Shown here in pieces: positions 1 to 64,000 of a DNA stretch of 64,000 nucleotides. Position 1 is the first letter of the stretch. Every line of letters starts with the position of its first letter. The notes under the pieces are model-generated. The model was not told the DNA's origin, ran no database searches, and worked only from the letters and a program-made list of their open reading frames with translations. A program made the translations under genes and the position numbers. This DNA is from Anaeramoeba ignava BMAN (Eukaryota; Protista; Anaeramoebae). The DNA is taken from NCBI GenBank assembly GCA_028826165.1, contig JAPDFW010000073.1, forward strand, positions 1-64,000, in the 5' to 3' direction.

Positions 1-275
1 AATTTTCACATAAAAATTTTACTATTCAAAAAAGAAAAATAACAAATATTGAATCTCTTAATACTGTTAGTTCTGTTTATCAAAGATATACTCGTAAATA
101 TTCTGTTGAAGAATTACGTTCCAAATCTAATCTTGAAGGTCTTCAAATAACACATCTTGAAGAATATTTATCTGATAATGATTTTGAATCAATTTTTAAA
201 ACTTCACGTGAAGATTTTAAAAAACTTCCTGGATGGAAACAATCTCGAATTAAATCACAAGTTGGATTATTTTAA
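1..275 (+). CDS. 3' end of villin-headpiece (VHP) domain protein, partial
   Basis: Frame from nt 3 reads ...HLEEYLSDNDFESIFKTSREDFKKLPGWKQSRIKSQVGLF* (TAA 273-275), the classic C-terminal headpiece motif (LE.YLS..F..F...F.KLP.WKQ..K...LF). Not in the ORF track. Confidence 0.9.
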   Translation, partial: FSHKNFTIQKRKITNIESLNTVSSVYQRYTRKYSVEELRSKSNLEGLQITHLEEYLSDNDFESIFKTSREDFKKLPGWKQSRIKSQVGLF

Positions 276-505
276 TTTTTTTGATTTTTTTAAATTTTTA
301 AATGAATTTGTTTTAATTTTTTTGAAATGAATTTTAATTTGTTTTGATTTTGTTAAATTTTGTTTATTTATTCTTTTATTCTTTTTCAAAACAAAATTTA
401 AATTTAAATTTAAAAAGATTCCAAAAAGTAAAAAGTAAAAAAGTAAAAAGTAAAAAGTAAAAAGATTATTGATAAGAATAAAATGAATCATCATAACTTT
501 TCTAA

Positions 506-790
506 TTAAAAACCTCTTGGAATTTGAATTTTCATAATGCAACAAGCACCAAGAAGAGAAAATGCAATAAAAACAATAATAGTAAAAAAAGCAGCCCAAA
601 CATCAGCAGTCCAATAATCTCCCCAACTTCCACCAACTCGACTATTTCCTATTTTATCTAAAAATTTATTTACTGTAATTGGTTCAATTTTTCTTGGAAA
701 ATCATATATTAATTTTTTGGTTTCTATTTCTTTTTGTGTTTTAGAAACGGTAAAAATGACAAAAAATAAAATAAAGAAAATAAATTTCAT
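506..790 (-). CDS. 94-aa type-I membrane protein, Ac45/ATP6AP1/Voa1-like C-terminal TM segment
   Basis: Hydrophobic N-terminal signal (MKFIFFILFFVIFTVS); C-terminal YWTADVWAAFFTIIVFIAFSLLGACCIMKIQIPRGF resembles the Ac45-VOA1 transmembrane domain (F(S/T)..IW.......L....G...I..(L/I)....RF). Confidence 0.55.
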   Translation of the reverse strand: MKFIFFILFFVIFTVSKTQKEIETKKLIYDFPRKIEPITVNKFLDKIGNSRVGGSWGDYWTADVWAAFFTIIVFIAFSLLGACCIMKIQIPRGF

Positions 791-1005
791 CTTTTAAATT
801 GTTTTTAATTTTGTTTTTAAAATTTGTTTTTAAAATTTGTTTTTAAATTTGTTTTTAAATTTTGTGTTTTTAAAATTTGAAATGAAAAAAAAATGAAAAA
901 TGAAAAAATTTATTTTTAAAATTAATTTAATTTGAAAAATTTTTTTCCATTTTTTTCTTTTTCTTTTTTTACTTAAAACTAAAACTAAATCATCAAAATT
1001 TAAAA

Positions 1006-2308
1006 ATGGGAAAAAGTGGAGGATGGTTTTTATGGCTTGCAAGAACTATGAAGGTTTTTTTTTTCAATTAATTTTATTTTTGATATTTTTTTTTTGAATT
1101 AAAAATTTTTTTTTGTGGAATTTAAATTAAAAAAATAATAAGAAAAAAAAATAATTTGTAATCATTTTTTCTTATTATTTTCTTATTATTTTCTTATTAA
1201 GATTATTGCATTATTAGTTGCAGCTTTTTTGATAGTTGCAAATGTTTTAATTTTAACTAAAACCTAAAGTAAAAGATTTTGATACAACAATGGCTTTACT
1301 TTTAAGAGTTTTCAATATTATTCTTGCTTTAATTATGATTTGTGCAGAATTTGAAATGGCTTTTGTTTTAAAAAATATTCGATTTTTAATTCAATGGTTT
1401 GGAAGAGGAATTTATGAATTATTTGTTGGGTAAATTATTATAAATTATTATATAAAAAATTTTTTTTTGCTTTTTTTTGTTATTTACTTGTTTATTTACT
1501 TTTTTCTCACTTTCTTTTTTAGTTTATTAACTCTTGCTGCTTGTACTTCAACGTTTACTTATGATAAAACTATTGATGAAATTAGAAAAGCTGCTGGTTA
1601 TTGTGGAATTGGTGTTGGAGGTCTTTATATTTTATTTGTAATTTTTCTTTTTTAATTCAAAATCTATATCAAAATTAAAATCAAAATCAAAATCTAAATC
1701 TAAATCTAAATCTAAACCTAAATCTAAATCTAAATCTAAATCTAAATCAAAATCTAAATCTAAATCAAAATCTAAATCTAAATCAAAATCAAAATCAAAA
1801 TCTAAATCAAAATCTAAATATAAATATAAATATAAATCTAAATATAAATATAAATATAAATATAAATATAAATATAAATATAAATATAAATATAAATCTA
1901 AATATAAATATAAATCTAAATATAAATATAAATATAAATCAAAATCTAAATATAAATATAAATATAAATATAAATATAAATCTAAATCTAAATCTAAATC
2001 TAAATCTAAATCTAAATCAAAATCAAAATCAAAATCTAAATATAAATCTAAATCTAAATATAAATCAAAATCAAAATCAAAATCTAAATCTAAATCTAAA
2101 TCTAAATCTAAATATAAATATAAATCTAAATTAAAAATCAAAATATAAATCAAAATCTAAATCTAAATCTAAATCTAAATCTAAATCTAAATCAAAATCT
2201 AAATCTAAATCTAAATATAAATATAAATATAAATAAAAAATCAAAAAAGAAAAACTTTTATGTTTGAGATCTGTCAAAGAAGATATGGAAAGAAAAGAAA
2301 AAAAATAA
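1006..2308 (+). CDS. COPI-associated/Tvp15-like multi-pass Golgi membrane protein (about 4 exons)
   Basis: MGKSGGWFLWLARTMK | IIALLVAAFLIVANV...LRVFNIILALIMICAEFE...RFLIQWFGRGIYELFVG | LLTLAAC...GIGVGGLYILF; the FL..W.GRG.Y.FVG motif is typical of COPI_assoc. Needs a 1-nt correction near 1260 (probable homopolymer error); last exon tentative. Confidence 0.65.
1660..2235. repeat. Hexamer (aaatct/aaatat/aaaatc)n intronic microsatellite
   Basis: Direct inspection; source of spurious DL/YL ORFs. Confidence 0.9.
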
Positions 2309-2598
2309 TCATTCCAAAAAAAATCAAAATCAAAATCAAAATCAAAATCAAAATGAATTTTTCTTTCTTTTTTAATTTGAATTTCTTTTTTTCTTCTTTT
2401 TGTTTGAAATTGAATTTTTATTTTTTGCAATTTTTTAAATTGGAAAATAACAAAAATAAAAATAAAAATTCATTTTCATTTCAATTTATAAATCAAAACA
2501 AAATTAAAAAAAGATTTATTTCTGTTAAAAAATTTAGAAAAAAAAAATTATTTTGAAATTTCATTTTTTTCATTTTTTTATTTTATTTTTAATAAATA

Positions 2599-5500
2599 AT
2601 GGATTCACCAGTTGAAAATGATATAATTTTTAATGAAATTAATGATACAATTTTAAGAATTGAAAGGTTATCACAATCTTCAAAAATTTCTAAATCACAA
2701 GAAAGATCAGGACTTGTTAGACAAACACAACAATTAAAAGCAAAATTAGATAGTAATTTATAAATAAAAATTATAAATAAAATTATAAATAAAATTATAA
2801 ATAAAATTATAAATAAAATTATAAATAAAATTATAAATAAAATTATAAATAAAATTATAAATTAAATTATAAATAAAATTATAAATAAAATTATAAATAA
2901 AATTATAAATAAAATTATAAATAAAATTATAAATAAAATAAATAAAAAATTATAAAATAAAATTATAAATAAAATTATAAATAAATTATAAATTAAATTA
3001 TAAATAAAATTATAAATAAAATTATAAATAAAATTATAAATAAAATTATAAATAAAATTATAAATAAAATTATAAATAAAATTATAAATAAAAATTATAA
3101 ATAAAAATTATAAATAAAAATTATAAATAAAATTATAAATAAAATTATAAATAAAATTATAAATTAAAATTATAAATAAAATTATAAATAAAATTATAAA
3201 TAAATTATAAATTAAATTATAAATTAAATTATAAATTAAATTATAAATAAATTATAAATAAAATTATAAATAAAATTATAAATAAAATTATAAATAAAAT
3301 TATAAATAAAATTATAAATAAAATTATAAATAAAATTATAAATAAAATTATAAAATAAAAATTATAAAATAAATAAATAAAAATAAAATTATAAATAAAA
3401 TTATAAATAAAATTATAAATAAAATTATAAATAAAATTATAAATAAAATTATAAATTAAATTATAAATAAAATTATAAATAAAATTATAAATAAAATTAT
3501 AAATAAAATTATAAATTAAATTATAAATTAAATTATAAATAAAATTATAAATTAAATTATAAATAAAATTATAAATAAAATTATAAATAAAATTATAAAT
3601 AAAATTATAAATAAAATTATAAATTAAATTATAAATAAAATTATAAATAAAATTATAAATAAATAAAATATAAATAAAATTATAAATTAAATTATAAATA
3701 AAATTATAAATAAAAATATAAATAAAAGAATTATCAACTTTTCAATGGAACGCATACGCTCAAAAAATACCTACATTGAACATCATTCTCAGAACACTTT
3801 ATGATATTGAGAGTTTAGCAGCCCAATGGAACAAAGGAAAAAGCATACGACATGACGGGAAGAAAATCAACGATAAACAAATATGCGAGACATTCTTACA
3901 GCAACTAAAATATTACGAAGCAGAATTAAAACTAGAAAAGGATCCAGAAATTCAACTGATTGGGGATGATTTTGATATTATAACAGAAGAACAACTACAT
4001 TTAGAAGAAAAACAGAAACAAGAAAACCAACGGAGACTTGAGCTTCCAGTATTCACAGAGACAAAACTAGCTGATATTTACGAAACACCACGACCAAATG
4101 AAGTGAAAGTACATGTTGTAGATAAAAAATCACGTTCGAAGGATCACTACAACACGATCCGAGAAGCCATTATTGCCTCTGGCGTGGGAGACACAATCGA
4201 GATACGAGCAGGAGAATATCTCGAAAATATTATTATTGATCGACCAATCACTCTTCGCGGAGTTGGAGAAAACACAATTATTACTGCAAAAAAGGATCAC
4301 GTTGTCTCGATCATTACATATCAGGCAAAAATCTGTGATCTCAAAATACAAAAGCATTCCGAGGATAATATACCCGCAGTTAATATCTCCTACGGCGCTC
4401 CTGAAATTGATAATTGCACAATTTCCGTTACGGGACAAGCTCCAGGAATCCTGATACAAGGAGAATCAACTCCGACACTTGATACTGTTACAGTTAATGG
4501 TGGTACAACCACGGGAATTCTTATCAAAGATACTGCTGGCGGAAAAATCATTAATTCTTATATTAATAACGTCAATGGTGTTGGCATCGATATTTCAACT
4601 CCAACAGCCTTGACTATCGAAAACACAACCATATATAATAATAAATCATATGGACTGCTCATCCAAAATGAGGCTCATCCTACTATCAGAGGCTGCGCTG
4701 TTTCTGGAAACGAAAATGTTGGTGTCACAATAAAGGGAAAGTCAAATCCCCATTTTATTGAGTCTCGTATCTTCCAAATGAAAGCTGGTGGTGTTTGGAT
4801 TTTGGAACAATCTAATGGCAAGTTTGAGCGTTGTGAGATTTATGAAAATCGACTTTCTGGTTTGGAAATCAAGGATAGTTCCAACCCAACTTTCCAAGAA
4901 TGCAAAATTCGAAATGGAACTGGTGGTGGAATTTATATTCATACTTTTGGGAAAGGTCTTTTTAATCAATGTATTATTACTGAAAATGCACTTGCTGGAA
5001 TTTCTATTAAAGCAGGAGGAGATCCATTGTTTAAGAATTGTTTAATATTTAATGGGATTGCTGGAGGAATTTGGATTTATGATCGAGGTAAAAATATTAA
5101 AATATTAAATTATTAAATTAAAATATTAAAATAAAATATTTAATTAAATTAAAATAAAATATTTAAATTAAAATATTAAATTAAATTATTAAAATAAATT
5201 ATTAAATTAAATTAAAATATTAAATTAAAATATTAAATTAAAATATTAAATTAAAATATTAAAATATTAAATTTAAATTATTAAATTAAATTATTAAATT
5301 TAAATATTAAATTAAATTATTAAATTAAAATATTAAATTAAAATATTAAATTAAAATATTAAATTAAAATATTAAATTAAATTATTAAAATAAAATATTT
5401 AATTAAAATATTAAATTAAATTATTAAAATAAAATATTTAATTAATAAGGTCTTGGTACTTTCGAAGAAAATGAAATTGCAACTAATAATCTTGCTGGAA

Positions 5501-7282
5501 TAGAAATTCGTACAAATGCAAACCCTATATTTTCAAAAAATCAAATTCATAGTGGAAAAGCTGGTGGTATTTTTATTCATCAAAGTGGAAGAGGTGTTTT
5601 CGAACAAAATAGCATTTATAAAAACAATAATCTTGGAATTCTAATTAAAACTGGAGGAAATCCAACATTTTCGAATAATAAAATTTATGATAATCCAACT
5701 ATTGGTATTTCTATTATTGATCATGGTAAATTCAAAAATTATATTAAAAATTAAATTCAAAATTTAAATTCAAAATTAAATTTAAGAATTAAATTAAAAA
5801 TTAAATTAAAAATTAAATTCAAAATTATTCAAAAATTAAATTCAAAATTATTCAAAAATTTAAATTCAAAATTATATTTAAAATTAAATTCAAAAATTAA
5901 ATTCAAAATTATATTAAAAATTAAATTCAAAAATTAAATTCAAAATTAAATTCAAAAATTATATTCAAATTTTGTTTTGAAAATTAAATTTAAAATTATT
6001 CAAAATTTAAATCCAAAATTAAATTCAAAAATTATTCAAAATTATATTAAAAATTATTCAAAAATTAAATTCAAATTTTGTTTTGAAAATTAAATTTAAA
6101 ATTATTCAAAAATTAAATTCAAAATTATTAAAAATTTAAATTCAAAATTATATTAAAAATTTAAATTCAAAATTAAATTCAAAAATTAAATTCAAAATTA
6201 AATTCAAAATTATATTAAATTATATTCAAAATTATTAAAAAATTAAATTCAAAAATTAAATTCAAAATTAAATTCAAAATTATTCAAAATTATATTAAAA
6301 ATTATATTAAAAATTATTCAAAAAATTAAATTCAAAAATTCTTAAAGGCGCTGGTATTTTTAAACAAAATGAAATTTATGATAATAATCTTACTCAAATT
6401 GAAGTCCGTACATCAGGAGATCCTACATTCAAGAAAAACAAAATTTATAACGGAAAAGCAGCAGGAATAGTATTAATGGAAAGCACAAAAGGAACATTTA
6501 TCAAAAACGAAATTCACGACAATATTCTTTCAGGAATACAAATCAAATCATCATCAAGTCCAATAATAAAATGGAACAAAATATTTCAAAACAAAATATT
6601 TGGAGTTCATGCAACTGAGAGAGGACTTGGACTAATCGAGGGAAACGACATCTATGAGAACCAGATCAGTAACATTCAAATTGATGAGAATGCAAATCCA
6701 AATTTGGTTGGAAATAAAATTCACAACTCACAAGGCTCAGGAATATTGATTATTGAAAGAGGACTTGGACAAATTTTTGGAAATGATATTTATGAAAATA
6801 ATGGAGTTGGTGTTGGAATCAAATCAGAAGGTGATCCTTTAATCAAAGATTCAAAAATCCATAATCAACCAAACGGAGGAGGTATTTTTATTTATCAAAA
6901 TGGATTGGGAACATTTGAGAACTGCTATATTTACGAGAATAAACTTGCTGGGTTAGAAATCAAAGATGGATCAAATCCAACTTTTAAAAGTTGCAAATTT
7001 CAAGAACATTTGAATTCTGGTGCTATTTTTATTCATTCTAACGGAAGAGGTATTATTAAAGATTCAGAAATCACTAAGTGTAAACTTGTTGGTATTGAAA
7101 TCAAAACAGGTGCAAATCCTTCTATACTTAGAAGCAAAATTTCTCAAACTAAATGTGGTATTTGGATTCATCAAAACGGAAGAGGTATTATTAAGAATAA
7201 TGAATTATTTGAAAATGAAGATAACAATATGGTTATTGATGATAATTGTCGACCTGATTCTTCTGATAATACTTTCAAATAA
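2599..7282 (+). CDS. Right-handed parallel beta-helix (PbH1/CASH) repeat protein, FBXO11-like, no F-box seen
   Basis: Exons about 2599-2753, 3730-5087, 5450-5725, 6348-7282 join in frame; TI.EAI...G.Y.E motif followed by many N.I..N..AG(I/L)EI...(S/G)(N/D)P and G..GG(I/V)(F/W)I...G.G repeats. Confidence 0.85.
2757..3725. repeat. 12-bp (ataaataaaatt)n intronic array
   Basis: Near-perfect tandem repeat filling intron 1 of the beta-helix gene. Confidence 0.95.
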
Positions 7283-7534
7283 ATAATCAAATTTTTTTCT
7301 TTTTTTTTCATCTTTTTTTCTTTATTTGATTCAACAAATTCCACATTTCACAAAATTCTTAACTTTTATTTTATTTTTTTATTTTACAAAAACAAAAACA
7401 AAAACAAAAACAAAAACAAAATTTTAATTTTCTTATTAAATTAATTTTTTAAAATAATAAATTCCACCTTTCACAAAATTTTCAAATTATTTTTTTTTCA
7501 TTTTTTTATTTTTTCATTTTTTCATTTTTTAATT

Positions 7535-10500
7535 ATGTATTCACATTTAGATCCTCCATCTCCAAAAAGAACTCCTTATATTGAAGAACAAAAACATATC
7601 AAAAATAATAATTTAAATCTCCAAAATAATCAACATTCTCAAAATACAAATACAAATACAAATACAAATATAAATACAAATATAAATAATAATAATAATA
7701 ATCAAAATATACAAGATATGCAAAATCAAGCAAATAAATTTAAAAAAATAGAGGAATCTCCTCAACAAAATGATCCAAATACTCAAACCCAATTCAATCA
7801 AATGATAACAAATTTTATTGATAGCGCTTTAGGTTTTTCAATTAATGACACAATAATCAAAGTAAATTTTTCAATCAAAATCGAATTAAAATTAAAATTA
7901 AAATAAAATCAAAATTAAAATCAAAATCAAAATCAAAATCTAAATCAAATTAAAATCAAAATTAAAATCAAAATCAAAATGAAAATTAATATCAAAAATC
8001 AAAATTAAAATCAATATTAAAAATTAAAATCAAAATCAAAATCAAAATCAAAATCAAATTCAAATTCAATATCAAAATCAAAATCAAAATATAAAATTAA
8101 ATCGAAATTAAAATCAAAATCTAAATCAAATTAAAATTAAAATTAAAATTAAAATAAAATCAAAATCGAAATTAAAATTAAAATCTAAATCGAATCAAAA
8201 TCAAAATCTAAATGAAAAATCAATATTAAAAATTAAAATTAAAATCAAAATTAAAAAGGATTTAGAACAAGAATTTAAAGGCCAAGAACTTCCATCAAAT
8301 GTTAAAAGATTTTTCCAAAAAACAAAACAAAATATCGAATCTATTAGGAAAGAAGCATTATCACCAACTAAAACTCAACAAAATGCAAAAGAAACAATAG
8401 CAATTGAACCTGATATCGAAAAATTTGAATATGGAATCACTTGCATTTTTTGTCCACTTACAGAATATTATAATTTAACAAAATACAAAGATGAATTAAG
8501 CATGCTTTTTAATCCAAATTTTTCAGGTATTTCAATTTTAATTCCAGAATAACAAAAATTCCGAAATTTTTTAAAATTTGAAAAATGAAAAATAAAAAAT
8601 AAAAAAGAAAAACCACCAGCTGAAATTTCCTTACACGAAGTCTTGACAAAAATTAACCAAAAAATACAAGATATTGAAATTAGAGGAGTTTCAGACAAAT
8701 CATCTCTATTTTATCATTCACTTAAAAATTTCAGGAAAAAATACTTATCTAAAATCAAAGACAAGAATCAAACAATTTCTGTTGAAAGACTAAGTGATTT
8801 ATTTGGCAACATTATTGATTCAATTTCGAAAAAAAAGAAAATCGACGAGAATAGCAGAATAACAGAAGTTTGCCTCAAACAATTTGAATATGTATCTCTT
8901 ATTTTGAATTCCTATATATTTTTAGATATTTAAAAAATTTAAAAAATTTAACCAGATTTTTAAAAAAGAACAAGAACAAGAACAAGAGCCTTATAAAATT
9001 AGAAGAGAATTGGAAAGTTTGATCTTTTTACTTCAGGAATCTTTCTCAATAACGGATGAGATAAGAGATAATTTACTTGAAAAAATGGAATTCTGGAAAA
9101 AATTCGAAGTAAAACAAAATCAACAAAGAAAATACAATATAAATATAATATTAAAATTAATTATAAAAATAGCCAAATTTAGATTTCTTGAGAGACTCAA
9201 AAAAAAAACTAAAAGAAATTGAACATTATCAGATGTCGAAATTCGATAGAAAATCAACATATATATTGTGGTATCAAAAAGCAAAATCAAGAATCGAAAA
9301 AAATATTAAATTCTTAGAAGAATCGAAGAAACGATATCAATTAGAACAACAGGCTTTAGCACGACAAAACAGAAGACTTGAAAGCAAACACAAGCTAGAG
9401 AAAGAAATGATTAGTGATCAATTAGCAACAATCAAACTCACTCTTTTGGAAGTAAGAGGACTAGAAGGAGTGATTAAAGAAAGAAGAACACAAAAGCTCT
9501 ACGGCATTTTTGAATACGAAGGATTAAAGGCATCGACAGAAGAAATCGATACAAAAAAACTCACAATGTGGAAAAAACAAAACTCAACCATTTTCGATGT
9601 TATTAAGATGGAAAAGCAGGTCCACTTCACTTTGTGGGGAGAAAATATTTATGTTCAGAAACGTAAAAAATTCAAATCTCGCCAAGCTATTGGTAAGATT
9701 GATTTGGATGTCGATAAACTCGTGTTTCCATCTCATCGAGTTTCTTGGCTATCGCTTGAACCCTCGATGGGTGTTTCTTTCCGCGATGCAGAAGCCAAGA
9801 TCGAGATTGAGTATATTGAAAACGAGCTTTTGCAATCTAAGAAGAAGGGACAACAATCACAGGAATATATAATCGAGAGCAAGAAAATAGATTACCATGA
9901 AATTTTCAAGACGATGGCAACAAGAGTGATATTGTTTGTCAACAATTTCTTTCGTGAAAACCAAGAAACATCAGAAATAAGCAGACAAAACAGCGAAGAA
10001 AACCAGATGCAACGAGGCAAAACAGCGAATGCTCTTCTGAATAAGCAAAATTTGACATCCAAATTGAATTGGTTTCAAAAGGAGCAAAGTATTTTTGGAT
10101 TTGCCTCGAGTCAGTTGATTATCCGAAAAAACATTGATGCGTTTTTCCAGGAGTTTTGTCTGCGTTATGGTATTCACGATAACTTTTACAATCTTGTCCA
10201 TCTCCGCATTTTGGTGGATAATTTCAAGCCTGCTTATAACATTATTACAGATATAAAGGCTCTTCTTTCAGGCCTGTATACTGTGATTATTGATTTTTCT
10301 TATGTCGGATTGACTATTGAAGAGGAAACAGAATTCGAAAGCATTCTTTTACCTTTATATCTTAATGTGCGTAATCATATACAACATTTCTCAATGGTTT
10401 TCGAGAATAACAAGCCTACAAATTGCTTGAAAGAAATGATCAACGTTTATCTTTTGTTAATCAAAATTGATGCAGATTCTCGAAACAACATCAGCTTTGT

Positions 10501-12523
10501 TTCCAAAACAAGAAAAACTGAAATGATTATGAACGATAATTGGGAAAAAAAAGGAAAAGAAGTTATGCAATCGATCATAAATGGGATTTTGCATAAAAAT
10601 AAAAATAAAAATGAAAATGAAAATCAAAATGAAAATCAAAATGAAAATGAAAATGAAAATGAAAATGATCAAAAAAAACATGATGACATTGATTTTCTTG
10701 AACAACTCGCAATTTTGATTATGGAAGGTTTTGAAGTGAATTATTCACAGTTCTTCGAAGTGAAGGCACAAAGCAAAGTGCAACAAGATCAAGATGCAGC
10801 ACTTAAGCTTATTGAGGCATTCCAAGAAGATCTCAAATCGCAAGCAAATCCAGACAAGATCCAAATGCTCCAAGCAAAGATAGCGAGTATGCAAGAAAAA
10901 TATAAGGGATACGAAGAGGGATTTGCATGTCTTGTGCTCACGGAAAAAATCACATACATACACGAAGAAATGGCCACACTTGCAAATTTTTTTGCAAATG
11001 ACACATTCCCAAAAGAGTTGCCATTATTACCAATTGCAACTCGTTATTACACAACACGACTGTCAGACTCAATTTTTCAATGTATTCAGGGATCAGATTT
11101 CGGAAAAATTGAAATTTTCCGGCTGTATAAAAAAATACGTGACGTTAACGATGACATTGGACAGCACTCAGCAGGACACGATATTCAGCTAATTCCAGTA
11201 TCAAAACTGTTCTTTGATCAGGCGCGTGTGTGGATCTCAAGCACAAAAGAGAGATTGCAGTCGTGGATCGAGAGAGCTGTTGAGCTTGATACGCTTGATA
11301 TGCTTTCTCCACAGAACCCGATCAGTTCGTCCTCTATCGATGTTTTCCAGATGGTTGACCGTGTGTTTGCGTTCTTGACAAGTTTGAATTGGAAGGAACC
11401 CAATTTCCACTTCTTGCTTTTGAAATTTACAAAGACATTGTGCAAACTGGTTAATACATACACAACCTCATTAGATTCTCGGCTTGACAGGATCATTATC
11501 CTGATCAGACAAGAGGTACCAATCGGTAAGGATATTGGTCTCGACTTTTTTGTGCCCGAAAACCATCTATCAGTCTTTGTTCTTCTCAACGACATGGACT
11601 ACGCAAGACAAACATTGAATCACTTATATTCCGATATTGAATCTTTTACAGAAACAATTGAAAATGACTCAAACACAGCTCATATCAAATCCACAAGTGA
11701 AAGTGTCATCTCTTTTGAAATACCCTCTCTTAAAGCACAATTTGAACGCTCTTTCGACAAGTTGATGCTTCTTGTTAAGCGCCATATCATTCTGAAACTC
11801 TCACTTGCTCTTGAATCACATTTGGAGGAATTTGGTGGATATCCTTCGTTATCCAAATCAACTTCCAAAAGGGTTGCTCTTGAAAAAGACCAGAAGCTCA
11901 ACAAACCCTATGCGCGCGGTCTTGTGAATCCAACGCTTTCCTTTCTGAACGTACAACTCGAGCGCTCAGCCTCACTTTTCCGCTCTCAGACACTCTTCAA
12001 CAAAGTTCTTGTTTCCTTTTACATGTTTTCAATGCTTGCTCTTAAACGTCTTCTTACTCCTATTCTTTTCCCAAATTTTGTTGAAGATCAACGTCTTGAA
12101 CTTACTAATCCTGAAAAACTTTTTTCCTCGAGAAAACGTTCTTTCAAGATTTTCCCTAAAGATCATTTTGCTGTTTTTGGATTCATGCTTGAATTGATTA
12201 ACGAATTTTTCTATGCTGATGGTGATGGTCTTTCTCAATCAATGATTGATTCATATTCTCAAGATGTTGTTGTTCTTTTTGATTTGTTTTCTCTATCTAT
12301 TGATAGGTTATTTGATTTTGTTACTAAGCAAACTGTCGATCTTAATTTTACTAAAGAAATTATTTCAAGATCTTTTGATGAGAAAGATAAACAGAAATTA
12401 TCTTGTATTCTTGCTTTGGATATTATTTACTCTCAAAGTTTAATTGATAGGAATTGTCAAAATTTTATTCAAAGATTTTCAAAACAATTCATTTCTCGTT
12501 TAGCAGAAGAAAACAAAAATTGA
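7535..12523 (+). CDS. C2 + MUN (MHD1/MHD2) domain protein, Munc13/BAIAP3-like tethering factor
   Basis: Five exons joined via GT-AG introns (about 7862-8258, 8528-8607, 8892-8955, 9109-9171); C2-like segment (IKLTLLEVRGL...IGKIDLDV...WLSL); MHD1 WIERAVELD...SSSSIDVF, LLNDMDYAR; MHD2 FFYADGDGLS. Confidence 0.8.
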
Positions 12524-13064
12524 AAAAATAATTTGATTAAAAATTAATTGAAAAAATAAAAAAGAAATTTGATTAAAATTTAATTGAAAAAATAAATTGA
12601 AAAAATTAATTAAAATTTAATTGAAAAAATAAAAAAGAGATTTGATTAAAAATTAATTGAAAAAATAAAAAGAAATTTGATTAAAATTTAATTGAAAAAA
12701 TTATTGAAATTTGATTAAAATTTAATTGAAAAAATAAAAAGAAATTTGATTAAAATTTAATTGAAAAAATAAAAAAGAAATTTGATTAAAATTTAATTGA
12801 AAAAATAAAAAGAAATTTGATTAAAATTTAATTGAAAAATAAAAAGAAATTTGATTAAAATTGGTTTCTTTTCGTTTTTTTTTGTTATTGTTGTTGAAAA
12901 AAAATAAAAAAACCAAAAAGAAAACAAAAATTGGATAAAAAAAAAATTAAGAATAAAAAAAAAAAAAAAGTTTCAAGATTAATTTTGGTTTAAATTTCTT
13001 TCAAATCTTTCTTTTTTTTTTGATTGAATTATTCTGGAAATATTAAGAATAAAAAAAAAAAGTT

Positions 13065-16979
<3,915 letters not shown>

Positions 16980-17255
16980 TGCTTTTTTCTTTTTAAAAAA
17001 AAATTTAAAAATAATAAAATAATCACAAAAAAATTTTAATTAAAGAAAATAGAAAAAATTAAAATTAAAATTGTTTTGAAATTGAGAATAAAAGTGAATA
17101 ATAAAAATGAAAAAGAAAAAGAATAAAAATGAATAAAAATGAAAACAAAAAATTTGTTTTTTTTTTTTGTTTGTTTGCTTTTTCAAAAATAATTTAATTT
17201 TTTTTTTTTCAATTTTTTTTTTCATTTTTTTTCTTTTCTTTTTAATAAAAAAAAA

Positions 17256-18637
17256 ATGCAAAAAGAAAATTCAAATGAAAATCAAAAGAAAATTTAAATG
17301 AAAATTTAAATGAAAATTTAAATGAAAATTCAAATGAAAATTCAAATGAAAATTCAAATGAAAATCCAAATGAAAATTTAAAAGAAAATTCAAAAGAAAA
17401 TTTAAATGAAAATTCAAATGAAAATTCAAATGAAAATTCAAATGAAAATTCAAATGAAAATTCAAAAGAAAATTCAAATGAAAATCAAATGAAAATTCAA
17501 ATGAAAATCAAAAAGAAAATCAAAAAGAAAATCAAAATGAAAATCAAAAAGAAAATCAAAATGAAAATCAAAAAGAAAATTCAAATGAAATTAATGATGA
17601 AACAGAAGAAATTGAAGTTGTAGATATTGATGAAGAAAAATTAAAAGATGAACAAACTCAAAAAAAAATTGAAGAAAAAAAACAAATTTCAAAAGATGAT
17701 GATTCAAAAAAAATTCATCGAGGAATTCCAAAAGCTCTTTTCCTTGTATTTTCTAAATAATAAAATTAAAAATTAAAAATTAAAAATTAAAAATCTTAAT
17801 AATAATTTCTTTATATTTTTCTAAGAACGATATTCGAAATGAAATTCTAGAAATTGAAGATGCAGAACAATTACTTTTAAAAGTGCAACAACAATATACG
17901 TAAATTGCAATAAATTGTTTTATTTCATCAAAAATCAAAAACAAAAATCAAAAATCAAAAATCAAAAAAAATTTTTTTCCTTTCTTTTTATGGATTTTTT
18001 TTATCTTTAAAATTATTTAAATTTAGTAAGTATAAATTAATGGAATCAAGTCTTCATAGTCAATATGCACAAATTAAAGGCAAAATACCAAGATTAGAAG
18101 AAGATTTAGAAATGATATATGCTCTCAAAAAAAAGAAAGAACAAGGTGGAGAATTAACAACTCAATTTAAAGTTGCAGATCTTGTTTATTCAACTGCAGT
18201 TGTTGAAAATTTTGATTATGTTTCTTTATGGCTTGGTGTAAATTCATTTATTAAAATTTAAAATTCATTTATTAAAATTTAAAATTCATTTATTAAAATT
18301 TAAAATTCATTTATTAAAATTTAAAATTTATTTATTAAAATTTATTTATTAAAATTCATTTATTAAAATTTATTTATTAAAATTCATTTATTAAAATTTA
18401 TTTATTAAAATTTATTTATTAAAATTTATTTATTAAAATTAGGCAAATGTAATGCTTGAATATCCTATTGATGAAGCAGCTAAATTATTAGAAAATAATA
18501 TTTCAAATGCAAAAAAAACTATTGAGGAATTACTTTCAGATATTAATTATTTAAAAGACCAAATTACAACTACTGAAGTTACTATATCTAGAGTTTATAA
18601 TCACAGCGTCAAATTAAACAGATTAAAAAAGAAATAG
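17256..18637 (+). CDS. VBP1: Prefoldin subunit 3 (VBP1) with low-complexity ENSN/ENQK N-terminal extension
   Basis: HRGIPKALFL, KYKLME, VSLWLG|ANVMLEYPIDEA..LL, LKDQITTTEVTISRVYN are PFD3 signatures; 4 exons. Start codon uncertain because the upstream repeat has apparent frameshifts. Confidence 0.9.
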
Positions 18638-18892
18638 ATTTTAATCTTTTCCATTTTCAAAAACAAAAACAAAGAAAAGAAAAAGATAATAACAAATTGA
18701 TAACAAAAATTTTTTTTTGAAAGCTTTTTTTTGATTCTTCTTTCCACTTTTTTTCACTTTCTAAAAAAAAAAAAGACACAAAAATCTCTTTAAATCTAAA
18801 TTCTTTTTTACAAAAATATTTCAATTTCTTGAACAAAAAAAACACAATTTGATAAATAATTTTATTTATCATTTTTTAAATAATTTTTAAAT

Positions 18893-20747
18893 TTAATCTG
18901 AATTAGAATTAGAATTAGAATTAGAATTAGAATTAGAATTAGAATTAGAATTAGAATTAGAATTAGAATTAGAATTAGATTTAGAATTAGAATTAGAATT
19001 AGATTTAGAATTAGATTTAGAATTAGAATTAGATTTAGAATTAGAATTAGAATTAGAATTAGAATTAGAATTAGAATTAGAATTAGAATTAGAATTAGAA
19101 TTAGAATTAGAATTAGAATTAGAATTAGAATTAGAATTTGAATTAGAATTAGAATTAGAATTTGAATTAGATTTAGAATTAGATTTAGAATTAGATTTAG
19201 ATTTTGATTTAGATTTTGATTTAGATTTTGATTTAGATTTTGATTTAGATTTTGATTTAGATTTTGATTTAGATTTTGATTTTGATTTTGATTTTGATTT
19301 TGATTTTGAATTAGAATTAGAATTAGAATTAGAATTAGAATTAGATTTAGAATTAGATTTAGAATTAGAATTTGAATTAGATTTTAGAAAATTTTCAATT
19401 TCTTCTTTTAAAAAATCATTTTTATTTCGTTCCATTAAATTTCTCCATTTATCTCGAAGATCTTTTGTATTTCTTAATTTATTAATTTTGATTTCTGGAT
19501 CTTGTCTTATTTGAAACCATGATCCAACACCATATTTTTTAATTCCTTTTAACAAATTTTGAGTTTCTTCTTTTGTCCAAAATCCTCCTCTTGATTTTAA
19601 TTTTAATTTTGATTTTGATTTTAAATTTGATTTTGAATTGGATTTTGATTTTGAATTTGATTTTGAATTGGATTTTAAATTTGAATTTAATTTTGATTTT
19701 GATTTTGATTTTGATTTTGATTTTGGTTTTGATTTTGATTTTGAATTGGATTTTGATTTTGATTTTGATTTTGATTTTGGTTTTAAATTGGATTTTGATT
19801 TTTTGTGCTTCTTAGTTTTTGCTCTTTTGATAATTTCATTTAATGGATCTGTTTTCTTGTTTTTTTTCCGATAATGTTTTAAAATTTTTAAATTTTTCTT
19901 TTCTTCATTTTCTTCTTTTTGTTGTTGATTTTTGTTTCGACTTGAATTTATTTTAAGTATCTGAATCTAAATAAATGAAAATGAAAATTGTTTTTTATAT
20001 TTTATATTTTGAATAAAAATTGAGAAATTGCAAAATACTTTTTCAAATTGAGTAGGAATAAATTCTTTAAATTCTTCCTCAACATCATTTTTGAAAAATT
20101 GTTTTTTATTCTCAAATAAGCTTAAGTCTTGAAGTTTTAAAAATAAAATTTTTAGATCTTCTCCATTCATTTCGATAAGATTAGGATAAGTTAATTGATT
20201 TGAAATATCAACTAAATTGTTTGTATTTTGATAATTAATTGTGGAGTTTTGATTTTTTGAATCAAATTTATAAATTGTATTTAGAAATAAAAGATCTCTG
20301 AAAAGTAATAAAAAATCTCTGCTCTCTTTTAAATTATCATTATTTTCTGGAAAAATTAAATCTAATTGCTCTTTCATAATTTGTAAATCTTCCCTTGATA
20401 AAGAAGAACCAACTTTAGTTTATTATATTAATTGATTTGCAAAGAAGTAAATTCAATTTAAAATTCAATTTAAAAAAAAGAACAAAAACAATTACTTGTT
20501 CGTTAATAAATTTTAATAAATTTGGATTTTTTAAAAATTTAAATGCTTCTTTGAATGGCATTAAATCTTCTCTTTTTTCAACAAATCTCAAGCCATGCAA
20601 TATTAATAACTGTTTTGTTTTTTGATCTGTGCTTGGGTTTGATAACATCATTCTAAAATTGAAATTGAATTTCTCAATTATATCACTTAAATTGTAAATA
20701 AGAACATGTTCAAAAATTAAACTAGAAATAAGTGAAATTGATTCCAT
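18893..20747 (-). CDS. Telobox-type single Myb domain protein (TRF/TRFL-like telomere-repeat-binding candidate)
   Basis: FWTKEETQNLLKGIKKYGVGSWFQI...RNTKDLRDKWRNL matches the telobox Myb consensus (W..EE...L..G...YG.G.W..I...R...DLKDKWRN). Helical N-terminal exons; SN/SK dipeptide tail. Upstream exon joins uncertain. Confidence 0.75.
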
Positions 20748-20851
20748 ATTTATTTTTTTTTTTGAGAAAGAAAAGAAAAATGATTTTTCAAAGTCAAAAA
20801 TTTATTTTTATTTTTATTTTTTTTTGTTATTAAAAAGTGGATTTTGGATCA

Positions 20852-21022
20852 TTTTTTTTCTTTCATTCTCATTTATTTTTGATAATTTTTTTAAATCAAA
20901 AAAAAACAAAACAAAACAGAAAAGCAAAATTTAAATAACATGTAAACAAATTTTTTTTTGTTCTGTTTTGTTTTTTTTTGGAAAAGAAAATAATCAAAAA
21001 TAAATGAGAATGAAAAAAAAAA
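20852..21022. repeat. Imperfect inverted repeat (foldback), about 80-bp arms
   Basis: 20861-20883 tttcattctcatttatttttgat is the exact reverse complement of 20993-21015; inner arms caaaaaaaaacaaaac(aaaac)agaa / ttctgttttgtttttttttg; centre contains palindrome acatgt. Confidence 0.85.
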
Positions 21023-21114
21023 GAAAATTTAAAAAAATAAAAGGAATTTATTTGATCTAAAATTGTGTTTTGTGTTTATTATTTTGGATAATAATTTGAG
21101 AATAAGATAATATT

Positions 21115-22701
21115 TTATATATCATCAAATGTATCATCATATTCATCATCATAATGATCTGAATGAAATCTTTGTAGTTGAGAAAAACCTCGAAGTTTAT
21201 TATCAACATCTTTTTTATCGAAAATTTCTTTTAGAAGAGATTTTTCATCGAAATTAGATTGAGTTTTAGTTGTAGAACTAAGAACTTGAAAAGAAAGATC
21301 ATCTGGAGAATTATCAGTTGTTTTATTAAGAAGAAAATTGATAACTTCTTCATAATTGCCATCGAATTGCTTGAGAAGTTCCTGGATATCTTCAGTAGAA
21401 ATATTTGGAAACATTGTTTGGATGGATTCTATTGTTGAAGAGTCATCCAAATCAACTGATATTTCTTCGATTAGCTCATGAATTTCTGGGAATTCATTTT
21501 GGAAATTGATTTTTCTGCGAATTCTGTTAATGAAGAGGTTGTCAGAAAAAAGATCGTTTATAAACGGGTTTTGATCAAGATCTTCGTTGTTATTTTCGTC
21601 GTTGTCTTCAATGGAATTTGAATTATTTTCAGAGGAGATGGACTTGAAGAAATCAACAACTGACTTTGGATTGAATTGGGGTGATTCAAAGCTTCCCATG
21701 ATGACAGAACGACTCAGAAGAATCAAATACTTTTTGGAAACCTTAAGCATAAAAGAGATGTCGATATCAGAAACAAAATCGGTTTTATCAGTTGTGAAGT
21801 TGAGAGTGACTTCAGGGATTGTTTGGTTATAAATTTTGGAGCTGATCAGAGGCAAGAGCGGGAATAAATAAACAGAAAGATTGGGGACAACAGAAACAAA
21901 GGAAGAAAGAGAGCAAGATATGTCGAGGATATAGGACACTAGATCTACGATGGTGCTAAAATTTTTGACTGAAATATCCATGAGCCTTTTGTTTTCTTTC
22001 TCTTCGTCTGCAGTTTTTGGGTGAGTAATTTTGTTTGATTTTTGGAAGCCGATAATAACGTCTGAGGTCTCAGTTATTTTTTTGATGACTTCGATTGACA
22101 AAGAAACGGCTTTTTTGAGGTCTTCAATATATTTGGGTTGAATATCGAAAATTTTTCTGATCACATTTGAAACAACTTCGAAATTTGTTTTGCTATAGAG
22201 AGTGCAAATATCGAAAATTTTGGGGATTGTAAACAACTGTTTTTCATATATAATTTTGGAGTAGAAATTCTCTTCTAAATAGGAATTGTGTTCTTGAAGA
22301 TGTGATAAGCGGGCAATTGTTTTAAAAATCATCTCGTCAATTCCCGAAAGGGTTGATGAAAAAATAATCTTCGATTGGTCGAAAAATCTTCGACGAAATT
22401 GAAGATAGGAATCAATCAGTTCGTTTAAACTTTTGTCATAAATAACTTGGTTCCAAAAGCTTTGGAAATCCATCCGCAATAATTTGCGTAAATCTTGATG
22501 GGTTGTAAGCAGAACTTCAAAGCTTGTTGGAGCTTCTGTTTCTTGGTCTTGAATTTCATCTGGAATGTTATCTTCAGGTAGAAATTTGATAAAATGTATT
22601 TTTTCTTTCCAGATTGGAGATAAACTGGGAATTTTGCGTGTTTTTGATTCTGTTTGAAGTACTGTAAATGATTTATTGAGACAAATTCTTTGGTTTGACA
22701 T
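21115..22701 (-). CDS. ASCC2: Activating signal cointegrator 1 complex subunit 2 (CUE domain)
   Basis: FWNQVIYDKSL..LIDSYLQFRRRFFD, LFTIPKIFDICTLY, CUE (IQTMFPNI...LLKQFDGNYEEVINFLL) and YDDEYDDTFD motif; likely start MSNQR at 22701. Confidence 0.85.
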   Translation of the reverse strand: MSNQRICLNKSFTVLQTESKTRKIPSLSPIWKEKIHFIKFLPEDNIPDEIQDQETEAPTSFEVLLTTHQDLRKLLRMDFQSFWNQVIYDKSLNELIDSYLQFRRRFFDQSKIIFSSTLSGIDEMIFKTIARLSHLQEHNSYLEENFYSKIIYEKQLFTIPKIFDICTLYSKTNFEVVSNVIRKIFDIQPKYIEDLKKAVSLSIEVIKKITETSDVIIGFQKSNKITHPKTADEEKENKRLMDISVKNFSTIVDLVSYILDISCSLSSFVSVVPNLSVYLFPLLPLISSKIYNQTIPEVTLNFTTDKTDFVSDIDISFMLKVSKKYLILLSRSVIMGSFESPQFNPKSVVDFFKSISSENNSNSIEDNDENNNEDLDQNPFINDLFSDNLFINRIRRKINFQNEFPEIHELIEEISVDLDDSSTIESIQTMFPNISTEDIQELLKQFDGNYEEVINFLLNKTTDNSPDDLSFQVLSSTTKTQSNFDEKSLLKEIFDKKDVDNKLRGFSQLQRFHSDHYDDEYDDTFDDI

Positions 22702-22786
22702 TTTGAAATTTAAAAGAAACAGAAAAAAAAAAATGAAAAAAAAAATTAAAAAAATTTTTTCATTTTTTTTTTCCTTCATTTTTAAA
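22702..22786. promoter_or_regulatory. 85-bp bidirectional promoter (ASCC2/CK2 beta) with TCATTT initiator-like motifs on both strands
   Basis: Divergent ATGs at 22701 and 22787; aaatgaaaaa (TCATTT on the minus strand) on the left, ttttcatttt and ttcattttt on the right. Confidence 0.55.
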
Positions 22787-24032
22787 ATGTCAAACAACCA
22801 AGAAACAAAAGAAACTTGGATAGAACAATTTTGTAAACAAAAAGGAAATGAATTTTTTTGTGAAGTTGAGGAATCTTTTATTAATGATAGTTTTAATTTA
22901 ACGGGAATTTCTTCAATGGTTGGAAATAATTTTAGAGATGCCTTAAGAAAAATTAAAGGACAACAAACTAAAAAAGGTTTGTTTCCATTTCTCTTTCTAT
23001 TTCTCTTATTATTATTATTATTTTTCTTTTAAAAAAAAACAGAATTGGATCAAGAACAAAAAATTGCTTTTGATAAAGATACTATTATTCTTTATGGTTT
23101 GATTCATGCCCGATATATTATTACTTCAAGAGGATTAGATGCAATGGTTTTTTTTTATTCATTTATTTATCAATTTTCCTTTATAAATAATTATTTCTTT
23201 TTTTTGAAATTTAGGCTGAAAAGTTTAGAAATGGTGAATTTGGAAAATGTCCAAATTTTTTTTGTAAAAATCAACCTTGTCTTCCTGTTGGTTTATCTGA
23301 AAAACCTGGACAAGTAAAATTTAAATTAAAATTAAATTTAAATCAAAATTCAATTCAAAATCAAAATTAAATCAAATTTAAAATTAAAATTCAAATCAAA
23401 ATTCAAAATTAAAATTCAAAATTCAAATCAAAATCAAAATTCAAATCAAAATCAAAATCAAAATTAAAATCAAATTTAAAATTAAAATTAAAATCAAAAT
23501 CAAAACCAAAATTAAAATTAAAATCAAAATCAAAATCAAAATCAAAATCAAAATCAAAATCAAAATTAAATTCAAAATCAAATTTAAAATCAAAATTAAA
23601 ATCAAAATTAAATTTAAATCAAAATTAAAATCAAAATTATTTTAGGATCAATTAAAATTATTTTGTCCTAAATGCCAAGATATTTATTATCCAAAACTTA
23701 GAAGACATACAAGTAAATTTTACTTAAAAAAGAAATAAATTTTTTCACTTAATTAATTAAATAAAAATGGTTGATTTCCAAAAAAAAAAAATTTAGAAAT
23801 TGATGGAGCTTATTTTGGACCAACATTTGCTCATTTACTTTTATTCTCAAATTCTGATTTAAATCCAAACCAAATAGAACAAAAATATATTCCAAAAATT
23901 TTTGGATTTGCAATTCATCCATCAGCAAAAAATTCAATAAGAAAAAGACATAAAAGAAGTCAAAATAGAAATAATCAAAACAAAAAAAATAATGAAGAAA
24001 AAGAAGTGAAAAATAATGAAGAAAAAAAATAA
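22787..24032 (+). CDS. CSNK2B: Casein kinase II regulatory beta subunit (5 exons)
   Basis: TWIEQFC...GNEFFCEVEESFINDSFNLTG, LYGLIHARYIITSRG, FGKCP..FC..QP.LPVGLS, KLFCPKCQDIY, IDGAYFGPTFAHL, YIPKIFGF. Confidence 0.97.
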
Positions 24033-24306
24033 TCAAAATTAATTTTTAATCAAAAAAAAAATTAATCAATTAAAATTTTTTCTTTTAACTTTTTTATCAA
24101 AAAAATTAATCAAAAAAATTAATCAAAAAAAAAAAAAATAATAATAAATAACAAAATTATTTTTAATTATGTATCCGATTTTTATTTTATTTATTTGAAA
24201 AAAAGAAAATGAAAAAAAAGTTTTTGTTTTGAAAGAAAAACCAACTGATATTTTTTTATCAAAAAAGTAAAAAAAAAAAGAAATGAATGAAGATTTAGAA
24301 TGAAAT

Positions 24307-25745
24307 CTAGATATTAGATGGATAAAGCATAACTCTGCAAGGAGCACCAAAAGAAGTAGTTGGAAGATTTGAAGTGAATCTGCATCTAACAACTCCTGAA
24401 TTTCCATGTGATTTACAAACTTTTCCTGAATTTTTTAATTTTAATTTTAATTTGAATATTAATTTTATTTATAATTTTAATTTTAATTTTAAATTTAATT
24501 TTAATATTAATTTTAATTTTAAATTTAATTTTAATATTAATTTTAATTTTAATTTTAATTTTAATTTTAATTTTAATTTTTAATATTAATTTTAATTCTA
24601 ATTTTAATATAATTTTTAATATTAATTAATTTTAATTTTAATATTAATTTAATAATAAATTAAAATTAATTTTTTTAATCAAAAAATTTTAATTTTAATT
24701 ATTATTAATTTTAATATTAATTTTAAATTTTATTTATTATTTTATTTTATTATTTTTTTTTTTATTTTATTTTTATTTTAATTTAATTTTAATTAATTTT
24801 TTAATTTTAATTTAATTAAATTTTTAATTTTAAAAATTAATTAATTTTAATTTTAATTTTAATTTTTTTAATTTTATTTTTTTTTAATTTTAATTTTTAA
24901 TTTTAATTTTAATTTTAATTTTAATTTTTAATTTTAATTTTTAATTTTAATTTTAATTTTAATTTTTAATTTTAATTTTAATTTTAATTTTAATTTTAAT
25001 TTTAATTTTAATTTTAATTTTAATTTTAATATTAATTTTAATATTAATTTTAATTAATTTTAATTTTAATTTTAATTTTAATTATAATTTTAATTTTAAT
25101 TTTAATTTTAATTTTAATTTAATTTAATTTTAATTTTATTTTTAATTTTATTTTTAATTTTAATTTTAATTTAATTTTAATTTTAATTTTTAATTTTAAT
25201 TTTAATTTTTAATTTTAATTTTAATTTTTAATTTTTATTTTTAATAATTTTAATTTTAATTTTAATTTTAATTTTAATTTTAATTTTAATTTTAATTTTA
25301 ATTTTAATTTTTAATATTAATTTTAATTTTAATTTTATTTTTAATTTTAATTTTTAATTTTAATTTAATTTTATTAATTTTAATTTTAATTTTAATTTTA
25401 ATTCTAATTCTAATTTTAATTTTAATATTTAATTATTAATTATGTTTTACCCCAAATAATTCTACTTCTTTGATTTTTTTGTTTTGCTTTTTGAACTCTG
25501 TAAATGTATGCAACTTTTTTTCCTAAATAAAATTTAGTTTCTTTTTTTGTACGAACTCCTTCAATTTTAATTAAAGAAACGTTTGGACGTTGATTTGTTT
25601 TAGATCTTTTTTATTTTATTTTTATTTATTATTTTTATTTATTTATTATTTTTATTTAAAAAATTTTTTTCTTTTTAATTTTAACAAACCTTTGATATCC
25701 CATAACAACTCCTTTTGAATAAAGTCTTGGTTTTTGTTTTCCCAT
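24307..25745 (-). CDS. RPL35A: 60S ribosomal protein L35a/eL33 (3 exons)
   Basis: [19 protein letters not shown] | [17 protein letters not shown]...[11 protein letters not shown]...RIIWG | [21 protein letters not shown]...RVMLYPSNI*. Not in the ORF track. Confidence 0.97.
24430..25440. repeat. (ttttaa)n intronic microsatellite in RPL35A
   Basis: Direct inspection; the same hexamer fills introns at about 44570-45000, 48420-49500 and 59020-59500. Confidence 0.9.
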
Positions 25746-26122
25746 TGTCAATACAAATCAAATAAAAGAATTAATAAGGAATTAAAAAGTAAAAAAATGA
25801 AAAAAAAAAAAATTTTTTTTAATTTAATTTTTTTTATTTTTTTTTTAAATTATTAATTATTATAAATTATTATTAATTATTATTTTTTTTTTTTATTTAT
25901 TTAAAAATTGAGAAAATTTGATTTTTTTTTCTTTCTTCTTTTTTTTTTTCATTTTTTTTTTAAAATCATTTCTTTCTTTCTTTTTTTTTTTTCCTTTTCA
26001 TTTATTTAAAAAAAAAAAATCAATTAAAATCAACGAAAGCAAATCAATTTAAATTTAAATTTAAATTTTAAATTAAATTTACTCAAATTAAATTAATAAA
26101 AAAAAAACAAACAAACAAATAA

Positions 26123-27896
26123 ATGGGAGACGAACTTTATAAATTAGTTGTTATTGGAGGTGGTTCAGGTAAAATGAATTAAAAGATATTTTTAATAGTT
26201 AATTTATTTTAAATCAATTTCATTATTTCAATCATTTATAATTTTATATTTAAAAAAAAAAAAACAAAATAACGGAAATGACACCCTTTTTTATATTTTT
26301 TTTATATTTAAAAAGTTTTTCTTTTTGCTTTTTTTTAAAAACAAGATTTAAGTCAAAAAAAATTTTTTTTTGAAAAGAGATCTTTTCTAAAAAAAAAAAA
26401 AAAAAAAAAAAACACTTATTTTTAATTAAAAATTTATTTAAAATTGATTGATCTTTTCTAATAATTTATTAAATTTATTAAAAAAAAAAACAACAAAATA
26501 TAAAAAAAAATTTATTTTGAAATAATTTAAAATAAAATAGTTGGAAAATCTTGTTTAACAGTTAGATATCTTCAAGGGAAATTTATTCAAGATTATGATC
26601 CAACAATTGGTAAAATTTAAATATAAATTTAAATACAAAATTTAAATATAAAAATTAAATATAAAATTTAAATATAAAAATTAAATACAAAATTAAATAC
26701 AAATTTAAAATATAAAAATTAAAATACAAATTTCAATATAAATTTAAATACAAATTTAAATACAAATTTAAATACAAAATTAAATATAAAATTTAAATAC
26801 AAATTTAAATATAAAATTTAATACAAAATTAAATATAAAATTAAATACAAAATTAAATATAAAATTAAATATAAAATTAAATATAAAATTTAAATACAAA
26901 TTTAATATAAAATTAAATATAAATTTAAATACAAATTAAATATAAAATTTAAATACAAATTTAAATACAAATTTAATATAAAATTTAATACAAAATTAAA
27001 TACAAAAATTAAATATAAAATTAAATATAAAATTTAATATTTTAGAGGAAAATTATCGTAAAATGGTAATTGTAGATGATAGACCATGTATGTTAGAGAT
27101 ACTTGATACAGCAGGACAAGAAGAATATAGAACAGTTAGAGATAAAGTAAAAAAAGAAACCAAAGAAGATTTATTTTCTATTATTTTATTCTATTGAATT
27201 ATTAACAATTTTCCACATTTTTTTTAATTAAAAAGTATTTAAAACAAGGACAAGGATTTCTTCTTTGTTACAGTATTACATCTCGTGCAAGTTTTTCTGA
27301 AGCAAAAAAACTTCATGAAACATTAAGAATAGTAAAAAAAACTAATAAAATTCCTATAGTAACTGTTGGTAATAAAACAGGTAATTAAAATTAAAATCAA
27401 AATTAAAATTAAAATTTATAATTAAAATTAAAATCAAATTTATAATTAAATTTATAATTAAAATTAAAATCAAAATTAAAATCAAAATTAAATTTATTTA
27501 GATCTTGAAAGTGATAGACTTGTTTCAACTGAAGAAGGAGAACAATTAGCTCAAGAATTTTCTTGTGAATTTATCGAAACGTAAAATTAAAATTTAAATC
27601 TAAATTAAAATTTAAATCTAAATTAAAATTAAAATTATAATCAAAATTAAAATCAAAATTAAAATTAAAATTATAATTAAAATTAAAATTAAAATTATAA
27701 TCAAAATCAAAATTAAAATCAAAATTAAAATTATAGATCTGCTAAAACAGGATTAAATGTTACAGAAGCTTATGAATCATTAGTTAGAGCTGTAAGAAAA
27801 TGGAAAATTGAACAAGAAACTTCTACAACAACTGTAACCACAAATGGTCAAAAACCTCAACTAAAGAAAAAAAAGAAGCTTTGTATGGTTATCTAA
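26123..27896 (+). CDS. Ras-family small GTPase (6 exons)
   Basis: YKLVVIGGGS|VGKS, YDPTI|EENYRK, ILDTAGQEEY, VGNKT|DL, ET|SAK, polybasic KKKKKL and CAAX box CMVI*. Confidence 0.97.
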
Positions 27897-28170
27897 AAAC
27901 TAAAGAAACGATAAGAACTTATTGTTCTTTAATCATTTTAATTTGACTTTTTTGTCCCTATTTTGTTTCTGCTTTGGATTTTTTTTTTACTTTTTTTTAC
28001 TGTTTTTTCGATCTTATTGTTTTCTCTTCATTTTTTTCATTCACAAAATCAATTCAAAAAAAAAATTTATTTTCTTTTTTTATTTTCTTTTTTATTTTTA
28101 TTTTTTATTTTTTTAAAAAGAATTTTTCATCATAGATCTTTTCTTCTTCTTTTTTTTTTGATTATTTTGA

Positions 28171-30737
28171 TTATTTTTTCTTTTCAATTTCTTCAAATTT
28201 TTCACTAACTTTTTCACAAAATTCAGAAAGAGGAAATCCAACAACACTAATAAAAAAAATTAATTAAATTTAAATAATTAAACAATTTAAATAATTAAAC
28301 AATTTAAATAATTACTTTGACCATGAACCATCAATTTTTTCAATTAAACAAACTCCCAATCCTTGAATAGCATAACCACCTGCTTTATCACTAAAAATTA
28401 TTTTCAATTTATATTTAGATTAAAAATTATTTTAAATTTATATTTAGATTAAAAATTATTTTTAAATTTATATTTAGATTAAAAATTATTTTATATTTAT
28501 ATTTAGATTAAAAATTATTTTAATTTATATTTAGATTAAAAATTATTTTTAATTTATATTTAGATTAAAAATTATTTTAATTTATATTTAGATTAAAAAT
28601 TATTTCAATTTTATATTTAGATTAAAAATTATTTTATATTTATATTTAAATTAAAAATTATTTTAAATTTATATTTAGATTAAAAATTATTTTCAATTTT
28701 ATATTTAGATTAAAAATTATTTTCAAATTTATATTTAGATTAAAAATTATTTCAAATTTATATTTAGATTAAAAATTATTTTATAATTTATATTTAGATT
28801 AAAAATTATTTTTTAAATTTATATTTAGATTAAAAATTATTTTATATTTATATTTAGATTAAAAATTATTTTTATATTTATATTTAGATTAAAAATTATT
28901 TTAAATTTATATTTAGATTAAAAATTATTTTAAATTTATATTTAGATTAAAAATTATTTCAAAATTTATATTTAGATTAAAAATTATTTTTAATTTATAT
29001 TTAGATTAAAAATTATTTTAAAATTATATTTAGATTAAAAATTATTTTAAATTTATATTTAGATTAAAAATTATTTTAATTTTATATTTAGATTAAAAAT
29101 TATTTCAAATTTATATTTAGATTAAAAATTATTTCAAATTTATATTTAGATTAAAAATTATTTCAAATTTATATTTAGATTAAAAATTATTTTAAATTTA
29201 TATTTAGATTAAAAATTATTTTAATTTTTATATTTAGATTAAAAATTATTTCAATTTAAATTTAGATTAAAAATTAATTCAAATTATATTTAGATTAAAA
29301 ATTATTTTAATTTATATTTAGATTAAAAATTATTTCAAATTTATATTTAGATTAAAAATTATTTTAAATTTATATTTAGATTAAAAATTATTTTAAATTT
29401 ATATTTAGATTAAAAATTATTTTAAATTTATATTTAGATTAAAAATTATATTTCAAATTTATATTTAGATTAAAAAATTATTTTCAATTTATATTTAGAT
29501 TAAAAATTATTTTTCAAATTTTATATTTAGATTAAAAATTATTTCAAATTATATTTAGATTAAAAATTATTTTATATTTATATTTAGATTAAAAATTATT
29601 TTATATTTATATTTAGATTAAAAATTATTTTAAATTTATATTTAGATTAAAAATTATTTTAAATTTATATTTAGATTAAAAATTATTTTTAATTTATATT
29701 TAGATTAAAAATTATTTTATATTTATATTTAGATTAAAAATTATTTTCAATTTATATTTAGATTAAAAATTATTTTCAATTTATATTTAGATTAAAAATT
29801 ATTTTCAAATTATATTTAGATTAAAAATTATTTCAAATTTATATTTAGATTAAAAATTATTTCAATTTATATTTAGATTAAAAATTATTTTAAATTTATA
29901 TTTAGATTAAAAATTATTTAAATTTATATTTAGATTAAAAATTATTTTAAATTTATATTTAGATTAAAAATTATTTTAAATTTATATTTAGATTAAAAAT
30001 TATTTCAAATTTATATTTAGATTAAAAATTATTTCAATTTATATTTAGATTAAAAATTATTTAAATTTATATTTAGATTAAAAATTATTTTAATTTAAAT
30101 CACATTGGTTCAGATGTATCAATATATGCATTAATTGATTCTGTAGATAAATTTTTAAAAAAAACAGATGTTGAATTTGAAAAAGTTATGCAATTTTCAT
30201 CAGAAGAAAATTTAGGAAAAAGTAAAGTAACACCAGAAATAACATTGTGTTGTTTTCCAGATAAAAAAGAAAGCATTTTAAAAGAATTTTCTTTTGTTTT
30301 TGGTTTTCCCATCACAAAACGATCTCCAATTTGAAGAAAAACTGGATTATTCTTTAGATCTTCAGGAATTTCTTGTTCAATTTTCGCAGAAATAACAGTA
30401 TCACAACTGATTATTAAATCAGGTTTTTGATTTTCTGAATTTAATTTGTTCATAACAGTAAGTCCTTTTTGTTTAGAATTTTCTAATACATATTCATTAA
30501 CTGTTGAAAATTTAACAGGATCTAAACTTGATTCATCAAAATCTGAAGGAATTATTCTAAAATTGATTTTTAATGATTCAAGAAGTTCTTTTCTTCTTGG
30601 AGAATCTATTTTTTATATATAAAAAAAAATCAATCAAAAAAAATTTTTTTTTTTTTTTTTTTCTGTTAAATTTAATAATTACTACTAGCAAGAATAATAT
30701 CAAATTTATTAAATTCTTTTAATTTTGTTAAAAACAT
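28171..30737 (-). CDS. Maf-family nucleoside-triphosphate pyrophosphatase (4 exons)
   Basis: IILAS.SPRRKELL, SDFDE, SCDTV, MGKP, LSFLSGKQH.VISGV, EP|DKAGGYAIQG, VVGFPL. Confidence 0.95.
28391..30103. repeat. About 31-bp minisatellite filling a Maf intron
   Basis: More than 50 near-identical tandem copies of tttatatttagattaaaaattatttt(n)aa with no unique spacers. Confidence 0.95.
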
Positions 30738-30875
30738 TGAATTTGATTGAAGAAAAATGAAAAAAATTTTTTTTGGTTTTTATTCTTTTGAAAGAAAAAA
30801 TTTTTTCCATTTTTCAAAAATTAAAAATGAAGAAAGAAAAAGAAAATGAAAATGAAAATGGGAAAAGATGAAAAG

Positions 30876-33740
30876 TTATTGATCTTTATCAACACTTTTA
30901 TCATCATCAATTTGATTTTCATTTTCATTTTGATTTTGATTTTGATTTTGATTTTGATTTTGATTTTGATTTTGATTTTGATTTTGATTTTGATTTTGAT
31001 TTTCATTTTCATTTTCATCATCTTCAAGAACAATTTCTTGATTTTCAGTATTTTTTTGAATATAACTATGATTATGAATATTCTCAACAGAATCATTTTC
31101 ATCATTTTCACCATTTTCATCATTATTACTATTATAAGTATTAGTATTAAAATCATCTTGAGTTTCTTCTTCCTTTTTTGGTTCTTTGAGTAATTTTGCT
31201 TCCATACTATCTTCATTGATATCCTTATTCAAATCATTATCACTATTATTATTATTATTATTCAAATCAATTGAAGAAACTTGATTTATATCCAAAACAA
31301 CATCCTTATTTTTTTCCTTTCCATTTTTGGATTGATTTCCCGAACTTCTTTGATCAGGACTAGCATATTTATATTTTCGAGCAATTAATATGAACAAAAA
31401 CAAGAACACAATCATCAAGAAAGCGTAGAAAAAATATTCAAGATGTTTCTTGCTAAACAAAGAAGCCTCTGCAATAATTGAAACAATCAAGTTTCCAATA
31501 GCAGTTGTTAATAACCAAAGAGCCATCACAATGGATTTCATTGAATTTGCTGATTGTGAATAAGCGAGCTCAAGTCCAGTTATGGAAACTAATGTTTCTC
31601 CTGCGCTTAATATAAAGTATGATATTGCTTGATACCAAAATGTTATTGTTTTTGGTGGGTTGTTATCAATGAAAAATTGTATTATTCCTGCAGAGACAAA
31701 GCTTAGTGATGTTAAGAAAAATCCTATTGCCATTCTTTTTAATGGGCGAAGATCTATCCCTCTTTTTCGTAATGATGGATATATTACTTTGTCAAATAGT
31801 GGAATTGTTACCATAAGTAAAAGTGGATTTAACACTTGTACTTGAGCTGCTGGAATTTCATATGATGCAATATGAAGATCCATTTCTTTTGATTGAAGAA
31901 CCCATCGACTTTAAATATTTATATTATTTATTTATATTGAATATTTATATTATTTGTATTAAATATTTATATTATTTATATTATTTATATTATTTATATT
32001 ATTTATATTATTTATATTATTTATATTAAATATTTATATTATTTTTATTAAATATTTATAATATTTATATTAAATATTTTGATTATTTGTATTAAATATT
32101 TATATTATTTATATTATTTATATTAAATATTTATATTATTTATATTAAATATTTATATTATTTTTATTAAATATTTATATTATTTTTATTAAATATTTTG
32201 ATTAAATTGAAAAAAAAAAAACCTCGAAGATTGATCATATAAAGACCAAAAAATTGGAATTGGAACAAATATTATCAAAACATGAAACACTGTTTTTAAA
32301 TCTTCAACAAGTTGCTTTCCATACTTATCTTCTGCCCAATCTAACCAATGCTTTTTTTTGACATAATTTCCTGCTTTTTTTGCTCTTCTTTTATTTCTAC
32401 AAGAATAGAAAATAGCTTTTATTGATTTTGTAATTAATTTATCAGTTGGTGGAATCTAAAGAAAAAAGAAAAAAAGAAACAAAATTTTTAATTAATTTTT
32501 TTTTCCGATTTTGAATTTGGACTTAAATTTGAAACAAAAAAATCAAAATTACAATTTTATAAGACCTTTTTCCAGCAAGAAACATTATAACGGAAAAGAA
32601 CATTAAAATAACAGGAATTCCAAAAGCATAAAAATATGATAAATATTTTTCAACAATTGGAGTTACAAGCATACTTAATAAACTACCAACATTAATACTA
32701 ATATAAAAAAGAGAGAAAATTCTTGACAGAAGTCTTGGCGTCACATTAAAGAGTTGATCTCCAAGAAAAGAAGACACATTTGGCTTTATAGATCCAGTTC
32801 CAAGACTATTTGTTTTTTTATAAAAAATTAATTCGAAAATTTTGTTTTAAATTCAAATCCAATTTTGATTTAAATTCAAAACAATATTTGCATTTACGCA
32901 ATAAGAAATAATCCAACAAAAGTTAACCAAGCGCGAGGAGAACCTAAAGCTGATAGAGATAAAGCAGTCCCACCAAGAAGATAAACAACAGAAAAGTATA
33001 AAATTGTCTTAAATTTTCCTGAAATAATTTTTTAAAATTTTTTTTTTAAAATTTTTTTAAAAAGTGGATTGTTTAGTTGATCAAAAAGAAATTTGGATAT
33101 TTTAAATTGAATTTGATTAAACTAAAGATACCCAAACAAGAATCTGCAACCAAAGCACCTAAAACAATTGATATTATTTAGTAAAAAATTAATTTGAGAA
33201 AAAAAGAGTTTTTAAAATGGAAAAAATTTTTCAAAATTTTTAATTTAAAATATTATTACCTTCAAGTGGCAAAAAATAAGCAGCAAAAATGAATAAATGA
33301 TAAACGCTTGTTGCATGATTTTCTGAGTAATGAAGTTCGTCAGTTAAAAATAGAATTAAAATAGCTCTAATTCCTTTTAAAAAAAAAGCAAAGAAATTTT
33401 AATTGATTTAAATTAAATTAAATAAAATTACTTGAAAATTTTTTAATTAAAAAAATCCAAATAATTTCAAACCATAATAACAAAATCTCTCAGAAAATTC
33501 AGATCCAAGAATAAAGTAAAAACGACCAGGAAATCTAAATTTTTCTTCATTTTCATCTAATGCGATATATTTTCGTCGATGTTTTAATTTAATTTGATTT
33601 TCATTTTGGATTTGATTTTCAATTTGGATTTCATTTTGATTTTGATTTTGATTTTGATTTTCATTTTGATTTTGATTTTCATTTTCATTCATTTCTTCAA
33701 GTAGTTTTGCTTTATTATTATCTTGATTAAAATCATCCAT
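30876..33740 (-). CDS. Proton-dependent oligopeptide transporter (POT/PTR2, SLC15-like)
   Basis: SEFSERFCYYG (ExxERFxYYG), GALVADSCLG|KFKTI, GTGSIKPNVSSFLGDQ, FYISINVGSL, FWSLYDQ, GLELAYSQSA.SMKS; about 7 exons including a 27-nt exon at 33132-33158. Confidence 0.95.
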
Positions 33741-33992
33741 TGTTTTTTTTTTCTTTTATTATTTTGTTTTTTTTTTGGTTTCTTTTATTTTTTATTTAAT
33801 TTTTATATAATTTGGATTGTTGAAAATTAAAGAATAAAATTTAACAGAAAAAAAAATTTATGAAAAATTAAAAAAGAAAGAAAGGAAAAAAATGAAAAAA
33901 AAAAAAAAATTTTTTTTAATATTTTTAAATTTGGGGAGTTTATTAAATTTTTAATTGGAAAAAATTTAAAGTAATTTTATTTGAAATTTATT

Positions 33993-36862
33993 TTAATTTT
34001 TTTGATAAAAGATATTTTTTGGAGTTGATCTAAGGAGTTGATTATATTTTTCTTCATCAAAATAAGAAACAATACATAATCTTGAACAAAAAACTTTTCC
34101 AGCTAATCCAACTTCTGCTTTTTCTGCAGAATTTTGATCTTCGAATTTAATTAAAATTTTTGAAAGATTCATTTCAATTTCTTTTTCAATTTGATTTTGA
34201 TTTTGATTTTCAATTTCAATTTGATTTTGATTTTGAATTTGATTTTGAATTTGATTTTGAGTTTGATTTTGATTTTCATTTTGATTTTCATTTTGATTTC
34301 GATTTTGATTTTGATTTTGATTTTGATTTTCAATTTCAATTTCATTTTGATTTTGATTTCGATTTTGATTTTCAATTTCATTTTGATTTTGAACTTGAAT
34401 TTGATTTTCAATTTCATTTTGATTTTGATTTTGATTTTCAATTTGATTTTGATTTTGATTTTCATTTTCAATTTCATTTTCAATTTGATTTTGATTTTCA
34501 TTTTCAATTTCATTTTGATTTTCATTTTGATTTTGATTTTGATTTTGATTTTGATTTTCATTTTCAATTTCAATTTGATTTTGATTTTCATTTTCAATTT
34601 GATTTTCAATTTGATTTTCAATTTCATTTTGATTTTCAATTTGAATTTCAATTTGATTTTCAATTTGATTTTCATTTTGATTTTCAATTTTATTTTCAAT
34701 TTCATTTTCATTTTCATTTTGATTTTGATTTTCAATTTCATTTTGATTTTCAATTTCATTTTGATTTTCAATTTCATTTTGATTTTCATTTTGATTTTGA
34801 TTTTGAATTTCATTTTGATTTTGATTTTGAATTTGATTTTGATTTTGATTTTGATTTTGATTTTCAATTTGATTTTGATTTTGATTTTCATTTTGATTTT
34901 GATTTTGATTTTGATTTTGATTTTCAATTTCAATTTCATTTTGATTTTGAATTTGATTTTCATTTTGATTTTCAATTTGATTTTCAATTTGATTTTCATT
35001 TTGATTTTCATTTTGATTTTCAATTTTATTTTGATTTCCAATTTTATTTTTATTATTTTTATTATTTTTATTATTTTTATTATTTTTATTTTTATTTTCT
35101 AAACTAATTTGTTGGATTGTTATTGATTGAACTTCTCCAAATTCCGAACATTTAAGTTTAATATTTTCCATCATCTTAAGAAATAATTTTGAATTATGAA
35201 CCATTTTTGGATTTAAAATATTCATTAAACAAATTATTCTACTTTTAAAAATACCAGGAAGTGATTGTTCTTCATCAACTAATTCCATTTTTCCAAATGA
35301 AATTTCAAAATCGAATATTTTTTCTATACTAAGTTCATCAAAAATTTGTTGTGGAATAATAGATTTAACAATAGGATCTTTTGGAAAAAATCCATGTGAT
35401 TGAATTGGTGCTTCTATATTTGATTGATTATATAGTTGTGTTTGTTGTGCAATTCGGTTGATAACTTCTGAAAAACCATGATTCTTTTTTTTTTTTTTTT
35501 TGATTTAAAATTGATTTAAATTATTTTTAAAATTGATTCAAAATTTACACTTCTAATTCTTGTATTGGCTTTACGAACTACTAACTCTTTTCCTTCTAAT
35601 TCTTGACCATTCAAACTTGTACAAATTTTATCAATATTTTCAGGATCAACAAATTCAAAAAATCCAAAACCACGATAAGAGTTAGTCTTTGTATTAACAA
35701 CCAAAGCCAAAGATTTAACGTTTCCATAAGGCAAAATTAATTTTCTTGCTTCCTCTTCAGACCAAGTTAAAGGTAACCCTCCAATAAAAACTAAACCAGG
35801 AAAATCATCCTTCAAAATATTAATATCAATTTGCGGTTCTGGATTTGGATCCGGAACATAATACGAAGGACGAGATATTTTCAAAGGAAATCCATTATAT
35901 TGGATTCCATCAAGTTTTAAAGAGTCTGTTGCCAATTTCTTTGTTTTGAAAGTGATAAATGAAAATTTTTTGTGGAGATTAATATAAAGTTTATCAATGC
36001 AAGTGTCTGCTCTTTCCACTCCAAGTGATTTCAATGTTTTTATAAACAAATCCTTTAGTTCTTGGTATTGAGTATTTGGTGGGATATTTCCAATATATAT
36101 TTGATAAGGTGCGAGTTGTTTTTCATCAAGTAGTCTCAATGATTTTTGTTTTGGAATAAATTCAGAAATTGGTAAATTGCCAATATTATTGCTGATGTTT
36201 TTTTGCTGATCCAAATTATTATTTATGCTTTTTTGCTGATCCAAATTATTATTTATGTTTTTTTGCTGATTCAAATTCATTTGATTTTGAGCAAATCCTG
36301 AAAATTGAGAATTTTTTTGTAAATTATTCATTGCTTTAACAGCTCCATGAAAGTTAAATATTGGATTTGGAAAAAGTATTGGTGCTTTTGGCTGAGCATT
36401 TATCATTGCAGCAATTTCTTGTGCTTTTTGAAGCGGATTTAGCGTGGATTTTGTATCCCATCCACCTGATTCTTTAAACCCAGTTTTGCGGAATTTTTCT
36501 AAATGACTGAGATAATTTTGCTCTTCTTTTTTATTTGTTTTAATTTCCAAAACTTCGCGATTTTCAAATTTTTCTTGATTTTGGTTTGATTTTCTTCTTC
36601 TATTTATTGGACTTTGTGAACGTGAATGTGAATGTGAATGTGAAGTTGATTTTGAATCCGAATCTGAATAGGAGCTTGTATTTGAATAAGATTCGGTGTT
36701 TCTTGAATGGTGATGTTTATGACTGTGATGTTTGTGATGATGTCGAGATCGTTTTTCTTGATGTTTACTGTGTTTGTGGTGCTTATAATGATGTGTGTGT
36801 TGCTCTTTGCGTTTGTGATGATTGTGTCGATGATTGTGTTGATTTCTATCAATATAACTCAT
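33993..36862 (-). CDS. U2AF2: Splicing factor U2AF large subunit (RRM1, RRM2, UHM)
   Basis: ULM-like GGWD; RRM1 IYIGNIP...KKFSFITF...LDGIQYNGFPLKISRPSYY; RRM2 VFIGGLP...YRGFGFFEF...LNGQEL..KELVVRKA; UHM IICLMNIL...CSEFGEVQSI...LAGKVFCSRLCIVSYFDEEKY. Confidence 0.9.
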
Positions 36863-37099
36863 TTTAAAAAAATGAAAAGAAAAAAATGAAAAGAAAAAAA
36901 TGAAAAGAAAAAAAAGAAAATTTTAAATTTTTCTCCTTTCTTCTTTTAATTTCTTTTTAAATTCTTTTTAAATTCTTTTTAAATTCTTTTTAAATTCATT
37001 TTTAAAATAATTCCAAATTTTCTCTATTTTTAAATTTGTTTTAAAATTGTTTTTAAAATGGTTTAAAATTATTTTTCATTTTTTTTTTTTCTTTTTATT

Positions 37100-40000
37100 A
37101 TGATTTCAATTGAAAATATTTTATCATCAATTTCTAACCAAAACAGATTCTCTGCTCATATTTCAACTGATAAACAACTTTACCAACCTGGTGAATATAT
37201 ATTTATCAAAATTGTTCTTTTAAATGCTTTAACAAATGAACCTATAATTGAGAATAATTTATTTTCTCAAATTTCAAATCCTGTTTTACAAATTATTGAT
37301 TCTAAAAATGATGTTTATGAAAAAATCCAAGAATTAAAATTAGAAGATAGTATTTATTCTTATTGTTGGAATATACCTGATTCAATTCTTTTTGGAAAAT
37401 ACACAATTTTGTTTTCTTTTGATTTTTCTAATTCAACTTATTCATTTCAAAGAGACGTAGAAATCCGAAGTTTTGTTTATCCAAGATTAAATAAAAATAT
37501 TCACTTTATGAGACAAGGATATTCACCAAATCAAGAAGTTGAAGCAATTTTATCTGTTGAAAGAGTTGAAGGAAACAATTCTGACTTGCAAAAGATAAAT
37601 GTTAAATACTTTATCAAAGACGGACCCATTATACACAAGCAAATTATTGATAAACTCGATCATTTTGGAAGACTTTATTTAAATTTTAAATTACCTCCTA
37701 AAATTTCCTCTCAAATAGTTTTAAATTGCATTATAAGAGATGATCAAATCATAGAAAATATCTCCAAAATTGTTCCAACAAACATTTCAGATCTTAATAT
37801 CACTTTCTTTCCTGAAGGAGGTGATATAATTTATGGAATTAAATCAAGAGTTTATTTTCAATCAATCAATAGTGTTTATGATCCAGTTGATTTCCAAGGC
37901 CATTTGATATCTTCAGATTACGATGAAATCTTTGATGATGATAGATTACAAACAAAACATGAAGGAAGAGGTTTTTTTGAATTTACTCCACAAGAATCAA
38001 GTGTTTATTCATTAAAAATTGTTAATCCAACAGGAATCAAAAAAGAATTTCCTCTTCCTCAACCTCAAAAAAAAGGATTATCAATGAAAGTAATGAAAAG
38101 GGTATTTGATTATAATGAAGAAATTGAAATTGAAATCACTTCTTCATATCCGGGTGATTTTAAAGTTTGTTTATTCAAAAAAGAAGTTGAAATTGGGAAT
38201 CAATTCATCACAATTTCAAATGATCAAGTTTACAAACCAATAAAAAAGAAAATTTTACCAAAAAATAGCAAATGTCAACAAGGAATTATTAGAGTGACAA
38301 TTTATGAAATTCAAAATCAAAATCAAATTGAAAATCAAATTGAAAATCAAATTGAAAATCAAAATCAAAATCAAAATCAAAATCAAAATCATTTAATAAT
38401 GATCCCAATATCAGAAAGATTAACGTTTATCAAACCAAAAAGCCAAATCATTTACAAAATATCAACAAATAGAGAACAATTCAATCCAAGAGAAAAAGTT
38501 CAAATGAAAATAGAAACATTTGATGAAAATCAAAAACCTTTGGAAGCGATTTGTGGATTAACAATCACAGATAATTCAATTTATGAAATGAGTGATCCAA
38601 GAGAAAAACATCCAGATCTACTTTCAATGGCATATTTAGAAAAGGAAGTTTTTAGTCTGAAAGATCCTAATTGTTATCTCAATTTCAATAACGAAAAAAG
38701 CCAAAGTAAGTATTCATCTTTCATATTAAATAATATTTTTTTATATTTTTGATATTTATTTTTATTTCTATTTTTTTCTCTTAGTCAAACTTGATCTTCT
38801 ACTTGGAACTCAAGGATGGAGAAGATTTGTTTATTCAAAAAAAATCCCAAATCTTGATCCACAAAAAACAGAGAATTTCAAACAAACATTCGCATTATCT
38901 GATATTCTTGAATTCGAAATCGAATATTATCAACAGAAAATTGATCTTTTCTTCGTTTCTGGTACTCCATTAATCAAGATGAAAAACTTGATTGAAAGAA
39001 TACTTCAAATTCCAATTTCTTGTCAATATCTTATATACTCCACTTTCCATCTGAGTGATAATGAAAAATCAATTGGAGATTATATTCCTGATTTGAAAGC
39101 AATTCAAAACAGAAAAATTACTCTCCTTGACTCAAGAAAAGAAGGAGAATTATTATTCATCAAGTTGGAATCAGAGGAAAATGTTGAAGAACATTTGATT
39201 CACATTGGATATAATGAAGATGATAAAATTTCTTCAATCAAAAGCAAAATTGAAGAAAAAAAAGGAATATTAAAGGAAATGTCAACTTTATTTCTGGAAA
39301 ACCAAGAACTTATAGATGAAGAAAAAACATTAAAAGATTACTCTATTAAGCATGGAGATGTTTTATTTTGTTCTCGAAATAAAATAGCTGTTGAATTGAC
39401 TAATACTGATTTTGAGAAAAATCGGTTTTTTGTTGATCCAAAAAGTGAAGTTATTTCACTCAAAAATTTAATTTATAAAGAATTTCAAATTTCAGTTCAA
39501 GATCAGCATTTATTCTTCAAAGGAACCAAGATTTTGAATCACCAAATATTTCAAAAAGTTGGGATTCAAAATAATTCAAAGATAACTTTTTTCTCTTCAA
39601 GAAATGTGCCAATGAAAATTCAAGTTGAATATTTCGGAAAGAATTTTGAAGTTGATGTGTTTTCAAATGATACTTTCAAGGATTTAAAAAAAAAAATTCA
39701 AATACCAACAAAAATTCATGCAAACTCACAAATTTTAAGTTACAATAAAAGGAATCTTGACGATTATAGCACTTTCAGAGAACAATTTATTCCTACTAAT
39801 TCAACAGTTAACTTATTTTCTCGGAATGATTTTAGTAGAAAGCTAAAATTAGTGATTAAGAACAAAGAAGATGAGAACAAGAAATTGGAAATTGAAACAA
39901 CATATAGCAAAACTTTTGAAGAAATATCTGGGATTATTGAAGAAAAAGAAGGAATTGAACCAAACAAACAAAAAATTTTACTTGATGAAATAAATATCGC

Positions 40001-43000
40001 GAACAGAGATAAATCTTTATACGATTATTTCATTCGAGATGGAGAAGTGCTTTATTTGGAAGAAATGGATGAAAAATATTTTTTTGATGCTAAAATAATA
40101 ACAATTTCAGAAAAAATTTTATCCATTTCAGTTAAGTCTTCTGACACAGTTAATTATTTGAAAAAAAGAATTGAAAAGCTTATTCAAGTTCCTACTTACG
40201 AACAACTATTATTTTACAATAATAGACAAATAGAAATGCCTTCTGCGCCACTTGGTTTATATTCAATTTATAAACCAAAATCTGATGATGATCCTATTTT
40301 GATATTCATGGTCGATCCTCATACAAAAATTGGAGTTAATGTTTCGTTTCCTGAAGATACAAACCTTAAAATTTCCCAAACTGAATTTGAATGTGGACTT
40401 GGAATGTCAATTTATCGATTAAAAGCAAATATAATTGAAAAAAATGGAATATCTTCTCCAAATAAAAGACTTATTTTGAATTATTCTGGGATGCAATTTT
40501 CTGATGAAAGAATTATAGCTGATTATTTTAAAATGTTTAATAAAAATCCTTTAATGATAAATGCAGTAATGAGCGAAACTAAATATATTTATTTTTTTGT
40601 AAGACTACCCACTGGAAACACTATAACAATTGAAATGGAAGACAATTCAACAGTTCAAGATCTCAAATACAGAATATTCGAAAAAGTAGGTTTACCTGAA
40701 TCAAAATATACACTTCTCTATGCAGGAAGGCAAATGGATGATTGGAAAACTTTAGCTTATTATAAAATTCAAAAAGAATCCACACTTACTGCATGTATTA
40801 GATTGATTGGTGGAGGTCCGAGTGATAAAAATCAATTATACAAGAATTTGGAAAATTTGGATCACAATTTTTCAGTCACAGAAGTTCCAAATGAAACAAA
40901 ACCACTCAAAACTAAAATTGAACCTTTTGCAAGAGTTTATGCACTTCAATTACCTTCAGAAACAGATGAAGAAACAGAAAGAAAAGAATTCAGAAGTACA
41001 ATTTATTGGAATCCAATCCTCAAAACCGAAATGGAGAAACAAAACCAAACAGAAAATGAGAATATTATTGATAGTAATATGCCAAGTAAAATGATTGAAT
41101 TTCAGACAAATGATTCAATCACTTCATTCCGAGTGATAATTGATGGATTCACTCATGATGGTATTATTGGAAGCTCTGATTTATTTGTTTTTCAATCATT
41201 AAAACCATTTTATATTGAAGCAAAACTTCCAAATGAAATTACTTTTGGTGATGAACTGAGATTCCCTGTTTATTTTTTTAATAATCTCCATAATCCTTTG
41301 AAAATACAATTAGATATTCAGAGTCAAAGTTTTGAATTGAAGAAAAAAAAAGAAAAGGTATTACTAATAAAGCCAAATGAGCGCTCTGTTAAAATGATTT
41401 CAGGAAAAGTTCTAAACAATTCAGAGTTACCTCCAAAAAGAGTTTTTATGCTAATCTCAGCAAAATGTGTTGATAACGCCTTTATTAAGGATTCTGTTTT
41501 GAAGGGATTAAATGTTAAAGTAAATGGATTTCCAGTAAATTTAACTTATCCAGGGATTATTATGGAAAAAATGGATTTCAAACAAAAAATCCAATTTTCT
41601 TCCATGATAAAAAACAGTCTGACTTGTTCTCTTAAATTTTATACTTCAATGAACATAATTTTGAAAGAATTGATTGAAACTTTATATGGGGGATCTTATG
41701 AGGGATTTGAGCAATTAGCAAGTGTTCTTTCCTTAATGATTCAAACACAAAAATACCTACAAATCGAGAAACAAGATTATGATTTGATGCAAAAAGTGAA
41801 TTCTTTTATTCAATCAGAGTATCAAAAATTGGTATTATTAGAAAAGGAAAAGGGAGGATTTGGATGGTTTGAGAAAGATACAATCGGAAATGAAGTATTG
41901 ACAGCAATGGGGATTCTAACATTTTATGAATTATCACAAATTATGCCATTTGATAATGAAATTATTAAAAGAAATTTAACTTGGTTGTTTTCACTTAAAG
42001 ATGAAAAAACAAAATCATTTGAAAGAAAAGAAAAACAATTAGTTCCATTTGGAGCAACTCCTCAACACATCACTGATGCTTATATTGTTTGGTGTTTATC
42101 ACAAACACAAATTGAAACAAACCAAATTTCAGATGTTTTGGAAAAACTATTTGAAGATGCACAAAAAAAATATTCAAAAGATCCCTATTTTATTGCTTTA
42201 GTTGCCCTATCGTTATTTAATATCAATGAACAAAAGAAATCATTTGAACTGAATGAAAAATTAGTGAATTTTCAAAACAAAAAAACAGGAGAAATTTCCG
42301 GTTCAAATACCTCAATTACTTCATCTCGTGGTTCGAATTTAGATATTGAAACAACATCTTTGGCTGTTTTAAGCTGGATAAACCAAGATAAATTTCAATC
42401 AAATACAGCCCGAGCATCTGAATGGATTTTCTCCAGATTTCCAGAAGTAAAATTTGGATCAACACAATCAACATCCTTAGCAGTAAGAGCTTTATTTAGT
42501 TATTCAGCAATGATCCAAACCCAAAAACCTCAAACTCACTATTTTATCCTTTGTTCTTTTGGGAAAATCAAGCAAAGAATTGGTGTTTCTAATCAACGAA
42601 CAAATGCACTTGAATATTGTTTTAATTCTGATCAATTAAATAAACTAACAAAAAAAACAGATTTATTCCAAATGCGTCTTGCAAAAGGAGAACCAATCAG
42701 ATTTTCTTTGGATTTACAATATTATTCAGAAAATCCACTTGATTCAAACAAATGCCCATTAAAAATGATAATGAATTTGGAAAAGAAAAAAATCACAATT
42801 GGAGAAACAACACAAATTCATGTTTCTATCCAAAATTTACTCCAAAAACAAATTGAAGAAATGATAGTTGTTGTGATTGGAATTCCAGGAGGAGTTGAAT
42901 TGAATATGGAACATTTACAAAATCTTATTAAAAATGGAGTTTTTTCTTCTTTTAAATTATTTGGATCAAGAGAAATTATTTTTTATTTGGAAGGTTTAAA

Positions 43001-43172
43001 TGAAAATCAAGAAATTCAATTTAATATTGAAATTATTGGAAATTTTGAAGGAATTTATAAATCTCCTCCTTCAAGAATTTATTTATATTATGGAGATGAA
43101 AATGATAAAAAATGGGTTTCATCTTATTCAATTATAATTCAAGAAATGAAAAAGGAATTTAAAAAGAATTAA
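37100..43172 (+). CDS. Alpha-2-macroglobulin-like protein with about 8 tandem ubiquitin-like domains in the bait region; no thioester Cys
   Basis: Exons 37100-38705 and 38785-43172 (79-nt GT-AG intron) join in frame. MG2 STDKQLYQPGE, FFPEGGD, LDLLLGTQGWRRF, then the UBL array, then RKEFRSTIYWNP, DSITSFRV, PFYIEAKLP...GD, TED-like GGFGWF/DIETTSLA/FGSTQST and a C-terminal receptor-binding-like domain (IGIPGG...SRIYLYY). Confidence 0.9.
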
Positions 43173-43703
43173 AAAAGAAATGAAAAAAGAATTAAAAAAG
43201 AATTTAAAAAGGAATTTAAAAAAGAATTTAAAAAGGAATTTAAAAAAGAAATTTAAAAAGAATTTAAAAAGAAATTAAAAAAAGAAATTTAAAAAGGAAT
43301 TTAAAAAGGAATTAAAAAAGAAATGAAAAAAAAATTAAAAAAATTTAAAAAGAATTAAAAAATTAAAAAGAATTTAAAAAGAATTTAAAAAAATTAAAAA
43401 AAATTAAAAAAAATTTAAAAAAATTTAAAAGAAATTAAAAAGGAATTTAAAAAAGAAATTAAAAAAGAAATGAAAAAAAAATTTAAAAAGAAATGAAAAA
43501 AGGAATTTAAAAAGGAATTTAAAAAGAAATTAAAAAGAAATTTAAAAAGAAATTAAAAAGAAAGTTATTTTATTTTCTTTTTTTTTGATTTTTTTTGAAA
43601 ACAATCCAAAAAAAAGAAAAAGAAAATTCTCAAAAAAGTTCCTAAAAAAAATAAAGAAAAATTTTGATTTTGATTTTGTTTTTGATTTTGATTTTTGAAA
43701 GAA

Positions 43704-46700
43704 TTAAATTTGAAGTAATAAGAATAATTTTTCAATTAAATCTTCAAGCCAAATTGAATGAGGAAGTGATTGAATCCTTGTTTTTTTTTATAAAAACAAA
43801 AAAAATTAAAGAAAAAATTATTATTAAAAAAAATTAATTATTATTAAATTTAAAAATTTACCAATCTTGAGGAAGTTTATTAAAACCAATTTGACAACCT
43901 AATAAAGCACCAGAAACTGCTCCACTTTTTTATTTAAAAAAATTTAAAATTAAAAATTTAAAATTTAAAATTTAAAATTAATATTATTAAGATTTTATAC
44001 TTTGTATCTGCATCTCCAGCTTCAAAAACTAAATCAGTTAAAATTTGTTTGAAATCATCAGGTTCTTCAAATAATTTCAAAGATAAAATAGCACTTCCCA
44101 AGGCTTTAAAAGTAAAACCAATTTTTCCTTTTTCATCCAAATTTAAATCTGACCATTTTTCAGCAGAAATATAATATTTAAAAATCTTTTTATGATCTTC
44201 TGAAGATAATAAATTCAATGATTCCTGAGCAGCTAAATCAATGATTTGATTTAAATCAGTTTTTCCTTGAAGAATTTGAGCTATTATTAAAGTAACGCAG
44301 ACACTACTTGCATGACATCTTGGGTCTGCATGAGTTACTTTTGCTATTTTCACTGTATTTTCTATTACTGTTTTGTTTTCATAAAATAATGGAATTCCAA
44401 GTATTGATGTTCTCATAATTGCTCCATTTGAAGCGTTATCTTTTTTTCCTTTCCAAGCATCAAATGCACATTTATGTGGATTTGTTGTAAATTCTTCATT
44501 TAATAAAACAGTTCCGACTGTTGTTCCAATTCCTGTTCCTGAAGAATCACCTTTTTAATTTTATAAATAAATTTTTATCCGATTTTAATTTTAATTTTAA
44601 ATTTTAATTTTAATTTTTAATTTTAATTTTAATTTTAATTTTAATTTTGATTTCAATTTTATATTTTAATTTTAATTTTAATTTTAATTTTAATTTTAAT
44701 TTTAATTTTAATTTTAATTTTAATTTTAATTTTAATTTTAATTTTAATTTTAATTTTAATTTTAAATTTTAATTTTAATTTTTAATTTTAATTTTAATTT
44801 TAATTTTAATTTTAATTTTAATTTTTAATTTTTAATTTTAATTTTAATTTTTAATTTTAATTTTAATTTTAATTTTTAATTTTAATTTTAATTTTAATTT
44901 TAATTTTAATTTTAATTATTAATTTTTATTTTAATTTTTATTTTAATTTTAATTTTAATTTTAATTTTAAATTTAAATTTCAATTTTAATTTTAATTTTA
45001 ATTTTTAAAATCAAAAAATTTACCTAATTCTGGAAATCCAAATTGAGCCCAAGATAATAATTTTTTTGCAAAATCTTTTGGATCAACATCACCATAACAA
45101 TCAATTAAACTTTTCAAAATTAAAATCATTTGGTCACTATCATCAGTCCAATCACCAATAATCCAACGTTTACGATGACGATCTCGAATAAATTTATTAA
45201 AATTAATTAATTCATAATCATAATGTTGAGCAACATTTTTTTTTGTAAGAAATTCTGATGCAAGACCTATTGCATCACCTAAACAAGCTCCAAAAATTGT
45301 TCCCTTAATTTTATCTTTAAGTTCAGAAATTTCTAATGTAATTTTTTCTCTTGGAATTGCAATTTTGCTTTGTCTTCGTGCTGTTGGAATTGCAACTGGT
45401 TCTGAAATTTGAGTTATTTGGGTTGTTTTATTAGAATTAGAATCTATTTTTTCTTCAATTTGTTTTTCAGTTTGATTTTCATTTTGATTTTGATTTTGAT
45501 TTTGATTTTCCTTTTCCTTTTCCTTTTCATTTTGATTTTGATTTTCATTTTGATTTTCCTTTTCCTTTTCCTTTTCCTTTTCATTTTCATTTTCATTTTG
45601 ATTTTCATTTTCATTTTCATTTTGATTTTCATTTTGATTTTCATTTTTATTTTCATTATTTTCATTATTTTCATTATTTTCATTATTTTCATTATTTTCA
45701 TTTATATTTTGATTTTCATTATTTTCATTATTTTCATTTAAATTTTGATTTTCATTTAAATTTTCAATTGTAATCTGCTTATTTCCTCGAAATGATTGAA
45801 ATGAATTCATTGTAATAACTTTACTATCTCTTTTTTTTTCTACATGATCTTGAATAATTATTGAGTTTTCCCTCAATTCATGTTTTGGATTTATTTTTTT
45901 TTTGGGTTGAGAAACATCTGCAAATTTTGGTTTATTTTCTTCAATATTTCTTAATAATTTTTTCATTCCTAAATCAATAATTTTCTGTTCCTTTTGATTA
46001 AAAGGATTTCCATTCAAAAACAATCTTTTTAAGCTCAATCCTGATTCATATAAAGATTCAATAATTTCTGTTATTTTATTAAAACCCATTGAAAAATTTT
46101 CAAGTGAAGGAAAACGTAAGAAAATTTGTTTTTCTAATTTATCAATTAAATTTCCAGTTAAATCAAGGGTTTTTAATCTACGAAATGGTAACAAAAGTTG
46201 AATAGGAAATTCTACTAATTGATTATTGCGAATTCTTATTTCTTCTATTGTTTCTGCTAAAGAACTGATTTCTTTTGGTAATTCTTCTAAACCAAGTGAA
46301 TTTAATCTCAAAGTTTTTAATGAAGATAAATTTTCTGTTTCAATTTCTAATTTCATTCCTGTATTGAAACTTAAATCTAACCATTGTAAATGTTTTAATT
46401 GGAATATGCATCTAGGAGTTTCTGAAAATTTATTAAAAGCTAAATTTAATTCTAATAAATTGTTTTCCTATATTTTTTGAATTAAATTATATTTTTAAAA
46501 TAAATTATATTTTTGAATTAAATTATATTTTTAAAATAAATTATATTTTTGAATTAAATTATATTTTTAAAATAAATTATATTTTTGAATTAAATTATAT
46601 TTTTGAATTAAATTATATTTTTGAATTAAATTATATTTTTAAAATAAATTATATTTTTGAATTAAATTATATTTTTGAAATAAATTATATTTTTGAATTA

Positions 46701-49700
46701 AATTATATTTTTGAAATAAATTATATTTTTGAATTAAATTATATTTTTGAAATTAAATTATATTTTTGAAATAAATTATATTTTTGAATTAAATTATATT
46801 TTTAAAAATAAATTATATTTTTAAATTAAATTATATTTTTAAAATTAAATTATATTTTTAAATTAAATTATATTTTTAAATTAAATTATATTTTTGAATT
46901 AAATTATATTTTTGAATTAAATTATATTTTTGAATTAAATTATATTTTTAAATTATATTTTTGAAATAAATTATATTTTTAAATTAAATTATATTTTTAG
47001 AATTAAATTATATTTTTGAAATAAATTATATTTTTAAAATTAAATTATATTTTTGAATTAAATTATATTTTTAAAATAAATTATATTTTTAAATTAAATT
47101 ATATTTTTAAATTAAATTATATTTTTAAATTAAATTATAATTTTAAATTAAAATTATATTTTAAAATTAAATTATATTTTTAAAAATAAATTATATTTTA
47201 AAAATTAAATTATTTTTAAAAAATAAATTATATTTTTAAAGAATTAAATTATATTTTTAAAATAAATTATATTTTTGAAATAAATTATATTTTTGAAATA
47301 AATTATATTTTGAATTAAATTATATTTTTGAATTAAATTATATTTTTAAAATAAATTATATTTTAGAAATAAATTATATTTTTGAATTAAATTATATTTT
47401 TAAAATAAATTATATTTTAAAATTAAATTATATTTTTAAAATAAATTATATTTTTAAATTAAATTATATTTTTAAAATAAATTATATTTTTAAATTAAAT
47501 TATATTTTTTTAAATTAAATTATATTTTTAAAATAAATTATATTTTTAAAATTAAATTATATTTTTAAAATAAATTATATTTTTAAAATAAATTATATTT
47601 TTAAAATAAATTATATTTTTAAATTAAATTATATTTTTAAATTAAATTATATTTTTGAATTAAATTATATTTTTAAATTAAATTATATTTTTAAAATAAA
47701 TTATATTTTTAAAATAAATTATATTTTTAAAATAAATTATATTTTAAAATAAATTATATTTTGAATTAAATTATATTTTTGAATTAAATTATATTTTTAA
47801 ATTAAATTATATTTTTGAATTAAATTATATTTTGAATTAAATTATATTTTTGATTTAAATTATATTTTTGAAATAAATTATATTTTTGAATTAAATTATA
47901 TTTTTGAAATAAATTATATTTTTAAATTAAATTATATTTTTAAAATAAATTATATTTTTAAATTAAATTATATTTTTAAATTAAATTATATTTTTAAATT
48001 AAATTATATTTTTGAATTAAATTATATTTTTAAATTAAATTATATTTTAAAATTAAATTATATTTACTTCAGAAAATGTTGGTTCAAAAGTTATTAATCT
48101 ATTGTTATTCAAATATAATTTTTGTAAATTTTTCAATTCTCCCAATCTTGAAGAACATTTTTCAATTAAACAAAAAGAAAGATCAAGTTCAATTAAATTT
48201 TTTAAATAAGAAATTTCATTAGGAATTTCTAAAACATGATTTTCACTTAAATTTAAATAAGTTAAAGATTTTAATTTGCATAAACTTTGTGAAATTATAT
48301 GAAAATGATTGCGACTTAAGTTTAAGGATGTGAGTGATTTGAGAGGTTTATCTGTTTCAAAAGTGATGTTTGAGAATGAGTTACTTGATAAATTAAGAGT
48401 TTCTAATTTTTCTAATTCCTATTTATTTTAATTTTAATTTTATAAATGAATTTTAATTTTATTTTTAATTTTAATTTTAATTTTAATTTTAATTTTAATT
48501 TTAATTTTAATTTTGATTTTAATTTTATAAATGAATTTTAATTTTAATTTTAATTTTATAAATGAATTTTGATTTGAATTTTAATTTTAATTTGAATTTT
48601 AATTTTAATTTTGATTTTAATTTTAATTTTAATTTTAATTTTAATTTTAATTTTAATTTTAATTTTAATTTTAATTTTAATTTTAATTTTAATTTTAAAT
48701 TTAATTTTAATATTAATTTTAATTTTAATTTTAATTTTAATTTTAATTTTAATTTTAATTTTAATTTTATAAATCAATTTTAATTTTATAAATGAATTTT
48801 GATTTTAATTTTGATTTTAATTTTAATTTTAATTTTAATTTTATAAATGAATTTTGATTTTTAATTTTATAAATGAATTTTAATTTTAATTTTATAAATG
48901 AATTTTAATTTTAATTTTAATTTTAATTTTATTTTTAATTTTAATTTTGATTTTAATTTTAATTTTAATTTCAATTTCAATTTTATTTTTAATTTTAATT
49001 TTAATTTTAATTTTGATTATTTTGATTTTGATTTTGATTTTAATTTTAAATTTTAATTTTAATTTTAATTTTGATTTTAATTTTAATTATAATTTTGATT
49101 TTAATTTTAATTTTAATTTTGATTTTAATTTTATTTTTAATTTTGATTTTTAATTTTAATTTTATAAATGAATTTTTAATTTTATTTTTAATATTAATTT
49201 TAAATTTAATTTTGTAAATGAATTTTAATTTTAATTTTAATTTTAATTTTAATTTTAATTTTATAAATGAATTTTAATTTTAATTTTAATTTTAATTTTG
49301 ATTTTAATTTTAATTTTGATTTTAATTTTAATTTTTGATTTTAATTTTGATTTTAATTTTAATTTTAATTTTATAAATGAATTTTGATTTTAATTTTGAT
49401 TTTAATTTTAATTTTAATTTTAATTTTATAAATGAATTTTGATTTTAATTTTATAAATCAATTTTAATTTTATAAATGAATTTTAATTTTAAAAAATTTG
49501 AAAAAATACTTGTGAAAAATTTTCAGGAAGTTCCATAAGTTTATTATTTTGTAAAAATAAAGCCTTAAGTTCTTTCATTCTAAGCAAAGGTGCTAACATT
49601 GAACGTTCTTCAAGTTGATTAAATGATAAACGAAGTATTTGAATAGGAGGTTTATGTAAAATTATTTGGTCAAAAATCTTCTTATCAATTGTAACTTTTC

Positions 49701-49797
49701 CTGTTCGACAAAACTCACATTCAATTTGATTTTCTAGTTCTTTTTGTGGAAGAAAAACAAGAGGCGAATTTTTTGAAATTATTGGTTTATTTCCCAT
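43704..49797 (-). CDS. Leucine-rich repeat + ADP-ribosylglycohydrolase (ARH/DraG) fusion protein (6 exons)
   Basis: N-terminal MGNKP; many LxxLxLxxNxL repeats in exons 1-3; ARH motifs GACLGDAIG, GDWTDDSDQ, GIGTTV, ASNGAIMRT, THADPRC, GDADT|SGAVSGALLG. Confidence 0.9.
46470..48066. repeat. About 19-bp minisatellite filling an LRR-ARH intron
   Basis: Tandem (g/a)aa(t/a)taaattatattttt units running from splice site to splice site. Confidence 0.95.
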
Positions 49798-49899
49798 TTA
49801 AAAAAAAAGAAGAAAAATGAAAAATGAAAAATGAAAAAAAAATTAAAAAAATTTTGAATTTATTTTTTTCATTTTTTTCATTTTTTTTAAATATTATTA

Positions 49900-51825
49900 A
49901 TGAACGAACTTGATGTAAGTTCTAGTTTATAAATCTTCTTTTTCTTGAAATCTTAAATTTAATTCCATAATTTAATTATGACAAAAACCATATTCAAAAA
50001 ACTTAGAAACTTGAAGATAACTTAGAAAAACAAAAGATAATAATAGTTAAAAATTTCACAAGAATTTTGAACCAAAGAACAAAAGAAATTAACGCACTTG
50101 TAGCGGCAATAACCCAATTATCCAAAAAAAATGTGCGAGAAGCGCGAGAAAAAGAGCAGTTAATTAACTATATAAATAAAAATATTCCATTTTCTCAAGA
50201 CTATTTTCCACAAAAGAAAATCAATCAAAATCCTGAAGAAGAACAAAAACTTCGCGAACAATTCAATTCTTTGCTTCTTGTTGCTGATCAAACTTTGAGA
50301 ATGTATGAAAAAATCAATGAGCAAACTTTTGAAGCAAAACAACAAAATATTCAATTGAAAGAAAAGAAAAATTCACAATTAAAAGAATTAGAAAAAGCAA
50401 AAAGTCAATTCGAAGAAATCCAAAAAGAAAATTTGCGAATGAAACAAGAAATTGACCAATCCAAGAAAAAAACCTTTAATTCGCAACAATTTAACTCAAA
50501 TAAATTTGATCAATTAGAAAAAATTTCACGTCAACTTCAACAAGAAAATCAAGATCTTATTAATAATCATAACGCAGAAAAATTCTCAATTGAAAATCAT
50601 ATTAATTCGTTAAAACAAGAAATTTCAAAACTAAATGAAGTCAAAAAAAGAGCAAGAGCAAAAATGCTTTCTTCTCATAGAAAAACACTTGGTTCGTTAG
50701 GAATGTCAAAAGTTCTTGGCAAAAAACCAATTACAGCTTTTCAACCAAAAACAGATCTTGATCTTGAACAAAAAACTGTTTCAATTACAGAAATGCATAA
50801 CAGAATTACTGGCAGATCACAAAATTCTCCTATAAATAATGTTGAACAGTCAAAATTTGAAAGTCAAAATTCTCAAGATCAAAATTCTCAAAATTTTTCA
50901 AATTCAAGAGATGGAAGTCCTTCTCCTGTAAAAAGTTCATTTTCTGTTAATATTAAAAGAACTGGTCAACCAATTCGTAGAATGGCTGTTCGTGTTAAAG
51001 AGGATGTTCAAAAGGGTCATGATCATGTTTTAGTAAAAAGAGGAAAATGGGATAAACTTCAAATTGGTTTATGGAAAGGATTTGTTTGTTTTTTTAATGC
51101 AAAAAATGTAATTTTCAAAATGAATTTTAATTTTCAAAATGAATTTAATTTTCAAAATGAATTTATAATTTTTATCCGATTTTAATTTTATAAATTAATT
51201 TATAATTTTTATCCGATTTTAATTTTCAAAATGAATTTTAATTTTCAAAATGAATTTTAATTTTCAAAATGAATTTAATTTTCAAAATTAATTTATAATT
51301 TTTATCCGATTTTAATTTTAATTTTAATTTTAATTTTATAAATGAATTTAATTATAATATTAATTTTTATCCGATTTTAATTTTCAAAATGAATTTATAA
51401 TTTTAAATTTAATTTTAATTTTCAAAATGAATTTATATTTTCAAAATGAATTTAATTTTAATTTAATTATAATTTAATTTTCAAAATGAATTTATAATTT
51501 TTATCCGATTTTAATTTTATAAATGAATTTATAATTTTTATCCGATTTTAATTTTATAAATGAATTTAATTTTAATATTAATTTTTATCCGATTTTAATT
51601 TTCAAAATGAATTTAATTTTAATTTTAATTTTAATTTCAAAGGAAAATTTACTTCTTGAAGCAAGACTCCAACTTACAGATAGAATAACAAAAGCTCCTA
51701 AATCTCTTGTTAAAAAAGATAAAGTTGTTCAGATAAAATGTGAAAAAGGATCTTTTTTTGTTGCTTTTGATTCAGAAACTGAAGTTGAAACTTGGATGAG
51801 AATTTTAAAAAAAGCACGAGTTTAA
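49900..51825 (+). CDS. Coiled-coil protein with C-terminal PH-like domain (3 exons)
   Basis: MNELD|KLEDNLEK..., long heptad-rich Q/E/K region, then GHDHVLVKRGKWDK...|...FFVAFDSETEVETWMRIL (PH terminal helix with Trp). Confidence 0.7.
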
Positions 51826-52067
51826 TTTTTTTTTTATAATTTTTTTGATCAATTTTTTTTTATCTTTTTTTAATAAAAAAATCAAAATTTCCACTTTTTT
51901 TTTTTTTGATTAAAAAAATAATTCAAAAAGGAAACGTTAATTAAAAGAAAAAGAAAAAAAGAAAAAAGAAACAAAATTTATTTTTTTATTTTTCATTTTT
52001 TTCATTTTTTTCTTTTAATTTCTTTTAATTTCTTTTAATTTCTTTGTTGTTTTTTTTTTTTAAAAAA

Positions 52068-54562
52068 ATGGCTGGGATTTTATTTTTGAAAATTTTTTTT
52101 CCTTATCAACAACTTTCTAAAATGATGAAATTTACTCCAATTACTCTTGTTAAAGAAGTTAAATATCAATTATGTAAAGAATTATCAGTTGAAGATCCTG
52201 AAATTTATGGTTTATTTTGTCCTTCTCAAAATGGATTTTGGCTTGATGAAGAACAAACTTTAATTAGTTATGAACTTTGGAATCAAGTAATATACATTTA
52301 AAACAATTATAACTTTAAAATTAAAAATTAAAATCAAAACTAAAATTCAATTTAAAATTCATTTATAAAATTAAAATTCAATTTATTTATAAAATTCATT
52401 TATAAAATTAAAATTCAATTTATTTATAAAATTATTTATAAAATTAAAATTAAAATTCAATTTATTTATAAAATTAAAATCAAAATTAAAATTAAAATTA
52501 TTTATAAAATTAAAATTAAAATTATTTATTAAATTAAAATTATTTATAAAATTCAAATTATTTAGAAAATTAAAATTAAAATTCAAATTCAAATTCAAAT
52601 TCAATTTATTTATAAAATCAAAACTAAAATTCAAATTAAAATTTATTAAAATTAAAATTCAATTTATTTATAAAATTAAAATTCAATTTATTTATAAAAT
52701 TCATTTATAAAATTAAAATTTATTTATAAAAATATTAGGAAGTTGTAGAATTTAAAAAAAAACAATCAAGAATATTAAATATTATTTATCAAGGTTCTGT
52801 TATTAAAGTTCCAACAGATGATGATATCCAAATATCACAACAAATTCCAAGTATTATTAAAAAAGCAGGAGTTACATCATTTGATAATTTTGAACTTTAT
52901 TGGAATAATAGTAAAAAAAATAAAATAAAATAAAATAACAAAATTTGGATTGAAAAAAATTTTTCAATTTGATTTCGTTTTGTTTAAATTTTGAAGAACG
53001 ATTGGATAAATCTAAAACTTTTCTCGAACAAGGAATTGAAGAACTTGATACTACACAAATATTTTTAAAAAAAGAAATCATTCTTGGATTTTCTAAAAAA
53101 ATTCAACCAAAACAAACTAAAAAAAAAGTAATTAAAAATTGAAAATTTCAAAATTGAAAAATTAAAAAATTAAAAATTGAAAATTTAAAAATTGAAAAAT
53201 TAAAAATTTGATTTAAAAAGAAAAAAGAAAAATTGAATCACTTCAACCAATATTTGGAAAACCTTTAATAAATTCTCTTTATAGAGGAGAAAAACCTCTT
53301 GAAATCCCATCATTAGTTACAAAAGTTATTAATTTTATTGAAAAAAATGGTAATTAATTCAAAATCAAAATTTAAAATTTTGATTATATTTATAAAATAA
53401 AATAAATAGGTTTAACAACAGAAGGAATTTATCGAAAATCTGGAGCATTAAATGTTATTAATAGATTAAAAGAATTATTTGATCAATGTAAAAAAGAAAG
53501 AAAGAAAGAAAGAAAATTTTAATCTAAAAAAAAAATATTTTTTTTTTTAAAAAAGCTGATGATATTGATTTAGAAACAATAATAACATCTCCACATGATG
53601 CAACAGGAATTCTCAAATTATATCTTCGTGAACTTCCAGAACCTCCACTTACTTGGGATTTTTATGAAAAATTTGTGGAAATTGATGGTTTAATTTAAAA
53701 ATAAAAGCAATCCAAAAAAATTAACTGAAAATTAATTTAAAAAAATTTTTTTTCATTTACAAGACATTCCCCAAATTTGGGAAAAAATGAGGAAATTAAG
53801 ATGGCTTGTTCAGTGTCTTCCAAAAGCAAATTTTGATATAGTTTTTGCAATTTGTAAGCATCTCAATTTAGTTGCTTCACATTCAACCGAAAATCAAATG
53901 GGATTAGCTAATTTGGCAATGCTAATCGGGACTAATTTATTAAGAAGTATTGATGATAGCATGGCAATGGTTATATCAGATACTAAACATCAATATTCAA
54001 TTTCATCTGCTTTAATATCTGAATATCAATATATTTTTCTTGTAAAAAAATTTTAATTTACATGAAATTTACAAAAAATTTACAAAAAATTTAAAAAAAA
54101 TTAAAGAATGTTGAAAAAAATTTTGTTCCACCTTTTGCAAAAGCACTTTTTGACTACAAAGCTCAAGAAGACACAGAAATAACATTAACAGCAGGAAGCA
54201 TAATAGAAATCGCAAATATGGATGATGAAAGTTGGTGGACAGGAAAACTACCAGATGGAACAGAAGGATTTGTTCCTTCATCATATGTTGAAATTATCCC
54301 AGGATATATTCCACCAACTTCAGAAAATAAAGACCAACAACCAAAAAAACCAAAAAAATTATCAGGAAGAGCAAATGAAGAAATGAATTCAATTATGTCT
54401 CTTCTAAATGATGAACAGCAATTACGTTTGGAATTAGAATCCAAAAATTATGATTTAGCTGTCAAGTTACAAGAATTATCTCAACAATTTGAAAATGAAA
54501 CAGAAGAAGCTTTTAAAATTGAAACTTTCCTTCATGAAAAATTTGGTGTTAATTTCAATTAA
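52068..54562 (+). CDS. RhoGAP with N-terminal talin-F0-like ubiquitin-fold domain(s), SH3 and C-terminal coiled coil
   Basis: F0-like KMMKF...YGLFCP...GFWLDEEQTLISY; RhoGAP IFGKPL, EGIYRKSG (Arg finger), LKLYLRELPEPPL, NQMGLANLA; SH3 AKALFDYKAQ..TEI...WWTG...GFVPSSYVE. Confidence 0.9.
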
Positions 54563-54747
54563 TTCTTTTTTTTTTCCTTTTAATTTTCTTTTTTCTATTT
54601 GTCGCTTTTTTTTTTTTGAAAGCAAAAATTTTAATTCAATATTTTTTTCTTTCAATTCAAACAAAATTAAAAAATTTTTTTTAAAAATTAATTTTTTCAT
54701 TTTTTTCCATTTTTTTTAATTTAAAATTAAAAAATTAAAAATTAAAA

Positions 54748-57184
54748 ATGTCTTCAAATCATAAAATTAAAAAATTTAAAAAAAATAAATTTAAAATTCA
54801 AAATCAAAATCAAAATCAAAATCAAAATCAAATTGAAAATCAAAATCAAAATAAAAATCAAATTATTCCTCAATTAAAATTTTCTTTAAATTCAAATTTA
54901 CAAACTCAAATTCAATTATTCAAATATCAAATCACTTCCAAAAATTTAAAAGAAAAAAATCCAAAAATGATTCAATTTAAACAATTTGAAAATTCAATTC
55001 CAAAACAAGAAAAAGTATATTTAGAAAAAATTAATAAATCAATTGATTTAATTTTAAAAACAAACAGAGAAACTTATTCTTTACAAGAAATATTCAAAGT
55101 AACTTTATTTCTTTATTTGTAAAAAATAAATTAATTAATTATTCCTTTCTTCTTTTAAAAACAAAAATTATTTCAAGTTGAATCAATTAATTTCTAAAAT
55201 GCAAATTTTTTCTCAAATCAAAAAAAGAATTATTCAAAAAATCACACTTTATATTCAAACAGAAATGAATGAATTGATGAAAAACAAAGAAGAACCGAAA
55301 ATTTTCATACAAAAAATAAATACTTTCCATATAGATTTTAATCAAAAATTAATAAATCTTGAAAATGCATTTGGCAAATTTTATCAAACAAAAACAAATT
55401 CAAAACAATTCATTTCAATAGAAAAATTTGGAGATTATTTTCTTTCAAAATTAATTAGTGAATCCTCAACATTTTCAAAAAGAATAATTTCAGAATTTAT
55501 TGAATTTTTCAACCAAATTAGAAACCGAGAATTTCTTGATGAAAATCTAATTGAAAACATAATAAATCTATTCAACGAATCAAGCGAACTTCAAAAAGAA
55601 TTCCAAACAAAATTTATTGAGAAGACAAGAAATTTTTATTCATCCAGAATCCAAGAAAAAAAATTACAATTAAACATGATGGAATTCACAACTTTTATTG
55701 ATGATAAAATCAATGAAGAAATGGAAAGAATGCAAAAAATCAAAAGCAATGATGAGCAGTTCATTCGATTATTTGGACAAAATTTGCAAGAAATGTTTTT
55801 TTTGGAGAACAAACCACAACTTTTGGAGCAAGGATTCCAAAAAATGCTTGAAACAAGAAATATAAAACTGATTGCAATTTTATATTTGCTTTTCAAAAGA
55901 GCAAATTTAGCGATGGAATTATATAGAGATTTGGGGAAATATATCCAAAAAGTTGGAGAAAATATAATCAATTCAATTGAAAATAAAAAAATCATAATTG
56001 CAAGGATTATTGATTTGAAAGACTATTGCGAACAAATTTTAAATCAGTGCTTTGAAAGCACACAAGAATGCAAGAACGTTATTCATCAATCATTCCAACA
56101 TTTCCTGAATTTAAAAGAGGATTTGACACCTGAATTACTTGCGATGGAATTCCACAAAATTTTGCAGATACAACGCAAAGATTTTTTTGAGATTGAATTC
56201 GAACACAAAATTGACAAGCTCATTCAAATTGCAAATTGGATCAATGCAAAGGATATATTTGAAATTGTGTATCACAAATTACTTTCGAAAAGATTGCTGG
56301 AGAAAAAATCTTCATCTTTAAGAATGGAAAAATATGTCGTGAAAAAATTCTCAAGTAATTTTGAAACCAAAATTGTGCGTCAAATTGATTTGATGCTCAA
56401 CGACTTGGAATCATCAGAAGAAAACATGAAAACGTTCAAACAAAGAATAAAAAACGATGATTTCAAGTTCAAAACAAATATCAATATTCTAACACACAGT
56501 AACTGGCCTAATTTCAAGCCAGTCAAGCTCAAAATCCCAAAAGAATTTGGAAAAATACAAGATTCATTTCTGGATTTTTACTCCCAATTGCACAGCGGAA
56601 GAAAGCTTTTTTGGCATCATGGACTTAGCCAGTGCATTTTCCGCATAAATTTTGAATCATTCCAAAAAGAATTTATTGCCCAATTTCCTTTGGCTGTAAT
56701 TTTATTGCTTTATGAAAATGCAGACTGTTTGACTTTCCAAGAAATTCAAGATCAAACAGAAATTGAGGAGGAAGAATTAACTCAATTTTTGGCAACTCTT
56801 TGTTTTGGAAACGCGCGAATTTTGATCAAAGAACCTAATTCTCACAAAATCCAAAAAAGTGACAAATTTATTTTTAATAACAATTTTCAACATGATTTGT
56901 ACCGAATAAGAATATCTTCAATTCGAATAAAGAAAAATTTGGAAGAGAATAAAGAATTGAAAGAGAAAGTTATGAAAGAAAGAAATTATGTTATTGATGC
57001 TGCTGCTGTTCGAATTATGAAAGCAGAAAAAACTCTCACTCATGAAATGTTGATATCAAAAATTCTTAATCAAATTAAATTCCAAATCCAAGTTTCCTTT
57101 ATTGAAAAAAGAATCAAAAGTTTGATTGATCGTGAATTTATGATCAAAGATGAAAAAAATCCAAATCTTTATCATTATAATTAA
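54748..57184 (+). CDS. Cullin (divergent, possibly Cul4-like)
   Basis: KDIFEIVYHKLLSKRLL, ILTHSNWP, HSGRKLFW, neddylation domain IDAAAVRIMKAEK...IEKRIKSLIDREFM; one intron at about 55099-55177; YSLQEIF resembles the Cul4 N-terminus. Confidence 0.92.
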
Positions 57185-57265
57185 TTGATTTTTATTTTTG
57201 AAATCAATCAAAAAAAAATGAATGAAAAAAGAAAAAAAGAAAAAAAAGAAAATTCTTTTCAATTA

Positions 57266-57539
57266 TCAAAACCAACTTTTTTTTTCATTTGATTTTCTAT
57301 TTGAATCTAAATTTTTTTGAAGATTTTTGTAAATTTCTTTTTCTTTTTGAAAAATTTCCTGTTCTTGTTCAAAAGCAAGTTTTTCATTCTTTTAAAATAA
57401 AATTTATAAAAATTAATTATAAATTTAATTTAATTTAATTTTAATTTACCCTTTTATTTAAGTAATAGAAAGTAATTAAAGTCCCACAAAGAACTGGAAT
57501 TATTATTTTTGGATTCATACGATTTAAAAGTGAAGACAT
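57266..57539 (-). CDS. 70-aa single-TM microprotein, unknown function
   Basis: Exons 57539-57450 and 57388-57266 with a GT-AG intron give MSSLLNRMNPKIIIPVLCGTLITFYYLNKR|NEKLAFEQEQEIFQKEKEIYKNLQKNLDSNRKSNEKKSWF*; TCATTT motifs upstream. Confidence 0.65.
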
Positions 57540-57573
57540 TTTTATAAAAAGAAAAATGAAAAAAAAAATGAAA

Positions 57574-58545
57574 AATTTAAATAAAGATTATTAAATAATT
57601 AAATTTAAAATTAATTATATTTTATATATTTTATTAATATTTTATTATTTAAATTTGTATAAAACTATTCTCAATAATTTAATAAATTTAATAAAATATT
57701 TTAACAAATTTATTTCAAAATTTAAATAAAGATTATTAAATAATTAAATTTAAAATTAATTATATTTTATATTTTTTATTAATATTTTATTATTTAAATT
57801 TGTATAAAACTATTCTTAATAATTTAATAAATTTAATTAAATATTTTAACAAATTTATTTCAAAATTTAAATAAAGATTATTAAATAATTAAATTTAAAA
57901 TTAATTATATTTTATATATTTTTATTAATATTTTATTATTTAAATTTGTATAAAACTATTCTCAATAATTTAATAAATTTAATTAAATATTTTAACAAAT
58001 TTATTTCAAAAATTTAAATAAAGATTATTAAATAATTAAATTTAAAATTAATTATATTTTATATATTTTATTAATATTTTATTATTTAAATTTGTATAAA
58101 ACTATTCTCAATAATTTAATAAATTTAATTAAATATTTTAACAAATTTATTTCAAAATTTAAATAAAGATTATTAAATAATTAAATTTAAAATTAATTAT
58201 ATTTTATATATTTTATTAATATTTTATTATTTAAATTTATAAACTATTTTTTAATAATTTAATAAATTTTTATTTCAAAATTTAAATAAAGATTATTAAA
58301 TAATTAAATTTAAAATTAATTATATTTTATATATTTTATTGATATTTTATTATTTAAAATTGTATAAAACTATTCTTAATAATTTAATAAATTTAATTAA
58401 ATATTTTAACAAATTTATTTCAAAATTTAAATAAAGATTATTAAATAATTAAATTTAAAATTAATTATATTTTATATATTTTATTAATATTTTATTATTT
58501 AAAATTTGTATAAAACTATTCTTAATAATTTAATAAATTTAATTA
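57574..58545. repeat. Intergenic satellite, about 145-146-bp unit, about 6.7 copies
   Basis: Unit start aatttaaataaagattattaaataattaaattt recurs at about 57574, 57719, 57865, 58011, 58157, 58279 (preceding copy shortened) and 58424. Confidence 0.92.
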
Positions 58546-58753
58546 TTAATTTCTATTTTCAATTTTTGTTTTAAAAGAAAAGAAAATTAAAAAGAAAATT
58601 TTTGATTGTTTTTCATTTCAAAATCAAAAAATTTTTAAAAAAGAAAAAACAATCAAAAAAAGAAAAAAAGAAAAAGAAAAAATGGAATGAAAAAAAATTT
58701 GTTCCGAAAAGAAAAAAAAACTTTTTTTTTGGATTAAAAAAATTTTTTGAAAA

Positions 58754-60398
58754 TTAAAGCATTTCTTGAGAACGAGCAACTGTTCGATAAACTTTTCTTT
58801 TAAAAATTTTAGGATTTTGTCTCCATTCAACAGCTGCATCAATATTTGCAGGAGATTGATCATTTGGTGATGATAACATTGAGATAACTGAAATTAAAAT
58901 TGATTCAACTGAATGAACAGGAAGCCATCTTTCTGATTCATCTTCATATCCCCATTCATCTTTTCCAGGTTGATGTAAAATACTAATACAAACAGTTCCA
59001 TCTTTATAAACTTTTTTAAATTTAATTTTTTAAATGAATTTTAATTTTAATTTTGATATTAATTTTAATTTTAATTTTAATTTTAATTTTAATTTTAATT
59101 TTAATTTTAATTTTAATTTTAATTTTAATTTTAATTTTAATTTTAATTTTAATTTTAATTTTAATTTTAATTTTAATTTTAATTTTAATTTTAATTTTAA
59201 TTTTAATTTTTAATTTTAATTTTAAATTTAATTTTAATTTTAAATTTTGATATTAATTTTAATTTTAATTTTGAATTTTTAATTTTAATTTAATTTTAAT
59301 TTTAAATTTAATTTTAATTTTAATTTTAATTTTAATTTTAATTTTAAATTTAATTTTAATTTTAATTTTAATTTTAATTTTAATTTTAATTTTTATTTTA
59401 ATTTTAATTTTAATTTTAATTTTAATTTTAATTTTAATTTTAATTTTAATTTTAATTTAATAAATGAATTTTAATTTTAATTTTAATTTCAAATTCGAAT
59501 TTAAATAATAAATTATTTTATTTACTATTTGGATGCCACATTTCTGAAATAAATTTCATTTTAGGTGGATAATTTGGATAATTATCTGGAAATGCTAAAG
59601 TTGCTCTAAAAATTCCACCTTCACTATTTTTTTTGTAATAAATTATTTTTTATAAATTTTAAAATTCTTTTCAATTTTCTTTCAAAAATAAATAAATAAA
59701 TAAATGAAGGAAAGTATACTATAATGTATCTGTTGGTCCTATAACTGTAATTTCCCAATTAAAAGGATCATCATCAATTAATCCTGCTGAGAAACCATCA
59801 ACTGGATTTTTACTTAATTCTATTTTGATTTTGAAATTGAATTTGAATTTGAAATTAATTTTGAAATTGAATTTGAAATTGAATTTGAAATTTGAAATTG
59901 ATTTTGAAATTGATTTTGAATTTGAAATTGATTTTGAAATTGAAATTGAATTTGAAATTGAAATTGAATTTGAAATTGAAATTGAATTTGAATTTGAAAT
60001 TGAATTTGAAATTGAAATTGAATTTGAATTTGAAATTGAATTTGATTTGAATTTTAATTTGAAATTGAATTTTAATTTGAAATTGAATTTGAAATTGAAT
60101 TTGATTTGAATTTTAATTTGAAATTGAATTTTAATTTGAAATTGAATTTGAAATTGAAATTGAATTTGAATTTGTATTTGATATTGAATTTGAAATTGAA
60201 TTTGAAATTGAATTTGAAATTGTATTTGAATTTGAATTTGAATTTGAATTTGAATTTGAATTTTAATTTAATTCTGTTTTTTGCTTTTGATTCAATTTTG
60301 AAAAGCTAAAAATAATAAGAATAAAAAGAATAAATTTTGTTTTTACCTCTAAATTGTTTTAATAAATGATTTGAAGCAAATTGTTTATCTGAAGTCAT
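58754..60398 (-). CDS. UBE2G1: Ubiquitin-conjugating enzyme E2 G/Ubc7 family (4 exons)
   Basis: [25 protein letters not shown]|[25 protein letters not shown]|.[29 protein letters not shown] (acidic loop after catalytic Cys), SPANIDAA. Confidence 0.93.
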
Positions 60399-61089
60399 TT
60401 TTGCTTTTGTTTTTGTTTAAAAAAGGAAAAGTAAAGAAAACCTTTTTAAAATAAAATAAATATAAAATAAATATAAAAAATAAATATAATATAATATAAA
60501 ATTTGATACAAAAAATTGAAAAGAACAGAATTAAAAAAATGAAAAAATGAAAAATAAAAATAAAAATTTTGAATAAAAGAATAAATTAAATTAATTAAGA
60601 AAAAGATTAATTTTCTTTTTAATTTATATTTTTAAAATAATTTATAATTAAAAATAATTTATTATCAATATTTTGAATTAATGATGTAATCAAAAAGGAG
60701 AAAAATAAAAAGAAGAAAAATTAAATAAAATTTTCCATTTTATTTTTTCTATTTTTTTCATTTATTTTTCTTTTTCTAAATAAAAATGAGTGATAAACCA
60801 AAAGTATATCTTTTGATTCATTTTTGAAAAGATAAAAATAGTAAGAAGTTCAAAGATTCAATTTTAATAGATTATTAAATAATTCAAAAAAATGATTTAA
60901 TCCACAACCAAATTATTTATCTTTTTCAATTTTTGTTTTATTTCAATTTAAAAAGAAAAGAAATTGAAAACCTTTTAAAATAAAATAAATATAAAATAAA
61001 TATAAAAATAAATATTTAAAAAATGAAATAAATTGAAATGATAAAAAAATTGAAAATGAAATAAAATTGAAAAAATGAAAAATAAAAAA

Positions 61090-62780
61090 AATGAAAAATG
61101 AAATTGAAATAAATTGAAACTGAAATTGAAATAAATGAAATAAATTAAATTAAGAAATAGATTGAATTAAATTTTAAATTGAAATTTTGAAAAATTGAAA
61201 TTTGAAATAATTGAAAAAATGAAATTAAAATGAAATTGAAAGAAATTTTGAATAAAATTGAAATTGAAATCAAAATTGAAATAAAAATGAAAAATAAAAT
61301 TGAAGAAAAATTAAATTGAAATAAATTGAATTTAATTTGAAATTTTTGAAATAAATTTAAATTGAAATAAATTGAAATAAAATGAAATTGAATAAATTGA
61401 AATTGAAATTGAAATTAAAATAAATTAAAATTGAAATTAAATTGAAATTGAAATTGAAATTGAAATTGAAATAAATTGAAATTGAAAAATAAATTGAAAT
61501 AATTCAAAAATAAATTTGAAATAAATTGAAATAAAATTGAAATTGAAATAAATTGAAATAAATTGAAATTGAAATAAATTTTAAAATAAATTTGAAATTG
61601 AAATAAATTGAAATAAATTGAAATAAATTGAAATAAATTGAAATTGAAATAAATTGAAATAAATTGAAATTGAAATAAATTGAAATAAAATTGAAATTGA
61701 AATAAATTGAAATAAAATGAAATAAAATTGAAATAAATTGAAATAAATTGAAATAAATTGAAATTGAAAGAAATTGAAATAAATTGAAATAAATTGAAAT
61801 AAATTGAAATAAATTGAAATGAAATTGAAATTGAATTGAATTAAAATAAATTGAAACGAAATTGAAATTAATTTAAATAAATTGAAATTGAAATAAAATT
61901 GAAATTGAAATAAATTGAAATAAATTGAAATAAATTGAAATAAATTGAAATTGAAATTGAAATTGAAATTGAAATTGAAATAAATTGAAATTAAATTGAA
62001 ATTGAAATAAATTGAAATAAAATTGAAATAAATTGAAATAAATTGTGAAAGAAATTGAAATAAATTGAAATAAATTGAAATAAATTGAAATTGAAATAAA
62101 TTGAAATTGAAATTGAAATAAAATGAAAATGAAATTGAAATAAAATGAAATGAAATTGAAATAAAATTGAAATTGAAATAAATTGAAATAAAATTGAAAT
62201 AAATTGAAATAAAATTGAAATAAATTGAAATGAAATTGAAATTGAAATTGAAATTGAAATTGAAATTGAAATAAATTGAAATAAAATTGAAATAAAATTG
62301 AAATAAATTGAAATAAATTGAAATTGAATTAAATTGAAATAAATTGAAATAAAATTGAAATAAATTGAAATAAATTGAAATTGAAATAAATTGAAATAAA
62401 TTGAAATAAATTGAAATAAATTGAAATAAATTGAAATAAATTGAAATAAATTGAAATTGAAATAAATTGAAATAAATTAAAATAAATTGAAATTGAAATT
62501 GAAATAAATTGAAATAAAATTGAAATAAATTGAAATAAATTGAAATTGAAATAAATTGAAATTGAAATTAAAATTGAAATAAATTAAAATAAATTGAAAT
62601 AAATTGAAATTGAAATTGAAATTGAAATAAATTGAAATTGAAATTGAAATTGAAATTGAAATTGAAATTGAAATAAATTGAATTGAAATAAATTGAAATT
62701 GAAATAAAATTGAAATTAAAATAAAATTAAAATAAAAATGAAATTGAAATTAAATTAAAATTGAAATTGAAATTGAAAAA
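61090..62780. repeat. (ttgaaa)/(ttgaaataaa) compound microsatellite
   Basis: About 1.7 kb degenerate array, probably intronic to the RA-like gene. Confidence 0.9.
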
Positions 62781-62790
62781 AAAAAAAGAA

Positions 62791-64000
62791 AGAGTTTTAA
62801 ATGATGATGAAAAACCTTTAGAACTTGGTCTAACTTTATCTTCTCAAGAACCAGATGAATGGAAATCATTCTTACATTTTAAAATTGCACGAAAAGATTT
62901 GGTTTTATATTCTCAAAAAAAAATATATGAATTCATTTAAAATTTTAATTAAAAAATTTTTTTGTTAATTAAAAAGCTTACAGTAAAAATTTTTAGAAGA
63001 AATTCAAGTGAACCTTTAGCTTTTATTATCAATGAAAACTCTAATATTCAAAAACTTATTGAATTAATAGCATCAAAATTTCCAGTTGAAGATATTAAGA
63101 AAACTTTTATTCAAGAACAATTTGGAAATGAAAGTTTGAATTTCAATTTAAAATTTGAATTTAAAATTTAATTAAAATTTTTTAAACACAAAAAAAAAAG
63201 AACCTCAAATTATTGATAATCAAAAGAAAATTATTGATATAATTAAAGGATGGGGAGATAAATGTGAAAATTATAAATTTCTTTATAAAGATTCAAATCT
63301 TCAAATTAAAGTAAAAATTAAAATTAAAATTTAAATTAAAATTTAAAATTAAAATTATTTATAAAAAAAAAAAGGGAATGGAAGATTTCTTTTATAAATA
63401 TGAAAGTCAAAAAATTGAAGATGTTTCTTTTGATGAAATTAATAGAAATATTATGGATATTGTTGTTGAAGGAAATTCTTTTTATCTTAAAAATGAAGGT
63501 AAAAAAAAATTTATAAATATTAAAAATAATAAATATTAAATAAAAAAAATAATAAAATAGGATTTGTTGATGATACAAAAGGAAATTCAGAATTTATTCA
63601 TGATAATTTATCATTATTAGATCGAATTAAAAAAGTTGATTTCTTTTTTTTTTAAAAAAATTTATAAATTAAAAAATTAAAAAATTTAAATTATAAAAGG
63701 AAATGGATGATGAAGATAGTCAATTTTCAAAATATTTGCAAAGAAGTAAACAAATGATTGATAATAAAATTGATGCCTATCTTGAAATAGCTGTTGTAAG
63801 TTTATTTTTTTTTAAATGGAAAATTGAAAAGAATTTCCTTTTTATAAATGAAAATAATTATTAAAATTAATAAAAGCCAAAAGTAGCAAAAATATTGGAA
63901 TTAAAGGATGTCATGAGATAACAACTTTAGTGAATTCATTTGAATCAATGAAAGAAAAATATCGAAAGAAAAAGTTCAAGAATATGCAAGAAATGTGAAA
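62791..64000 (+). CDS. Multi-exon partial gene with Ras-association/ubiquitin-fold-like domains
   Basis: Spliceable exons RVLNDDEKPLEL..., LTVKIFRRNSSEPLAFIINENSNIQKLIELIASKF..., IIDIIKGWG..YKFLYK and further short exons; 5' part possibly at 60786 (MSDKPK...) but disrupted. Confidence 0.5.

Follow-up and report, generated by a model that had tools for sequence, protein, structure and literature searches.

The stretch of DNA analysed here (the window, 64,000 nucleotides of Anaeramoeba ignava contig JAPDFW010000073.1) carries a spliced and transcribed gene of 1,997 codons with an intact frame (Table 1). The intron is precisely removed in contigs from two runs (X2 and X4) and retained in the DNA run X1, and one 4.8-kb contig extends from position 38398 across the splice junction to 42900. 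Because contigs are spliced across this intron, the two open reading frames belong to one transcript, as the preliminary description had proposed in naming RNA across the intron as the check; the 4.8-kb contig excludes two separate transcripts. Both anchor motifs of the bait slot lie where the preliminary description had placed them, in a single open frame (38787 to 43172). An assembly chimera can be rejected because a read-derived contig covers both array and scaffold and the layout is common to three paralogs. For similarity searches, the spliced model was divided by exon, with exon 1 and exon 2 as separate queries.

Table 1. Features of the ubiquitin-array macroglobulin gene (positions in the window)
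Feature	Position	Strand	Basis or remark
Exon 1: MG2 to first half of MG6 of the A2M scaffold	37100..38705	+	no MG1, no signal peptide; Pfam and hydropathy
FVYPRL, counterpart of the MG2-MG3 motif YVLPKF	37472..37489	+	from aligning the family profile with human A2M and CD109
Intron, phase 1, GT-AG, 79 nt	38706..38784	+	spliced join 38705/38785, runs X2 and X4
Exon 2: linker helix, UBL array, BR-C, MG6b-MG7, CUB/TED, MG8	38785..43172	+	
Family motif LDLLLGTQGWRRF, first helix of LNK insert	38790..38828	+	conserved; helix in P0004 model
UBL unit 1, weakest	38904..39119	+	local profile, AlphaFold
UBL unit 2	39153..39380	+	local profile, AlphaFold
UBL unit 3	39381..39599	+	local profile, AlphaFold
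UBL unit 4	39609..39824	+	local profile, AlphaFold
UBL unit 5	39846..40064	+	local profile, AlphaFold
UBL unit 6	40086..40286	+	local profile, AlphaFold
UBL unit 7, divergent, low pLDDT	40356..40568	+	local profile, AlphaFold
UBL unit 8, RLIGG end, Gly at P1'	40587..40814	+	one allele has K at position 72
Variable linker, 35 residues, classical bait-region length	40815..40919	+	hypervariable
EPFARVYA, family R-x-Y/F-x-H motif	40920..40943	+	His replaced by Leu in window copy
RKEFRSTIYWNP, BR-C plug and MG6b start	40980..41015	+	equals human A2M VRKYFPETWIW; family profile alignment; PMC9156758
TED domain, thioester site dismantled (GGSYEGFEQ, 41688-41714)	41667..42503	+	Pfam and family alignment
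MG8 / receptor-binding-like domain	42858..43112	+	Pfam A2M_recep, E 2e-6

The encoded protein has an A2M-superfamily scaffold extending from MG2 to MG8, in which Pfam recognizes MG2 (E 3e-11), a weak A2M_BRD, A2M, TED and A2M_recep. The exon 1 product is 30% identical across its full length to a relative, P0004, whose structure model matches CD109, A2ML1 and C3 over its whole length and aligns to CD109/A2M starting at CD109/A2M residue ~116-126. The YVLPKF motif of A2ML1 lines the bait channel (PMC9156758). In the P0004 model, a helix at residues 541-552 is followed by a disordered slot at 587-717; in the window protein, LNK and bait are likewise inserted in MG6 and end at the R-x-x-F-x-x-T-x-x-W (BR-C) motif. 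The ubiquitin-like (UBL) array is flanked by the LNK helices on one side and the BR-C plug on the other and stands where relatives have a disordered bait region. Profile alignment and the P0004 model thus fix both ends of the slot, and the units do occupy the bait position, as had been claimed. The absence of a signal peptide, also claimed, is supported by an N-terminus that runs directly into MG2 with no hydrophobic leader, judged by hydropathy alone. With this absence as the sole basis, the window protein and its array paralogs are probably cytosolic.

The slot holds eight ubiquitin-fold units over ~635 residues. Pfam reports seven ubiquitin stretches in the exon 2 product (E 5e-65), and a local profile built from last units picks out all eight. 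AlphaFold predicts the beta-grasp order of strands and helix in 8/8 units, with units 1 and 7 at low confidence, and Foldseek matches the array to tetra-ubiquitin, the USP7 UBL array and ISG15. When canonical ubiquitin is compared with the array, six units score 11-60 bits; in 200 shuffles of the slot no score exceeds 2.8 bits. The count of about eight divergent units and their beta-grasp fold, both put forward in the preliminary description, are therefore upheld, the fold of units 1 and 7 at low confidence. Chance matches are excluded by the profile count and the shuffle control, and an ordinary polyubiquitin gene by the mutual divergence of the units and the restriction of the GG end to unit 8.

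The last unit had been described as strongly ubiquitin-like with an RLIGG end. The RLIGG is confirmed and is followed by Gly, a non-Pro P1' residue, but only 35/76 positions are identical to ubiquitin, and the Ile44 recognition patch is lost (L8 to P, I44 to L, H68 to T and V70 to C), as are R42 (to T) and R74 (to I). An L-x-G-G-G end is restricted to the last unit in 4/4 paralogous genes, the inner units having no GG. Between copies, unit 8 is otherwise 20-64% identical, with 13/76 positions invariant, among them L73, G75, G76 and the P1' Gly. The predicted cut site after the diGly lies 55 residues ahead of the BR-C Arg, farther than in classical baits, and this stretch is 33-53% identical among the paralogs.

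The four genes form a ubiquitin-array A2M clade in A. ignava, consisting of the window copy and three paralogs (C24, C59 and C70), with the same unit order in all copies despite deep divergence. The scaffolds of C24, C59 and C70 are 87-96% identical, whereas their unit 8 reaches 47-64% and their linker 42-53%, a contrast at the sequence level that suggests bait-like hypervariability. Positive selection on unit 8 is not supported: dN/dS is 0.5-1.2 but dS is raised too, a pattern compatible with mosaic replacement or with a homogenised scaffold. A further A. ignava A2M paralog holds Snf7 in the same bait slot (match confirmed). The direct relatives are GCFEQ-type proteins ('MG2 domain / A-macroglobulin complement component'; 25-35% identity) from Planctomycetes, Bacteroidetes and protists (Protostelium, Flabellula, Physarum, Cantina and A. 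flamelloides). Their slots vary in length from 110 to 580 residues and are of low complexity or hold CarboxypepD_reg/TonB-plug domains, so folded domains do occur in the bait slot of bacterial relatives. The ESM Atlas returned generic A2M clusters, and matches in a joint search for ubiquitin and scaffold were dominated by polyubiquitins. In the literature searched, we found no characterisation of the biochemistry of the GCFEQ-type family, and none of its proteins has a solved structure. We also found no paper linking a macroglobulin bait region to a deubiquitinase (DUB), and the Anaeramoeba papers examined mention neither macroglobulin nor ubiquitin. None of several hundred relatives examined outside the A. 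ignava clade has ubiquitin in the slot, and the combination of A2M with a ubiquitin bait appears, as first suggested, to be undescribed.

The thioester site separates the window copy from its paralogs. EGFEQ replaces GCFEQ, the Pro preceding the thioester Cys is also replaced, the specificity residue is Val where Asp or His is expected, and the His of HEALT is Asn. Among relatives having the motif, the Cys is kept in 265/266; the specificity residue, in a column that matches the CD109 catalytic His, is Asp in 53/69 and His in 14/69. C24, C59 and C70 all have GCFEQ and Asp. These replacements of the Cys, of the Pro before it and of the specificity residue make the window copy incapable of covalent trapping. 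Of the proposed DUB trap or decoy, the gene, slot, folds and terminal diGly therefore stand, but covalent trapping by this copy does not; to judge from these residues, the trap idea would suit C24, C59 and C70 better.

The reading that we prefer, at a rough probability of 0.4, is a family of A2M switches triggered at the diGly, of which the window copy would be a non-covalent member. A captured ubiquitin-like array would have taken the place of the disordered bait region in the four-gene clade. A DUB or UBL protease would bind unit 8 and cleave after the diGly. Once the chain is cut there, BR-C and the 55-residue tail could retract and, on the model of A2ML1, A2M and C3, the scaffold would rearrange. 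Monomeric A2Ms trap the protease via the thioester once the bait is cleaved (PMC9156758). In C24, C59 and C70, the exposed Cys-Gln thioester, amine-preferring given the Asp specificity residue, would bond a lysine of the enzyme or of a nearby protein. The range of enzymes able to trigger a given copy would depend on its unit-8 sequence. Having lost the thioester chemistry and the Ile44 surface, the window copy would be a non-covalent switch or decoy comparable to C5, open to cleavage solely by a promiscuous protease that reads the tail. Two points tell against this reading: the cut would be farther from BR-C than in classical baits, and human A2M fails to fold natively when its bait is extended by 5-20 residues (PMC9352918), although bacterial relatives do have folded domains in this slot.

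A wider version, which we regard as doubtful, credits A. ignava with a complement-like family of A2M scaffolds for surveillance inside the cell, their bait slots presenting copies of those host proteins that microbes attack (diversified ubiquitin/NEDD8-like units, Snf7). Foreign DUBs and other effectors would be covalently trapped or reported, with the thioester-dead window copy as a non-covalent decoy or regulator. A pathogen is named as the target of the array A2Ms purely by inference.

Somewhat improbable, in our estimate, is that the array serves as a lure, either localising the protein or acting as an avidity module for proteins that bind ubiquitin (proteasome receptors, E3s, effectors), while ordinary proteases cut the 35-residue linker as a classical bait; the window copy would then do no more than bind, as a decoy or adaptor. 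No part varies more than the linker, which is as long as a bait, 7/8 units lack a diGly, unit 8 of the window copy is missing DUB-recognition residues, and non-cleavable tandem UBL arrays such as that of USP7, a fold match here, are interaction platforms. This explanation nevertheless leaves unaccounted for an L-x-G-G that 4/4 copies retain exactly where ubiquitin has its C-terminus, in a unit 8 that has otherwise diverged.

Constitutive cleavage by host DUBs, as in ubiquitin-fusion precursors or the furin processing of C3, would either leave the protein as two chains or set its thioester half free, and the free ubiquitin C-terminus of the N-chain could even be E1-activated and conjugated. It competes with a pathogen trap because housekeeping DUBs are expected to cut near-authentic internal ubiquitin. 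The unit 8 of C70 is such a ubiquitin (63/76, all checked recognition residues kept, non-Pro P1'), and at the DNA level it resembles host ubiquitin genes (up to 85%, these being compared by search scores) more than it does the paralogs (80% and 73%). Internal ubiquitin fusions are cleaved cotranslationally by host DUBs (PMC3692480), so C70 would be pre-sprung; a cut ahead of synthesis of the C-terminal half would, however, probably prevent the native thioester state. The other three copies have drifted to 32-48/76 identity with host ubiquitin, C59 being equally NEDD8-like with Leu72, which is hard to reconcile with efficient host processing, and we consider this explanation unlikely.

Least probable is that the slot is permissive and simply harbours a captured polyubiquitin-like stretch, the window copy being on its way to a pseudo-gene: the genome has at least 150 matches to divergent UBL arrays (no close donor of units 1-7 was found elsewhere in it, the best being ~30% identical), the slot accepts varied content, and the window copy has lost catalytic residues and sits on a long branch (1.22 in a quick tree without bootstrap), but its frame is intact and spliced, unit order, folds and diGly are retained across deep divergence, and dN/dS is mostly below 1 (0.4-0.65 for MG6b-TED of the window gene).

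Known A2M and complement proteins are located outside the cell or in the periplasm. If the diGly-triggered reading is correct, a signal-less A2M would join thioester chemistry to the intracellular ubiquitin system and would amount to an activity-based probe for DUBs that occurs in nature and is genetically encoded. The ubiquitin- and Snf7-bait paralogs suggest that the bait slot is an integrated-decoy cassette in a protist living with bacterial symbionts. The array A2Ms also make it possible, for the first time, to test directly if the widespread GCFEQ-type macroglobulins are cleavage-triggered, for which C70 or C24 is the best test object and the window copy a natural thioester-negative control.

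Among known systems, A2ML1, CD109 and human A2M have MG2-MG8, LNK and bait in MG6, the BR-C motif and CUB-TED in common with the window protein (profile E 1e-59 to 1e-66; VIA Z about 30), which differs in lacking MG1 and a signal peptide, in a bait of folded UBLs and in the motif (GCFEQ in the paralogs, Cys-less in the window copy). Bacterial A2Ms (E. coli ECAM/YfhM, Salmonella) are similar in their monomeric thioester snap-trap logic but are more distant (E 1e-21) and are periplasmic lipoproteins with short baits. The CAGE complex has been described as a distinct fold (10.1101/2025.09.22.677704), and no CAGE entry is among the PDB matches listed. Ubiquitin/UBL fusion precursors (polyubiquitin, Ub-eS31, FUBI-eS30, pro-ISG15) resemble the array in UBL, diGly and downstream chain, whereas its inner units, having no diGly, are not releasable and it is internal to a larger fold. 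The GCFEQ-type proteins have both slot anchors and the thioester motif, with a UBL in none of their slots. In plant NLRs, integrated decoy domains are host target domains fused into a sensor scaffold; the likeness to host domains (ubiquitin, Snf7) in an A2M is by analogy only, the scaffolds being unrelated. Complement C3 and C4 also carry a folded module (the ANA domain) at the bait position, before a retracting peptide, although C3, C4 and C5 have a convertase system, and here the module is ubiquitin-like and the protein is apparently intracellular and lacks C345C. C5, which is thioester-less yet functional (PMC9156758), would be the counterpart of the window copy.

Translation of 38787–41030 places both anchor motifs where the preliminary description had put them, and the frame stays open from 38787 through to 43172. 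The two ORFs form one gene, as had been supposed: the intervening intron is precisely absent from contigs of runs X2 and X4, a single contig joins 38398–38705 to 38785–42900, and the DNA run X1 retains the intron. Because the run type is without record, the RNA evidence is the splicing itself. The calculated length of the product is 1,997 residues. In database searches made exon by exon, each exon on its own, Pfam assigned MG2 and a weak A2M_BRD to the upstream ORF, and seven ubiquitin stretches, A2M, TED and A2M_recep to the downstream ORF. The protein lacks MG1, no signal peptide was found in it, and it is probably cytosolic. A divergently transcribed neighbour begins 238 nt upstream. Several non-UBL Anaeramoeba members (P0004, P0239, P0238, L052/L053) start with MGN or MGQ, which on sequence may be an N-myristoylation signal, consistent with a cytosolic membrane location.

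The array occupies the bait position. In a profile built from non-UBL relatives, the downstream anchor aligns with VRKYFPETWIW of human A2M and GCFEQ with its GCGEQ; the equivalent Arg-to-Pro stretch of A2ML1 forms the C-terminal plug of the bait, and the conformational change starts when this plug retracts (PMC9156758). Exon 1 aligns end to end with the A. flamelloides relative P0004, whose AlphaFold model (pLDDT 81) has helices at 541–582, a disordered slot at 587–717 and order resuming at an R-x-Y-x-H motif. This model matches CD109, A2ML1, C3 and C5 along its length (Z ∼30), several alignments beginning at MG2 of those proteins. The anchor alignment, the P0004 slot and the collinear exon 1 therefore indicate that the UBL array replaces a disordered bait. 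The estimate of about eight ubiquitin-fold units also holds: eight are recovered by a profile whose seeds were the final units of four paralogs, and all eight take on a beta-grasp pattern in the AlphaFold model, where confidence is low for units 1 and 7. Canonical ubiquitin scores six of the eight at 11–60 bits, versus a maximum of 2.8 in 200 shuffles, and the array model structurally matches tetra-ubiquitin, the USP7 UBL array and ISG15. The genome holds at least 150 ubiquitin-family matches, including many further divergent multi-UBL ORFs, some within 30 kb of A2M-UBL genes.

Coordinates of features in the window and at related A. ignava loci
Feature	Location	Strand	Remarks
Two-RRM, U2AF-like gene	window 35516-36862	-	head to head with A2M gene across 238 nt
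Intron of A2M-UBL gene	window 38706-38784	+	79 nt, GT-AG
Leucine-rich repeats fused to ADP-ribosylglycohydrolase domain	window 43958-46356	-	adjoins A2M gene; intron-split
Cullin gene	window 55178-57184	+	beyond A2M gene
One-base frame break, C59 paralog	L046 ~3005-3300		A-run within UBL unit 1; database model bridges break
Out-of-frame final codons, C70 paralog	L047 ~7170-7220
A2M paralog with Snf7/CHMP4-like slot	L055 3600-5340 (G000 C116)	-	slot split across several exons; GCFEQ kept
Multi-UBL ORFs	C59 369-376 kb; C70 305-307 kb; C87 123-125 kb; C56 495-506 kb

We conclude that the A2M-UBL architecture is real and an undescribed variant within the A2M superfamily; no paper describing it was found in the literature searched, and database entries for the paralogs carry automatic names such as polyubiquitin-like. 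Four of the ∼12 A2M genes of this kind in the genome carry the array; they group as a single clade in a quick tree (SH-aLRT 100), in which the window copy has a long branch. Most other paralogs have low-complexity slots of 110–200 residues. The lesions in C59 and C70 are either assembly errors or real. The scaffold is of the GCFEQ type, a large family spanning Planctomycetes, Bacteroidetes and several protists. The proposed search for A2M–ubiquitin architectures yielded the four A. ignava genes, and none among 263 other members, nor in Pfam lists of a further search including four A. flamelloides copies, both being top-list matches and not a census. In bacterial members the bait slot contains CarboxypepD_reg or TonB-plug domains, a precedent for folded cargo there; one bacterial member (P0017) is fused to a protein kinase domain. 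GCFEQ-type macroglobulins from Protostelium, Physarum, Flabellula and Cantina (P0242, P0244, P0249, P0284, P0288) form an overlooked protist branch of the superfamily, and no hydrophobic leader was seen in the two N-terminally complete ones, P0242 and P0284.

Unit 8 is the only unit ending in GG. Its identity to ubiquitin is 63/76 in C70, 48/76 in C24, 35/76 in the window and 32/76 in C59, and just 13 positions are invariant in the four copies, including L73, G75 and G76; the next Gly is also invariant. The C70 unit resembles host ubiquitin genes more closely than it does its own paralogs, and that of C59 is as NEDD8-like as ubiquitin-like. The window unit lacks L8, R42, I44, H68, V70 and R74 of ubiquitin; an allele changes R72 to K and retains the glycines. 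Among C24, C59 and C70, identity is 87–96% in the scaffold versus 47–64% in unit 8 and 42–53% in the linker. Synonymous distance in unit 8 is likewise raised, which points to mosaicism or rapid turnover and leaves positive selection unproven.

The thioester site of the window copy, a point that the preliminary description passed over, is dismantled. Where all 69 aligned relatives have Pro and Cys, this copy has Ser and Gly; Asn takes the place of the HEALT His; and Val occupies the specificity column (Asp in 53 and His in 14 of the 69, aligned with the CD109 His). The Cys is kept in 265 of 266 motif-bearing relatives. Inhibition by monomeric A2Ms requires the thioester (PMC9156758), which rules out a covalent trap for this copy; judged from its residues, it should not be classed as a thioester inhibitor.

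We assign a probability of roughly 0.4 to a mechanism in which a DUB or UBL protease would cut after the diGly and spring the scaffold. Against this mechanism, the diGly lies 55 residues from the BR-C plug. It is rather unlikely that the array is a lure and the 35-residue linker the true bait. Internal ubiquitin is cut cotranslationally by host DUBs (PMC3692480) and human A2M with a long bait fails native folding (PMC9352918), both further objections to the diGly-cleavage mechanism. Host maturation, leaving a possibly conjugatable N-chain, is doubtful. Tolerated decay is improbable, the window copy being still intact, spliced and constrained in MG6b-TED (dN/dS 0.4–0.65).

Under the favoured diGly-cleavage mechanism, the cut would remove a folded stopper and BR-C would retract. 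In C24, C59 and C70 an amine-preferring thioester might then capture the cleaving enzyme, and the window copy could act as a C5-like non-covalent switch or decoy. Any microbial target is conjectural: RZ-type zinc-finger genes at eight or more loci, with long ORFs (an RNF213/ZNFX1-like immune ligase module), and a Legionellales symbiont in a related species (10.64898/2026.04.11.717937) are context and not evidence for one. The removal of a folded stopper in A2M-UBL proteins would resemble the loss of ANA in C3.
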